The notes below the pieces were generated by a model. It had not been told where the DNA came from and searched no databases. It saw only the letters and a list, made by a program, of their open reading frames with translations. Positions 1 through 64,000 of a stretch of 64,000 bases of DNA are shown piece by piece; within the stretch, counting starts at the first letter, position 1, and every line of letters starts with the position of its first letter. Location: the NCBI GenBank assembly GCA_965223665.1, contig OZ245011.1, positions 2,848,001-2,912,000 of the forward strand, in the 5' to 3' direction. This DNA comes from Nitrospinaceae bacterium. GTDB lineage: Bacteria > Nitrospinota > Nitrospinia > Nitrospinales > Nitrospinaceae. The position numbers and the translations under genes are program-made.

Positions 1-163
1 CTTCGTCACGGACGATCCCATCCACCACAGCCTCCTGCTCTAAAGGCATAACTCCAAAAGAAGAAAGTTCATATTTATTTTTCGATCCCATCAATTGAGC
101 AACCTTTATGGAGTTGGATCCAATATCAACAGCTAATAATGGTGTATTTTCAGAAAGGAACAT
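1..163 (-). CDS. pilM: Type IV pilus assembly protein PilM, N-terminal part (runs off the left edge; not in ORF track)
   Basis: Manual translation from ATG at 163: MFLSENTPLLAVDIGSNSIKVAQLMGSKNKYELSSFGVMPLEQEAVVDGIVRDE. DIGSxSIK actin-like ATPase motif plus the PilM-type 'AVVDG.V.D' segment. Confidence 0.85.
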   Translation of the reverse strand, partial: MFLSENTPLLAVDIGSNSIKVAQLMGSKNKYELSSFGVMPLEQEAVVDGIVRDE

Positions 164-240
164 GAAATTTTCCTAAAATAAAGTTACCTACTAAAATCTT
201 GAAAATTCGGTCAATAAGAAAATTTACCGAATATTAAATG

Positions 241-510
241 TCATTTTCTTAGCTTAATTCTTGCTCTGGAAGCACTTGAGCCAGAATTATTTCCAAAAAC
301 TTTTTCCCGATCCCCTAATTTATAACCCAGAGCTAAAATAATCTTCCGCTTAGTGTCCAGCCGGCAATCCATTCCTTTTTCAATTCGATCTAGGGTTTGA
401 ACCGTTACATCCGCTTTTCTTGCTAATTCAGCCTTGCTCATCATCATTGATTCTCGAATTCGGCGAACATTATTTTCGTGGGTCAATACCCTTTCCTTCC
501 TAAGTGGCAT
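241..510 (-). CDS. Small XRE-family helix-turn-helix protein
   Basis: NNVRRIRESMMMSKAELARKADVTVQTLDRIEKG is an HTH_3 pattern; lies directly upstream of pilM; start codon uncertain. Confidence 0.85.
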   Translation of the reverse strand: MPLRKERVLTHENNVRRIRESMMMSKAELARKADVTVQTLDRIEKGMDCRLDTKRKIILALGYKLGDREKVFGNNSGSSASRARIKLRK

Positions 511-562
511 GCGGGTCTTCTAAAAAGTTTGTTATTCTACTGTTTTTAAAGGGGTTAATTTC

Positions 563-591
563 ATGATAAGGGAACCCCTAAATTTAGTCAA
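563..591 (-). promoter_or_regulatory. Putative sigma-70 promoter for the HTH-pilM unit
   Basis: Minus strand TTGACT-17 nt-TATCAT; inverted repeat AGGGGTT (550-556) / AACCCCT (573-579) brackets the -10. Confidence 0.5.
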
Positions 592-866
592 TAACAATTG
601 AAAAAAATGTAAATTTAATAAAATTTATATATATTTCCTAAAAAGGTTTTTACAAATTTCAGTATAAAGAAGGAACAAAGTGAGCAAAAACCGATTCAAT
701 TCTTATTAACATTTGATAGCTATACATTAAGTGTAAAGTTAAATTATGATTTTTCCAACCTAAATCTATTAATTCCTTAAAAAAAGATCAGATTAAAATT
801 TGCCCATTTTGACGACCCTAAATCTTTTTTGGAAACACAAAGTTTTTTCGTTAAAATCATTCCACT

Positions 867-2198
867 ATGAAACAGGTCTATTTAGAAACCTTTGGTTGCC
901 AAATGAACGTCGCTGATTCCGATCGTATGGAACTGTTATTATTTAATTCGGGATATCTGCGTACACCTCATAAAGAAGATGCAGATTTAATATTAATAAA
1001 TACTTGTTCCATTAGAGAAAAGGCAGAACAAAAAGTCTTTTCCTTATTCGGAGGAATGCGCTCTTTAAAAAAAGATAACCCCGATCTAATTTTTGGTTTG
1101 GCTGGGTGTCTGGCCCAACAGGAAAAGGAACAACTTTTCAAAAGAATTCCTCAGTTAGATTTGATAATCGGTCCAGATTCAATTGAAGATATTCCCTGGG
1201 CAGTTGACCAAGTTTCTAGTGAACGTAGGCCAGTAATTTGGACGGAATTCGATGACAAAAGTAATTACTCGATTCCTCAGACAAAAAACAACAAGGCCCC
1301 TGGGCCCAGTGTTTTTGTAAACATTATTAAAGGATGTGATAAGTTTTGTAGCTTTTGTGTAGTTCCTTTTACCCGTGGCCGTGAAAAGTCTCGGGAAGCC
1401 TCGGAAATTTATGAAGAAATACAGCAACTTGTGGATTTAGGTGCGAAGGAATTTATTCTATTAGGCCAAAATGTTAATGCCTATGGAAAAAGAGGGATGC
1501 AACAACCTGTTGCCTTTCATGAATTACTTTATAAGGTTTCTGAAATTCCCGGTGTAGAGCGATTAAGATTCACGACTAGTCACCCCAGAGATTTTACGCG
1601 AGATTTAATTTTAGCTTATCGGGATATTCCTAACTTAATGAATCATCTTCACCTTCCGGTTCAAAGTGGTAATAATCGGGTTCTAGAAATTATGCGCCGT
1701 AACCATACTGTAGAAGAATACTTAGCTCTCATTGAAGAACTTAAATCTGAAGTTCCAGGCATTGCATTATCAACAGATATTATTGTTGGGTTTCCAAGTG
1801 AAACTAAAAATGAATTTGAAGATACATTAAATTTAATGAAAACTGTGGGATTCAATAATAGCTACATGTTCTCTTATAGTCCACGGCCCAACACACCAGC
1901 ACTTGAATTCGAAGATACTGTTTCTGAAGAAGAAAAAAAAGCACGTCTTCAGCAAACCATTAATTTGCAAAATCAATTAACTGAAAATCAAGGTATAAGT
2001 TTTTTGGGCAAGCAAGTGGAAGTTTTGATAGAAAGTAAAACAAACCGCAATCAAATGAATTTTAAAGGAAGAAATCCCGAGTATTGGATGGTTCTCTTTA
2101 AAGGCGGCGAAGACTGTTTAAAACCTGGAGATATAGTCACGGTTGCTGTGGAATCAGTTTCAGGTCATGTTTTACACGGGTCTCTCGTCGATCAATAA
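867..2198 (+). CDS. miaB: tRNA-2-methylthio-N6-dimethylallyladenosine synthase MiaB
   Basis: TFGCQMN, NTCSIREKAE, GCLAQ; radical SAM motif CDKFCSFC; C-terminal TRAM domain. Confidence 0.97.
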   Translation: MKQVYLETFGCQMNVADSDRMELLLFNSGYLRTPHKEDADLILINTCSIREKAEQKVFSLFGGMRSLKKDNPDLIFGLAGCLAQQEKEQLFKRIPQLDLIIGPDSIEDIPWAVDQVSSERRPVIWTEFDDKSNYSIPQTKNNKAPGPSVFVNIIKGCDKFCSFCVVPFTRGREKSREASEIYEEIQQLVDLGAKEFILLGQNVNAYGKRGMQQPVAFHELLYKVSEIPGVERLRFTTSHPRDFTRDLILAYRDIPNLMNHLHLPVQSGNNRVLEIMRRNHTVEEYLALIEELKSEVPGIALSTDIIVGFPSETKNEFEDTLNLMKTVGFNNSYMFSYSPRPNTPALEFEDTVSEEEKKARLQQTINLQNQLTENQGISFLGKQVEVLIESKTNRNQMNFKGRNPEYWMVLFKGGEDCLKPGDIVTVAVESVSGHVLHGSLVDQ

Positions 2199-3640
2199 AT
2201 ACCCAACCGGTAATAAATATCTTCTTCTAGTCGATCCAAATTAGGTTGCACCATATGGACAGCCATTCGCATATCCCGAATACTTTTAATTTCAGGAGGG
2301 GTATCTCTTTGCGACAAATTGGTTAATGCCTCTAAACAAAAAGTATCTAATTCGGCCAATTGTTCAATAATTTCTTCAGGAAGATCTTCCAAGTTAACTA
2401 AATTTACTTCTAAAAATCGCATCATTTCTATTAAACGAATTTTTACGGAGACAACGCTTTTCCTAATTTTTGAAATCAATATAGATTCCGGTGATTCTAG
2501 TTCCTCATAAATTTGGTGAAGAAGTTTTCTTAACAATCGATAAAAAGCATTACTTTGCCTCTGATTAAAAAAACAATCTTTTTTCGCACCAAATAAAAGA
2601 TCAAAAATCGTTTTAATCTCGAATCCTTGATCATCCAGAAGCGTAATAAGGATGGCCTTAAATTCATTTTCTGTTATGGCCAAACCCATGTCTTCAAAAA
2701 TATTTTGTAAGGATCCTGTACGGCCTACAGGTTTTTTCTTAATGACTTCAAAAACTGAATCCAAGTTACTTTCTGAAGCTTGCGGTAAAAATTGAATTTC
2801 ACCACTAGGTCCTCTACCTAAAGTAAAAGAAGTAATAAATTCTGTAAAACTTATTAGAGAAAAAGCAGAGGCAAAATTATCGAGATCTTGAAATGAATAA
2901 AACAGATAGAGCAACTGTTTCTCCAAACTGGCAAATTGGAATTTAGGATGCTCACAAAACTGACCTAAAGTTTTTTCTAATTGAATATAAAAATATCTTA
3001 ACTTTAATTGATCTTGTAGCTGATCCTTATTCTTATAGGGCTGAACCTCAAACAGTCCTTGGTCAAAATCTTTCAAACAAATTTTTAGAGCATCACTTAT
3101 ATCCCGGTTAATTTCCTTAAAATATTTCTTTAGATCCCAAATGGTTAAGTCTACTTTACTTTTTCCAGGCACCCACGGGTTTACAATTATATGATCCGGA
3201 AAATGACGTTGGCTGGAATATTGATAAAAAGGCATCACCTCATCGATAAAAAAAGATTTTTTCTTCTTTGGAATTTCCTCTCCATTTTGATCTATTAACT
3301 TTATTTGAGATTCTTGTAACTCAACTGATAAAAAGGGAATAAAACGATGACCGGCTAGAAGAATTTTTCGATCTTTTTCAAATTTACTCAATTCAATTAC
3401 GATTGGCATGGATCCAATATGTTGAAATACTGCTGAATAAGGTACATAGCTTTTTTGATCGATTCCAATTAAAAAATCATGGTCGAATAGTTTCTCCCTA
3501 AGATCATTTAATGTTGAGGGGGCAATTCGACGATGCCAATGTTCCTGAATTCTGGAAACAAATTCATCTGCGGTAAATGGAGCCTGCGAATCTCTTATTA
3601 AATTTTCTGCTAATTTATGAAGGGTGAGCCGCTTTGTCAT
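2192..3640 (-). CDS. Hypothetical protein (482 aa)
   Basis: Long ORF with AT-rich coding bias, convergent with miaB (7 bp overlap); no motif recognised. Confidence 0.8.
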   Translation of the reverse strand: MTKRLTLHKLAENLIRDSQAPFTADEFVSRIQEHWHRRIAPSTLNDLREKLFDHDFLIGIDQKSYVPYSAVFQHIGSMPIVIELSKFEKDRKILLAGHRFIPFLSVELQESQIKLIDQNGEEIPKKKKSFFIDEVMPFYQYSSQRHFPDHIIVNPWVPGKSKVDLTIWDLKKYFKEINRDISDALKICLKDFDQGLFEVQPYKNKDQLQDQLKLRYFYIQLEKTLGQFCEHPKFQFASLEKQLLYLFYSFQDLDNFASAFSLISFTEFITSFTLGRGPSGEIQFLPQASESNLDSVFEVIKKKPVGRTGSLQNIFEDMGLAITENEFKAILITLLDDQGFEIKTIFDLLFGAKKDCFFNQRQSNAFYRLLRKLLHQIYEELESPESILISKIRKSVVSVKIRLIEMMRFLEVNLVNLEDLPEEIIEQLAELDTFCLEALTNLSQRDTPPEIKSIRDMRMAVHMVQPNLDRLEEDIYYRLGIY

Positions 3641-3997
3641 GGGCAGAAGGAGGAATGATTGGAATTCAATAATTTTTTATTAAGGCTGATCTGATAACTC
3701 ATCAACCTGGAAGGTCCAATACTTACAATTTTTAACGGGGTTGATGGTAACACAAAAAGCTATTGCTGTTAAATATTTTATGGGAGATATAATGAACTGA
3801 TTCAAAAAACCATTTTTTTTAGAAAAGAAAAATAAATTCACTCCCCCAAGTCTTAATAAAACAAAGGCTAATTAAGAAAATATTAAATTTTAAGTTCTAT
3901 AATGGACCGCTAAATAATAAAACCATTGATTTTATTCCTTAGAATTAGGTAAATTTAAATCATAAAATAAACAAAATAGTTATTTGGAAAGGGAAAA

Positions 3998-4258
3998 ATG
4001 ATGTCTCATCAACACGATATCGAAATCACTTATCGAAGAATATTTAATAGACTTAAAACCCGTAAAAAGTTTTCAATTCAAGCCATCGAAGGAGAAAAAG
4101 TAACCATTGAGCAAGATGAAGAAATTTGTGGTCAGAAAGAACCTAGAACTTTTGTTTTTAATAGTGAAAAAGAACTTGAAGAATTTGTAACTCAAGAAAA
4201 TCAGATTGAACGGGATATCGAAGGCCAACTTTCTGGCGACCAAATGCCCTATAGGTAA
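3998..4258 (+). CDS. Hypothetical small acidic protein
   Basis: 86-aa ORF, purine-rich RBS (AAAGGGAAAA), fills an intergenic gap. Confidence 0.75.
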   Translation: MMSHQHDIEITYRRIFNRLKTRKKFSIQAIEGEKVTIEQDEEICGQKEPRTFVFNSEKELEEFVTQENQIERDIEGQLSGDQMPYR

Positions 4259-4284
4259 AATTGATAAAAATTAAAGAAATGGAT

Positions 4285-4863
4285 TCATTTCTTGACCTTC
4301 CAAGATCCGTCGGTCATTTGAACTTTTTCACCCGATTTTGCATTGTCTCTATTGAGGCTAGCTGAAATAGACTGAACTTTTGGAAGGTCTCCTTCAGAAA
4401 AGTGGGTATTGGTGGCCAATATTCTTTCGTAAATTGCCATCCTGTCTTCATTTTCTTCTTGGACCAAAGCCATAACAAATTTTTTAAATTTAACATTCTT
4501 TTTGGTCTGAGGAGTTTCGAAAAATTTTAACAATCCTCTATTGGATTCCCCTACACATCCGATCTTTTTAAATCGTTGAATATCATCATGATTAAATTCC
4601 TGCCTTTGTTTAGCTCTAATGGCTTTTAACTTTCCAGGAGGAATTTCAGAGACACTCTTTAATTTACCGTTTTCATCTACAGATCTGACGGAAGCTAAAA
4701 GAATTACATCGTTGCCAATCTCCTCGTAACTTCCTAAAACCTGGTTCTCTAAAGCCGTTTTTTGGTCAACCACAGTGACATTCACATCCGCTAAGGAACC
4801 ACCGCATCCAGAAAATAAAATCACGGAAGAAAATAAAATTAATATTTTTTGACGAATCCTCAT
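4285..4863 (-). CDS. Lipoprotein, DUF1318/YdbL-like
   Basis: Lipobox FSGC; GESNRG, EN.DR..IY and Q..DG.W..K ending typical of DUF1318. Confidence 0.75.
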   Translation of the reverse strand: MRIRQKILILFSSVILFSGCGGSLADVNVTVVDQKTALENQVLGSYEEIGNDVILLASVRSVDENGKLKSVSEIPPGKLKAIRAKQRQEFNHDDIQRFKKIGCVGESNRGLLKFFETPQTKKNVKFKKFVMALVQEENEDRMAIYERILATNTHFSEGDLPKVQSISASLNRDNAKSGEKVQMTDGSWKVKK

Positions 4864-4902
4864 TTTGTCTCTTAAAAAAATTCTAATAAATTCATTAAAT
4901 CG

Positions 4903-6171
4903 TTAATTAAATCTCCGAAGAACAATCGCCGAGTTTTTGGATCCAAATGAAATACAATTGCTTATGGCAACATTGATTTTTTTTTCTCTTGCTTCATTAG
5001 CAATATAATCCATATCACATTCCGGATCCGGATGTTCTATATTAATTGTAGGTGTAAGCAGCCCTTTGGATAATGACAAGGCAGTCACAGAAATTCCTAA
5101 AGCCCCAGAAGCTCCTTGAGGATGTCCAATCATAGATTTGGTAGAGCTAACAGGTACCTGCATTGCAAATCCATTTAAGGCTTGTTTGACAGCAAATGTC
5201 TCTATTCGATCATTCATGACCGTGGAGGTTCCATGAAAGTTTATGTAGTTAATATCTTCTTCATTTATTTGGGCATCCTTCATTGCCAATCTCAAAGCTC
5301 GAGTCGATTGCTTTCCATCTGGCATAATGGCAACACGATGATATGCATCACAAGTTGTTCCATAACCAATCATTTCTGCATAAATCGAAGAACCCCTTTT
5401 TTTTGCATGCTCCAGTTCTTCCAGAATAAACATCCAACTTCCCTCAGCCAATACAAACCCCTCTCGATCCCTGTTAAAGGGACGCGATCCTCTTTCAGGA
5501 TCTTCATTAAAATGAATGGGATTGGCTTTCATCCTTTCAAAACCTGTCATCATGGCGGGAGTTACACAGGCCTCCACTCCACCGGTTAAAAACCAATCTT
5601 CTTGTCCAAACCGAATCGCGTTAAAGGCATAACCCATCGCATCTGTGGAGCTGGTACACCCGTTTGAAATAACATGGCTACGGCCTTGTATTCCGAACTT
5701 CATTGAAACTTCACTTGAAAGCATTCCAACTAACGAATTAGAAATGGCATAGGGGCTAATTTTCTTTTTTTGATCCGAATAAAAAAAATTAAATTGCTTT
5801 TCAGAAAAATCAAAACCAGAGCCCCCTGTACCAACTAAAACTCCCAAGCTTTCCTGATCTTCCTCAGAAAATTCGCTAAAATCAATCCCGGCATCATTTA
5901 ATGCTTCCTGAGAAGCAGCCACACATAAGGGTACCGTCCTGGGAAGTTTTTTCAAATCCTGACCCGAATAATATTGAGTAGGGTCAAACTCTGAAACTTC
6001 ACCCGCAATTTGACATTCAAGACCATCGGGATTAAAACTTTGAATTTTGTTTATTCCACTGATACCGTTACAAGTATTTTCCCAAAAAACTTCTTTGCCC
6101 ATTCCATTGGGACTCATTACTCCGATACCAGTCAGCACCACTCTGCGAGGAAACATAAATATTCGTATCAA
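4903..6171 (-). CDS. fabF: Beta-ketoacyl-ACP synthase II family
   Basis: RRVVLTGIG; catalytic Cys (GCTSS); His in HGTST and KSMIGH; SFG near C-terminus. Confidence 0.88.
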   Translation of the reverse strand: MIRIFMFPRRVVLTGIGVMSPNGMGKEVFWENTCNGISGINKIQSFNPDGLECQIAGEVSEFDPTQYYSGQDLKKLPRTVPLCVAASQEALNDAGIDFSEFSEEDQESLGVLVGTGGSGFDFSEKQFNFFYSDQKKKISPYAISNSLVGMLSSEVSMKFGIQGRSHVISNGCTSSTDAMGYAFNAIRFGQEDWFLTGGVEACVTPAMMTGFERMKANPIHFNEDPERGSRPFNRDREGFVLAEGSWMFILEELEHAKKRGSSIYAEMIGYGTTCDAYHRVAIMPDGKQSTRALRLAMKDAQINEEDINYINFHGTSTVMNDRIETFAVKQALNGFAMQVPVSSTKSMIGHPQGASGALGISVTALSLSKGLLTPTINIEHPDPECDMDYIANEAREKKINVAISNCISFGSKNSAIVLRRFN

Positions 6172-6371
6172 CGTTTACAGAAATTCAATAACTAGAAAAT
6201 TTTATCACACTGAATTCACCTCCGACAAAATATATCGTTAAGAAAAAAATTACTTCACTTTATGTCAAACTTTGTAAAAAGAAGGAAACTCTTTTATCCT
6301 ATTTTAAAATTTGAAAATTTAATGTTAACCTTTGAAAAATAACTTTTTCTCTATGGATGAGAGGTTAAATT

Positions 6372-7478
6372 TTGAACTCTTCTGCATCTTTACAACAACA
6401 AATTGGACAAATGATTATCTCGGGGTTTCACGGCACCACAATTTCCCGGGAAACAGAAGATTTAATTCGAAATCGCAATATTGGTGGTTTAATTCTCTTT
6501 GAACGAAACTTTGAATCCTCAATTCAACTGTATAATCTTATAAAAGATTTGCAAAGTTTAGCTTTGTCTTCCACTCCCGGATGGCCATTATTTATTTCGG
6601 TAGACCAGGAGGGTGGAAGAGTCGCAAGATTAAAATCCCCCTTTACCAATTACCCCCCACTTTGTTGTCTTGGTGAAGCTCAATCGAAAGCTCTTGCAAT
6701 TCGATTCGCTAAAGCCCTAGCAATTGAATTACTTGAGGTAGGTATAAATATGGATTATGCTCCGGTTTTGGATGTCCATACGAATCCGAAAAACCCGGTA
6801 ATAGGTGATCGAGCTTTTAGTTCTTCTCCCGATGAAACGGCAAATTTGGGTAACGCTTTCATAAAAGGGTTCCGTCAAGCGGGCATAATACCTGTGGGAA
6901 AACATTTTCCAGGTCATGGAGACACCCATTTAGATTCTCATTTGGATTTACCATACGTTAACAGAACTAAAGAAGAATTGGAGAATGTAGAATTAATTCC
7001 CTTCAAACAAACTATCGAACAGGGTCTAGAGGTTTTAATGACCGCACACGTTGTCTATTCTCAATGGGATGAGAAAAATCCTGCCACCTTTTCAAAGGCT
7101 ATTTTACAAAATATCTTGCGTAAGCGATTAGGATTTAAGGGAATTGTAATTTCTGACGATTTAGAAATGAAAGCCGTGGAAAAATATTTTCCATTAGATT
7201 CTATACCTCATTTGGGATTAGAGGCTGGTCTGGATATATTTTTGATATGTCATAACCTCGATAAAGTGAAGGAATTGCAAGATTTGATTACTAAGTCTGT
7301 TACATCTGGCAAAGTAACTCGTACTCGTATAGAAGAATCGTTATCAAGAATACTAAAAGTTAAAAAAAATATGGCAGTGTCACCACCAAATCCTCCTCAA
7401 CCCCAAAAGTGGAAAGAATCCCATCAAAAATTGGCAGAAGAAATGCGTGCTTACATGAGTAAACTGCCTTTATCCTAA
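6372..7478 (+). CDS. nagZ: Beta-N-acetylhexosaminidase (GH3)
   Basis: DQEGGRV, KHFPGHGDTHLDSH and SDDLEM motifs. Confidence 0.93.
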   Translation: MNSSASLQQQIGQMIISGFHGTTISRETEDLIRNRNIGGLILFERNFESSIQLYNLIKDLQSLALSSTPGWPLFISVDQEGGRVARLKSPFTNYPPLCCLGEAQSKALAIRFAKALAIELLEVGINMDYAPVLDVHTNPKNPVIGDRAFSSSPDETANLGNAFIKGFRQAGIIPVGKHFPGHGDTHLDSHLDLPYVNRTKEELENVELIPFKQTIEQGLEVLMTAHVVYSQWDEKNPATFSKAILQNILRKRLGFKGIVISDDLEMKAVEKYFPLDSIPHLGLEAGLDIFLICHNLDKVKELQDLITKSVTSGKVTRTRIEESLSRILKVKKNMAVSPPNPPQPQKWKESHQKLAEEMRAYMSKLPLS

Positions 7479-7570
7479 TATTGAGTATCTCAATATCTCT
7501 GGTAAACCACATAATTGAAGTTTTCAGAAATAAATATTTTTGATATGCGTCCTTTTAGCTTTCATAAAAA

Positions 7571-9181
7571 ATGAATATTCAAAGTATTACTCCTATAACA
7601 AGAAATTATTTTTTTGCTTATATCGCTCTAGCACTCTACTTTTATTCCTATTCTCGTTATGGACTAAATCTTTGGGATGAAGGAGGCTTTGCTTACGGAA
7701 CCTGGCGAACCTGGAACGGACAAATAGCTATGAAGGATTTTAATCCCATAGGTTATTTACCGGGTCGATATTTTTTTGGAACTTTAATGTTTAAAATTTT
7801 TGGAGTGGAATTACAAAGCCTCCGAATGGGGATGGTGCTACTGACACCTTTCATGGTTTTAGGAGTATTTGCTATTGCCATTAGATTGATGCCTTTAAGA
7901 TTTTCCTTACTAGCTTCCGCAATGATTTTGTCGGCCCCCTCAATGTATTACAACCGTTTCTTTCCAATATTTTGCGTTCTAAATTTATTTTTTTTAATTC
8001 GTTGCTTGGAAAATCCTTCTCGATCTTCAATTATATTACTAATAAGCGCCTTAATTATTTCTTTATTATTTAAACCTGAGGTTTCAATAATCTCTATACT
8101 GGTAAGTGGAATAGTTTTAATTCCCAAGTTATTCATCAAAAAAGAACTAAAGTTTACTCGCAAACAATTGCCTTGGTTGATTGGTTTTCTCTTGGTAGGA
8201 ACTTGGAATTTGTATTATTGGATACAAAATGATGTTTTTTCAAAACTATTTAACATTGTGATTTCTACCCACCAGGTTTGGGGAAATCCTTTTCCTTCCA
8301 TTTTTCCTTTTGTAGATCAATTAAACAAATTTGGTCCTCACCTTATGTTTGAAAAAATTTTGTTTTATTTACCTCCACTAATTTATTTGCTTACTTTTGG
8401 AGTGATTGTCTATCGTTATTGGATCAAAAAAAATGCTCATGAAATAGAAACCGGCATTCTCATTTCCATTCTAGGTTTTGGAATAGGATCATTTGGATTA
8501 GTAATATGGCGCGCTGGATTTGATAATTTATTGAGAACTTTGCCTGCGTTTTATATTTTAGTGAGCTATTATCTTTGGAAGTTATGGCCAAAGTCATCTT
8601 TGACCACCCTTTCAACAACCATGAAAAAAGTTTCTAAAATTCCATTCTTCTACGGAATTCGAATTGTTTTATTATTATTTCCGGTTTTATTTCTTTATGA
8701 GATGAATGTCCACCACGGGTTTTATGCAGGATCAATTGGTGCAATTATCAAACAACCAGCGACAATAAATACTGAAAGAATAAAAGTCTATACGAACCCT
8801 GTAGAAGCCCGATGGATCGATCAAATTTTAAAAAAGGTTTATCAATTCTCCAATCCAGGAGACTCCATTTTGGCTTTGCCTTTAAATCCAATTTTTTATT
8901 TTTTATCTCATAGAGAAAACTCAATTAATCATGACTGGATACTACCTGGTATGCTTAACGAAAGTCAGCAAAAAGATGTGATTAAACAAATTAAAAATAA
9001 CCCTCCCAAGCTGGTCATCTTATCTAATTTACCTATTGACGGAAAAGAAAGCCGAAGGTTTTCCAATTATGCTTCAGTAGTGCACCAATTCTTAATAAAT
9101 AACTATTCAATATATGAAAAAATAGGATTGTTTGATCTGTACCTTCCAAAAAACAAAAAATTATCTAAACCCATTACTTAA
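7571..9181 (+). CDS. Polytopic membrane protein, probable GT-C fold (ArnT/PMT-like) glycosyltransferase
   Basis: Many hydrophobic segments; LWDEG acidic pair after TM1; YLPG motif; soluble C-terminal domain. Confidence 0.6.
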   Translation: MNIQSITPITRNYFFAYIALALYFYSYSRYGLNLWDEGGFAYGTWRTWNGQIAMKDFNPIGYLPGRYFFGTLMFKIFGVELQSLRMGMVLLTPFMVLGVFAIAIRLMPLRFSLLASAMILSAPSMYYNRFFPIFCVLNLFFLIRCLENPSRSSIILLISALIISLLFKPEVSIISILVSGIVLIPKLFIKKELKFTRKQLPWLIGFLLVGTWNLYYWIQNDVFSKLFNIVISTHQVWGNPFPSIFPFVDQLNKFGPHLMFEKILFYLPPLIYLLTFGVIVYRYWIKKNAHEIETGILISILGFGIGSFGLVIWRAGFDNLLRTLPAFYILVSYYLWKLWPKSSLTTLSTTMKKVSKIPFFYGIRIVLLLFPVLFLYEMNVHHGFYAGSIGAIIKQPATINTERIKVYTNPVEARWIDQILKKVYQFSNPGDSILALPLNPIFYFLSHRENSINHDWILPGMLNESQQKDVIKQIKNNPPKLVILSNLPIDGKESRRFSNYASVVHQFLINNYSIYEKIGLFDLYLPKNKKLSKPIT

Positions 9182-9592
9182 ACTCTAATTTTGAAATCCC
9201 AAAAAGCGCAGAATATTTCTCAGGAAAAATATGATCACGTTCATAAAGGAGTTTAGATTTCCCAAACGTGTGACTTTTTTTCAAAAAAGTAAATTTTCAG
9301 AAGTTTTTTCCCAACCATTTCCTAAAACTAATTAACCTCAAAAACACCACTTTTTAGGTATTCAAGTTTAATTCATTCCTAATTTCTTACGAAAAAAAAC
9401 TCCTTAAAGCAAATCTTAAGTTAAATCTTCAACTTAACTTAATAAAAGTACTAACTGTTTAAAGCATCGATTTTTCAATTTATTACAAAGAATTTTTTTA
9501 AATTCACAATTTTCCCTATATTAAATTTAAACTTGCTTATTGAAGTAAATTTTAGAAATAAGTGAAAAAAAAATTCGAATTTACCTTATTTT

Positions 9593-9619
9593 TCAAATAT
9601 TTTTATAACATTCCGATAA
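9593..9619 (+). promoter_or_regulatory. Possible sigma-28 (FliA) promoter upstream of the XRE gene
   Basis: TCAAATAT-11 nt-TCCGATAA versus consensus TAAAGTTT-N11-GCCGATAA. Confidence 0.35.
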
Positions 9620-9692
9620 TTTTTGTAAAAAAATAAACCACAATTTTGGTGATTATTTTTGACAAAATGCCAAAAGTCTTTAGTTTTTTTAG

Positions 9693-9721
9693 TTGACTTC
9701 AACCTTTAAAAAAACTAAAGT
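9693..9721 (+). promoter_or_regulatory. Putative sigma-70 promoter for the XRE gene
   Basis: TTGACT-17 nt-TAAAGT. Confidence 0.4.
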
Positions 9722-9833
9722 TATGTCGGAATAGCTCTGAAAATATGGACCTTTAGGTATTATGACCAGTTTTTAACCTGAACGGTTTTAATGAAAAAAA
9801 CCACACAACAATTTTTTTAGAAGCAAAAAAAAA

Positions 9834-10253
9834 ATGCAAGAAAAAAAATACGGTACAGCAAAATTCCTTGGCCATCGTCTTCGTCAGTGGCGTAAGCAAA
9901 TTCCTCTAAAATCCTTTGAATTAGCAAAACTGATAAAAATTTCCCAAGGGTCTTTATCTGACATTGAAAACAATAAATCTCTACCTTCTGCAGATACAAT
10001 TGCAAAACTCTACCAATACACAAACCTCAATATTGTCTGGCTATTAACGGGTAAAGGACCAATGACCCGGAACGAAAAAGATCCGGCAATGGTAGATGAT
10101 GATCAAATGGTAGAAGAATCTATGGAAATGTATGGTGAAGATCAAAAACTAAAAGAAATGATTGAAAAACTAATTCGGATTTACAGGCAAGGAACTGCTG
10201 AGAAAAAGGCACACCTTATGGGCTTCCTAAATGGTGCAGATCCAGGGGAATAA
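9834..10253 (+). CDS. XRE-family transcriptional regulator
   Basis: LGHRLRQWRK...ELAKLIKISQGSLSDIENNKSLPS...WLLTGKG. Confidence 0.9.
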   Translation: MQEKKYGTAKFLGHRLRQWRKQIPLKSFELAKLIKISQGSLSDIENNKSLPSADTIAKLYQYTNLNIVWLLTGKGPMTRNEKDPAMVDDDQMVEESMEMYGEDQKLKEMIEKLIRIYRQGTAEKKAHLMGFLNGADPGE

Positions 10254-10262
10254 TTTTTGCTT

Positions 10263-12416
10263 TTATGCCGATCCTGACTTTTCTAATTTGACCGAAATTA
10301 CCCTTTTTTCTATCTCGCCAGGCGGCAAAATTAAATCCCAAAATCCAAAAAGACAAGTTCCCTGGTAAACAGATTCTAAACCATGTTCTGATTGCGAAAC
10401 AGTCTCTATTGGGTACCACCAAAATCGACATTGTGGATTGAAATCCATACTTAACACAAATTTAAAATACTCATCTTGTAACTTTAGAGAAGAAATTTCT
10501 TCCTTACACCCCATACTCCCCATTTTAAAACGGTTCTCTGGCTGGCTTGGGAAACGCAAAAAGCGGTCCTCAGCTTCTCCAGTTAACAAAGTAAAATTAA
10601 ACTCTATTCCAAAAAATTGGTTTAATTCACATTCACCATTATTCTCGATTTCATATTCAACCTTGATGTCAGCAGATTTTTGAAAAAATGTAAATTTTTT
10701 CTCCAAAGAAACAGGGATTATCTCTTCATTTTGCAATACCTGACCTTTTCGATACAAGGAAAAATAATAATCTTTGTTGAAAGTCCAACCCTGATCCCTT
10801 ATAACAAAGGGGGTCCCTAGAAAGTTCCCGCATTCAAAATACTTATTTGTTCTAAAGTCTTCAAACGAACAATTCTTTTCTAAAAAATGATCCATAAACG
10901 AATAGCGTTCAAATTTGTCATAAATGAGCTTGTTCTGTAAATCCTCCTCCTTTAATCGGACTTGATCATGAATGGATTTGGGCTGAACCTCTTGAGTCAA
11001 TTCGTTTTTTTCTTGTTCCCGTAATACTCGATGATAACTTTCTGGGCGTCGTTTTAAAATATTGCTTAAGTTAAAGCAAGATGGGCGAAATTCTAATTCA
11101 TATAAAACACCTCCATAAGATGGGGAAAAATAGCAATTCATCTCTCTGTTCATTACCAATATCTCATCTTTGCCGTCTTTATTGATGTCATAGGATCTTA
11201 CCTGAAGGTCTTTATCCTTTTCTTCCAATTGATTATCCGCCAGATTCTCTGCACAAATTAAATGTTGATACAAAGCATGGCGTAAATAATTGAGATAAAG
11301 ACCTCCAAACAAACCATGCCACTGAGCACAATTACATTGCCCCCGGTAAAGCTCTTTCAAAGCACCACTTGATTTTTGAAGGTCTAAAGGCAACTGATGT
11401 ATTTTCTCGCTGACATACAACATTTTTTTATGCAAATTATTGCTTTCTTCATATTTGGTGAAAAAATTATCCCAATGACCTCCCCGTAAAAAACGCCGAG
11501 AAATCTCGTTTTCCAAATCTAATGAAGGAAGTTTTTCCTTCAAAACAGCAAATTGTGAAGATGCTTCCAACGGAAGCGACCATTCCATCATTTCTTCATA
11601 TGAAGCCATTGGTAAGTAAATTCGTCCAATTGGAGAATGTTGGTCAATATAATCGCCAAATGTTGTGACTTCCAACCAACTCTGATTTTCTTCAAGAGAT
11701 AAAAACAAGTTATTCAAATAATTTTTTTCGTAAACCCACTCATATGTGTCAGGCCAACTTCCAAACTTTTCTCCATCATCTGCATAAGTGACACCCTCAA
11801 AACCGTTTTCCTTAAAATTTCGAATTCGCTCTAAAGTCTTTTCGGGAAGCTCAAATGGAATGGAATATCGTAACGATTTATTGATAGGAAATACATAAAC
11901 GGAGTATCCCTGAGTTTCGGTTATGTAATAACCCTGAATTTGATTTTCTTCCAAACCTGAATAATAAAAGTGTGTGTCATCAACAATTGTATATTTTATA
12001 TCTGCTTTTGCGATAATTTTTGGAAGAATCGGAGACCAAACTCTTTCCGCAAGCCATAAACCCTTGGGCTTTTGTCCAAATTCAGTTTCAATAAAATCAT
12101 TCATCATTTGAATCTGTCCTATCGCATCCCTTTCTGGCAAGCTGGACAAAATGGGTTCATAAAAACCTCCACTTAATATTTCCAAACGTCCAGATTCGAT
12201 AAGCTTTTTCAACAATTTCAGATAATCAGATTGATGATCTTTAATCCATTCCAATAAAGGTCCACTGAAATGTATCGCAGTTTTTATTTTGGAATAATGA
12301 CTTAGAACATTCAGGTAGGGTTTATAGCATTTCTGAAAAACCTCTTCGAAAACATGGTCGAAGTTTCCCACTGGCTGATGGTTGTGCACACCAAAAATTA
12401 ACTTTATTTTTCCCAT
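10263..12416 (-). CDS. GH57 alpha-amylase / 4-alpha-glucanotransferase
   Basis: HNHQP, GGFYEPIL, WLAERVW, DDGEKFG, SYEEMMEW and QCNCAQWHGLFGG conserved regions. Confidence 0.93.
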   Translation of the reverse strand: MGKIKLIFGVHNHQPVGNFDHVFEEVFQKCYKPYLNVLSHYSKIKTAIHFSGPLLEWIKDHQSDYLKLLKKLIESGRLEILSGGFYEPILSSLPERDAIGQIQMMNDFIETEFGQKPKGLWLAERVWSPILPKIIAKADIKYTIVDDTHFYYSGLEENQIQGYYITETQGYSVYVFPINKSLRYSIPFELPEKTLERIRNFKENGFEGVTYADDGEKFGSWPDTYEWVYEKNYLNNLFLSLEENQSWLEVTTFGDYIDQHSPIGRIYLPMASYEEMMEWSLPLEASSQFAVLKEKLPSLDLENEISRRFLRGGHWDNFFTKYEESNNLHKKMLYVSEKIHQLPLDLQKSSGALKELYRGQCNCAQWHGLFGGLYLNYLRHALYQHLICAENLADNQLEEKDKDLQVRSYDINKDGKDEILVMNREMNCYFSPSYGGVLYELEFRPSCFNLSNILKRRPESYHRVLREQEKNELTQEVQPKSIHDQVRLKEEDLQNKLIYDKFERYSFMDHFLEKNCSFEDFRTNKYFECGNFLGTPFVIRDQGWTFNKDYYFSLYRKGQVLQNEEIIPVSLEKKFTFFQKSADIKVEYEIENNGECELNQFFGIEFNFTLLTGEAEDRFLRFPSQPENRFKMGSMGCKEEISSLKLQDEYFKFVLSMDFNPQCRFWWYPIETVSQSEHGLESVYQGTCLFGFWDLILPPGEIEKRVISVKLEKSGSA

Positions 12417-12448
12417 AGTGTAGGTTATTTGGAAATTATTGCGGTGCC

Positions 12449-14194
12449 TTAATTTTCTTCAATGGCAAGAGGATCTTCAAACATCCTTAAAGTATACAGG
12501 TGATAGTATAGATTTTCATTAGCTATTAGAGTTTTGTGGTTTCCAATTTCCACAACTTGGCCACGGTCAAGGACAATAATTTTATCTGCGTTATGGACAG
12601 TGCTTAGGCGGTGGGCAATTATTAAGGTGGTACGGTCTTTCATTAAATTATCTAACGCTTCCTGGATTAGATTTTCCGATTGGTTATCTAAGGAGGAAGT
12701 AGCTTCATCAAGAATTAAAATTTTTGGATCTTTTAAAAGTGCCCGGGCAATGGCAATTCTTTGTCTTTCACCCCCTGAGAGTTTAGAACCTTTTTCCCCA
12801 ACTACTGTATCTAACCCATATTCAAGTCGGGAAATAAACTCCTTGGCATTAGCCGATTGTATGGCCTGCTCCAATTCCTGTTCGGTAGCATCCAATTTTC
12901 CATACAAAATATTTTCTCGAACAGTTCCTCCAAAAAGAAGAGTTTCTTGCGGAACTAAAGCAAGATGATCTAAAAAAGATTTAATTTCTGCCTGTTTCAA
13001 GTTATGCCCATCGAAAAATATCCCACCTGAATCAACATCGAAAAACCTTAAGAGCAATTGGATAACAGTAGATTTTCCGGCACCACTAGGCCCAACCAAA
13101 GCAACCTTTTCACCTGGCCTAATATCAAAATTGATTTCCTTAAGTACAGGTTTTCCCGTGTTATACGCAAAGGAAACATTCTTAAATTCAATATTCCCTT
13201 CAATATGGTCAAGAATTTCTGGATTAGAAACATTTTTTACCAGAGGCTGTGTGTCCATAATTTCATAGACTCTCCGGATAGCCCCCAAAGCTTCCTGCAC
13301 CTGAGTGTAGATCCTGACAAATGTTCCTATCGGACCGGCAATGATTATGGCATATAGGAAAAAAGCTGCAAGCTCGCCCGGTGTGGTAGAACCTTTCATC
13401 ACTTGGTGACCCCCATACCAAACTAATCCCGCCGATACCATAAAGGTGAGAAATAATATAAAAGGACCAAAAAAAGCAGAAATTTTTAACTTTTTTACTT
13501 CCGTTTCAAATGTTCCCTCCACCCGGGTTTCAAACCGTTTCTGTTCAAAGGGTTCACGATTGTAAGACTTAACAATTTTTATGGAAGAAATCATTTCTTC
13601 AAGGACCACTAACGCACTGGCTAATTTATCCTGAACCTGACTCGATAAATTTCTGAGACGTTTTCCAAATATTCTTGCAAACAGCATAAGTGGGGGCAAA
13701 ATAAACAAAATCAAACCCGTCAATTTCCAATTTAAATAGCAAATAATTGCCAACCCACCGACAAGTGTAATTGTCTGCCTAAATAATGCCACTGGAAGGG
13801 TTACCAACGCATTTTGTATCACTGAAATATCATTGCTCATTCGAGAAAGGATTTCTCCTACTCTTCGTTCCTGAAAAAACTTTAATGACAATTGGTGAAT
13901 ATGATTAAAAAATTCGATCCTGAAATCTGCAGTAATTCGATTCCCTACAAAGCCCAGGATATAATTGGTTACAATCGCAAATACTAATTGAAAAACAATG
14001 ACTATCAGCAAATCTATAGTCAAGCTATTTAATACCCCACTATCTTTTTGAACAACCACCACGTTTATCATGTTCCGGACAATGAGCGGCAATATAAGGG
14101 TAATTACCGAAGTAAGGGTGAGGCATAAAAAAGCAAAAATTATGCTTTTTGAGTAGGGCTTTGCGTATTTCAATATTTTTGAAAAATCTTTCAT
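12449..14194 (-). CDS. ABC transporter, fused permease/ATPase (MsbA-like exporter)
   Basis: N-terminal TM domain; GPSGAGKS; LSGGERQ; ILDEATSSLD; IAHRLST. Confidence 0.93.
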   Translation of the reverse strand: MKDFSKILKYAKPYSKSIIFAFLCLTLTSVITLILPLIVRNMINVVVVQKDSGVLNSLTIDLLIVIVFQLVFAIVTNYILGFVGNRITADFRIEFFNHIHQLSLKFFQERRVGEILSRMSNDISVIQNALVTLPVALFRQTITLVGGLAIICYLNWKLTGLILFILPPLMLFARIFGKRLRNLSSQVQDKLASALVVLEEMISSIKIVKSYNREPFEQKRFETRVEGTFETEVKKLKISAFFGPFILFLTFMVSAGLVWYGGHQVMKGSTTPGELAAFFLYAIIIAGPIGTFVRIYTQVQEALGAIRRVYEIMDTQPLVKNVSNPEILDHIEGNIEFKNVSFAYNTGKPVLKEINFDIRPGEKVALVGPSGAGKSTVIQLLLRFFDVDSGGIFFDGHNLKQAEIKSFLDHLALVPQETLLFGGTVRENILYGKLDATEQELEQAIQSANAKEFISRLEYGLDTVVGEKGSKLSGGERQRIAIARALLKDPKILILDEATSSLDNQSENLIQEALDNLMKDRTTLIIAHRLSTVHNADKIIVLDRGQVVEIGNHKTLIANENLYYHLYTLRMFEDPLAIEEN

Positions 14195-14350
14195 TTTGAC
14201 CCAGTATTTAAGGAAACAGGAATGATACCCTCTACTCCGCTCGGATTCAACTATCTCTTTATAATTAAAAAACCTTAGTCACCTACAAAACTAATCCAAT
14301 TACCTTTAATTCTATGTGAACAAAAAAATATACTTTTTTTATTTATTCCT

Positions 14351-14377
14351 TAAAGTTTTTTTAAGTGATTCCGTAAA
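14351..14377 (+). promoter_or_regulatory. Putative sigma-28 promoter upstream of flaG
   Basis: TAAAGTTT-11 nt-TCCGTAAA with a perfect -35, upstream of a flagellar late-class gene. Confidence 0.55.
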
Positions 14378-14484
14378 GAAGAATAGGAGAAAAGTTTTAA
14401 TATCCTAACTTTTGGATTAGTTACGCTAAATACAAAAGTTTGCATTTATGAAGACTTTTCAGTTTTTTTAAAAAGAGGTCAATT

Positions 14485-14892
14485 ATGGCAGTAGAAAACA
14501 TTAACTCCGCAATACAAAAGTCTGGATCCACGAGTATTGCTCGGAAATCGGAAAAGGAAGTGAAAAATACTGCTGCACCAAAAAATTCGGTTAATAACTC
14601 ACTGGCAGCAGAAATCCATGATGAAGTGACGCTGTCCTCTGAAGCACAAAAGTCTTTAAAACAAGCAAATTCAGAAAAAGCTACACCAAAAGTAGAATCT
14701 GAAGACAGCACTTCACCAGTTACTACTTTAAAAAGAGAGAGAACCTTAACTGAGGACAATGAACTCATCGTAAAGGTCATTGATCCAAATACACAAGAGG
14801 TAATCCGACAAATTCCCGGAGAAGACGTACTTCGGTTAAAAGAAGCCATCCGAAGCATTATTGAACAGGGCCAGGCAGATATTGAAATTTAG
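14485..14892 (+). CDS. flaG: FlaG-family flagellar protein
   Basis: C-terminal IVKVIDPNTQEVIRQIPGEDVLRL is the FlaG signature; RBS AGAGG. Confidence 0.8.
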   Translation: MAVENINSAIQKSGSTSIARKSEKEVKNTAAPKNSVNNSLAAEIHDEVTLSSEAQKSLKQANSEKATPKVESEDSTSPVTTLKRERTLTEDNELIVKVIDPNTQEVIRQIPGEDVLRLKEAIRSIIEQGQADIEI

Positions 14893-14928
14893 GTCTTCAA
14901 TGGCCTCCTCAAGAAAGGAGAGAACACA

Positions 14929-15174
14929 ATGGATATCTCCCTTTTAGGAAATATTAATGCAGTCAACCGCGGTCTATTAACAGACAAACATGATCCCTCG
15001 GATAAAGAGGTTCGAGAATCTTCACAATCGGCAAAAAAAGACGAATTATTGTCACGAGAATCTCAAATAAGCCCCGTTCCTCCTGTTCAGGCCACTGCAG
15101 ATATTCCTAACCAAAAATCTGATTTGTTACCTGAAGAAAAACATGCCGGCAAACAAATCAATATTAAAGTTTAA
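14929..15174 (+). CDS. Small low-complexity protein ending GKQINIKV, co-oriented with flaG
   Basis: Strong RBS AAGGAG; 81 aa. Confidence 0.7.
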   Translation: MDISLLGNINAVNRGLLTDKHDPSDKEVRESSQSAKKDELLSRESQISPVPPVQATADIPNQKSDLLPEEKHAGKQINIKV

Positions 15175-15257
15175 TTTAAAATTGATTCTTTTATTTTAGG
15201 ATTTCCAATAGGGTGGATTAATTGGAAAGTAAATTATTGAATATGAATTAAACAAGG

Positions 15258-15818
15258 TTATTTCATTACGGACATAAAACGGTCGCGGATTTCTTCTGGG
15301 GTGTGAGTGACACGGCCGGTTGATTTGTCAAAACCGGGTTCCACTTTAACTAATAAAAAGTTAGGACCTTCCTTTTCATATAAATCTAAATAAGCTGGTT
15401 TGAATTCTTCAAGTTTGGTTACACGGCGAACATTTTTGTAACCGGAACTTTTTGCCACTTGCTCCAAAGGGATGCTATTCGAGATAGACCGTTGACTTCC
15501 TGTAGACTCATAAACTTCATTATCAATCGTAATATGGAGTAAATTCTTTGGAGCACTGGAAGCAATCATCGCTAAAGTCCCCATGGACATCAAAACGTTA
15601 CCATCCCCATCTAAAATAATTGTTTTACGATCCGGCTGCGCGAGGGCCACCCCTAAGCCAATAGAAGATGCAAGGCCCATGGATCCGATCATATAAAAAC
15701 TTCCCTCTCTATCTTTGACGTTAAAAAATTCTCGGCTAATGAAACCATTAGCTAAAACCATAGGTTCGTTTTTTAATAAAGTTGCAAATTCCCGGTATAT
15801 ATCAATGCTTTTCATCAA
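15258..15818 (-). CDS. Sulfopyruvate/phosphonopyruvate decarboxylase beta subunit (ComE-like, TPP-binding)
   Basis: FYMIGSMGLASSIGLGVAL; DGDG...DN TPP motif; YESTGSQ. Confidence 0.88.
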   Translation of the reverse strand: MMKSIDIYREFATLLKNEPMVLANGFISREFFNVKDREGSFYMIGSMGLASSIGLGVALAQPDRKTIILDGDGNVLMSMGTLAMIASSAPKNLLHITIDNEVYESTGSQRSISNSIPLEQVAKSSGYKNVRRVTKLEEFKPAYLDLYEKEGPNFLLVKVEPGFDKSTGRVTHTPEEIRDRFMSVMK

Positions 15819-16302
15819 ACATGCCTTTTTTTATTAACAGTGTATAAGGAAGTTTATCTTCTGTAATCGTTTTTAATGCCTTTTGTAAAACTGCTTCAGC
15901 ATTCTCTTCTTCTAAAACGCTATAAAGCATTCCGGAGGTATCTAATAATTTTTCATTAATGTCACCCATAATGATATGTTCTGGAGCATCTTTACCACCA
16001 CAGCCACGCCAACTCATAATCACTAACATGGGGATTTTATAGATAAGATTTAAAGAAGTGAACGCATTGAGACTATATCCAAACCCTGAGTTTTGCATTA
16101 AAATTACTGGTAATTTTCCCGCCATATAAGCCCCAGTACAAAGTCCTACCGCAGCATCTTCTCTAATGGAAGGAATATAATTAACATCTGGAGCTTCTTC
16201 CAATGAAGAGATGAGCCCAGACAATAACGAACAGGGTATCCCAGTATAAAAATTAAAACCTAAATTTTGTAATTGGTCGATAAATGATTTAGATGAGATC
16301 AT
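15802..16302 (-). CDS. Sulfopyruvate/phosphonopyruvate decarboxylase alpha subunit (ComD-like)
   Basis: GIPCS, REDAAVG, MQNSG and WRG...DAPEH; overlaps the beta gene by 17 bp. Confidence 0.88.
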   Translation of the reverse strand: MISSKSFIDQLQNLGFNFYTGIPCSLLSGLISSLEEAPDVNYIPSIREDAAVGLCTGAYMAGKLPVILMQNSGFGYSLNAFTSLNLIYKIPMLVIMSWRGCGGKDAPEHIIMGDINEKLLDTSGMLYSVLEEENAEAVLQKALKTITEDKLPYTLLIKKGMFDEKH

Positions 16303-16392
16303 AAAGGATGTGTTGATTAGTTTTTTCTTGGAATTAATAACTCATTAACAATTTAAAGGACGCCAACCCAATTTGCAAGGCAGATAATTTTT

Positions 16393-17346
16393 CTACCACT
16401 TGTCAAGTAATCGCTCACCCCCATAAGTCATCTGTAATTTGTGAACTAACTTGATATATTCAAGAATTCCTTCTTTTCCAGAAAATTCTACACCTAAATC
16501 TTTGGCAGCCTGATTTGACATGGGAACCCCTTCTTCTCCCATTACCCCTTCTACTTCACCAAAAGAGTCAATAGTATCCACAATCATTTTACCTAATTCC
16601 AAATTATGAATATGACCATCAATAAGGTGGAAAATTTTTCCAAATGTATCATTATTTCCAACTACTTTATCAATTGCCTGCGAAACGGAGTCGACTGAAA
16701 CGTACTTGGTGCTACCCTTTAAATCAACATTATAATTGGTAGCAAGATAATCAATAGTTGAAAACCATTCCGATTTATCAATTTGCGGTCGCACTCCATA
16801 AATGGTCACAGGTCTTAAAATGGTTACAGAAAAAGCACGAGAACGTTGGTAGAAATGACAAAATGATTCAATTGAAGATTTTATAGATCCATATAAAGAC
16901 CCCGGCATCACAGGATGAGTTTCATCTAACGGATGGTCCTGATCTACAGTCGGCAAAACCTTTCCAAAAATTGCACATGCACTCATAAAAATAAAATGCT
17001 TTATCCGCGCTTTTCTACAAGCTTCCAATAAATCAAAAGACCCATTGATATTCGTCTTTACCAATTCATCAGCTGTTTGCACGGGACCAGGATAATGCGC
17101 TAGATGAATTACGGTGTCTACCCCTTCAACTAGCTTTTGTAAGGATTCTTTATCTTCTAAACCCCCAATAACATAGTCCACATCCTCAAAGCTTTTTAAA
17201 TGGTCAACCACACTCTCTTCACGAATTAATGCTCGAATATTAGGTCTGTTTTCTTCAGGGCCATCATACAACCTTCGAACATAATGGGAACCCACCATTC
17301 CAGTTATCCCCGTTAAAGCAATATTCATTGATTTCCTCCAAACCAT
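16393..17346 (-). CDS. NAD-dependent epimerase/dehydratase (extended SDR)
   Basis: TGITGMVG, VIHLA and YGSIK motifs; likely start at MNIALTG. Confidence 0.88.
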   Translation of the reverse strand: MVWRKSMNIALTGITGMVGSHYVRRLYDGPEENRPNIRALIREESVVDHLKSFEDVDYVIGGLEDKESLQKLVEGVDTVIHLAHYPGPVQTADELVKTNINGSFDLLEACRKARIKHFIFMSACAIFGKVLPTVDQDHPLDETHPVMPGSLYGSIKSSIESFCHFYQRSRAFSVTILRPVTIYGVRPQIDKSEWFSTIDYLATNYNVDLKGSTKYVSVDSVSQAIDKVVGNNDTFGKIFHLIDGHIHNLELGKMIVDTIDSFGEVEGVMGEEGVPMSNQAAKDLGVEFSGKEGILEYIKLVHKLQMTYGGERLLDKW

Positions 17347-17501
17347 TATCTATAGCAGAAATTATCTGCTTAATTTTGGGTCACTGTTTCAAATCAATCT
17401 TGTTCAAACTGATGATTTAAAAACCATAATTATAAAAAGATCGAACAATTATGATTGCAGGAAACGGGTAAGTCAACCGGTTTATAAGAAGGAGGGGATA
17501 A

Positions 17502-20138
17502 TTAGTTAGCCGTAGTTTTTTGAATGGCAGCTTGCGCGGCTGACAAAAGAGCAGTGGGGACCCTAAAGGGAGAACAGCTCACATAATCTACATCTAAAGA
17601 ATTAAAATATTGTATGGAATAGGGGTCTCCACCATGTTCTCCACAAACTCCTAAATGAATTTTTCCATTAGAGTTTTTTCCATTTTTAATAGCTATTTCA
17701 ATTAGAGAACCCACGCCATCCTGATCCACACTAACAAAAGGATCTGTGGTCAGTATCCCATTATCGACATAATTTGCCAGAAACATGCCTGCATCATCTC
17801 GACTCAATCCAAAGGTAGTTTGCGTCAAATCATTTGTTCCAAAAGAGAAAAAATCTGCCTCTTTGGCAATTTCACCTGCCGTCATAGCAGCCCTTGGAAG
17901 CTCAATCATAGTCCCTACCTTATAGTCCAGTTTGACCCCTGCTTTTTCAATTATTTCTTCAGCTAACTCAACAATCATTTGTCGAACTTTTTTAAACTCA
18001 TTCACATGGCTGACCAACGGAATCATAATCTCTGGAAATACCTTTAAACCCTTTTTAACTAATTTACAGCCTGCTTCAATGATCGCTCGGACCTGCATTT
18101 GGTAAATTTCTGGATAAACAATTCCCAATCTACAACCCCGCAATCCAAGCATAGGATTGGATTCTTTCAACGAATCAATTTTTTTATTGAGGGCGGAAGG
18201 TCTAAGTTTCATTTGTTTAGCAAGAACTTTTATTTCCGAAGCCACGTGGGGTAAAAATTCATGTAAGGGAGGATCCAATAGACGAATATTTACAGGAAGC
18301 CCTTCCATTACCTTAAAGATTTCAGTAAAGTCAGATCGTTGAATGGGTAATAATTTTTTTAAAGCATCATCTCGGTCTTTAGATTTATTGGCAAGAATCA
18401 TTTTTCGGACTAAAAGAATCCGATCTTCATCAAAAAACATATGTTCCGTTCGACACAAACCAATTCCCTGTGCTCCAAATTCTCTTGCCACTAAAGCATC
18501 GTGGGGAGTATCCGCATTAGCTCTAACTTTCATGGATCGCATTTGATCCGCCCAATTCATCATTTGATTAAAATAACTGGTCACTCGGGGCTTAGATAGG
18601 GGAACCTGCCCTAATACCACCCGACCTGTAGACCCATCTAAAGTAATGGGATCAAGCTCTTTAAGGACAACACCATTTAAATTACAACGTTTTTTCTTTG
18701 GCTCCACCACTAATGAACTACAACCTGAAACACAGGGTTTTCCCATAGCTCGAGCAACAACCGCCGCATGAGATGTCATTCCACCTTTGGCAGTCAATAT
18801 TCCTTGCGCCACACTCATTCCATGGATATCTTCTGGAGAAGTTTCCATTCTAACTAAAACCACTCTTTCCTTTTTTTCTGCAATTTCCATAGCGCGTTCT
18901 GGAGTAAAAACAATCTTTCCACTCGCGGCCCCAGGCGATGCACCTAAACCCTTGTCCAGAACTTTTATTTTAGCTTTTTCATCTATCATAGGATGAAAAA
19001 TTTGATCCACCTGGGATGCCTCAACTCTTAGAAGCGCCTCTTGCTTACTGATCAAGCCTTCATTTACCATATCAACGGCAATTCGAATAGCTGCTGCAGC
19101 GGTTCGTTTCCCGGTTCGCGTTTGCAACATAAACAGTTGATTTTCCTGAATGGTGAACTCAATATCCTGCATCTCCTTATAATGATTTTCCAAGACTTGA
19201 TAAACATTCACCAACTCCTCGTACATATCTGGCATATCTTGTTCTAATTTGGAAATAGGTTGGGGAGTTCGAATCCCTGCAACCACATCTTCCCCTTGAG
19301 CATTTATCATATACTCACCATAGAATTTTTTCTCACCGGTTGCCGGGTTCCGGGTAAAAGCTACTCCCGTGGCGGAGGTTTTCCCCATATTTCCAAAAAC
19401 CATGGACTGTACGTTCACCGCAGTACCCCAATCATGAGGAATATTGTTAAGTTTTCTATAGGTAATGGCTCGAGGTGTGTTCCAGGATTTAAAAACGGCT
19501 TCAACAGCCATTCTTAATTGATCTAAAGGGTCTTCAGGAAATTGCTTTCCAGTTTTTCGTTTAACTAACTTTTTAAAATCTTTAATGACAGACTTCAAGT
19601 CACTTTCGGTCAAATCCGTATCAAATTCAATCTTCCGCTTTACTTTTTTCTTTGTGAGAATTTTTTCAAAATGTTCTCCTTCAATTTCCAACACAACATT
19701 TCCAAACATTGCAATAAACCGTCGGTAACAATCTAAGGCAAACCATTTATTCTCTGTTTTATTGGCTAATGCAGTTAAAGTATCTTCATTTAACCCCAAA
19801 TTAAGGACGGTATCCATCATTCCAGGCATAGAAGCCCGAGCCCCAGAACGAACAGAAACTAAAAGAGGATTTTCTTTGTCTCCAAATTCCATTCCCATCG
19901 ACTTTTGTAAACTACGAAGATTTTTCATAACCTCCTCCCAAATGGAGGCGGAAATGGTATTTTCTTTTTTAAAGTATGATAAGCAGGCTTCGGTTGTAAT
20001 TGTAAAGCCAGGTGGAACATTAATTCCCAAGGAGGCCATCTCCGCTAGATTGGCTCCTTTACCACCCAACAATTCGCGCATATCTGCGCGACCCTCTGTC
20101 TGATTTGCGCCAAAAAAGTAAACGTATTTTATCGCCAT
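17502..20138 (-). CDS. ppdK: Pyruvate, phosphate dikinase
   Basis: LGGKGANLAEM, SMPGMMDT, GGMTSHAAVVAR, GLCRTEHM, SFGTNDLTQ, CGEHGG. Confidence 0.98.
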   Translation of the reverse strand: MAIKYVYFFGANQTEGRADMRELLGGKGANLAEMASLGINVPPGFTITTEACLSYFKKENTISASIWEEVMKNLRSLQKSMGMEFGDKENPLLVSVRSGARASMPGMMDTVLNLGLNEDTLTALANKTENKWFALDCYRRFIAMFGNVVLEIEGEHFEKILTKKKVKRKIEFDTDLTESDLKSVIKDFKKLVKRKTGKQFPEDPLDQLRMAVEAVFKSWNTPRAITYRKLNNIPHDWGTAVNVQSMVFGNMGKTSATGVAFTRNPATGEKKFYGEYMINAQGEDVVAGIRTPQPISKLEQDMPDMYEELVNVYQVLENHYKEMQDIEFTIQENQLFMLQTRTGKRTAAAAIRIAVDMVNEGLISKQEALLRVEASQVDQIFHPMIDEKAKIKVLDKGLGASPGAASGKIVFTPERAMEIAEKKERVVLVRMETSPEDIHGMSVAQGILTAKGGMTSHAAVVARAMGKPCVSGCSSLVVEPKKKRCNLNGVVLKELDPITLDGSTGRVVLGQVPLSKPRVTSYFNQMMNWADQMRSMKVRANADTPHDALVAREFGAQGIGLCRTEHMFFDEDRILLVRKMILANKSKDRDDALKKLLPIQRSDFTEIFKVMEGLPVNIRLLDPPLHEFLPHVASEIKVLAKQMKLRPSALNKKIDSLKESNPMLGLRGCRLGIVYPEIYQMQVRAIIEAGCKLVKKGLKVFPEIMIPLVSHVNEFKKVRQMIVELAEEIIEKAGVKLDYKVGTMIELPRAAMTAGEIAKEADFFSFGTNDLTQTTFGLSRDDAGMFLANYVDNGILTTDPFVSVDQDGVGSLIEIAIKNGKNSNGKIHLGVCGEHGGDPYSIQYFNSLDVDYVSCSPFRVPTALLSAAQAAIQKTTAN

Positions 20139-20209
20139 AAGAATGTTAAACCATATTAATTAGAAAAAATTGCCGGCAAAATTTAGATTGTTGAAAATAA
20201 GTTTGGGTT

Positions 20210-22282
20210 TCAACTTTTTTTAAAAACTATCTTAGAAAAATCTCCAATTTGAGAAAACAATTCAGAAACACTTTTTAATAATGCCAATCGATTTGAACGA
20301 AGGGCTTGATCCTCAACATTCACCATAACATTGTCAAAAAAATTATCAATCTCGTCCTTAGCTCCTACTATTATTGCCAAAGCCTGGTCGTATTCCCGTT
20401 TATCCATAAATTTAATGAAAGGTTTTCGGATCTCTAATAATTTTTCAAATAATTTCTTTTCGGCAGGTTCTGTCAACAAATTAGGATCAACTTGTTCCCC
20501 GGTTTCTTTTGTCAATATACTCACAACTCGGCGAAAAGCAATTGCTAAAGGTTCAAAATACGACTGCTTTTTTAACTCGGACAAAGCTTTAGCTTTCTCT
20601 TTAGTATTTTTAAAAGAATCGATTTTAGTAGCCAGCACAGCATCAATTACATCATATTCATAACCTTCTGCATTTAATAAAGTCTTTAATCTTTGCGAAA
20701 ACAGATCTTTGCAATGAGAGCGAATTTCTTCTTCAGAAAGTTTGGCCTTTGATTTTAATTGACCAATTCCTAAATCTATAAGCCATTCCAAATCCACTTG
20801 TAAATCATATTTTATTAAGATTTGAATTATTCCTAACGCATGTCTGCGCAATCCGTAAGGATCTTCTGAACCGGATGGAATCAATTTCACAGAAATACAA
20901 CCTGTAATCGTATCTAATTTGTCGGCTAAAGCCACCAAGGCTCCCGGCAGAGTAGAGGGTAAAGAATCTTCAGCAAAAGCGGGTTTGTAATGCTCTTTAA
21001 TGGCGATAGCAATTTGGCTTCCTTCATTACTATGTTCCGCATAGTATCCACCCATAATTCCCTGAAGTTCAGGAAATTCATATACCATTTGAGTAACTAA
21101 ATCTGCTTTACACAAATAGGCAGCCCGCTCGGCCACTTGAATTGCATCTTTTTCTTTTACAAAATTTTCAAAAAGTTTAACCAAAGCAACTATGCGCATC
21201 ACTTTTTCAAATGAGGTACCTAAATCCTTTTGAAAAATTACCCCCTTTAAATTTTCCACATAATCTTCTAATTTACGTTTACGATCTTCATCATAGAAAA
21301 ATCTTGCATCTTCCAATCGTGCCCTTAAAACCCTTTGGTTCCCTAATTGAATCGTATTGTCTTTTTCCATTTTCATATTACTAATAGTAATAAAATAAGG
21401 GAGAAGTTCATCCCCAGACCAAATGGGAAAATATTTTTGATGATACGTCATGGTAATTACTAAAAGTTCTTTAGGTAATTTCAGATACTTCTTTTCAAAT
21501 TCTCCACGAATGGCAAAAGGAAACTCTACTAAATTGGTCACTGTATTCAATAAACCAGCTTCTTCCTTTATTTGACCATTCACTTCTTTTGCCAAAGATT
21601 GAACCTGGTTCAGAACATTTCTTTTCCGCTCATCTAAATCAACTAGTAGATGGTTTTCCAAACCACGCCGAAGATAGTCATCAAGACTATTAAACTCAAA
21701 ACTCCCGGGGCTCAAAAACCTGTGGCCATAAGATTTATTTCCACTGGAAATTCCTTCAAATTCAAATTTCAGGATCTGTGATTCAAAAATGGCAGCTATC
21801 CAATGAATCGGTCTAGCAAAAGGTTTTTTCTTTATAGACCAACGCATCTTCTTAGGAAAGGGAATACTCTTTATAATCTCGGGTAAAAATTTGTTTAAAA
21901 GATCAGCGGTAGGCTCTCCAATTTTTTCAACCCGCGCACAAATTACTTCTCCTTTAGAGGTTTCTTCTCTTTTTAACTCATCAAGAGAGACCCCAAATTT
22001 CTTAGCAAACCCAATAGCAGCTTTGGTAGGGTTACCTTCACCATCAAAAGCCACTTTAACGCTAGGCCCATTAAATACTTCGACTATATCCGGTTGCCGA
22101 GCCACAACCCCTGGAAACCATATTGCTAACCGCCGAGGAGTTCCCATTAATTTAGGTTTCCCTACCTCTATCCGATGTTGTTGAAAAAAATCTGATAGAG
22201 ATTTCTTCATAAAATTCAAGGCAGGATGAATATAGCCCGCAGGAATTTCTTCACTGCCAATTTCAAAAAGTAAATCAGGCAT
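20210..22282 (-). CDS. glyS: Glycine-tRNA ligase beta subunit
   Basis: LLFEIGSEEIP, TPRRL, FARPIHW, EFPELQG, GSEDPYGLRR. Confidence 0.97.
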   Translation of the reverse strand: MPDLLFEIGSEEIPAGYIHPALNFMKKSLSDFFQQHRIEVGKPKLMGTPRRLAIWFPGVVARQPDIVEVFNGPSVKVAFDGEGNPTKAAIGFAKKFGVSLDELKREETSKGEVICARVEKIGEPTADLLNKFLPEIIKSIPFPKKMRWSIKKKPFARPIHWIAAIFESQILKFEFEGISSGNKSYGHRFLSPGSFEFNSLDDYLRRGLENHLLVDLDERKRNVLNQVQSLAKEVNGQIKEEAGLLNTVTNLVEFPFAIRGEFEKKYLKLPKELLVITMTYHQKYFPIWSGDELLPYFITISNMKMEKDNTIQLGNQRVLRARLEDARFFYDEDRKRKLEDYVENLKGVIFQKDLGTSFEKVMRIVALVKLFENFVKEKDAIQVAERAAYLCKADLVTQMVYEFPELQGIMGGYYAEHSNEGSQIAIAIKEHYKPAFAEDSLPSTLPGALVALADKLDTITGCISVKLIPSGSEDPYGLRRHALGIIQILIKYDLQVDLEWLIDLGIGQLKSKAKLSEEEIRSHCKDLFSQRLKTLLNAEGYEYDVIDAVLATKIDSFKNTKEKAKALSELKKQSYFEPLAIAFRRVVSILTKETGEQVDPNLLTEPAEKKLFEKLLEIRKPFIKFMDKREYDQALAIIVGAKDEIDNFFDNVMVNVEDQALRSNRLALLKSVSELFSQIGDFSKIVFKKS

Positions 22283-22558
22283 TAATTATTCTTAACTTTC
22301 TCAAAGGGCTTGTTAAAAACAAAATAAAACACACCAATGATTAAATACATTAGATGAAGCCGGGTTTTTAGCAAACTCAAAAATGTTTGTCAAACCAGGT
22401 TTTAGAACGAAAAAGGGCATTTAGGTCGGCTTCTAAATTATAGAAATACAATGAATTTCAAAGAAAAGTGAATATCTTTAAAATAACGACTATAATATAT
22501 TTATTTTCAGTTAGTTGCAATTATTCCACTATTCCTTTGAAAACGCCTGGAGTTTCGT

Positions 22559-25081
22559 TTGAAATCTCTTTTTTTAATTTTGATCGCCGGTTTAACCGGC
22601 CTGGGCCTTTGGTTTTTACTAAAAACTACATTAAAAAAATCTCAAAATAAAGACCCGAACAATCCAGTCCCTGATAAATCAGATTCAGGAGATAATATCG
22701 CATCCAAAATTGTCCAAAAATTTGGGATGTCAGACAAAGTAAAAAATCAAATCTCAAAAGTTCAATCAGAAAAAACCCAAAACAAGCTAAGAAGTGTTTC
22801 CCTACATCAGGTCACCATGCCTCTCAAAAATTTTGTCGGGCGGAAAGGGGATATGGTAGAGATTCTTCAAAAAAATCGAGAAGGAACAAAAATATTTTGT
22901 TTTTATGGGCAACTTGGAATTGGTAAAACAAGTTTTGGAGTTTATATATGTGAAAAGCTGGTTCCTTTTTATCCTCACAGTCAAATTTATTTTGATTTAG
23001 AATTTTCAGAGACTCCTAGAAAAGGGACTTTGGATGCGATGGCTCACGTACTTAAAACATTAAGACCCGAAATAAAAATACCATCATCAGAAAGAGATTT
23101 AGCAACTCTTTACTTTAATTCGCTCAGAAATAAAAAAGCTGTTTTATTTTTTGATAATATTTCTGGGCTCGATCAGATTAAAAAATTAAAAGCTCCTAAA
23201 TCCTGTGTGACCCTGTTTACTTCTTCAAAGGCAATAAAAGATACCGAGATTCTTTCCAAAGAGTTGAGTACTCCTCCATCAGAAGATGCAAGAGATATCC
23301 TATTAAGCAATTGTCCACGTATTGGCTTTTGGACGGCAGAGATAGGTAAGTCCTGTGGATATAATCCTTTGGCTTTATCAATTTGCAGTCGATTTCTTGG
23401 AATGTCTGAAGAGCAGGACCCAGGAGCGTTTTCAACTCAACTCCGTGACGCAAACAAAAAACTAGAGAGAGGGGATAAAGATCGCCACCAGTTGGGGATT
23501 GAATCAACATTGAGCCTGGTTCTATCTTTTTTGGCAGATCATATGATAAAGACTCTTGCAAAATTAATGGTGTTCAAAGGTTCTTTTGATGCCTCCGCCG
23601 AGGGATTTATTTGTGATGACAGGAGTGGTGATAATTTGGATATTTTAACTCACATAGGGTTGGTCCATTATGAAAAAGATAATAACCGATATCGAATTCA
23701 TAAATTAGTTCGAGAGTGGATGAGTCAAAAACAGTACAAAATTTATTCAGCGCAAGCTCAAATGAGACACGCCACCTACTACATGACAACAATGGAACAC
23801 ATCAAGCAACTATATAATTCCAATAAAAAAGATCAAATGATTCAAGCTCTGCAATTGTTTGATTTGGAATGGCCCAATATTCGGGAAGGACAAGCATGGG
23901 CAAAAGATAATGGACTAAAAGACTTTGACGCGGCCAAAGTTTGTAATGGATATGCAGAAGCAGGGACTAAAGTTTTAAAATTACGCTGTTCTCCTAAAGA
24001 GCGATTGGAATGGTATGAAGCCGCCTTATCTGCTGCGCGTTATCAACAAAATGAAGAATCTGAAAAAAATCACTTGCTCAATATTGGAACTGAATACTTG
24101 ATATTAAAAGATTTCAAAAATTGTACTGAATATTTGGAGAAGGCTGTAAAACTTGGAGAACAAAAAGATGATCCCGAAGTTTTATGTGAAGCCTATCATA
24201 AATTAGGTCAGGCTTATATTGCCCAGAACCAACTTGAAAAAGGAATAGAACTTCTCCAAAAAGAACTTGGTATAGCAAATAAGAGAGGTGAAAGTAAAAT
24301 TGAAATTCTGGCATGTGAAGAATTAGGAAATGCCTATTTCAAAAGAAATGAATTTAATGAAGCCATTGAATACTTTAATAAAGGGTTAACATCCGCTCAA
24401 AATTTGAAAGATACTCAAATTGAAATTCGCTTACTCATGGCCTTAAGTAAAGCTTTGATTAAATCCGACCAGGGAAGGGAAGCAATAAATTTTCTTAAAA
24501 AAGGTTTAGCTGTTTCAGCTAACATTAAAAATGCATTTATTGAAGCAGAGCTATTAGCCCATCTGGGAGATGTACATGTGTCTATGAATGAGAACCCTCA
24601 GGCAATGGCTTTTTACGAAAAAGCTGTAGAAATTTATAAAAAACACAAGGACAGCAATAAAGAGGCCGAAATTTTGGGGCGACAAGGATTGGCTTGGATT
24701 AAATCCGGTAACCCCACTAACGGAATCCAGCTCATTGAAAAAGCAATAAAAATAAGTAGAGCAAATCGAAATATCGTAGAAGAAATGACTTTACTCAGTT
24801 TCCTTGGGGCTGCACTTCTGGAAACAGGAAATATTCAAATGGCTACCGAGGCTTTTGACCGTCAATTGAATCTTGCCAAAAAAACCCGCTCCGGATTGGT
24901 CGAAGCCAAAGCCTTGCACCATCTAGGACAATTAGAACAAAAGCAGGGCAATATTGCCAAGGCTGTAAATAACTTCAAAATGGCACTAAACCTCTATGAA
25001 AGGGCTAAATCGCCTTTGGTAGAAGAAGTGCGCCAAGATTTAGACCTCATAGAAAAACAATCCAAAAAACCGGTCAGCTAA
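22559..25081 (+). CDS. N-terminally membrane-anchored NB-ARC/STAND NTPase with C-terminal TPR array
   Basis: Hydrophobic N-terminus; FVGR; Walker A GQLGIGKT; Walker B AVLFFDN; CGYNPLAL (GxP); RYRIHKLVR; many TPR-like repeats; TTG start with GGAG upstream. Confidence 0.85.
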   Translation: MKSLFLILIAGLTGLGLWFLLKTTLKKSQNKDPNNPVPDKSDSGDNIASKIVQKFGMSDKVKNQISKVQSEKTQNKLRSVSLHQVTMPLKNFVGRKGDMVEILQKNREGTKIFCFYGQLGIGKTSFGVYICEKLVPFYPHSQIYFDLEFSETPRKGTLDAMAHVLKTLRPEIKIPSSERDLATLYFNSLRNKKAVLFFDNISGLDQIKKLKAPKSCVTLFTSSKAIKDTEILSKELSTPPSEDARDILLSNCPRIGFWTAEIGKSCGYNPLALSICSRFLGMSEEQDPGAFSTQLRDANKKLERGDKDRHQLGIESTLSLVLSFLADHMIKTLAKLMVFKGSFDASAEGFICDDRSGDNLDILTHIGLVHYEKDNNRYRIHKLVREWMSQKQYKIYSAQAQMRHATYYMTTMEHIKQLYNSNKKDQMIQALQLFDLEWPNIREGQAWAKDNGLKDFDAAKVCNGYAEAGTKVLKLRCSPKERLEWYEAALSAARYQQNEESEKNHLLNIGTEYLILKDFKNCTEYLEKAVKLGEQKDDPEVLCEAYHKLGQAYIAQNQLEKGIELLQKELGIANKRGESKIEILACEELGNAYFKRNEFNEAIEYFNKGLTSAQNLKDTQIEIRLLMALSKALIKSDQGREAINFLKKGLAVSANIKNAFIEAELLAHLGDVHVSMNENPQAMAFYEKAVEIYKKHKDSNKEAEILGRQGLAWIKSGNPTNGIQLIEKAIKISRANRNIVEEMTLLSFLGAALLETGNIQMATEAFDRQLNLAKKTRSGLVEAKALHHLGQLEQKQGNIAKAVNNFKMALNLYERAKSPLVEEVRQDLDLIEKQSKKPVS

Positions 25082-25168
25082 ACCCCACCTAATAAATTCA
25101 CAAAACTCCTAATTTAGTGTAGTATTTTTATTTAGACCTAAATTTCTCTTAATAATTTAATTTTTCTG

Positions 25169-27058
25169 ATGAAACATTACGATGTCATTGTGATTGGAGG
25201 AGGCCATGCCGGTTGTGAGGCCGCTTTGGCCTCGGCGAGAATGGGGGTTTCCACCCTATTATTGACCTTGGACATGGACAATATCGCCCTCATGCCATGT
25301 AATCCGGCGATAGGTGGGGTGGGTAAAGGCCACATGGTTCGGGAAATTGATGCCTTAGGGGGTCAAATGGCAAAGGTAATTGACAATACCGGAATTCAGT
25401 TCCGGATGCTCAATGCCTCTAAAGGCCCTGCCGTCCAAGGAAACCGAGCACAAGCTGATAAATTCCAATATAAAAATGAAATGCGAAGGGTGTTGGAACA
25501 ACAGTCCGGATTAGATATTGTTATTGAAGAAGTAGAAGAGTTTTTAATAAAAAATGAAAAGGTTTCAGGTGTGCGGACAGCCCAAGGTTCCCACTACTCC
25601 ACTCAAACTTTAATCATTACTACTGGTACTTTTTTACGTGGGCGTATTCATATCGGTTTGGAAAGTCGACCGGCAGGTCGAGTAGGTGAGAAACCTTCTA
25701 ATAAACTTTCGGAATCCTTTTTAGCTTGTGGGTTTGAATTAGGACGTCTCAAAACAGGTACACCCCCTCGGCTTCACAGTGGCTCAATTGATTTTAATAA
25801 ATGTGAAATTCAACATGGAGACACCTCTCCGCAACCTTTTTCTTTTAGCAACCAATCTGTAGAACACCGGCCAAAAATACCGTGCCATATAACATACACC
25901 AATTTAAATACAGCCGAAGTGATCCGTAAAAACATGGAGCTTTCCCCACTTTATAGCGGAAAAATTGAAGGCATTGGTCCAAGGTATTGCCCATCTATTG
26001 AAGACAAAGTAGTTAAGTTTCCTGATAAAGAAATGCATCACATATTCCTGGAACCCGAAGGGTTAGAAACGGATCGGGTTTATCCAAACGGTGTCTCTAC
26101 AAGTTTACCTGAATTTGTTCAATTAGAGTTTATTAGGACTATCCCTGGTTTAGAGAATGCAACCATTGCTCGTCCCGGGTACGCAGTAGAATATGATTTT
26201 GTTCCACCGACTCAATTAAAATCGACACTTGAAACTAAAAAGATAAAAGGCCTGTTTCATGCCGGACAAATTAATGGCACTTCAGGATACGAGGAAGCTG
26301 CTGCACAAGGTTTAATAGCTGGAATTAATGCCGCCTTGCAAGTAAAAAACCTTGCTCCCTTTGTCTTAACTCGAATGGATGCTTATATTGGTGTTTTAAT
26401 TGATGATCTGGTTACTAAAGGTACACTAGAACCATATCGCATGTTCACTTCAAGGGCAGAGTATAGGTTACTTTTAAGACAAGATAACGCAGACCGTAGA
26501 TTGATGGAAAAAGGAAATCAGCTCGGTTTAATTTCAAAAGATTTATTTGAAAAATGCCTAGAAAAACAAAAAACTCTTACCACCGAAATCGATCGGCTGA
26601 AAAACACTAAGATTGTCCCCAATAAAGAGGCCAAACCTCTGTTGGCACAAATAGGTATTAAAGATTTAAAAGGGCCTACTACTTTAAGTGGTCTTTTACG
26701 TCGCCCCGAAATTTCTTATAACCAACTCATTCAAGTTTTTAATGGAGCCCACGTATCACCCAATATTGCGGAACTTGTAGAAATTGAAGTCAAATATGAG
26801 GCTTTTATTGAGCGACAAAACCAAATGGTAAAAAAGCAAAAGAAATTGGAAAATTATTCAATCCCGCACAATTTAAGTTTTAAAGAAATTCCTGGACTTT
26901 CCAACGAGGAAATTCAAAAATTGGAAAAACTCCGTCCTGCCAACTTAGGCCAGGCCTCGCGCATTTCAGGGGTGACCCCGGCCGCTATCACTATTATTAT
27001 GATGTTATTAGAACGTCGATTTAATTCTAAGACTTCCAGCGGAACCGCAACCATTTAA
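25169..27058 (+). CDS. mnmG: tRNA uridine 5-carboxymethylaminomethyl modification enzyme MnmG
   Basis: [54 protein letters not shown]. Confidence 0.98.
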
Positions 27059-27063
27059 GAAAA

Positions 27064-27300
27064 ATGTTTCCAAAATATACCGATTCTGTTCAATGGATCC
27101 TGGAGGTTGAAAAAAAGGAAATCGCATACATCGTAGGATTGTTTGAAGGTTATGATGACTTCGCGGTTGTTCGGACACTTGACCCTGCTCGTGGACATAT
27201 CGAACTCATGATCTCTCCAGATTTCGAGAATGAAGTCGCTAAGTTAATTGAAAAGTTATCAAAAGAAATTTCTTTAAGAATTTTAAGCAAAGAAAAATAA
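27064..27300 (+). CDS. DUF4911-like small protein
   Basis: EIAYIVGLFEGYDDFAVVRTLD; immediately follows mnmG. Confidence 0.7.
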   Translation: MFPKYTDSVQWILEVEKKEIAYIVGLFEGYDDFAVVRTLDPARGHIELMISPDFENEVAKLIEKLSKEISLRILSKEK

Positions 27301-27314
27301 TTTTTTTAGACCAT

Positions 27315-27833
27315 TCAAAATTGAATCATTGAAAAAATAGGAAGATTTTTCAGTTTATCTTTTCCATTTAGAAAGGTTAATTCGATAATGAATGAAGCTT
27401 CTACAATTTCGGCTTGAAAATTTTTATTGATTAATTGAACTGCCGCAGCCATGGTTCCCCCTGTAGCCAAAACGTCATCTATCAAAACAACCCTTTGACC
27501 CTGCTTGAGGGCATCCTGATGAATTTCAATACTGTCAGTCCCATATTCTAATGAATAACTTTGTTCAAAAGTTTTGTAAGGAAGTTTTCCGGGTTTACGG
27601 ACAATCACACAACCGGCCCCTAAAGCATATGCTAAGGTGGCTGCAAAAATAAATCCTCGCGCTTCAATGCCTACGACCATATCAATTTTCTTGCCGGTAT
27701 AACGCATCTTTAAAGAATCAATTACCTTAGTAAAATGAACTGGATCAGATAACAGTGGGGTGATGTCTTTAAATACAATTCCTTCTTTAGGAAAATCAGG
27801 TATGTCCCGGATAATGGTTTTTAACTCTTCCAT
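27315..27833 (-). CDS. apt: Adenine phosphoribosyltransferase
   Basis: IRDIPDFPKEGIVFKDIT, EARGF, RKPGKLP, IDDVLATGGT; start moved to MEELK. Confidence 0.97.
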   Translation of the reverse strand: MEELKTIIRDIPDFPKEGIVFKDITPLLSDPVHFTKVIDSLKMRYTGKKIDMVVGIEARGFIFAATLAYALGAGCVIVRKPGKLPYKTFEQSYSLEYGTDSIEIHQDALKQGQRVVLIDDVLATGGTMAAAVQLINKNFQAEIVEASFIIELTFLNGKDKLKNLPIFSMIQF

Positions 27834-27887
27834 AGAAGTTCCTTTCTGGTTGAACAATCTAAGATACTTTATTTTGGAAAAGCAATC

Positions 27888-28616
27888 CTATCTTTTCCTG
27901 GGTAAGAATAACAGAGGATTTTTTGGATGGGAATCATTTCTCACTTCAAAATGGAGATGCGGTCCAGTAGCACGCCCACTTTTACCTACATAAGCAATTC
28001 TCTGTCCCTTTTTTACGTAGGCACCTTTTTTTACTAAATTTTTAGCGTTATGTGCATAGACCGTGGTTAGATGTCCTGGATGCTTAATGATAATCATTCG
28101 ACCATAACCCGTCGGCCCCCAACCACTAAACTTTACCCGTCCTCCCTTGGCAGCAATAATTGGGGTTCCCCTGGGTGCTCCAATATCAATTCCCTCGTGC
28201 TTTCGACCTCGCCGGCGACCAAATTGAGATGTTAGTGTTCCTCGTACTGGCCAAATTAAATTTCCCCTGTATGATCTTTTTCTGGCTTGTTTCTTGGGAA
28301 TTCTTTTTGCACTATAAACTTTTTGACCGACTCCCTGAACTGTAGGAGGGACTTCCAGAATTCGAATTGCACCTGGAATCCATAATTGATGACCGACCTG
28401 GATTTGACTGGGGTCCCAAATTTGGTTTGCCGCTTGCAAAACTCGAACATCCACCTGATAAGTTTTTGCAATTGTATAAAGAGTTTGGCCTTTTTGGACA
28501 CGATGATAAACACCCGGGGTTTCTAGACGAAGAGATTTTCCTCCTCCACACCCGGAAATCAATGACAGTAAAATACCGGCTAATACTATCGAAGAAATGA
28601 ATCGTATTTTATTCAT
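27888..28616 (-). CDS. LysM + M23 peptidase lipoprotein (NlpD-like)
   Basis: Lipobox ISGC; LysM (HRVQKGQTLYTIA); HEGID, YAH and HLHFE zinc motifs intact. Confidence 0.92.
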   Translation of the reverse strand: MNKIRFISSIVLAGILLSLISGCGGGKSLRLETPGVYHRVQKGQTLYTIAKTYQVDVRVLQAANQIWDPSQIQVGHQLWIPGAIRILEVPPTVQGVGQKVYSAKRIPKKQARKRSYRGNLIWPVRGTLTSQFGRRRGRKHEGIDIGAPRGTPIIAAKGGRVKFSGWGPTGYGRMIIIKHPGHLTTVYAHNAKNLVKKGAYVKKGQRIAYVGKSGRATGPHLHFEVRNDSHPKNPLLFLPRKR

Positions 28617-28779
28617 AGCAAATAGATAACTTATTGTTTGTCAATAGATTATATCATTTTCATTTTAGGGATCAAGGTCACTACTTCCTTTACAAGGGGC
28701 ATGGGTTTATGTATAAATCAAACTAGAAATAGAATTTTTTTAAGGTAAGTAACCCATTCGCTAACTATGGATATTTCAA

Positions 28780-29922
28780 GTGAAATCAAAAAATAAAATT
28801 ATTATATTTTTTCTTCTTTTTTATTTTATTGGGATACTGGGATGTGGACCCACCGCAAAAGATCCTGAACCTTTTGCGGTTCCGGTGGTATATGAAACCG
28901 GTAAAAAGCCTGCCACGTTAGTAGCCCATGATATGAATAATGATGAATTTCCAGACATTTTAGTACCAAACACGGATGATCACACATTGATGTTTTTCCG
29001 TGGAAATGGAGATGGTACGTTTGCAGAACCATTTTTAATGAATACGGGTCGAGAACCTGTTGCCATAGAGGTGGGAGACTTCAATAATGATCGTATTCCT
29101 GATGCAGCCGTTTGCAACTATGGTGACAATACGCTTTCAATTATTCTTGGTCAAAAAGACGAAGTGTTTAAAATGATGGATCCCATTAAAATTGGCAAGC
29201 TTCCTATTGCCATTTCCAAAGGTGATTTCAATAACGATCATAATCTGGATTTAGCTGTGACCTTGAGATTTGATAAATTGATTATTTTATTAGGGAATGG
29301 GGACGGTACTTTTAAATTGGCAGAAGCTTACAAAGCTGGAGGAACACCTGCCAGGTTAGTGGTCGGGGATTACAATTCAGATCAAAAGGAAGACATCGCC
29401 ATAACTTTTAATGCAGTAAAAACAAATTTTATAAAAATATTTTTTGGTAATGGAGATGGAACTTTTGCCCCACCGAAACGAATAATGGGTGGACATCAAT
29501 CAGGTTTCATAACACAGGGAGATATGGATGAAGATGGCAAGGTAGACCTTTTGGTTTCCAGCCCCATGGCCGATAGCTTAACTATCTTTATGGGAGATGG
29601 AAAAGGAAATTTTATTAAGAAAGACGATTTCGCAGCTGAAAAAGGGCCCAATTATATTGTTACAGGAGAGTTTACGGGAGATAAAACTCTTGATCTGGTA
29701 GTGGGCAACCAGAGAGATGGAACTATTTCACTTTTACCGGGGCGTGGAGATGGAACATTTGTTTTCCCACATTACAATTACCCTGTCGGACGACATCCCC
29801 GAGCTGTAGCAGGGGCGGATTTTAATAAAGACGGACTCAAAGACATTGCAGTCATATTATATGATTCACATACATTACAAATATTTATGAGACGCTTTGA
29901 AAATAATACTATTGAGTCGTAA
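28780..29922 (+). CDS. FG-GAP/VCBS repeat lipoprotein (beta-propeller)
   Basis: Lipobox ILGC; seven repeats of GDFNxDxxxD...GNGDGTF. Confidence 0.9.
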   Translation: MKSKNKIIIFFLLFYFIGILGCGPTAKDPEPFAVPVVYETGKKPATLVAHDMNNDEFPDILVPNTDDHTLMFFRGNGDGTFAEPFLMNTGREPVAIEVGDFNNDRIPDAAVCNYGDNTLSIILGQKDEVFKMMDPIKIGKLPIAISKGDFNNDHNLDLAVTLRFDKLIILLGNGDGTFKLAEAYKAGGTPARLVVGDYNSDQKEDIAITFNAVKTNFIKIFFGNGDGTFAPPKRIMGGHQSGFITQGDMDEDGKVDLLVSSPMADSLTIFMGDGKGNFIKKDDFAAEKGPNYIVTGEFTGDKTLDLVVGNQRDGTISLLPGRGDGTFVFPHYNYPVGRHPRAVAGADFNKDGLKDIAVILYDSHTLQIFMRRFENNTIES

Positions 29923-30021
29923 GTTCCCAAATTTAAATTTTTTCAAAACTCTTATCAGTTATACTGTATTTAAACTCTATTTTTCTTTTTTAAACCTCAG
30001 AACATATTAGATTTAACGTTT

Positions 30022-30522
30022 ATGGTTCAAGCAAATTCAATATTATTAAGAAATTTAATAATTTGGATTATTTCAACCTTATTGATTCCCATGGAGGGAA
30101 ATACTCAAACAATATCTCCTTCCAACCGAGTTGTTTTACCTATTTCCACTCAATTATATTTGCCTGATTACAAAGATAAAACTACAAGGTGGCTTCCAAC
30201 AGAAAAACAGGTAGATGAGAGCCTAGCTTCTGTTTTAAAATTTCTAAGAGATAATAAATTACACAATCAATTATACCCATACTATAAAAATCAAATAAAA
30301 AAAATCCTTAAACATTTTTCCAATTATCGAGTTCAACTTGTGGGAGGAACGGTAAATAGAAAAAAACGAATATGGTTAAATTTTTTTCTGGTGGATACTG
30401 ATTTCAAGGATTGGAAACAACGACCTATTATTGTTTTGGATGGCGGGTATCATTTCTGGCAAATTGAATACACTATTGATGGGAAACAATGCATTAATTT
30501 CCGGGTGAATGGTTCAGCCTAA
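30022..30522 (+). CDS. Hypothetical exported protein
   Basis: Hydrophobic N-terminus; 166 aa; C-terminal VLDGG..FWQ..Y...C.NF.VNG. Confidence 0.7.
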   Translation: MVQANSILLRNLIIWIISTLLIPMEGNTQTISPSNRVVLPISTQLYLPDYKDKTTRWLPTEKQVDESLASVLKFLRDNKLHNQLYPYYKNQIKKILKHFSNYRVQLVGGTVNRKKRIWLNFFLVDTDFKDWKQRPIIVLDGGYHFWQIEYTIDGKQCINFRVNGSA

Positions 30523-30532
30523 TAGAATACTT

Positions 30533-30730
30533 TCAAGAACCTTGCTCAAAATCATCTACTTCTGGATTGACCTGTTCACCTTCAATTGAATAACTCTGTC
30601 CAAGCCATTTACTGAGATCAACCAGTCGACAACGTTCCGAACAAAAGGGGAAATGCCGGTTTTCCTTTTTTGAAACTTTCTTTTTACAAATTGAACAGAT
30701 TTGAAAAAGTTTTTTGGAAGAGGATTTCAT
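30533..30730 (-). CDS. yacG: DNA gyrase inhibitor YacG
   Basis: CSIC...FPFCSERCRLVDLSKWL zinc finger; RBS GAGG. Confidence 0.9.
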   Translation of the reverse strand: MKSSSKKLFQICSICKKKVSKKENRHFPFCSERCRLVDLSKWLGQSYSIEGEQVNPEVDDFEQGS

Positions 30731-30867
30731 AAACTACACCTCTAAATATTTCATGTGCTCTTACAAGGATACAGTAAAGTTTTAATCAGGTAAATCGGCC
30801 CGAAAGACTAAATTCTTTTATATCTCTAAAGGCAAAACCTTTTAGAGACTTCTCTTTCCCTAAGTAG

Positions 30868-31347
30868 CTAACAATCAAATGGGACAATGTTCGGAAAATT
30901 ATTATTCAAATTATCTACCATTTGTTTTGCATCAGGTCCTGCTCCTACCATCACCGCTGTGGAGCCTTCTTTATTACAGGCTCCCGCTTTAGGGCGGGAA
31001 ACACATACAATGTATCCTCGAGTTGAGAAAGTCATTCCACTTACTTCGGAGTTACCTTTTTTAATATTAAAAATTTTTATTTTGTCAATAGAGGTTTTTT
31101 TTAAAGTTTGTTCGGCAGCTTGTAAACAAGTTTTTTTTCCAAAAAGCAAATCCTTCAATCTGTAATAGGACGCAGGAACATTTGCTTTTAATTTTAATCT
31201 GGGTTTGGCTTGTATATTTCTTTTTTCTTCAACCGATCTTATTTGGGAAAATGATGTTTGAACATAAGACAACAGCATTACATTAGTTAGCAGGACCCAA
31301 AAGATCTTAAAAAATATCTGATTTTTTAAATTTAAAACCGTATTCAT
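30868..31347 (-). CDS. Hypothetical exported Cys-containing protein
   Basis: RBS AGGAG supports a start at 31347 (MNTVLNLK) rather than 31422; signal-like segment; four Cys. Confidence 0.6.
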   Translation of the reverse strand: MNTVLNLKNQIFFKIFWVLLTNVMLLSYVQTSFSQIRSVEEKRNIQAKPRLKLKANVPASYYRLKDLLFGKKTCLQAAEQTLKKTSIDKIKIFNIKKGNSEVSGMTFSTRGYIVCVSRPKAGACNKEGSTAVMVGAGPDAKQMVDNLNNNFPNIVPFDC

Positions 31348-31708
31348 GGGTTTTTCTCCTAACATTAAGAAAGAAAGAGTGATCACAAAATATTTATAAA
31401 TTAAAGGGGGAATAATGTCCAAATAATTTAGCTTCTAATTCCAGTACCCATACATAGGGTTATGGATTCAGATATTTAAAATGATATTAGAAGTATAGGG
31501 TGCAATAATAATTTTTTCTTTTTATAAATTACAACTCCAATATTAGTGGTGGGGGAATGTAACAAAAATATAAACAGGTCCTCTATATAATTTTTTTCAG
31601 TCTCTTAATTGAAATAAAGAAAATGATAATTCCCTCCTTGGAATGTAAGAATAATAAGCAGTAACTTTTATTTTTAATCTATAAAAAATAAATTTTAATT
31701 TCCCTCTG

Positions 31709-31885
31709 TTAAAGACTATTTTTCTTATCCTGAATTTCTGCCCGCCTCGATTTTGCCAATTTCCCTAATTCTGCCAAAGCTTTTCTCGCCCTTGCAGCTG
31801 CGGCTTTAATATTCTTTTGTTCAAAGCTTTCATTTTCCTCAACATATGCGTTAAAAGCGGCAACAATTTGATCATGTGTACTCAT
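31709..31885 (-). CDS. 58-aa Ala/Lys/Arg-rich protein, histone H1-like (Hc1-type); not in ORF track
   Basis: MSTHDQIVAAFNAYVEENESFEQKNIKAAAARARKALAELGKLAKSRRAEIQDKKNSL*; RBS AAGGAG upstream. Confidence 0.85.
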   Translation of the reverse strand: MSTHDQIVAAFNAYVEENESFEQKNIKAAAARARKALAELGKLAKSRRAEIQDKKNSL

Positions 31886-32241
31886 AAATTCCAGCTCCTT
31901 AAGAGAAATATTTCTAAAAAGTTTTTGAAGAACTTATGTTCCCTATAAAAAAGGAATCTCCAAAAATTAATTGTCCCAGAATAACAATTAATGCGTAAAG
32001 AGTGGTGAAAAAAATAAATTAAATAAATACTATAAAAATTCCCACAAAAATATCTTCAATTGATTATTGCCCCAAAATTGGATCTTAGTCCATCCGGCTA
32101 AAATAAAGATACTCCAAGACGCTAGTCCTTAAAAAACAAAATAATTATTGATAACTCCAGCTCAGAGTCACTATATTTTGGCTTGAATTTTATAGTAGGT
32201 TCAGTTAACCTTAGCGCTTTTTTACAAGCCCAAAAGGAAAT

Positions 32242-33657
32242 ATGTTAAAGACCACTTTGATTGGCCATGCATGTCTATGCATTCAATCCAGGGACACCAC
32301 CATCCTTACAGATCCAGTTTGGTTTGATTATCTGTGGGAGGAAATTAACGTTCTGTGTCCCAGTATTGATTTGAATAAAAAGAATATACCGCCTGTGGAT
32401 ATACTAAATATTTCCCACAGGCATCAGGACCATTTCGATGTTCGGACCCTGGCTTACCTGGCCCAAGACAATGGAATACTAAAGCCGGATGCCACAATAC
32501 TGGCCCCCGAGGATCATTTAATATTAGATGTACTTAAAGAATTAGAATTTAAAAATATAAAGGTAGTTAAAGATTTTGAGCCAATCATTATTAAAGATGT
32601 GACATTAACTCCCACGCCCTCTCGAAATCGATTAGGAACAGCACAAGATGATTTTCCTGAACATGGACTCTTGGTAAGTGATGGCGAAGTAACCGTATGG
32701 AACCAGGTGGATACCATTGTAAACCCAGAAATAATAAGTCAAATCCTACAGATTGCCGGTAAGATTGATTTAGCCCATGCTCGTTTCGTTCCCTTATTGG
32801 AAGGAAATTTCTCATATAACAAATCCTTTGCATTACCATTCGACGAATATTGTACGTTTCTGAATGTTGTGAAAGCCGTTGGACCTCGGATGGTAGTCCC
32901 TGGATCTGCAGCTTTTCGATTTCGGGACGAATTTAATTTTTTAAATCGTTATTCCTTTCCAACAACTCAGGAACAATTTCTCAAAGATCTTTCGGCATTT
33001 TGTCCAGAAGTTCCTTCAAGCCCATACTTACCTGGTGATGTAGCACATGTTTCCGCTGAAGAGGTTAAAATTGAACAACAAGCATCGAATTTTGTTTGTG
33101 TTAAAGAAGAAGATAGTCATCGAGTAATATTTAAACCGGTCATGGAAGTATCTCCTGTAAAGACTCGAACCATAGATCAAGAACAACATAAAAAAGAAAT
33201 GTCGGAAATTCGTGAATTTATAGAATCCGAGCTACTAGATAGATTGCTCAAAAGTGATATGGCCGGTGGCTGGAAAGATTGGCAAATGGTTTACCAACTT
33301 GAAGTTTTTGGTCAAGACGACTCTGAGTGTTGGAGTATTGATTTTGGTGAATCTGAGCCAAAAATTCATAAAGGAACGTTAGGTAAAATCAATTTATATG
33401 AAGGAATCGCGGCTTCCGAGTTATTTAGTCTGATTCAAAAAACCACTTCATGGGATTTTGTAGCCTTATGTGGAAATTATCGAACATTTAATAATATTTA
33501 TCGCGTGACTAATGGCAATTTTGAATTTTGCGCGGCTGAGAAAACCCACGATTATGCTTTTGAGCCTTTGATGGTAGCTTTCCCCTGGGACTTAGAAATG
33601 GATCGCGAAAAATTTATGCAGGATGTCCGTAAATGGAAAGGGGTTCCTCAGCAATAA
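32242..33657 (+). CDS. Metallo-beta-lactamase-fold hydrolase/oxygenase with C-terminal extension
   Basis: IGHA, ILTDPVW and SHRHQDH (HxHxDH) motifs. Confidence 0.85.
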   Translation: MLKTTLIGHACLCIQSRDTTILTDPVWFDYLWEEINVLCPSIDLNKKNIPPVDILNISHRHQDHFDVRTLAYLAQDNGILKPDATILAPEDHLILDVLKELEFKNIKVVKDFEPIIIKDVTLTPTPSRNRLGTAQDDFPEHGLLVSDGEVTVWNQVDTIVNPEIISQILQIAGKIDLAHARFVPLLEGNFSYNKSFALPFDEYCTFLNVVKAVGPRMVVPGSAAFRFRDEFNFLNRYSFPTTQEQFLKDLSAFCPEVPSSPYLPGDVAHVSAEEVKIEQQASNFVCVKEEDSHRVIFKPVMEVSPVKTRTIDQEQHKKEMSEIREFIESELLDRLLKSDMAGGWKDWQMVYQLEVFGQDDSECWSIDFGESEPKIHKGTLGKINLYEGIAASELFSLIQKTTSWDFVALCGNYRTFNNIYRVTNGNFEFCAAEKTHDYAFEPLMVAFPWDLEMDREKFMQDVRKWKGVPQQ

Positions 33658-33691
33658 TCCGATTGATTCAACGGTAATTTCTCAAATCCAA

Positions 33692-34480
33692 TTATTTTCC
33701 AATTAATACACCACGCATGGAAGCACTCCTTCCTACCAAACCCTCAACGGGAAAATTGACGCTTTCTTCTTCCTGTAATGCAATGATATAAATTAAGGGT
33801 AAAAAATGTTCCGGAGTAGGTGAAGATAATCGGGCAATTTTTCCCATAGATTCAAACTCAATTATTTTTAAATGATCTTTATTTAGTAATGCCTGTTTAA
33901 TTTTTTCATCAAATTCAATGGCCCAATCATAAGGTTCATCATTTGGATCAAAGCTCAAAAGGCTTAGATTATGGACAATATTTCCACTTCCCAATATCAA
34001 TACTCCTTCATTCCTTAGAGGTTTTAATTCTTTTCCAATTTGATAATGCTCTTGCGGAGTTATAGTTTTATCTAAGCTTAACTGTAAAACAGGAAAATTT
34101 GCTTCGGGGTACATCCTGACAAGCAATCCCCAAGTCCCATGGTCCAATCCCCATTTCTTGTCTAAACCGATCTCAGTTATTTTAATCATAGATTGAATTT
34201 TTTTTGCCAACTCCGGATTTCCTTTTGCAGGGTAATGAATTTCATACAAAACTTGGGGAAAGTTACTAAAATCATGAATAGTCCGAGGCATTTCCATTGC
34301 TGTAATTAAAGTTCCACGAGTTTCCCAATGAGCAGAGATACACAAGATCGCCTTCGGTTGTGGAAGATTTTTCCCCAAAAGTTCCCAAGCTTTCGAATAC
34401 TTATTATCTTCAATCACATTCATAGGACTTCCATGTCCTAAAAACAATGCCGGCATTTTTCCAGGTAAAATCTCACTCAT
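33692..34480 (-). CDS. ygiD: 4,5-DOPA dioxygenase extradiol (YgiD/LigB family)
   Basis: LFLGHGSPMN, ISAHW, GLDHGTW, GSGNIVHNL, PTPEHFLPL. Confidence 0.92.
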   Translation of the reverse strand: MSEILPGKMPALFLGHGSPMNVIEDNKYSKAWELLGKNLPQPKAILCISAHWETRGTLITAMEMPRTIHDFSNFPQVLYEIHYPAKGNPELAKKIQSMIKITEIGLDKKWGLDHGTWGLLVRMYPEANFPVLQLSLDKTITPQEHYQIGKELKPLRNEGVLILGSGNIVHNLSLLSFDPNDEPYDWAIEFDEKIKQALLNKDHLKIIEFESMGKIARLSSPTPEHFLPLIYIIALQEEESVNFPVEGLVGRSASMRGVLIGK

Positions 34481-34484
34481 GTTT

Positions 34485-34970
34485 TTATCTTAGACCTTTT
34501 TCCTTTAAAAATTTGGAAACTAACTGATCTACAGAAAGTTTTCCTCCACCGTAAAGTATAAGAACAGTTGCAATTCCAAGAACCAAAATATGGTATTCAA
34601 ATCCCTCTCCCGCTTGTTTACCGGACCAATTCATAAAAAATCCATTATTCCAATGAGCCGTAATCACGGCACCCAACATAATGGCAGCCATCCCTGCTGC
34701 ACTCAGTCTTGTTAAAAATCCCGTAATTAATCCTAAAGCACCAAAAAATTCACCTGCGATAACGAGAAGAGCAATTAGTGTTGGTATTCCCAATTGCTGA
34801 TTGAAAAAACCTAACGTACCGTCCAATCCATGGCCACCAAACCAACCCAACAATTTTTGAGCTCCGTGTGGAAAAATTACAATTCCCAGAGTCACTCTTA
34901 ATATTAGAAAAGAGAGGTTGTTTTCCGTTTGGAACAATTTATAAATGTATCCCATATATCTTTTCCTCAA
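34485..34970 (-). CDS. DoxX family membrane protein
   Basis: LRVTLGIVIFPHGAQKLLGWFGG...GEGFEYH. Confidence 0.93.
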   Translation of the reverse strand: MRKRYMGYIYKLFQTENNLSFLILRVTLGIVIFPHGAQKLLGWFGGHGLDGTLGFFNQQLGIPTLIALLVIAGEFFGALGLITGFLTRLSAAGMAAIMLGAVITAHWNNGFFMNWSGKQAGEGFEYHILVLGIATVLILYGGGKLSVDQLVSKFLKEKGLR

Positions 34971-35086
34971 AAATTTTTATTTAAAAAGTCTTCCTTGAAG
35001 GAAAGAACTATTCTTTTTTTAACATTTTTTGTGTTTTAAATTTATACTAATTTTAGGAAACATTGATCGTTTAATTTTTTTTTAAA

Positions 35087-36217
35087 ATGTTAAAGAATCC
35101 GGAACCAACTATTCTAATAATTGACGGGGAACTATTTTTTACCACTCTAGTTCTAAGTTGTTTCTCTCGGATTCCTAATTTAAAGGTTCACGTATTATCC
35201 ACAGACCCAAATACTCCTGCACGACAAAGTGGACTTTCTGCTTCCTTTCATTTATATAACCCTTCCAATGATGAGGAATATATTGAAGCTATTCGCGAAG
35301 TTGCACAAAAAGTAAGTGCCACAGTTCTTTTAGCCGTAAGTCGTCTTGGAATACTTTTCACCATTAGAAATCTTAAAGTCCTTCAACAAATTGCACCGGT
35401 GGCTCCAGTTCCTCCATTAAACTCCTTTGAAACTGCCCAAGATAAAGGTTTATTAGCAGAGTTTCTTATTGAAAACGATTTTCCAATTCCCCCTACTTTG
35501 CAATGTACTTTAGACACAAAATTTTTCAATGAAATTGAGACAATGAAATTTCCTGTTTTATTAAAACCCAATATGGGTGCAAGCGGACAGGGGATAATTG
35601 AATTTAATAATTGTCCTTCATTGGTACAATACTTGGAAAATAATAAAAATATTCTGAAACCTTGTGTCATTCAAAGTAAATTAGTTGGCCAAGATATTGC
35701 CTGTAATGTTCTAGCTAAAGAGGGAAAAATTCTTGCACACACAGTTCAATTAGGAATTTTATCAAATCCTGTTAGGTTCAAACCTCCCAGTGTTGTGGAA
35801 ATGATTCAACACGAACCTGCTTTTGAACTCACACAAACACTTGTATCAAAGCTTAACTGGTCGGGAGTAGCTCAATTTGGTCTTTTTCTATCAGAAGATG
35901 ATGTGAAAGAGCCAGTTAAAATACTTGAAATAAATCCTAGATTTTTTGGGCGATTGCGAGGTTCGCTTATGGCTGGAATAAATTTTCCCTACCTTTCGGC
36001 TTTAACAGCTCTTGGTATACCCTTACCAGCCTCAAATTATAAAAATTGTAAATTTATAGAATTCCAGGACTGGTTAAAGGTTTTAATGTGTTCTCCCCTG
36101 AGAAAAGAAATGGCAAAAATTAATTCTTTAAAAATTGGTTGGAAGTATATTTTGGCCGATCCCAAACCTTTTTTAAATAACGTTCTCAATAAGCTAATTT
36201 CTCTTACAAAAAGATAA
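35087..36217 (+). CDS. ATP-grasp domain protein
   Basis: DK, FPVLLKP..GASGQG and LEINPRFFG motifs. Confidence 0.85.
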   Translation: MLKNPEPTILIIDGELFFTTLVLSCFSRIPNLKVHVLSTDPNTPARQSGLSASFHLYNPSNDEEYIEAIREVAQKVSATVLLAVSRLGILFTIRNLKVLQQIAPVAPVPPLNSFETAQDKGLLAEFLIENDFPIPPTLQCTLDTKFFNEIETMKFPVLLKPNMGASGQGIIEFNNCPSLVQYLENNKNILKPCVIQSKLVGQDIACNVLAKEGKILAHTVQLGILSNPVRFKPPSVVEMIQHEPAFELTQTLVSKLNWSGVAQFGLFLSEDDVKEPVKILEINPRFFGRLRGSLMAGINFPYLSALTALGIPLPASNYKNCKFIEFQDWLKVLMCSPLRKEMAKINSLKIGWKYILADPKPFLNNVLNKLISLTKR

Positions 36218-36257
36218 ACAAAAACCCGATAAAAAAACCTTTTATTCTTATTTTTTT

Positions 36258-36295
36258 AAAAAAAGAGATGCAACTCAATTTTATGAGTTGCATCT
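36258..36295 (-). terminator. Rho-independent terminator after the cytochrome c fusion gene
   Basis: 12-bp stem AGATGCAACTCA/TGAGTTGCATCT; T-run follows on the minus strand. Confidence 0.8.
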
Positions 36296-36329
36296 ACTGA
36301 AATTCTACCATTTAAACTTTATACAGTAG

Positions 36330-38126
36330 CTACTTGGCAGTCAGTTCAAAGTTTGCACCTGTATTAGCTCCAGCAGTCACCGTAATTTCCTGGCTCATCT
36401 CTCCAACATAAGGATGCCATGCCGTTAACCAATAAGTACCTGCAGGGATTTGGTCGATCTTAAATGTTCCGTCTGCAGCACTTATAGAATAATAAGGATT
36501 CCATACTACTCTTGCATCAGCTTCCATAAAATTATGTTGATCACATTGTAGGAAGAAATGTTTATCCTTCTTTGGTTTAAACCTTTTAAATGATTTTGTG
36601 ACGTCGGTGATATCCCCCTTAGAAGGCAATGGTTTATTGAACAACGTCTTTCGGTTTGCTCCAACCACGGAGTATCCATGTGGGTTGTGCAAAATATTAA
36701 GATCTTGATTGGTAATGGTAAGTAATCCTTCCTTAACACCCTTCGGAGTTTTTCGTACGATAGAAACTTTAGGAAAGATATCACAGGTTTTAAAATCAAA
36801 GTTTTTAGTATCCTTAGACCAAGCCTTACCTTTCTCAATATTTTGTATGAAAACCACTGCATCCTTCAATTTACCATTGGTGGCAATCACTTTAGTCCTT
36901 AATCGTGTATTACCCTTAGCATCTGGATGAGTAGCACAAAATTCAGAATTTTTTCCCTTACTCAAATCTTCCAATATTGGGGCGGGTGGGTCACCTATTA
37001 ATTGAATCATTCCACTGATGGAACCCCCATTATTCACCGCTTCTTCTGAATATTTTTTATTTGGTTTTACATCTTTCGGGAGCTTACTCACCGCATTAGA
37101 AGGAGTAGAAGGTTTAGCAGGCGCCATAGCAGGCGGCGGTTCGGTAGCTGCAGCCATTTTGTTTTCTGGTTTAGGAGTTGGTTCTGCAGTTGCTTTATCT
37201 TCAGAAGTGGAACTTCCCATATAGGTAGACCTAATATATTTGACCACATCCCAAATGTCTTGATCCTTTAACGTTTTTTTATGGGCCACCATTCCAGTAC
37301 CTGGTGATCCATTTTTTATGATCCAAAACATTTGACCCGGGGAAACACTTTCCATAGTTTCTGCGCAGGTAAAGTTTCTGGGTTGAGGTTTTAATGCCGC
37401 ACCCAATTTTCCTTTTCCATCCCCATTGTCTCCATGACACATTTTACAAGCCATGGGTTTTGCAGACTTATTATAAATCTTCTTTCCGTTTTCTAAATTG
37501 GCGCTCGCGGTTTTATCCATATTTGCAATATTAGACGGAGCTCCTTTGGTTTTTCTCTTTTGAGGACATGGACCAGAAGCTTTCACCACTTTGTCAACCG
37601 TATCTTTCTTTGGTTCTGCAGGAGATTGGACTTCTGCTTTAGGATCAATAGATTCAGTAGGAGCCACTGGCTTGGACTCCACCATAGCTTCAGCTTTTTC
37701 TTCTTTCATTGGAGTTTCAGCTTTTTGCTCGATGGGTTCTGGTGGAGAAACGGGTTGGCTTTCAGTGACAATTTCAGTTTTTTCAGGTGCCTCATCCATA
37801 GCAGGTGGTTCAGATGGAGTTGCTTCTACAGATAACTCTTCCTTCTTTACTGAAAACAATAAATCTTTGGTATCTTTATCCAATTTTCCACTGGCAGAAA
37901 TTCCGTTTTCTTCCTGAAATTGTTTTAATGCTCTTTCTGTTTTAGGTCCCCATAGCCCATCTACCGGCCCTGGGTTCAGGCCTTTTTCAATCAAGGATTC
38001 TTGAGCCTTTTTGACCAGGGTATCTGCCAAGGCAGAAACCACCCCAATTTGAAGGATTAAAAAACTAATGACAGTTATAATAAAAATTCTATGACCCAGA
38101 GTAGTTTGAAATCTAGAATTATTCAC
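36330..38126 (-). CDS. Exported multidomain protein: peptidoglycan-binding domain + monoheme cytochrome c + cupredoxin-like/carboxypeptidase-regulatory-like domain
   Basis: Signal peptide; PG_binding_1 (GPVDGLWGPKTERALKQFQ); CKMCH with FWIIKNGSPGTGM; HNPH...CDQHNFM. Confidence 0.8.
   Translation of the reverse strand: MNNSRFQTTLGHRIFIITVISFLILQIGVVSALADTLVKKAQESLIEKGLNPGPVDGLWGPKTERALKQFQEENGISASGKLDKDTKDLLFSVKKEELSVEATPSEPPAMDEAPEKTEIVTESQPVSPPEPIEQKAETPMKEEKAEAMVESKPVAPTESIDPKAEVQSPAEPKKDTVDKVVKASGPCPQKRKTKGAPSNIANMDKTASANLENGKKIYNKSAKPMACKMCHGDNGDGKGKLGAALKPQPRNFTCAETMESVSPGQMFWIIKNGSPGTGMVAHKKTLKDQDIWDVVKYIRSTYMGSSTSEDKATAEPTPKPENKMAAATEPPPAMAPAKPSTPSNAVSKLPKDVKPNKKYSEEAVNNGGSISGMIQLIGDPPAPILEDLSKGKNSEFCATHPDAKGNTRLRTKVIATNGKLKDAVVFIQNIEKGKAWSKDTKNFDFKTCDIFPKVSIVRKTPKGVKEGLLTITNQDLNILHNPHGYSVVGANRKTLFNKPLPSKGDITDVTKSFKRFKPKKDKHFFLQCDQHNFMEADARVVWNPYYSISAADGTFKIDQIPAGTYWLTAWHPYVGEMSQEITVTAGANTGANFELTAK
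37632..37784 (-). repeat. Degenerate tandem 69-bp repeat (84-bp period) in the Pro/Glu linker
   Basis: EKTEIVTESQPVSPPEPIEQKAE (37716-37784) versus EKAEAMVESKPVAPTESIDPKAE (37632-37700). Confidence 0.7.
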
Positions 38127-38226
38127 TTTTCCTCCTTACAATTTGATTTGATCCAAAAAGGCTCTAATAAACTATTCTAAAAATAAATTGATTGAATTTA
38201 AAATATTTCTGACCTGACAATACTTT

Positions 38227-38511
38227 TTACTTAAAGAATAATTTTTTTACTAAACCAATTATTGCCATCAAAGCTCCGCCTCCAACACCCCCACTTGCTA
38301 AACTACCAATAATACCTTCTAAACTCGCACCGCCGCTTGCAACACCAATTCCTAACATCCCTAAAAGTTGGCCACCTAAACCGCCACCTAAAATTCCTGC
38401 AATAGAATTTCCCACCGTTCCAAGCGAAAGGTTTTTTAATAAAGATCCCGCAACATTTCCACCTACAGCACCACTTACTAATTGAATAATTAAGGGTATT
38501 AAGTTTTCCAT
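38227..38511 (-). CDS. Small glycine-rich membrane protein
   Basis: GxxxG-rich hydrophobic 94 aa; RBS GGAGG. Confidence 0.85.
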   Translation of the reverse strand: MENLIPLIIQLVSGAVGGNVAGSLLKNLSLGTVGNSIAGILGGGLGGQLLGMLGIGVASGGASLEGIIGSLASGGVGGGALMAIIGLVKKLFFK

Positions 38512-38807
38512 ATTTTCCTCCTAGTTGATTCCCAACTAATTGAGTTGATAGAGACAATTTTAAATACCTTATTTAAACCCTGGGGTGTCTATACCTAATA
38601 CCTATTAAAAGTTCTGCCTCCCTTTTCTTAAATTATTGTAGTTTTATGTAGTTATAGGCTTTTAAGACCATAGAACAAAAAAAGTTACTATTTTTTGATT
38701 GATTAATAATACCTAAAAGGGTTACCTTATGGAACCTTTTTAATATTAATTTATTTTAATTATCACCATAACAGGTTATATGCTTTTCTTTGTTGAAGGG
38801 AGGGAAT

Positions 38808-39011
38808 ATGTCTATCACCAGAGTAACTGAAGTCAGTTCTTCATCCACCAAAAGCTTTGAAGATGCAATTGAGTCTGGGATTGAAAGAGCTAATAAAACA
38901 ATAAGAAATGTAAAGGGCGCCTGGATTAACGATCAAAAAGTTGTTGTGGACAATGGAAAAATTACTGAGTATCGCGTCAATATGAAAATAAGTTTTATTT
39001 TAGAGGAGTAA
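38808..39011 (+). CDS. Dodecin family flavin-binding protein
   Basis: SFEDAI..GIERANKTIRNVKGAW...EYRVNMKISF; RBS GGAGG supports ATG at 38808. Confidence 0.9.
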   Translation: MSITRVTEVSSSSTKSFEDAIESGIERANKTIRNVKGAWINDQKVVVDNGKITEYRVNMKISFILEE

Positions 39012-39052
39012 TTTTAATTTCTAATTAAATTTTTATTAGGAGGTCATAGGTT

Positions 39053-39478
39053 ATGGGTTTTTTTGATTTTGTAGCTTCCATTGGAAATAAACTTTTTAAT
39101 CGAACCGAAGACGCAGCAGATAAAATTAAAGAACATATTGAAGAACAAAACCCTGGTATTAAAGATTTAAACGTTGAATTCGAAGAAGGAGTCGTTAAAT
39201 TATCCGGGATTAGTGATACTGCAGAAGCTGCGGAAAAAGCTGTGCTCATGGCCGGTAATGTTAACGGGGTCACAAAAGTAATATCTGAAATTAAAGCTCC
39301 TCCGCCAACCGAAAAAGTAGAGTTTTATGTCATAGTCAGTGGAGACACTCTCAGTGGAATTGCTAAAAAGTTTTATGGAAACGCAAGTATGTATCCTAAA
39401 ATTTTCGAAGCTAACCGAGAGGTTATAAAAGATCCTAATAAAATTTTTGTTGGTCAAAAAATTCGTATACCTCAATAA
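39053..39478 (+). CDS. kbp: BON + LysM protein (Kbp/YgaU-like potassium-binding protein)
   Basis: MGFFDFV..IG.KLF; AGNVNGV; GDTLSGIAKKFYG...IFEANR...GQKIRIP. Confidence 0.88.
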   Translation: MGFFDFVASIGNKLFNRTEDAADKIKEHIEEQNPGIKDLNVEFEEGVVKLSGISDTAEAAEKAVLMAGNVNGVTKVISEIKAPPPTEKVEFYVIVSGDTLSGIAKKFYGNASMYPKIFEANREVIKDPNKIFVGQKIRIPQ

Positions 39479-39480
39479 AT

Positions 39481-39517
39481 AAAAGGGACAGTGAAGCTCT
39501 CATAGTTTCTCTGTCCC
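39481..39517. terminator. Hairpin terminator between convergent kbp and porin genes
   Basis: GGGACAG...CTGTCCC stem; T-run follows on the minus strand. Confidence 0.6.
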
Positions 39518-39591
39518 TCAGTAATTCCCCTCCAAAATTCCTTTATTATTTTCTTAACTAAATTTTAAGTAACCTTCCTGTGAAAAGGAAT

Positions 39592-41064
39592 TTAAAAAGA
39601 AAAAGCAATGGATATATACGAATATAATGTGTTCCCCAACCTTGGTGCCAAAGGAGCCATTTTTTGAAAATCACCATCTATTCGATAAACTGTACCTCCT
39701 TCCAGTTGGGCATTGCCCATTATTTGCCATCTTCCCCGGATAAAAATTTGGTGGCCAAGAAATGAACCTGAGTTACCTGTTGAATCTTGCAAACCAGAAT
39801 TTCCAGACCATAAATCGGTTTTGGACGCGAGCCAAAAAACACGGTAATGGAAATATGCAGTCAATTGTGAAATAGGTTTAACGGTAAACTTAATACCCGG
39901 ACCGTGAATGTTGGACCGAATAAATGCCTGATGGATACTGGTAGGCCCAAAGTCGAAAACTGAGGCTCCAAAAAGAGTATCGAACTTTCCATTTTTTTTA
40001 TCGTTCGGATTGCTATCTCCACTGGCATAATCATAAGCTAAAATTAGTCGAGGCGACCATTTACAATGGAAGCTAAACCCAATTTCTAAATGATGAAAAT
40101 GAGCGAAATGATTTAGATCCAGAGTATCAATTTTAGAGTTGGTGGCACGGGATTTTCCGAATTGGAGAATCGACTCCCATTCATAATCCAACTGACCTTT
40201 TTGTTTTGGGTGGTAAATGCGAAAACCTGATGAATACAGTTTACGATTAGGGGTAGCCACATATTGGCTATCATCTTCATGGTAACCAATTAAATAGATC
40301 TCACCCTTGTGATTGAAAGGGAGATTGGAGGAAGAAATAAATAAGCCCCATAAAATTCGATCAAAACTTTCACTGTCAAAAGATACATCATTATTTAATA
40401 AACGGTTTTGAGAATGGGGTTTACGGTTCACCGGTAAAGTAATAAAAATGCGAAATTGATTTCCACTTTTTGACTGCCAAATTCCATCTAACCCTGTAAA
40501 AGCGTTTTTGGTATTTCGAAATCGATTCCGGGCAACCAAGCGTCGCTTTCCAACATCCATTGTTAAACGCCCACCTCTTAAAAAACTGTGGCTACCGATC
40601 TGAAAGAGATCATTTGAATACAACTGAAGATTAGCTTCCAAAAGTTCTACCGAATTTACAATTGAAGTGTTAATAGGCGTTCCAGAATCTGCTAATTCTG
40701 CCCTCGAATCCTGAAACTCTAATTGAATTCTGAATATTGAATTGAGATGTAACGTGGCTTGAATTAACGTCCGCAAGGATAAAACTTGATCACTTCCTCT
40801 GGCGCCTGATCGGAAAGGGTGAATCAAAGTTTCATAGCGAGTTCGATTTTGAAGAGAAAGTGACAACCAACTTGGTAGAAATCCATTTTTATTTAAAGTA
40901 AAAAGAGGTTCTAAAGGACCTAAAACCTTATCTTCAAAAATGTAAGGTTTTGGAAAATTATTTAAACTGGAATTTAGGGAGTTTTTAGCCCAACAACAGG
41001 AGGAGAACCAAAATAAAAATATTAAACACCACCCACTAAATTTTTTAAATCGCTTAACCATCAA
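39592..41064 (-). CDS. Alginate export (AlgE-like) family outer-membrane beta-barrel
   Basis: Signal peptide; R.RYE, QDSR, GR...G.RRLVARN.FRN..NAF.G, ASGD..P.D....FDTLFG; C-terminal Phe. Confidence 0.85.
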   Translation of the reverse strand: MMVKRFKKFSGWCLIFLFWFSSCCWAKNSLNSSLNNFPKPYIFEDKVLGPLEPLFTLNKNGFLPSWLSLSLQNRTRYETLIHPFRSGARGSDQVLSLRTLIQATLHLNSIFRIQLEFQDSRAELADSGTPINTSIVNSVELLEANLQLYSNDLFQIGSHSFLRGGRLTMDVGKRRLVARNRFRNTKNAFTGLDGIWQSKSGNQFRIFITLPVNRKPHSQNRLLNNDVSFDSESFDRILWGLFISSSNLPFNHKGEIYLIGYHEDDSQYVATPNRKLYSSGFRIYHPKQKGQLDYEWESILQFGKSRATNSKIDTLDLNHFAHFHHLEIGFSFHCKWSPRLILAYDYASGDSNPNDKKNGKFDTLFGASVFDFGPTSIHQAFIRSNIHGPGIKFTVKPISQLTAYFHYRVFWLASKTDLWSGNSGLQDSTGNSGSFLGHQIFIRGRWQIMGNAQLEGGTVYRIDGDFQKMAPLAPRLGNTLYSYISIAFSF

Positions 41065-41074
41065 TTCTAAATAT

Positions 41075-41132
41075 AGCGTTATATAAATAGGTATATTTCG
41101 AAAATTCGTTATATATTATTATATATAACGAT
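41075..41132. promoter_or_regulatory. Two tandem ModE-type operators
   Basis: CGTTATATA-TTATTA-TATATAACG (41107-41130, perfect palindrome) and CGTTATATA-AATAGG-TATATTTCG (41077-41100); ModE consensus ATCGNTATATA-N6-TATATANCGAT. Confidence 0.75.
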
Positions 41133-41191
41133 AAAGTCAAACATTTTTAGACTTATAAAAAAATAATTAAGAATAAAAGATTTTATACAAT

Positions 41192-41410
41192 TTATTTAGG
41201 TAATTTAGAATTTTTGGGTTTTTTATGCGTATCGGCAAAAAAAACAATTACCGCAAGGATTAAAATCAAGGCCAGGATTAGCCAAGATTGAGTATTTTCT
41301 TTCCGAACTTCAAGAATATCATAGGTAAGAGTTCCATCAATTAGCAGGGCCAGAAATATGATAATTAATAATATAAGAAACTTTTTCAAAGTATAAACCT
41401 TACCAATCAA
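41192..41410 (-). CDS. Small two-TM membrane protein
   Basis: Two hydrophobic helices and a basic tail; GAGG upstream of the TTG start. Confidence 0.55.
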   Translation of the reverse strand: MIGKVYTLKKFLILLIIIFLALLIDGTLTYDILEVRKENTQSWLILALILILAVIVFFADTHKKPKNSKLPK

Positions 41411-41716
41411 TACCTCTATTACTAAAATTGTCTACGGCAATTTACCCAAGGCCCTAATTAATGGGGTTTTTTAAGGAAGTTTTCAATTATGTAAATCAAA
41501 AAACCTTCAATTTGGCTTAAATAAAAAATTCCTGAATTAAAAAACTTTTTATTACTAATATATATTTGGTGTGTGAATAGCTTACATATATAATAGCTTT
41601 GTTTTTCACTTGTTGAATTTTAACAAGTTATTGGAAAGTCGCAATGTTGAATTAACCACCCTGATCAAATCTGAAAATTTGGATTTATTAGCAATATATT
41701 AAAAAATAAATACTTT

Positions 41717-42724
41717 ATGGCTATCCCTTTACAACAGGCCCTAAAAGTAGGGTTATATTTGTTTAAGCAAAAATTGAAAGGTCGAAAACGGTATCCTCTC
41801 GTTTTAATGTTGGAACCTCTATTCAGATGTAATTTAGAATGTGTAGGTTGTGGCAAAATTCAGAAAACCAATGAAATCCTTAAAAAGTATCTTACTGTAG
41901 ACCAATGCTTAAATGCAGCAAAAGAGTGCGACGCACCCATTATTTCCATTGCGGGTGGTGAGCCATTAATCCATCCCGACATGGTGGAAATTGTAAAGGG
42001 GTTGGTCAAGCAGGGACGGTTTGTTTATTTGTGTACCAACGCTTTATTGCTTGAACGCCATTTGGATGAATTACCCAAGAGCCCTCAACTTACTTTGTCC
42101 ATTCATTTGGATGGTATGAAAGAACATCACGATCATATTTGTGCTGAAGAAGGAGTTTATGATAAAGCTATTTCCGCTATTCGTTCCGCTAAGAAAAAAG
42201 GTTTTCGTGTAACTACTAATACGACATTTTTCGATGGTGTTTCCGTTGAGGAAGCCGAAAGTTTCTTAGATCATGTACGACCTATGGGTGTGGATGGAAT
42301 GACAATTTCATCTGCCTTTCAATACCCCGATGCACCAGTACAAGATAATTTCTTTGGTCGAAACAGAACCATGGAGTTTTTCTCCGAATTACTCTCTAAA
42401 AATAAAAATGGCCGTTGGACATTTAACCATTCCCCGTTTTACTTAGAATTTCTTCAAGGTAAGCGCGATTATGATTGTACTCCCTGGGGTAATCCAAGTT
42501 ATTCCGTACTGGGTTGGCAACGTCCTTGTTATTTGTTAGATGAAGGATACGCCAGTTCTTTTAAAGAGTTAATGGAATCCACCCATTGGGAAAACTATGG
42601 TCATCGAAATCATGAAAAATGCAAAGACTGTACAGCTCATTGTGGTTATGAAGCCACTGCAGTGGAAGATTCTACTCGTGGTTTCAAAAATATGATTATT
42701 TCGGCTAAATCCATATTTTCATAA
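41717..42724 (+). CDS. hpnH: Adenosyl-hopene transferase HpnH (hopanoid radical SAM)
   Basis: KRYPLVLMLEPLFRCNLECVGCGKI, CTPWGNP, GWQRPCYLL, HCGYE. Confidence 0.96.
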   Translation: MAIPLQQALKVGLYLFKQKLKGRKRYPLVLMLEPLFRCNLECVGCGKIQKTNEILKKYLTVDQCLNAAKECDAPIISIAGGEPLIHPDMVEIVKGLVKQGRFVYLCTNALLLERHLDELPKSPQLTLSIHLDGMKEHHDHICAEEGVYDKAISAIRSAKKKGFRVTTNTTFFDGVSVEEAESFLDHVRPMGVDGMTISSAFQYPDAPVQDNFFGRNRTMEFFSELLSKNKNGRWTFNHSPFYLEFLQGKRDYDCTPWGNPSYSVLGWQRPCYLLDEGYASSFKELMESTHWENYGHRNHEKCKDCTAHCGYEATAVEDSTRGFKNMIISAKSIFS

Positions 42725-42820
42725 AATTCCTGATGTTCAATTCTAGGTTTTTTATGGGTCATTTAGTTCAAGGTTTTCTTTCCTTCATTAATCTAAAGTA
42801 AAAATTCAAAAGGTAAAACG

Positions 42821-44197
42821 ATGAAGCTAGGAAGCTCTGGAATTGTTATTTCAGGCGCGGGTACTTCTGTGGGTAAATCATCGATTTCTATTGGGCTCAT
42901 GAGGTTGTTGAAGCGGCAGGGTCATAGTGTGAAACCTTTTAAAGTGGGACCTGATTATATTGACCCAGGCCATCATTACAGGGCAGCAGGAAATCCAAGT
43001 TACAATTTAGACTCATGGATGTCTTCCCCAGGATATATCAAACAAATTTATGATGAAGTCGTTATGGAAGGAGATACTGCCATTGTTGAGGGAGTGATGG
43101 GTTTATTTGACGGAGCCTATTCTACCAAACCTGATGGAACAACGGCAGAAGTGGCAAAAACTTTAGGTCTTCCTGTATTGCTGGTTGTAGAAGGTAAATA
43201 CATGGCACGATCTTTTGCAGCTCTAGTCCAAGGATTTACACAGTTCGATTCAAAGATTGATTTTATCGGAGTGATTGCGAATCGAGTGAACAGTAAAGGC
43301 CATAAGAAAATACTGCAAGAATCGATTGAGCATTACACAAATATGCCTTTTTTAGGAGCCATTCCTTCCAATAAAGAATTAGAAATGCCCAGTCGCCATT
43401 TAGGACTAAAACTAAGCGTTGAGCAAGAAGAAAATTTGTATGAAAGATGGGCAGATCATTTAGAAAAAAATTTAGATATTAGTGCACTTATTACAACAAA
43501 CCTTAATAAAACTCAAAGTTCTATTCCACATAATATTTCAGGTGTCAATCGATGGAATGTACAACCCAGATCAAAAAAGTTTAAAGTTGCAATTGCGAAA
43601 GATGAAGCTTTTCAGTTTATATATCAAGATACTTTAGATTTAATTCAAGCTTTGGGAGGAGAGATTCAGTTTTTTTCACCCCTGAAAGACACAACTTTAC
43701 CTACAAATTCAAACTTAATTTATTTTCCTGGAGGATACCCTGAACTCCATGCCAGTGAATTAGATAATAATATTTCACTTCGAAACCAAATATTGAATGC
43801 AGGAAATGAAAGAACTCTTATAATTGGTGAATGCGGTGGACTGATGTATTTAGGAAAATGTTTAAGGGACTTAGAGGGAGAAATTCATTCTATGGTTGGT
43901 TTGTTTGAATTTACAACCACCATGGAACATAAAAAACTAACCATAGGTTATCGTGAATTAGAGTTTTTTCCCGATTCAAAAGAGAAAGAACTAATAGTTT
44001 TAAAGGGACATGAATTTCACTGTTTTGAAATGGAAAATGATATTGAATCCTCCCATATGAAGCATCGCTGTCCAAAAACTCAATCACTAATTCAAGACGG
44101 ATATATATACCTTAACTGTTTTGCTTTTAGGTCTCATATCTATTGGCCTTCATCCCTTGAAGGATTTAATTTTATATTAAACAAGATAGAAAATTAA
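42821..44197 (+). CDS. cbiA: Cobyrinate a,c-diamide synthase (CbiA/CobB)
   Basis: FKVGPDYIDP, EGVMGLFDG, SRHLGL, GGYPE, ECGG, GHEFH. Confidence 0.95.
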   Translation: MKLGSSGIVISGAGTSVGKSSISIGLMRLLKRQGHSVKPFKVGPDYIDPGHHYRAAGNPSYNLDSWMSSPGYIKQIYDEVVMEGDTAIVEGVMGLFDGAYSTKPDGTTAEVAKTLGLPVLLVVEGKYMARSFAALVQGFTQFDSKIDFIGVIANRVNSKGHKKILQESIEHYTNMPFLGAIPSNKELEMPSRHLGLKLSVEQEENLYERWADHLEKNLDISALITTNLNKTQSSIPHNISGVNRWNVQPRSKKFKVAIAKDEAFQFIYQDTLDLIQALGGEIQFFSPLKDTTLPTNSNLIYFPGGYPELHASELDNNISLRNQILNAGNERTLIIGECGGLMYLGKCLRDLEGEIHSMVGLFEFTTTMEHKKLTIGYRELEFFPDSKEKELIVLKGHEFHCFEMENDIESSHMKHRCPKTQSLIQDGYIYLNCFAFRSHIYWPSSLEGFNFILNKIEN

Positions 44198-44205
44198 AAA
44201 CAACT

Positions 44206-45051
44206 CTAAGTTTTTAAACTGTTAAACAAATCTTGGTATTTTACATTTCCAGGATTTAGTTGTATGGCCCTTTGAATTGATTCTTTTGCATCTATTGGTT
44301 TGTCAATTACCGTCTGAATCTGGGCAATTTGGTAATAAGCCTCCGGTTGGTATGGATTTATTGCAATGGATTGATTCAAGGCCTCTAAAGCTTTAGGGTA
44401 ATCTTCACGATCTTTATACAAGAGCCCTAAATGAAAATGAGTTAAAGTAGATTTAGAATCTAACTTTAAAGACTGCTGTAAGTACTTTTCGGCTTGATCT
44501 AAATTTCCTACCATCCGATAACTATCGGCAATGTTATTTAAATAAAGAGGATTATTCGATTCTTTTTGGATAGCGGTTTTATAATGTTCAATTGCTTTTT
44601 GGTACTCTTTCCGTGTTTTGTAAATATTACCGATATTGTTATATGCTCTGGAATCATTATCATCTTCCTGGAGCTGAATGGCTTTTTCCCACTGCTCTAA
44701 AGCTTTATCAGAATTTCCTTCCATATAAAAACACATGCCCAGGTTGATTCTAGCTTGTAAATGTTTCGCATCAATTTCGATAACTTTTTCAAACATTGTT
44801 TTAGCATTTTCGATTTGCTTCATTCCAAAATAGATTAAACCTTTTTTATCATAAGCCTCGGCATTTTTGGGATTCAGTTTTATAGCCAAATCAAATTCAT
44901 CCAATGAATTTTTAAATAATTTGTATTGAGCAAACTCAATACCAAGGCGGTAATGTTCGTTGGAGGCTTTGGGATCGATTAGTTGTTTTTCAGAAGAACA
45001 AGCAATCGTAAAAAGTAAAATTGAAATTGTAAAAATAAGTTTTTTATTCAT
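44206..45051 (-). CDS. TPR-repeat lipoprotein
   Basis: Start moved to MNKKLIF (the track start overlaps a terminator); lipobox TIAC; about 7 TPRs. Confidence 0.85.
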   Translation of the reverse strand: MNKKLIFTISILLFTIACSSEKQLIDPKASNEHYRLGIEFAQYKLFKNSLDEFDLAIKLNPKNAEAYDKKGLIYFGMKQIENAKTMFEKVIEIDAKHLQARINLGMCFYMEGNSDKALEQWEKAIQLQEDDNDSRAYNNIGNIYKTRKEYQKAIEHYKTAIQKESNNPLYLNNIADSYRMVGNLDQAEKYLQQSLKLDSKSTLTHFHLGLLYKDREDYPKALEALNQSIAINPYQPEAYYQIAQIQTVIDKPIDAKESIQRAIQLNPGNVKYQDLFNSLKT

Positions 45052-45064
45052 GGGAAGTATTTGG

Positions 45065-45094
45065 AAAAGAAGGGACCGGCAGATAACCGGTCCC
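45065..45094 (-). terminator. Rho-independent terminator after the secreted paralog pair
   Basis: 8-bp GC stem GGGACCGG/CCGGTCCC followed by TTCTTTT on the minus strand. Confidence 0.8.
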
Positions 45095-45107
45095 AATATT
45101 AGAAAAT

Positions 45108-45740
45108 TTAGTTCATACCTCGTCCACCCGTTGGTACTCCACCGGAACCTAAGGTCACACCGGAGGACGGAAGAGTGGAGTCATGCATATCACCAATAAA
45201 TTCCATGGAGAATCCTGCGTTACTGGCTTCGGCAAAAACAACCCCCCACATTGCGATTTGGTTGAGGTTTTCATATTTGCCATTTCCATTTTGAACAGTG
45301 GGGGTCGTATTATCCGAAAGAATTCTAACGTTCCCCAACACCGCACCACTAGAGGTCGTAGTAATAAAATGGTCTCTTGCAGTAAAAGCTGCGTTATTGG
45401 TGGTTGGGTTAATTGAAGGATGGTTAGTAGCAACTATGAATAATTTATGGGTCTCACCTGCACCCACGGTAAAATTAATAGATGTACTTCCTACGATTTG
45501 ACCCGCAGTTGTTCCTTCTAATGAAACTGTCAACCCAATATTAGAAGCCGCAGTACTTAAAGAAGGATGAGTAAAAGCTAAAAACGAATAAAAACCACCA
45601 GCAGATGGACCACCTGGTACTACCTGAGCAAAAGGCGATACGGCCACTCGTGATCGGTCCACGGTTTGTGCCGTGGCAAACTGGACCAGCATTACAAACG
45701 CTGCCAGAGTTATAATTGTTATATGAATTAACTTCTTCAT
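45108..45740 (-). CDS. Secreted protein of unknown family, paralog B
   Basis: RBS AAGGAG; signal peptide ending ATA; Gly/Ser/Thr-rich; clear paralog of 45793-46383. Confidence 0.88.
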   Translation of the reverse strand: MKKLIHITIITLAAFVMLVQFATAQTVDRSRVAVSPFAQVVPGGPSAGGFYSFLAFTHPSLSTAASNIGLTVSLEGTTAGQIVGSTSINFTVGAGETHKLFIVATNHPSINPTTNNAAFTARDHFITTTSSGAVLGNVRILSDNTTPTVQNGNGKYENLNQIAMWGVVFAEASNAGFSMEFIGDMHDSTLPSSGVTLGSGGVPTGGRGMN

Positions 45741-45792
45741 AAGTTGTTCTCCTTAGTTTAACCAGCTATTCGGATAAAGTTTCAAGCCGATT

Positions 45793-46383
45793 CTAGTTTA
45801 CCCCACTGGGGAAAGTATTAGCTGCTTGGCCCGGGTGCGATGAGGAATCATTCATGTCTCCAATGAATTCCATAGCAAAACCCGTATTGGAGCCGGAAAA
45901 TACCACTGCACCCCAATAAGACAACCTCGTAATATCATTGGTACTTCCAGATTGAACAGGGTCAAATCTTATATACCCGGTTCCGCCGGCATTTGTTGAA
46001 CCAAGAATGACGGTATCATTCGGAAAATTGGCCACGTTAAACAAAGAATTCGAAGTCTGCAGGTTGGTGCCAAAAATAAAAATCTTGGAAGTCTGCCCAG
46101 CACTCACTGTAAAAGTCTGGGAGGTTCCATAAATATTTGCAGCGCCTTCGCCTCCATCACCTAAAAATGCTGTGACAGTTACACCAACATCAGAAGCCAT
46201 TCCACTTAAAGATGGATGAGCAATGCCTATAAAGGTGTAGGTAGATCCAGCATGTTGCCAATAGGGAGCGATAACTCTGCTAGACGGGTCGATGGCAAAG
46301 GCATTGTTTGCGCTTACTGCTAACAAGACAAATACAGCCATACCCGAGATCGAAATGGATCGGAAAATCCGTTTAATTTTCAT
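45793..46383 (-). CDS. Secreted protein of unknown family, paralog A
   Basis: RBS AAGGAG supports a start at 46383 (MKIKRIF); signal peptide ending AFA; shares HPSLS and GF.MEFIGDM.DS with paralog B. Confidence 0.88.
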   Translation of the reverse strand: MKIKRIFRSISISGMAVFVLLAVSANNAFAIDPSSRVIAPYWQHAGSTYTFIGIAHPSLSGMASDVGVTVTAFLGDGGEGAANIYGTSQTFTVSAGQTSKIFIFGTNLQTSNSLFNVANFPNDTVILGSTNAGGTGYIRFDPVQSGSTNDITRLSYWGAVVFSGSNTGFAMEFIGDMNDSSSHPGQAANTFPSGVN

Positions 46384-46652
46384 TAGAAATTTCTCCTTTA
46401 TATTCCGAATCTTCTTTTCAGAAGAAAATTGACAGACGTTAAAAAAAAGTTTTTCCAGGCAACGACCCCCTTCCAAAAATTAGAAATAAATAAGGTAATG
46501 TATTTTTATTTGAGTAACTTACTTCCAGTGTAAACCAATAAGTTTATATTTTTGAAAACAAATTCAATTATTCTTCCAAACTTTTTCTAAGTTATGAAAA
46601 AACAATCAAAATTAATATTCTTTGTCTAAAATGAGAAAAAATGCTTGATTTT

Positions 46653-46679
46653 CTATCGGTTGGAAATAGTAATACTTTA
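46653..46679 (-). promoter_or_regulatory. Putative sigma-28 (FliA) promoter for the secreted paralog pair
   Basis: Minus strand TAAAGTAT-11 nt-ACCGATAG; 13/16 match to TAAAGTTT-N11-GCCGATAA with exact spacing. Confidence 0.6.
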
Positions 46680-46930
46680 GGGGAGTTCAAATAATTAGAA
46701 AGAATTCCTATTTCAAATTTTTTACAATTTCCCGAAAAGTACAAATAAATTTTGTGAGATAATGCAATTTGGCTTAAAAATGTCGGGAATATCGTTTTGA
46801 TTGTAATAGAAAGATAAATCTAGCTTCCCTTTTTTGCCGCACCTGTTATTCTGTAAAAAGCTTGATTAACTACGATATTTGTCTTGCTCCAACGAACTAA
46901 CAATACAAGCATCAATCACAAATCCATAAA

Positions 46931-46958
46931 TTGAGTTTTTTCAACTATTTGATATAAT
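46931..46958 (+). promoter_or_regulatory. Putative sigma-70 promoter for the pilF-rodZ-pilT cluster
   Basis: TTGAGT-16 nt-TATAAT with extended TGn. Confidence 0.5.
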
Positions 46959-46997
46959 TGAACTAATTTAATCCCACACAATAAAAATACCGAGAAA

Positions 46998-47798
46998 ATG
47001 ATGAATAATCCAAGGGTCTTTACCATTAAAGAGAACCGCAGACTGGTTTTATTTTTATTCTGTCTGGTGCCTTTTTGGCTTGCTGCATGTGCTACCCAAA
47101 GTACAAAAAAAAATTCTGGAAATAAACTGGAAGCTCAAAAATACTATGACTTAGCCGAAAAGGCCTATTCTGTCAAACAAAAGGATGAGTTTTATCGAAA
47201 TTTAGATAAAGCTATCGAATTGGACCCTGAGGAACCCTATTTTCACCTTGTTAAAGGAGATGCTTATTTTGAAGATGTCAAACTTGATGCGGCAGAACAA
47301 GAATATTTAACTGCTATTAAATTAGGGATAGAAAATCCCGACGGTAATCGCCAACTGGGCCGATTATATATGCAAAAAAGGGATTGGGACAGTGCCATCT
47401 ATTATTTAAAAAAGGCAACTGAAGCGAGAAACTTAATAGCCCCTCATCAAATTTATAATTGGCTGGCTCTTTGCTATTATGCCAAGGGTGAATTGAGTAA
47501 CGCAGAAAAGACATGGGTTAAATCTTTAGGAATAAAAGAAAATGGTCAGATAAGGATGAATTTAGGCCTTATTTATAAAGAAGCAGCTGAATTCGAAAAA
47601 GCAAAAGAATCCTTAACTAAAGCAATTGAATTAGATTCCAAACTGGTTCGTGCACATTACGAAATTGCCCAATTGTATTTAAAAGATCGTAGATTTGCTG
47701 AAGCAAGGGAACATTTTCAGAAAGTGATTGATTTGGAGCCGTTAGGAAAATCGGCAAAAACATCTAAAGAATATTTAAAACTAATGCCTAGTGAGTAA
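46998..47798 (+). CDS. TPR lipoprotein, PilF/PilW/Tgl-like pilotin
   Basis: Lipobox LAAC; TPRs; precedes rodZ and pil genes. Confidence 0.7.
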   Translation: MMNNPRVFTIKENRRLVLFLFCLVPFWLAACATQSTKKNSGNKLEAQKYYDLAEKAYSVKQKDEFYRNLDKAIELDPEEPYFHLVKGDAYFEDVKLDAAEQEYLTAIKLGIENPDGNRQLGRLYMQKRDWDSAIYYLKKATEARNLIAPHQIYNWLALCYYAKGELSNAEKTWVKSLGIKENGQIRMNLGLIYKEAAEFEKAKESLTKAIELDSKLVRAHYEIAQLYLKDRRFAEAREHFQKVIDLEPLGKSAKTSKEYLKLMPSE

Positions 47799-47801
47799 AT
47801 T

Positions 47802-48944
47802 ATGACCGAGGATTTTGGTTCTTATTTAAAACATGAACGTGAATTAAGGGGAGTTTCTCTTGAAGAAATTGCTTCTTTAACAAAAATCCATATCCGATAT
47901 TTAAATGCGTTGGAAAATAATCAATACGACGATCTTCCTGGAGAAGTATTTATAAAAGGATTTATTAGATCTTATGCTCGGGCCATCGGAGCCAATGTAG
48001 ACGAGTGGATAACGGCTTATGACGATTCAATTGGACGTGACCGTAGAGAAAAAATTATTATTGAATCTAACACAAACGATTCCATCAATGATGTTCAATC
48101 TAAACCAAAGAAAACTATCTTTGCTTTAGGGGCTTTCATAGTCCTTATTGTTATTATTGCATACATGGTTTCTCCAGAAAACCAGGCAAAAAAAAACCTT
48201 TCGAGTCAAAATATATTAGCCCCGGATAATATTGATAATGAGGTTTCTTCGGTACCCAGCTCTGAAGACCCTTTGTTCCCTTTAGAGGATAACCCAATTG
48301 CTGAAAAACAAATTTCAGAAGAAAGTATAGGTTCTTCGGTTGAAAAAGAAGAAATTAATCAGGTCAATTCCACATCTGATAGGGCTGAAAAGTCTCAGCC
48401 CTCCTTAAAACCAGAAACTCCCATAAAAAAAATTGAAATCGCACAAAAGCCCCCAAAATTGGAGGAAATACAAGAATCTCCTCGAATTGAAGAACCCAAA
48501 GAGCTTTCGGAAAACATTTCTGAGGTTCCAGAAGAACCGAAAATAGAAGATGTTTCCACTATCAACCAAGTAAAAGTAACGGAGAATATAGAACCAGATT
48601 CTAATGATGGAATTGTGGAAGAAAAAGAAGAAGATAATAAAAAAATCATAGAAAATGAAATAAATCAATCAAAGAGTTTGGCAGTTGAGGCAAAACCCTT
48701 TAAACTAGAAATACGCGTGAGTGAAAATTCTTGGTTTAATTTGACGATTGATAAAGGTCAGCAACAAGATTTTATTTTGCCCGCAGGGACAAATAAGCAA
48801 TTTCAGGCACAAAAAGCTATTCGCTTGACCATTGGAAATCGCCGAGGAACTCAAGTCATTTTAAATGAAGAAGAACTTAATTTGCCTGAAACGGCAGATA
48901 ATATTATTCGAGATTTAATTTTAAGCGAAGAAACATTAGGTTGA
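47802..48944 (+). CDS. rodZ: RodZ-like protein (HTH, TM helix, acidic linker, DUF4115)
   Basis: FGSYLKHERELRGVSLEEIA...LPGEVFIKGFIRSYA; one TM; C-terminal W...D...IGN. Confidence 0.88.
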   Translation: MTEDFGSYLKHERELRGVSLEEIASLTKIHIRYLNALENNQYDDLPGEVFIKGFIRSYARAIGANVDEWITAYDDSIGRDRREKIIIESNTNDSINDVQSKPKKTIFALGAFIVLIVIIAYMVSPENQAKKNLSSQNILAPDNIDNEVSSVPSSEDPLFPLEDNPIAEKQISEESIGSSVEKEEINQVNSTSDRAEKSQPSLKPETPIKKIEIAQKPPKLEEIQESPRIEEPKELSENISEVPEEPKIEDVSTINQVKVTENIEPDSNDGIVEEKEEDNKKIIENEINQSKSLAVEAKPFKLEIRVSENSWFNLTIDKGQQQDFILPAGTNKQFQAQKAIRLTIGNRRGTQVILNEEELNLPETADNIIRDLILSEETLG

Positions 48945-48947
48945 TTT

Positions 48948-50021
48948 ATGGCAAAAATTGATGCGTTTTTTAAATTAATGAATGAACAAGGGGCCTCCGA
49001 CCTTCACCTTGTTTCAGGTTCTCAACCCGTTCTTAGAATTAACGGGGATATGGAGCGTGTTAAATATAAAACTATTGAGAATGATGAATTGAAATCGTTA
49101 CTCTATGAAATTGCTCCTGAAAATAAAATTAAGATATTTGAAGAAACAGGGGATATAGATTTTGCTTACGAAATTCCAAATTTAGCAAGATACCGGGCAA
49201 ATTATTTCCAGCAAAAATGGGGAATTGGCGCTGTATTTCGTGAAATTCCCAGTAAAATTTTAACTGCGGATGAATTAGGACTCCCCTCAGTAATCAAAAA
49301 ATTGTCCATGTTGCATAAGGGGATTGTCTTGGTGACTGGGCCCACGGGTAGTGGTAAATCTACCACCCTTGCCGCAATGATGGATTATGTAAATAAAAAT
49401 AAAAAAGCACACATCATTACAGTGGAAGACCCCGTTGAATTCGTGCATCAAAGCCAAAGTTGCATTGTTAATCATCGGGAAGTGGGTTCACATACACAAA
49501 GTTTTAAATCGGCTCTGCGCGGCGCGTTGCGTGAGGATCCTGACATTATATTAGTGGGAGAAATGCGGGATTTAGAAACCATCGAATTGGCTTTGGAAGC
49601 GGCGTCTACTGGACATTTAGTTTTTGGTACATTACATACTCAAAGTGCCGCGAAAACTATTGACCGGGTAATCGATGTCTTCCCTGCCAATCAACAACCC
49701 CAAATTCGAACTACTTTATCAGAGAGTTTGAAGGGAGTGGTAGCGCAAAATTTATTTAAGCGAGTAGATAAGAAAGGCCGTATAGCAGTCTTAGAAGTGT
49801 TGGTCGTAACACCGGCCGCTTCTAATTTAATTCGGGAGGGCAAAACATTCCAAATTCCTTCTGTCATTCAGACAGGGAAGAAATATGGAATGCAATCATT
49901 GGACGATGCAATTTTAGAAGCCTTACAAGCTAAGAAAATAAGTGCTGAAGATGCCTATGATAAGGCAATTGTGAAAGAAAGATTTGTTCAATTTTTAAAA
50001 ACACCTCCGGAATTTATATAG
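48948..50021 (+). CDS. pilT: Type IV pilus retraction ATPase PilT
   Basis: ASDLHL, GPTGSGKSTT, EDPVE, LREDPD, GHLVFGTLHT, ASNLIRE. Confidence 0.95.
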   Translation: MAKIDAFFKLMNEQGASDLHLVSGSQPVLRINGDMERVKYKTIENDELKSLLYEIAPENKIKIFEETGDIDFAYEIPNLARYRANYFQQKWGIGAVFREIPSKILTADELGLPSVIKKLSMLHKGIVLVTGPTGSGKSTTLAAMMDYVNKNKKAHIITVEDPVEFVHQSQSCIVNHREVGSHTQSFKSALRGALREDPDIILVGEMRDLETIELALEAASTGHLVFGTLHTQSAAKTIDRVIDVFPANQQPQIRTTLSESLKGVVAQNLFKRVDKKGRIAVLEVLVVTPAASNLIREGKTFQIPSVIQTGKKYGMQSLDDAILEALQAKKISAEDAYDKAIVKERFVQFLKTPPEFI

Positions 50022-50027
50022 AAGCGA

Positions 50028-51224
50028 ATGAGAAAAGCTGAAGTTGACCACATACTAACCTCTATGCTTGAGGCTTTTGGAAATATTTCCGACCTTAATA
50101 TTACTGTCGGTAAAGCATTTCAAGTAGAAAATTCGGGCCAGTTAAAAGATGTGCCCATGCATCCTCCGATCAAAAGTATTACCCCTTTTCAATCTGAAAT
50201 TATGGCGTTAAATGTCATCGCAAATGATCGGCGATTGACTGATAACTTAATACGTTCCGGATCCTGCGACTGCTCTTATTATATCCAGGGCAAAGCAAGA
50301 TTTCGTGTCAATATTTTTTCTCAAAGAGGAAACTACAGCATTGTAATGCGGAGGTTAGAGACACGGATTCCGTCTATTGAAGAGATGGGTCTTCCTCCAC
50401 AATTTGCAAAAGCAGCTGAAGAAAAAAATGGACTGATTCTTGTAACAGGTGCTACTGGAAGTGGTAAGTCCACAACGCTCGCAACTCTTTTGAATAAAAT
50501 AAATCATGAAAAATCGGTTCATATTATTACATTGGAAGACCCTGTAGAGTTTATGCATCCGCATTTACAATCTACTTTTAACCAAAGAGAGTTAGGTAGC
50601 GATTTTGATAACTTTGCCAGCGGTCTACGGGCCGCATTAAGACAGGCACCCAAAGTAATATTAGTGGGGGAAATGCGCGATAGAGAAACTGTAGAAATTG
50701 GAATGAGTGCCGCAGAAACCGGTCATCTTGTTATGAGTACTCTTCACACAGTTGACGCAGGTCAAACCATTAATCGTATAGTTGGTATGTTTAATCAAGA
50801 AGAAGAACAACAAATTCGTATTCGATTGGCTGATACATTAAGGTGGGTTATCAGTCAAAGGTTAGTTCCAAGATTGGGGGGTGGAAGAATCGCTTTGTTG
50901 GAAATTATGCAAAATAATATGCGCGTTAAAGAAGCAATCATAAATGGCGAAACCGAAGACAAAACCTTCTATGACATTATTAATAATGGAAGCGCTTACG
51001 GAATGTGGACCTTTGATCAAAATATTATTAAGCTTTATAAAGAAAGAAAAATATCTGAAGAAACGGCAATGGCTTATGCAACCAGAAAAGCAATTGTTGG
51101 TAGAGGAATTGATTCAATCAAATCTGACAGAGGTGAAAGCACTACAGATATTGAAGATCTCAGTATGGACGAGGAATATGATCGTGAGGCTGGGTATGGT
51201 AAAACCAAATATAAAAAACGTTAA
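50028..51224 (+). CDS. Second PilT/PilU-family ATPase
   Basis: GATGSGKSTT, LRQAPKVILVGEMRD, GHLVMSTLHT. Confidence 0.92.
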   Translation: MRKAEVDHILTSMLEAFGNISDLNITVGKAFQVENSGQLKDVPMHPPIKSITPFQSEIMALNVIANDRRLTDNLIRSGSCDCSYYIQGKARFRVNIFSQRGNYSIVMRRLETRIPSIEEMGLPPQFAKAAEEKNGLILVTGATGSGKSTTLATLLNKINHEKSVHIITLEDPVEFMHPHLQSTFNQRELGSDFDNFASGLRAALRQAPKVILVGEMRDRETVEIGMSAAETGHLVMSTLHTVDAGQTINRIVGMFNQEEEQQIRIRLADTLRWVISQRLVPRLGGGRIALLEIMQNNMRVKEAIINGETEDKTFYDIINNGSAYGMWTFDQNIIKLYKERKISEETAMAYATRKAIVGRGIDSIKSDRGESTTDIEDLSMDEEYDREAGYGKTKYKKR

Positions 51225-51239
51225 CTACTAAACCTATTT

Positions 51240-51932
51240 TTGGAGTATAGAATGCAGGTTTCATGCAACCATTGCAATCGTAAATTGGATATCCCGGAGG
51301 AAAAGATTCCGTCCGGGCAAGCTTTCAATTTAACGTGCCCAGGTTGTAAAAATAAATTCAGGGTAGACAGTCATCTTGAAAAAACTGAACTTTATAAACC
51401 TGAAGAAGAAGATCGTGTAGATGAATATCAGTCTGTAGACACCACTTTAATGTTTACAGATGCAGAATTTGACAATGACGAAGAAGTTTTTGAAATCTAT
51501 GATGAAAACGATCAGGTAGCCTTAATTTTAGATTCTAAATATGAAGATGCATGGTCCGCTGCTTTATCCGGATTAGAATTTAAACTACAAACCGCTAATT
51601 CACCTGAACATGCTGTACATAAATTAAAATTCAGTAGTTTCAATGTGGTTATTCTCCATGAAAATTATGGAGAAACTACCTTGGAAACAAGCCCTTTATA
51701 CAACTATATTATCAATATGCCCATGTCAAGTCGGAGAAAAATTTTTGTGATTCTAGTGGGAAAAAATTTTAAATCTACCGACAATATGGAGGCTTTTGCC
51801 CATAGCGTCAACTTAGTCGTAAACGAAAGGGATATTGATAAGTTAGATGTAATCTTAAAGAAAAGTATTAATGAAAATAATATTTTTTATAAAATTTATA
51901 GAGATACCCTCCAATCATTAGGAAAATTTTGA
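51240..51932 (+). CDS. Zinc-ribbon (MJ0042-type) protein with degenerate receiver-like domain
   Basis: CNHC...IPEEKIP...CPGC; acidic linker; alpha/beta C-terminal domain. Confidence 0.75.
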   Translation: MEYRMQVSCNHCNRKLDIPEEKIPSGQAFNLTCPGCKNKFRVDSHLEKTELYKPEEEDRVDEYQSVDTTLMFTDAEFDNDEEVFEIYDENDQVALILDSKYEDAWSAALSGLEFKLQTANSPEHAVHKLKFSSFNVVILHENYGETTLETSPLYNYIINMPMSSRRKIFVILVGKNFKSTDNMEAFAHSVNLVVNERDIDKLDVILKKSINENNIFYKIYRDTLQSLGKF

Positions 51933-51933
51933 T

Positions 51934-52353
51934 ATGAATTTCAGCGAAACTCCGACCATACAGCGTTATTCAGACGGTGATGTAATTGTTTCCGAAGGCA
52001 TCATTAGTAACAATGCTTACATTATTATTGAAGGAAAAGTCAACGTCACTAAGAAAGTGGATAAGAAAAATGTCTTAATTAATACATTAGGTCCGGGAGA
52101 AATATTCGGGGAAATGGGCCTGATTTCCCAAACCGTGCGTAGTGCTAGTGTGTTAGCAGTAGGCAATGTCACTATAGGTGTCATCGAAAAAGATCACTTT
52201 GATCAAGCTGTATCCCAACTTCCGGATGATTTAAAACTAATCATGAAAGCCCTTGTTGATCGGTTGCGGTTTACCAGTGAGCAATTGTCACGCATAGGAC
52301 TTGAACTAGAAAAAACAAGGAATGTGATTTCTTCCTTTTCAGTACAACAGTAA
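51934..52353 (+). CDS. Stand-alone cyclic nucleotide-binding domain protein
   Basis: AYIIIEGKV...GEIFGEMGL...RSASV; no HTH. Confidence 0.9.
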   Translation: MNFSETPTIQRYSDGDVIVSEGIISNNAYIIIEGKVNVTKKVDKKNVLINTLGPGEIFGEMGLISQTVRSASVLAVGNVTIGVIEKDHFDQAVSQLPDDLKLIMKALVDRLRFTSEQLSRIGLELEKTRNVISSFSVQQ

Positions 52354-52368
52354 TTTTCAAGAGGAAAA

Positions 52369-53565
52369 ATGCCAGTTTTCAAATATAAGACCACGGTACG
52401 GGGCAAAACTCAATCTGGAGAAGTAGAGGCAGAAAACGAAAAGGGCGCCATAGCAAAACTGCGCCAAAAAAATATTCGGGTTGATCGGGTAAAGAAAAAA
52501 TCACAAAGTGAATTTTTTGGCCCCAGAAAACAAAAAATAACAGATAAAGACATTGTGGTGTTTACTCGCCAATTTTCAACAATGGTAGATGCTGGCCTAC
52601 CACTAGTTCAATGTTTAGATATATTGGGAAAACAGGCGGATAATAAAACTTTCGGTGGAATTATTTTAAATGTAAAAGGTAACATTGAAGTGGGTGGAAA
52701 TCTTTCCGATTCATTGAGAAAGCATCCCAAAGTGTTCGATACCTTATACTGCAATTTAGTCGAAGCGGGTGAAGCAGGTGGAATTTTAGATACAATTCTG
52801 GCCCGACTTGCAAATTACATTGAAAAATCCGTAGCTTTGAAGAAAAAAGTTAAATCGGCTATGGTTTATCCAGCAGCGGTAATTACAGTTGCATTTGCCG
52901 TTGTTACATTTTTAATGATCTTTGTAATTCCAACTTTTGCAACAATGTTTGAGGGTAGTGGCCAGGAACTTCCTGGGCCTACTGCACTTGTTATGGCTGT
53001 AAGCCATTTTTTTCAGAATCAGTGGTACATAATTCTGGGAACACCTGTAGTTCTATTTTTTCTTTTCAAAAAAGTATACGCTACCGAACGCGGTAACATT
53101 GAGATCGATAGATTTGCACTTAAGCTTCCTGTATTCGGGATTTTAATTCGCAAAGTTTCTGTGGCTAAATTTACCCGAACCTTAGGAACATTGATTGCAA
53201 GTGGTGTGCCTCTTCTCGAAGCTATGGATATTTGCGCAAGAACCGCTGGAAATAAAATTGTAGAATTTGCAATTCTTCAAACCATAGAATCTGTAAAAGA
53301 AGGTGAAACCATTGCTGCCCCGTTAGCTCGCGCCGGCGTTTTCCCACCCATGGTAATTCAAATGATCGACGTCGGTGAATCTTCTGGTTCTTTGGATTCT
53401 ATGCTTTCTAAAATCGCTGATTTTTATGATGAAGAAGTAGATAACGCTGTACAGGCCTTAACCTCACTATTAGAACCTATGCTTATGGTGTTTCTAGGTG
53501 TTGTTGTTGGATTCATTGTCGTGGCGATGTATCTACCAATCTTTAAAATGGGTGATACTGTTTAG
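52369..53565 (+). CDS. pilC: Type IV pilus platform protein PilC
   Basis: FTRQFSTMVDAGLPL, AGEAGGILD, KSAMVYP, LLEP, AMYLPIF. Confidence 0.95.
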   Translation: MPVFKYKTTVRGKTQSGEVEAENEKGAIAKLRQKNIRVDRVKKKSQSEFFGPRKQKITDKDIVVFTRQFSTMVDAGLPLVQCLDILGKQADNKTFGGIILNVKGNIEVGGNLSDSLRKHPKVFDTLYCNLVEAGEAGGILDTILARLANYIEKSVALKKKVKSAMVYPAAVITVAFAVVTFLMIFVIPTFATMFEGSGQELPGPTALVMAVSHFFQNQWYIILGTPVVLFFLFKKVYATERGNIEIDRFALKLPVFGILIRKVSVAKFTRTLGTLIASGVPLLEAMDICARTAGNKIVEFAILQTIESVKEGETIAAPLARAGVFPPMVIQMIDVGESSGSLDSMLSKIADFYDEEVDNAVQALTSLLEPMLMVFLGVVVGFIVVAMYLPIFKMGDTV

Positions 53566-53621
53566 TCGATCCACTCATTTAAATTTATTAATAACTCTTT
53601 CTACCTTCACCATCATCCGAT

Positions 53622-55379
53622 ATGGCTGGTCTTTGGGAAACTCCAGAAAAGGAGCAGCTTCTTAGAATAAAAACGATCATGGTTCTCAGGATCGTTTTTT
53701 TAACGGGATTTATTGCTCTAGCAATCCTATTTCAAATTGGAACAGAAAAAGAAACCCCCATTGGGCCTATTAGTTTAGTTCTAGGAATTGCTTACGTTTT
53801 ATCAATTTCCTATGCTCTCCTTTTAAAAATAGAGGTACGTCTTAACCGATTAGCTTGGCTTCAGGTTATAGGAGATACCTGTGTCATCGGAGGAATGATT
53901 TATTCTACCGGTGGCATTGAAAGTCCCCTTTCTTTTTTATTTCTTTTTGTAGTTATCTCAACCAGTGTAATGCTTCCCAAGGGGGCTTCGTATTTTGCCG
54001 CTTCTGGAGTAAGTATAGTTTATGGATTAATTGTAGATCTAGAATATTTTAAAATAATAGAACCTATATATTTCTTTCCAAAATCGAAAATATCATATTT
54101 TGGAGCTTATGGTTTTTACATTATTGCTCTTAATGTAACTTCATATTTTGCTGTTGCCTTTTTAAGTAGTTTCCTTGCCCACCGGTTATGGTTAATAAAG
54201 AATGAACTTCAAAATAAAAGTAAAGATCTAAAAAAGCTGCAATTGTTTCATAAAAATGTAGTTCAAAATATGGTCAGTGGGTTAATGACAACTGACTTAG
54301 TTGGCCGAGTTACTTCTGTAAATGCCGCCTGCGAATCGATTTCAGGGTTCTCTCTAAATGATTGTTTGGGACGATTTTGTTATGACCTTATTCCTATGAA
54401 ATCTCTGATTTCTTATTTTAAGAATCCAGACCCCACCCCTCCCCCATTACATCTTGAAGGCGAATGTATCAGAAAAGATGGAGAAAATATTTTAGTCTCG
54501 CTAAAAATAAGCTATCTCATCCACGTGGAAGACGAACCAACCGGACCAAAAGATCCCATTGACGGATACATATTTGTTATTGATGATCTAACAGAAATTA
54601 GAAAGATGGAAGAAAAAATGATGCAATCTGAACAATTGGCGGCGGTTGGAAAGTTTTCAGCAGGGTTGGCTCATGAAATCAGAAATCCGCTAGCTTCACT
54701 TAGTGGATCTATTCAGGTTTTAAAAAATGGGCTGAGTTTGGAGGGAGATTATCAACATCTTATGAATATTGTAATTAAAGAAACTGAACGATTAAATGGT
54801 ATTGTTTCAGATTTCCTGAATTATTCACAACCAAAAAAAACAAAGAACACCGTTATTGATTTAACTCAATTGTTAGAGGATGTCATTCTTCTATTAAAAA
54901 ATAGCAATGAATACGATCCTGCGATTGAAATAGATTTTGTTGCCCCTTCTGACCATGTCATTATTCAAAGTGAAGAGTCCCAAATAAAGCAAATGATATG
55001 GAACTTGTGTATCAATGGCATTCAAGCGATGACAAAGGTAGGCAGGTTGAAATTGGAAATTCAAACTGTGGTGGGTTACAAGCATAAAAGCTTTGAAACT
55101 TCACGAAAAGGGGTGCTAATTATGGTAATAGACCAAGGCAAAGGAATTCCTCCGGAAAAAATCGAAAAAATATTTGATCCTTTTTTTACAACCCGGGAAG
55201 AAGGAGTAGGATTAGGGTTACCCACCGTCCAAAAAATTGTTAAACGATTCGGAGGAAATATTGGAATCGAAAGTGAAGTCAATAAAGGAACTCGGTTCGA
55301 AGTATTTCTCCCTCAAGAAAGAGCTCTTCTTAGTGATCGGCAAAACAATTCTCAAGATTCTGCTCTTCAGCAACCTTGA
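53622..55379 (+). CDS. pilS: PilS-like sensor histidine kinase
   Basis: About six TMs with TGGIESP; PAS domain; AHEIRNPL; N, G1, F and G2 boxes; follows pilC. Confidence 0.85.
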   Translation: MAGLWETPEKEQLLRIKTIMVLRIVFLTGFIALAILFQIGTEKETPIGPISLVLGIAYVLSISYALLLKIEVRLNRLAWLQVIGDTCVIGGMIYSTGGIESPLSFLFLFVVISTSVMLPKGASYFAASGVSIVYGLIVDLEYFKIIEPIYFFPKSKISYFGAYGFYIIALNVTSYFAVAFLSSFLAHRLWLIKNELQNKSKDLKKLQLFHKNVVQNMVSGLMTTDLVGRVTSVNAACESISGFSLNDCLGRFCYDLIPMKSLISYFKNPDPTPPPLHLEGECIRKDGENILVSLKISYLIHVEDEPTGPKDPIDGYIFVIDDLTEIRKMEEKMMQSEQLAAVGKFSAGLAHEIRNPLASLSGSIQVLKNGLSLEGDYQHLMNIVIKETERLNGIVSDFLNYSQPKKTKNTVIDLTQLLEDVILLLKNSNEYDPAIEIDFVAPSDHVIIQSEESQIKQMIWNLCINGIQAMTKVGRLKLEIQTVVGYKHKSFETSRKGVLIMVIDQGKGIPPEKIEKIFDPFFTTREEGVGLGLPTVQKIVKRFGGNIGIESEVNKGTRFEVFLPQERALLSDRQNNSQDSALQQP

Positions 55380-55472
55380 AATTATTGTATATTTCAAATA
55401 TTCAAACCAAATTTAATGTTATACTTTCCTCCCGGTTCAACAAATTTTCTAAATTATTCAAACTATTTGTTT

Positions 55473-56294
55473 ATGAAACTACTTTTGTATTTGGGAATCG
55501 GCATTTTCTTTTTTGCCTGTTCCCATAGACCTACTCCCGACACTTCTCTTGAAAATATGGTTCAAATTCCCTCGGGTAAATTTCTAATGGGTGCCAAAAT
55601 TGAGAATGATCGTCATTGGGGAGATACTGACGAAGAACCCATACATGAGGTTTTTTTGGATACCTATTTAATAGATCGATATGAAGTAACCTCAAAAGAT
55701 TTTTCCGATTTTTTAAATCATCACAAAACAGATAGCAATAAATATATTGAATTGGGAAATGCCGTTACTATTGAAAAAGCCAACGGGGCTTTTCGTTCTC
55801 GTAAAGGATTGGAAAATTATCCTGCAAATCGTATTTCCTGGTTTGGTGCCAATACCTATTGTGAGTGGAAAGGAAAACGGCTTCCTACAGAAGCAGAATG
55901 GGAAAAGGCGGCAAAAGGTATTGAACAACAATATTTTCCTTGGGGAAATGAATTTCCCAATAACGAATGGGTTACATTTAGGAGAAAATTTTCTGAGTAT
56001 GGTTTTCAAGCAATGGAGCCTGTCAACTCAATGGAAAAAGGAAAATCTCCTTATGGTATTTATCATATGGCAGGTAATGTTTGGGAATGGGTTTCTGATT
56101 GGTATGCAGCCGATTATTATGATGAATCCCCCAAAAAAAATCCTCAGGGTCCTTCCTCAGGAATATCTAAAGTTCTTCGTGGGGGAAATTGGTACTTTAA
56201 AGCCTATTATATGAGAACAACCTACCGGTTTAATGAAAGACCGGATGTCTTTAAAGTATGGCAAGGGTTTAGGTGTGCGAAATCTTTGAAGTAA
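55473..56294 (+). CDS. Formylglycine-generating-enzyme (SUMF1) family lipoprotein
   Basis: Lipobox FFAC; RLPTEAEWEKAA, MAGNVWEW, RGG, GFRCA; start moved to MKLLLY. Confidence 0.9.
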   Translation: MKLLLYLGIGIFFFACSHRPTPDTSLENMVQIPSGKFLMGAKIENDRHWGDTDEEPIHEVFLDTYLIDRYEVTSKDFSDFLNHHKTDSNKYIELGNAVTIEKANGAFRSRKGLENYPANRISWFGANTYCEWKGKRLPTEAEWEKAAKGIEQQYFPWGNEFPNNEWVTFRRKFSEYGFQAMEPVNSMEKGKSPYGIYHMAGNVWEWVSDWYAADYYDESPKKNPQGPSSGISKVLRGGNWYFKAYYMRTTYRFNERPDVFKVWQGFRCAKSLK

Positions 56295-57203
56295 TTATTT
56301 AAAAACTTTCTTTAATATCCATGGAACATTGACCTTTTTTTGACAATGCTTAAAAATAGCTGCGGTCAAGGGCATCAAGGTACAATGATCAATTAATATT
56401 CCTGCTTCACTAGAGTTAATTATTTCTAAAGGATTATCCCTTTTCCAAGTGGTGAAAGCCCAGTTGAACCACTGTTTACTTACAGCCATAGATTTTAAAG
56501 TCGGTAGTCTTTCCCCATGCATGTCAGTCTCATAAACAATATTTTCTTTTTGTCTCACCATGGTTTCATTTAATCGTTCTTCTGAGTTTTCACCAGATTG
56601 ACTGTAGGTTTTGGAATGTGGGTAAGAAAGATCTTGTCCCAAAAATATTATGGGAGAGCATCCCATTTCGAAAGCAAGGTGATAAGCCACTGAGAGCACA
56701 CTTCCACCTGGGGTCAAGGCCCCTACTTGCTGAAATTTATTTTGAATTTCAGATAAAATTGGAATATCCGGAGCATGCTGGTTATAAAAAACTATTTTAC
56801 TCTTCCAAACTTTTAACACTTGGGGGTGTACAATTGTTGGAGCAACTAATGTCATTCCTTGATGTGAAATACCGGTTATAAATTTTGTAATTTCCTCCTG
56901 GGGATCTAAACACACCACTAAAGATGGAAAAATATCCTGCTCAAGTAATGATTTTAAGGCTGCATCACAGGCAATGATTACAGCTTTATCTTTTACTTGC
57001 TTTAATAAGTAAATATTTTTATCTAAGGAGGGTCCAGCTCCAACCACAATAGCCGGGAGATCTAAAAATTTTTTTGCCAGAACTACAACACCAGGATTTC
57101 GTTTTATTTCTGGTAAATTAGTCAGGAAATTGTTTTTCCAAATTTCTGAGAAACGATTTATGGTTGCAGATTTTACCTCATTGATTTGTTTAATATTTTC
57201 CAT
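56295..57203 (-). CDS. DUF115 / motility-associated factor (Maf)-like protein
   Basis: AIVVGAGPSLDKN, GGSV and IIFLGQDLSY; downstream of flgE. Confidence 0.85.
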   Translation of the reverse strand: MENIKQINEVKSATINRFSEIWKNNFLTNLPEIKRNPGVVVLAKKFLDLPAIVVGAGPSLDKNIYLLKQVKDKAVIIACDAALKSLLEQDIFPSLVVCLDPQEEITKFITGISHQGMTLVAPTIVHPQVLKVWKSKIVFYNQHAPDIPILSEIQNKFQQVGALTPGGSVLSVAYHLAFEMGCSPIIFLGQDLSYPHSKTYSQSGENSEERLNETMVRQKENIVYETDMHGERLPTLKSMAVSKQWFNWAFTTWKRDNPLEIINSSEAGILIDHCTLMPLTAAIFKHCQKKVNVPWILKKVFK

Positions 57204-57248
57204 TTATATAATTTAACAAAACTGAGGGAAAACTGACAATGGCAAAAT

Positions 57249-57282
57249 AAAAAAGCCCAGGAAAAAACCTGGGCTTATTTTT
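57249..57282. terminator. Rho-independent terminator after flgE
   Basis: AAGCCCAGG/CCTGGGCTT stem with A and T runs on both sides. Confidence 0.8.
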
Positions 57283-57289
57283 ATAAATC

Positions 57290-58552
57290 TTATCGAGTTA
57301 AGTTTACGGTTTCCGTGAGCAAACTATCTGTTGTAGTGATTACACGGGCGGAAGCTTGGAAGGCTTGTTGAGTTTGAATTAAAGTAACAAACTCAGCAGC
57401 AAGGTCAACGTTAGATAATTCTAAAGTACTTCCTAATACTGAACCAAATGAACCTGTTTCAGGAAGTGAAATCACGGGTTGTCCAGAGGACCCCGATTCG
57501 GCAAAATGGTTTTGTCCTCGTCTGATAAGGCCTGTGGGTGCCAAAAAGTCTGCTAATGCAATTTTAAATAAATCCTGGGATTGTCCATTATTAAATAATC
57601 CACTAACAGTTCCATCAAAATCAACTGACAATCCAACTAAAATTCCTGTAGAAAATCCATCTTGAACTACCGAACTATTATTGGAAGGTGTAGAAAAAGC
57701 CGTAACCTTTCCATTACTCCCAACGCCGGTTGGATCCAATACGTTCCAAATCATAGTTTGAGTAGCAGCAGGTGGAGCAGCTCCAGAAAAATCAAGAACA
57801 ATATTAGGATTTACCACTCCCCCGGTTCCATTCACATCTTGTAATTGACCACTGGTATCAAAACTTAAGGTTCCTGATGCTCCGCTGGTCACAACTCCCT
57901 GACCTGGTGGTACAGTAATATCATAAGTCCATTCATTCGCGGTGGGGGAAGATACAGGAGTTTTAGTAAATTGAATATTCATGATGACCTGGGATCCAAC
58001 GGTATTGAATAACGAAATTGGAGAGTTAAAAGTAAAGCCAGCAGAAGCAGCACCATCTAAATTGGCTCCAAGTGTGAAGTTTGTGGTTGCTTGAGGAGAA
58101 GATTGTACACCGGCTAAATCCATATCTTCCAGGGTAGAACCAACCACATTGTTTGTAATTCGAAAACCTTGAAGAATTTCTCCACTAATTGTTTGAACTA
58201 AGCCGCTATCATTTATACGAAATTGTCCTGAGCGAGTGTAAAAGTTTCCGATTCCATCATTTACGATGAAAAATCCAGAACCATCAATTGCCATGTCTAA
58301 TTCCGAAGTTGTAGTTTCAAAGGATCCTTGCGAAAACGATTGTAAGGAACCCAGCAACTGAGTACCGCGTCCTACTTGGGTCGAAGTAGAACCATTGGAT
58401 AGCATAGTACTGAACAAATCTCCAAAGACCGCTTTACTTCCTTTAAAACCAAATGTATTTACATTCGAAATATTGTCACCGATTATGTTCATGGCTTGAG
58501 AATTCGTTCTCAACCCAGCGACCCCGGTGAACATTGAACCTAATAGTGACAT
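57290..58552 (-). CDS. flgE: Flagellar hook protein FlgE
   Basis: GDNISNVNTFGFK, YTRSGQF, LELSNVDLA.EF..LI..Q.AFQA. Confidence 0.96.
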   Translation of the reverse strand: MSLLGSMFTGVAGLRTNSQAMNIIGDNISNVNTFGFKGSKAVFGDLFSTMLSNGSTSTQVGRGTQLLGSLQSFSQGSFETTTSELDMAIDGSGFFIVNDGIGNFYTRSGQFRINDSGLVQTISGEILQGFRITNNVVGSTLEDMDLAGVQSSPQATTNFTLGANLDGAASAGFTFNSPISLFNTVGSQVIMNIQFTKTPVSSPTANEWTYDITVPPGQGVVTSGASGTLSFDTSGQLQDVNGTGGVVNPNIVLDFSGAAPPAATQTMIWNVLDPTGVGSNGKVTAFSTPSNNSSVVQDGFSTGILVGLSVDFDGTVSGLFNNGQSQDLFKIALADFLAPTGLIRRGQNHFAESGSSGQPVISLPETGSFGSVLGSTLELSNVDLAAEFVTLIQTQQAFQASARVITTTDSLLTETVNLTR

Positions 58553-58570
58553 AATTACACTCCCTTGTAC

Positions 58571-59242
58571 TTAAGATTGAATAGATATTCTTGAGATTTC
58601 TTCCGCAGGTATTTTTTCACCGTTCACAATGGCAAATGCATTGTTATTCTCAAATAAAACATCGGTTACTTTTCCTGTGGTAAAGGTTTCTGAAGATATT
58701 TGGTTTCCAGACTCATCCGTGGCCCGGACATGAAAACTATATAAACCTGAACTTAAGGGTTTTCCATTAGAATCCAGACCTGTAAAGGGTACTAAGTTGG
58801 ATCCCTCAGAATTTGATCCTTCAAAGGTTTTTACCAACCCACCGCTTGCATTAAAAATATCAATGAAAACGTTCTCTGCATTTTGTCCCAATTGATAATT
58901 TAAATTCATGGGTTGCCCTGAAATATAATTAAAACTTTTTCCTTTAATGTCTACTTGTTTACCAATAAGATCAATCATCGAAGAATTGGTCATAGCTTTT
59001 TGTGCCGTAATCATTTCTTGCAAAGTGGTATTTACATTTGTGATTTGTTCCAAGGTACTGAATTGAGCTAATTGAGCACCAAAATCCTGACTTTCTAAAG
59101 GATTAAGTGGATCTTGAGAAGAAAGCTGTGTAACCAACAACTTTAAAAAATCATCTTTTCCTAAAGATTGCGATCCAGTAGTAGTTTTTTCAACAGCTTT
59201 TGTACTGACTTGATCTCTAATTCCATCCAATCCTGTATTCAT
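58571..59242 (-). CDS. flgD: Flagellar hook capping protein FlgD
   Basis: [22 protein letters not shown]...[11 protein letters not shown]. Confidence 0.96.
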
Positions 59243-59271
59243 AATTCCTCTCTAAAGGTATAACTAAAGTT

Positions 59272-60969
59272 TTATGCAAACAAACTAATAGATTGATTTT
59301 CATTAAAATATAAATTTCGGGTAACTATTTTCGAATCTTCTAAATTTCTTTCGATCTCATTTAAATTTTGACCAAATCCATTATATGGCTTTAAATTTTG
59401 TTCTCTCTGATTTGCAGTGTTTTGATTTTGGTCACCCCCGACAAGGACAGTAAAACTATCAATTTTTAAACCCTGACTGGATATGGAATCTTTTAATTGA
59501 TTTAAGTTTGTTTCAATAATTTGTTTTACAGAATGATTTTCTGCAACAATCAGAGTTTTCACTGTTTCCCCGCTAGAGGTAACATTCATACGAACCGTCC
59601 CCAAAGAAGGGGGATCCAATCGAATGTTAAATTCTCTATTCCCATTCATACCTCGAAGGGAAAATTTTTCTACTATTTGAGTAGTGACTGATTTTTCTAC
59701 TGTAGCCCTAGAGCTGTAGGTTTCTTGAAATGCAGGTTTTAAAGCCTCCACCGACTTGGTAGATGAATCCGATGCCCCCTGGGCTAATGATCCTAAAGTA
59801 CCATCGACACTGTGGTTTAAATTTGTAATGTTAGCTCCAGAAGTGTTGCCTAAAGTAAGGGATGAATTTACCGAAACTTTTCCCATCATATACGCTAAGG
59901 GTGACGGAAGACCTGAATCGACTCCTTTTTGTGTCATCAGGAGAGATGATATTTGCGTAGGGGACTCATTGTTTGGACTTGTTAAATTTAAAGTTTCAAA
60001 AGAAATTTTGGATTGTGCCTGTGATGTTTTTTCCGAAGACAATTTGGATACATTTTGACTCGAATGGCTAATATTATTTTTTAAACTTTTCTCTCCTTTT
60101 AAAATAGAATCAAAAGTTTTAGATAATAATTTTTCACTTCCAGATTTTCCTGCCCTGTTTGAATTGGATAATCCCTGTTGAATTTTTTCTATAATAGATC
60201 TCGCTTGATCTTCCGTAAGCCCAGCCTGCTTTAGTATTTCCAGTGCTAACTGTTCTGGTCGCAGGTTTGAAGATGAATTTCCGTTTCCATTAGTCAGTTT
60301 TTCTAATTCCGCGGTTAGCCCAGACGCACCCACTGCCTGCAGTAAATCAGGTAATGTTTTTATAATTTCCTGAACTTTATTTTGATCCCCTTTGAGATTT
60401 TGTAATATAGACTCAATTGTATCTGAATCTACTTTCAAAGCTTTAAGTTGATCTACCAGCGTTTGTTCATGGGTTTTATTTTGTGCGGTGGAGTTAGATT
60501 CCGTTGATTGGAGTTTTTCATTTATTGGGTTTGAATCTTTTTGAGAAACTGTGTTTTCATTTTTTGTGGTTTCGTCAGACTCTTTGAGATTAGAATTCGA
60601 GTTACTTTTGTTGTCTACTGATTTGATATTAGATTCTGGTTTATTATTTTTAGAAACTTCTTCCTTTGTATTTTTAAAATTTCGAGAATCATTGGAATTC
60701 TCTCTTATGGATCTTTCAGTTAAAGACTCAGGCTTAGTTTCTTGAGAATGATCAGATTTAGAATTTTCTATTCGCGGCGAGGGAGACTCTTCTTTATATT
60801 TAGATTGAAATGATGTGGAAGATTCTTTTACTTTTGGTTGGTGCATTTCTCCTTGAAATAATTGATCAAAACTTGTCTGACCATTGGAACGAATCCCAAA
60901 TTGACCCTGGCTGTTTTGATTCGGTTTGGTTCCGGTCAATAACCCAGTAATATTAATTTTATTCTCCAC
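59272..60969 (-). CDS. fliK: Flagellar hook-length control protein FliK
   Basis: Low-complexity N-terminus; IRLDPPSLGTV...L.QLKDSI..QGL domain; upstream of flgD. Confidence 0.9.
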   Translation of the reverse strand: MENKINITGLLTGTKPNQNSQGQFGIRSNGQTSFDQLFQGEMHQPKVKESSTSFQSKYKEESPSPRIENSKSDHSQETKPESLTERSIRENSNDSRNFKNTKEEVSKNNKPESNIKSVDNKSNSNSNLKESDETTKNENTVSQKDSNPINEKLQSTESNSTAQNKTHEQTLVDQLKALKVDSDTIESILQNLKGDQNKVQEIIKTLPDLLQAVGASGLTAELEKLTNGNGNSSSNLRPEQLALEILKQAGLTEDQARSIIEKIQQGLSNSNRAGKSGSEKLLSKTFDSILKGEKSLKNNISHSSQNVSKLSSEKTSQAQSKISFETLNLTSPNNESPTQISSLLMTQKGVDSGLPSPLAYMMGKVSVNSSLTLGNTSGANITNLNHSVDGTLGSLAQGASDSSTKSVEALKPAFQETYSSRATVEKSVTTQIVEKFSLRGMNGNREFNIRLDPPSLGTVRMNVTSSGETVKTLIVAENHSVKQIIETNLNQLKDSISSQGLKIDSFTVLVGGDQNQNTANQREQNLKPYNGFGQNLNEIERNLEDSKIVTRNLYFNENQSISLFA

Positions 60970-61025
60970 CCACTAATTCCTTGTTAGGTTTTATTAACAC
61001 CATCCTGGTTTGGTTAACTTTAAAA

Positions 61026-61042
61026 AGCAAAAGGTATGCCAA
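61026..61042 (-). promoter_or_regulatory. Sigma-54 promoter for fliK-flgD-flgE
   Basis: Minus strand TTGGCATACCTTTTGCT, GG-N10-GC. Confidence 0.8.
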
Positions 61043-61161
61043 ATGATAATTCGTTTCTAAAGAACGATTTTTGAATGAATTTTGATTGGAATAAATGGCC
61101 TGTATGTTAGGAAAGAAATGCCGAATAGGAAAAATTTGCTGGCAAGAAAATCATTACAATT

Positions 61162-61680
61162 TTAGAATTTAGGTTTATCACTGATCCATTCCTTAGGACT
61201 AAGAAACTCAAAAATTTGAATAATGTGTTGGGCAGCTTCTACAGATTCCAATTTAGTTAAATCCATATTTACCATTTTTTCATGGAAGAGGGTGTGAAAA
61301 TAATCTTTTATTCTTGAATCCTGGGTATTTACATTTTCTTGACTAAGAGGAATATCAGCTAAAATCCCTACGTCTATCCAAAATCCTCCACATTTTGCAC
61401 ACTGATTAATTTCATATTCGTAATTCTTGTCGAAAAAATGTCTATAAAGCAACGTTGTTGTACATTTTGGACATATATGGGTAACATCACGAAAAGAACG
61501 AATTCCAGAAGCACGGTTAATGGTAAAAAGGGACTTTCCCGAGGAGTTAGGACATTCTTTTAACTTTTTTATTGCTTCACGATCAAACCAAAATCCCCCG
61601 CACCCTCCATCACATGCATATACACAAATTGAAGAAATTAAGAATTTAGAAAGCTGGTTATTACAAGAGGGACAAATCAT
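61162..61680 (-). CDS. Double zf-TFIIB-like zinc-ribbon protein
   Basis: CPSC...CDGGCGGFWFD and CPKC...CAKCGGFWID. Confidence 0.8.
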   Translation of the reverse strand: MICPSCNNQLSKFLISSICVYACDGGCGGFWFDREAIKKLKECPNSSGKSLFTINRASGIRSFRDVTHICPKCTTTLLYRHFFDKNYEYEINQCAKCGGFWIDVGILADIPLSQENVNTQDSRIKDYFHTLFHEKMVNMDLTKLESVEAAQHIIQIFEFLSPKEWISDKPKF

Positions 61681-61798
61681 TTTTATTTTCTATGATAAAA
61701 ATTTCCACTAAAACTTAATTCTTTACAGATCAATTTAAACAAATATTATTCAATCGCTTCATTCTTTGGAGTCGTTTGATAAAAACAATAAATATTAT

Positions 61799-62242
61799 TT
61801 AATAGTTTTTTATCAACATAGCTCCGGCAATTAATAAAAGACCTCCTAAAATTCTTCCTGTACTCATTGTTTGAATGGGAAAACCCAGTATACCAAAATG
61901 ATCAAAAATCAATGATGTCAACAACTGACCGGCAATAATAAACGCAATTAAGGTTGAAGCTCCAATTTTTGGTCCTACTAAAATACCCGTCCATACTAAA
62001 TATGCGCCTAAAGCACCGCCTGTCCATAGCCACCAGGGGATAGAAAGAGCCTTTCCCAAAGTGGGCCACGTGACACGAAAAAATATCACGTAGAATAGCA
62101 GTACTATAGTTCCACCAGCAAAAGATGAAAACGCTGCCCAAACGGTACTATCTACACGGTTTGCCAGTTGCGCATTGATACCCGCTTGTAATGGAATGAA
62201 GATTCCTGCAACAAAAGCCAGCAATAAATAAACATTTCCCAT
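61799..62242 (-). CDS. DMT family transporter (YdcZ/DUF606)
   Basis: QAGINAQL, PWWLWTGGALG, GQL..SL..DHFG. Confidence 0.9.
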   Translation of the reverse strand: MGNVYLLLAFVAGIFIPLQAGINAQLANRVDSTVWAAFSSFAGGTIVLLFYVIFFRVTWPTLGKALSIPWWLWTGGALGAYLVWTGILVGPKIGASTLIAFIIAGQLLTSLIFDHFGILGFPIQTMSTGRILGGLLLIAGAMLIKNY

Positions 62243-62405
62243 AATTACCTCTTATAAAATAAATCCACTCTGTAAATTAAATTCAGAGATTTCATTGATT
62301 AACTACTCAACCCAAAAAATAATCTTTTATCTTTTGAATGAGTTTTATTAAAGTAGAGCTAATTTGAATAAATAACAACTCTATTAAAAATATTTCGGTA
62401 ATTTC

Positions 62406-64000
62406 ATGAACCCATCCAAAAAAATTTATCCCATTCCTATTGTTGGGTTAGTTCTATTATATTTACTACTCAGATTACCCGGATTGACTTCCCTACCTAT
62501 CTCCTCTGAAGAAGCCACATTCATTCATTTTTCCCAAATCATTAGTTCAGAAATAAATGAACTTTTTATTTCCCAAGCAGATGGAAGACAACCGCTTTTT
62601 TCATGGTTGGTAATTCTCCCACTTCAATTTTTTGATGACCCGTTGTTTGCTGGGCGCATTATTTCTATTGTGGCGGGCTTAGCTTCCACAATTGGAATTT
62701 TTATTGTTGGTTGCCAACTTTGGAGATTCTCGGTTGGTTTTGTCGCAAGCTTAACTTATCTTTTTTGTCCTTATACATTTTTCTTCGACCGTTTAGCACT
62801 CCCGGATAGCTTAGTTTCTGCATTCGGTATTGCGTTATTCTGGACAACGGTAAAAATTGTTGAGAAAGAAAAAATTTTGGAAAAGCGTTTCTGGGTAATA
62901 GGAATTATATATGGACTAGCAGTAATGACTCAAACCAATGCTCTTTTTTTAGGGGTAATACCTATTAGCTTTTTTTTGGCATGGAAGACATTCCATAATC
63001 CTGGATTTTGGAAATCACTAAGGACCAGTGGCGCATTAGTAATGATTTTCATTTTAACTACTTTAATGTTGGGACCAGATGCAGTATCCGGAAGAATCAA
63101 TTTTTTTCATGATCCTGACATATATTTGAAACCTGGAACATTATTTCTTTTTCCATTGGATATTTGGTTTCATAATTTATCATTAGTCTGGGATTTATAT
63201 TTGGGTTTTTTGTTGCTCCCATTCATAATAATTCTAATAGTTGGTCTGTTTTATCTTTTTACAAAAAAAGATAAATATGAAATAGTTTTGTGGACTTGGG
63301 GTTTGTTACCGCCGTTAGCAATTTCTTTATTCAGTCAAAAAATCTCTTCCTCCTATTTTGTCACCTTCATACCTCCTTTAATATTAATTGGAAGTTTAAA
63401 TATTAATCGCCTGGCTCACACCCTTCTAAAAAAATTCAGACATTGGTTCTCCATTTTTAATCCCTCCTCTTTAGTTCCGCAAGGTATAGCATATAGCTTG
63501 TTTCTAATGCCCATTTTTTTAAACGGTGGGATTTATCAAATGACTCTGATTCATAATCCCATAGAATCACCATTGCCGAAATTAGATAGGGAACAATATA
63601 TTGAAGGACCAACATCAGGTTTTGGAATTCGAGAGGCTGCTAATTTTTTAATATCTATTTCTAAAAACTTTAAGGCAGGACCTGGTCATGAGTTTCCTAT
63701 AATTCTCCCAATGGAAGCCGGCAACCCCCAGGAAGGAATCACAGTTTATTTATTTAATGAGTCCACCATTCGCCGGGTCCCGGCTTTTTGGTGGCCAAAA
63801 AATGTTAACCTGATTCCCAAAGAGGTAAGGTTTTCTTTAAGACCTTCAATTTATCAATATTTTTCTGCCCTACGACGGGAAACACATTTGCTAGACCACG
63901 CTGCATTTATTTTTCCCGTAGGAAACTATAATTTAGAAAAATTTAAAAAATTCAATCCAGAATTTGAAGAGATTTGGCGAAAAACCAAACCAAAAAACGG
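62406..64000 (+). CDS. GT-C (GT39/ArnT-like) membrane glycosyltransferase, cut by the right edge; not in ORF track
   Basis: Manual translation MNPSKKIYPIPIVGLVLLYLLLRLPGLTSLPISSEEATFI...DGRQPLFSW...DPLFAGR; same frame gives PLPKLDREQYIEGPTSGFG near 63570. Confidence 0.8.
   Translation, partial: MNPSKKIYPIPIVGLVLLYLLLRLPGLTSLPISSEEATFIHFSQIISSEINELFISQADGRQPLFSWLVILPLQFFDDPLFAGRIISIVAGLASTIGIFIVGCQLWRFSVGFVASLTYLFCPYTFFFDRLALPDSLVSAFGIALFWTTVKIVEKEKILEKRFWVIGIIYGLAVMTQTNALFLGVIPISFFLAWKTFHNPGFWKSLRTSGALVMIFILTTLMLGPDAVSGRINFFHDPDIYLKPGTLFLFPLDIWFHNLSLVWDLYLGFLLLPFIIILIVGLFYLFTKKDKYEIVLWTWGLLPPLAISLFSQKISSSYFVTFIPPLILIGSLNINRLAHTLLKKFRHWFSIFNPSSLVPQGIAYSLFLMPIFLNGGIYQMTLIHNPIESPLPKLDREQYIEGPTSGFGIREAANFLISISKNFKAGPGHEFPIILPMEAGNPQEGITVYLFNESTIRRVPAFWWPKNVNLIPKEVRFSLRPSIYQYFSALRRETHLLDHAAFIFPVGNYNLEKFKKFNPEFEEIWRKTKPKN

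Follow-up and report, generated by a model that had tools for sequence, protein, structure and literature searches.

A probable ModE-repressed outer-membrane channel for molybdate in Nitrospinaceae, with tungstate-linked relatives

The uptake of molybdate and tungstate across the inner membrane by ModABC and TupABC is well described. Whether a barrel annotated as an alginate exporter could serve the same ions at the outer membrane is the question raised by a locus of a Nitrospinaceae bacterium, which lies in a stretch of 64,000 nucleotides that was analysed as a whole (the window). Here, an open reading frame for a PF13372 outer-membrane protein occupies 39592-41064 of the minus strand; it encodes 489-490 amino acids, with TTG at 41064 and ATG at 41061, and ends in Phe. 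The original prediction described an orphan AlgE-family barrel with no alginate genes nearby, derepressed under molybdenum starvation and importing molybdate or another oxyanion. The description of the gene and its surroundings was borne out. The protein matches PF13372 (Alginate_exp) with an E-value of 3e-44 and 151.8 bits against a curated cut-off of 25.2, and no alginate or polysaccharide genes occur among the 10 neighbours scanned, nor among the recurring neighbours of relatives. A genome-wide search for AlgX gives no verdict, as its positive control was silent. At E up to 0.001 Pfam returned PF13372 only, and PF07396 (OprP/OprO) gave no match. The minus strand of the window also holds a small reading frame at 41192-41410 (62-72 amino acids, two hydrophobic stretches), which sits beyond the promoter on its upstream side and has a conserved counterpart in G001, a genome of the same genus, and another at 36330-38126 for a 598-residue protein with peptidoglycan-binding, cytochrome c and carboxypeptidase-regulatory-like domains.

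The promoter region of the porin contains two ModE-type operators, for which no strand is assigned. Operator 1 (box 1, 41107-41130) is palindromic, with two arms of 9 bp flanking 6 bp, CGTTATATA-TTATTA-TATATAACG, with AT next to it at 41131-41132. The weaker operator 2 (box 2, 41077-41100) lies 30 bp downstream of it and reads CGTTATATA-AATAGG-TATATTTCG, with one of the 16 core positions mismatched. On the minus strand, a sigma-70 -35 hexamer, TTGACT, is predicted from the sequence at 41135-41140, and a consensus scan places a -10 hexamer, TAATAT, at 41113-41118 after a 16-bp spacer (9 of 12 matches). This -10 hexamer falls inside operator 1, so that box 1 covers the promoter spacer and the predicted -10, and box 2 lies over the predicted transcription start and the 5' leader; the promoter scan alone is not significant (12 found against 9.5 expected). 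All the positions originally reported, for a perfect palindrome at 41107-41132, its copy 30 bp away at 41077-41100 and the TTGACT hexamer, were confirmed. The resemblance to the ModE operator also holds: of the 20 specified positions of the consensus ATCGNTATATA-N6-TATATANCGAT given in PMC545781, box 1 fits 19 and departs from one. Allowing at most one mismatch, the window contains two matches, whereas 100 dinucleotide shuffles of it averaged 0.00. Rfam gave no match around the locus at gathering thresholds, and therefore no known Moco riboswitch is present there.

The same operator is found at the genes for molybdate transport. Throughout the 4.35-Mb genome, only three sites have at most one mismatch in 16, namely both boxes of the porin and a site at C1:2510316, just upstream of modA, modB and modC and right behind a TTGAC hexamer; each of these three genes scores above its NCBIfam cut-off. 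A check for the box at modABC, which had been suggested together with the original prediction, thus found it at 28.6 bits and in the same position behind TTGAC as the porin box. The scoring matrix was trained on 33 modA-promoter sites of relatives, with the three porin-containing operons of the set left out because the porin box must not judge itself; as the training sites were chosen via the published consensus, the scores do not depend on the porin but do depend on that consensus. Genome-wide, porin box 1 takes the top rank with 31.3 bits, ahead of the modA box at 28.6 bits and porin box 2, in third place, at 15.9 bits. The best score in 60 local shuffles of the chromosome was 24.6, and none reached 28 bits. 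Box 2 is near chance and therefore not significant alone, since sites of at least 15 bits average 1.8 per shuffled chromosome. A site with up to three mismatches was present in 28 of 30 modA upstream regions.

Other genes of interest in the genome carry no box. This applies to the other two PF13372 genes, which are paralogues of the porin, and to an operon at C1:3002631 with a PF00384 match, which we take to be nitrite-oxidoreductase-like from its sequence and gene order. The suggestion that the porin matters for an organism relying on nitrite oxidoreductase can be kept in part: as that operon is unboxed, the link is one of metal demand and not of shared regulation. A site before a ttr-like molybdoenzyme operon (C1:1570270, two mismatches, 12.9 bits) was considered as a third regulon member and rejected, being within chance (6.5 sites of at least 12 bits per shuffle). 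The operon itself (L005, G000:C1:1565021-1570293) consists of an Fe-S subunit, an NrfD-like protein and a 1041-residue TtrA-like protein, and had no match in 60 relatives at E up to 1e-60.

A search for modE, also suggested at the outset, identified a single ModE-type protein in the genome (C1:2333883-2334254). It has 123 amino acids, ends just past the helix-turn-helix (HTH) and matches TIGR00637 at E 2.8e-27 (96.5 bits, just below the 98.5 cut-off). A ModE-type HTH was found in 59 of the 61 genomes searched, 17 of them above the TIGR00637 cut-off, and all 30 ModE relatives examined are short, with 7-20 residues after the HTH domain. The regulator has no C-terminal Mop/TOBE sensing domains; in the whole genome TOBE matches ModC alone. 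By these data the order Nitrospinales has a ModE regulon of small size, probably run by a protein that lacks a metal-binding domain. E. coli ModE, according to PMC11672702, binds molybdate through its C-terminal Mop domains. Judged from its sequence, the short ModE of this genome is unable to sense molybdate in that way. Since it comprises a DNA-binding domain only, neither direct molybdate sensing nor a simple mobility-shift assay with and without molybdate can be assumed, and the molybdenum signal is probably indirect, perhaps molybdenum-cofactor status. The short ModE of Agrobacterium (ModE-S) reportedly binds two boxes at modA and tracks that status. We know of no porin target described for short ModE regulators.

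Across the phylum Nitrospinota, to which the protein relatives are assigned, porin orthologues (at least 47% identity) occur in 25 of the 91 other genomes searched. Named orthologues are also known from the cultured Nitrospina gracilis 3/211 and N. watsonii. A search of 92 phylum genomes gave no orthologue in 66, and the porin is therefore not needed for nitrite oxidation in general. A box is found directly upstream of the orthologue in 13 of the 25 genomes (18-30 bits) and six further orthologues reside in boxed mod operons, in line with the conservation expected from the original prediction. Four of these six form a boxed modA-modB-modC-porin operon (G025, G028, G031, G034), and two form a boxed modA-porin pair that uses the only modA of the genome, with separately boxed modBC elsewhere (G003, G010). 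The other six have neither box nor mod operon (G023, G033, G042, G044, G057, G075), one of them with only about 230 bp of upstream sequence; for a second copy in G012, no upstream DNA is available. In the porin promoter and at all 13 directly boxed orthologues a TTGAC hexamer precedes the box by 2-4 bp, the same layout as at the genome's own modA. An alignment of nine porin promoters with that modA promoter shows hexamer and box as a conserved island in otherwise divergent promoters. The tandem arrangement emphasised by the original prediction fares less well: the pair is present, but box 2 by itself is weak and other genes have tandem boxes too. The porin pair is kept at its 30-bp offset in G001 only, the other 12 of the 13 boxed orthologues having one box, and a tandem spacing of 28-32 bp was seen in 18 of the 31 other boxed loci inspected, for the most part at modA promoters.

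Some further features of gene order within the phylum were noted. Genus g3 (L074, L075, L200, L201, L202; G003, G010, G007) has modA split from modBC, with modBC separately boxed. In G031 (L072) the porin groups with sequences of family f1, and congeners (L070, L071, L073) have a member of another subclade in that operon slot; a replacement in place is possible from the tree position. In genus g2 (G002 L087 7940-9370; G009 L089 4422-5888) the boxed AlgE-like porin is immediately preceded, on its own strand, by a gene for an OprO/P-type porin.

Other porins appear at modABC as well. Twenty modA loci were fetched, 19 from orthologue-free genomes and one from a genome with an unlinked copy, and in 12 of them modABC contains an outer-membrane porin gene or is directly followed by one: Porin_5 in seven and OprO/P in five, two of these also with Porin_5 (ten loci Pfam-confirmed, two via near-identical ends). 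In seven genomes of genus g6 (L204, L205, L208, L210, L213, L214, L218) a Porin_5 (PF16930) gene of about 381 amino acids follows directly after modC, making this a second candidate family of molybdate channels. An oprP-like gene sits between modB and modC in G030, and in G022 (L203, G022:C31:15000-24000, 1240-5082) a 32.7-bit box is followed by an OprO/OprP-family porin, modA, modB and modC. A PstS-like gene comes next in three of the 12 substitute-porin loci, and those porins may therefore serve phosphate. No porin was seen at modABC in eight of the 20 fetched loci and four further loci. The idea that unboxed orthologues lost their box to a replacement porin is unsupported, with a substitute at modABC in none of five such genomes checked. 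At L217 of G049 (1917-3792), genes judged by eye to be Fe-S-subunit-like and NrfD-like lie directly after modABC on the same strand.

Relatives outside the phylum were sampled as the best 80 of at least 486, of which 68 lie outside Nitrospinota and span Gamma- and Alphaproteobacteria, Myxococcota, Planctomycetota, Verrucomicrobiota and others. In this sample, 38 of the 68 loci are tied to molybdenum or tungsten genes or to a box: 30 through a tupA-like gene, two through an HTH-PBP regulator alone, three through modA within 2 kb, two through an ABC-moeA-porin arrangement and one through a 22-bit box. The tupA-like gene directly follows the porin in 20 of its 30 loci within the best-80 sample, most others being tupB-ATPase-tupA clusters. 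The two loci with the order permease-ATPase-moeA-porin include one that continues with an aldehyde ferredoxin oxidoreductase gene. The designation 'tupA-like' was chosen since the one protein scanned had NF041772 as its sole match at E up to 1e-25, with 239 bits against a cut-off of 400; a [TS]TTST motif, presumably the TTTS-type hallmark of TupA, is present in all 30 loci. The remaining 30 distant loci of the best 80 of at least 486 show no clear link to molybdenum or tungsten in the available DNA, some contigs being short.

In the same 68 loci (from the best 80 of at least 486), the specific recurring neighbours are tupA-like, ModE-PBP, tupB and modA; beyond generic ABC ATPases and these Mo/W-type neighbours, no annotated family occurs in more than seven. 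Fusions of a ModE-like HTH with a PBP domain are encoded in 17 of the 68, in 14 divergently from the porin. This divergent HTH-PBP_like fusion is seen in many Gammaproteobacteria (L108, L111, L122, L125, L134, L135, L137-L139, L144-L146, L152, L154). Its operator does not score as a ModE box, and the fusion is a candidate tungstate-responsive regulator. In 13 loci of a paralogous PF13372 subfamily, none of the molybdenum- or tungsten-linked genes listed above occurs and no site exceeds 6.1 bits. In a tree of 88 sequences, including 20 from Nitrospinota (fast IQ-TREE maximum likelihood with SH-aLRT values, midpoint-rooted), the 53 linked members fall into 25 maximal clades, a number that measures breadth and not the count of origins, as kin share labels.

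The predicted structure is that of a channel of the AlgE and Occ type. An AlphaFold2 model of the porin (mean pLDDT 86.7) shows an 18-stranded beta-barrel whose best fold match is AlgE (Z 30.3, rmsd 2.9 over 366 residues, 11% identity), followed by Occ/OprD channels (Z about 27-28, 8-12% identity). The AlgE structures matched are PDB 3RBH, 4AFK and 5D5D, at 11-14% identity. A profile of 67 relatives found no PDB sequence at E up to 1, and the ESM Atlas returned 'alginate export' clusters only. Among the 88 sequences nine arginines are invariant (165, 173, 174, 178, 182, 213, 273, 382, 407) and five more nearly so. Four of the nine invariant ones lie in the long loop that follows strand 5; in barrels of this kind, that loop usually folds into the pore. 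The invariant residues are common to linked and unlinked members, and by a rough alignment the arginine cluster is largely missing in the two paralogues. A complex prediction for the porin with ModA scored 0.00 against a mark of 0.32, which is evidence neither way.

Because its promoter operator is common to modABC, the porin is likely ModE-repressed and likely to admit molybdate when the metal is scarce. In view of the operator and its rank, conservation, the modA-like promoter layout, the operon and neighbourhood links and the predicted fold, we consider it probable that the protein is a ModE-repressed channel for molybdate uptake, with tungstate-linked relatives. Mechanistically, the short ModE would sit on the box over the -10 hexamer and block RNA polymerase when molybdenum is sufficient. 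A shortage, probably sensed indirectly, would derepress the porin and modABC together. Divalent molybdate would then pass an arginine-rich constriction of the barrel, be trapped in the periplasm by ModA and be handed over to ModBC, and this supply would feed molybdoenzymes, the nitrite-oxidoreductase-like enzyme among them. A search of the genome for TupA, whose control responded in 2 of 14, found none; molybdate is therefore the likely cargo here, tungstate not being favoured, and the tupA-linked relatives in other phyla would play the same role for tungstate, their likely cargo.

Several other readings of the locus have to be weighed against this one. That the palindrome arose by chance, or serves a regulator that has nothing to do with molybdenum, could be argued from the AT-rich region, from the near-chance score of box 2 alone and from the fact that binding by a short ModE is only predicted. 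Box 1, however, scores above all shuffles and stays conserved where the promoters around it diverge, and apart from it the genome has a strong site at modABC alone, which leaves this reading with almost no credit. An alginate-type polysaccharide export pore with an incidental box is just as strongly disfavoured: the PF13372 match and AlgE as top structural match speak for it, but the identity to AlgE is as low as 11-14%, the profile of relatives retrieved no PDB sequence, polysaccharide genes are missing from the 10 neighbours scanned and from the recurring neighbours of relatives, and the links to the box and the mod operons are conserved. Somewhat less improbable, yet still quite unlikely, is a porin that answers to molybdenum and does not carry the free ion, importing chelated molybdenum instead or exporting a chelator or binding protein. 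The AlgE fold serves an exporter in Pseudomonas, and a binding protein can be the sole partner (modA-porin in two genomes; porin followed by a tupA-like gene in 20 of the 68 loci from the best 80 of at least 486). For P. aeruginosa, PMC9171197 reports a secreted ModA, with uptake via IcmP. Genes for chelator synthesis, TonB or secretion do not recur near the porin, which argues against such a cargo. Further, an 18-stranded Occ-like barrel is too narrow for a folded protein.

The main rival accepts the porin as a member of the ModE regulon and regards it as a broad anion-selective porin for sulfate, phosphate, nitrite, nitrate and small acids, raised under molybdenum shortage and unselective for molybdate. 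Such breadth would fit the unlinked members, which keep all invariant residues, and the unrelated porins, including phosphate-selective OprO/P, that fill the same slot. One distant copy (L136) follows a SulP sulfate permease gene, and the nearest folds, AlgE and Occ, are anion or carboxylate channels. Against this, the specific neighbours that recur in the 68 loci of the best 80 (of at least 486) are tupA-like, ModE-PBP, tupB and modA, and the arginine cluster is strongly kept in the subfamily and largely absent, by the rough alignment, in two paralogues. We regard a broad porin as unlikely, and as a reading to be taken more seriously than the other three. The molybdate channel can also be generalised: the widespread 'alginate export' subfamily would consist of dedicated molybdenum and tungsten channels that provide the outer-membrane step of ModABC and TupABC, are inherited together with the binding protein as one module and can be exchanged for OprO/P or Porin_5 barrels, and in Nitrospinota a sensor-less ModE would read cofactor status. 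This wider proposal is tentative, and we rate its chance a little below even.

With the E. coli ModE regulon the porin shares the consensus (19 of 20), the promoter overlap and the sharing of the box with modABC; the case differs in having an outer-membrane barrel as presumed target and a regulator without the Mop/TOBE domains described for E. coli ModE in PMC11672702. The HTH-only ModE of about 120 residues resembles the short ModE regulators of Desulfovibrio, for which E. coli-type sites are lacking according to PMC545781, whereas an E. coli-type box is present here. In the literature searched, the one described route for molybdate across the outer membrane is the T6SS route of P. aeruginosa (PMC9171197), which needs a secreted ModA and a different outer-membrane protein, IcmP, in contrast to an AlgE-fold channel under a ModE box. 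AlgE itself shares PF13372 and the predicted 18-stranded fold (Z about 30) with the porin; in addition to the 11-14% identity and the lack of adjoining alginate genes, export of a polymer would be set against a proposed import of a small oxyanion. OprP/OprO and PhoE are phosphate-starvation porins activated by PhoB. Similarly, the porin would be an anion channel co-regulated with a binding protein and an ABC importer under shortage, with PF13372 in place of the PF07396 of OprP/OprO, ModE repression in place of PhoB activation and a different presumed substrate. Occ/OprD channels have the same 18-stranded fold at 8-12% identity and carry small acids; to our knowledge, they have no link to molybdenum or tungsten. 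Box, regulator type and fold are all known already, and the logic parallels that of the phosphate-starvation porins. The open-access literature searched contained no molybdate or tungstate porin and no molybdenum or tungsten role for the PF13372 family; subscription papers and ModE-box surveys may hold a prior mention.

The locus provides a candidate outer-membrane channel for free molybdate and tungstate, backed by regulation and gene order in several phyla. Many proteins whose sole annotation is 'alginate export family' thereby acquire a function that can be tested. In seawater, sulfate is far more abundant than molybdenum. The finding bears on how marine nitrite oxidisers secure molybdenum against this excess and, through the tungstate-linked relatives, on the acquisition of tungsten by methanotrophs and other proteobacteria.
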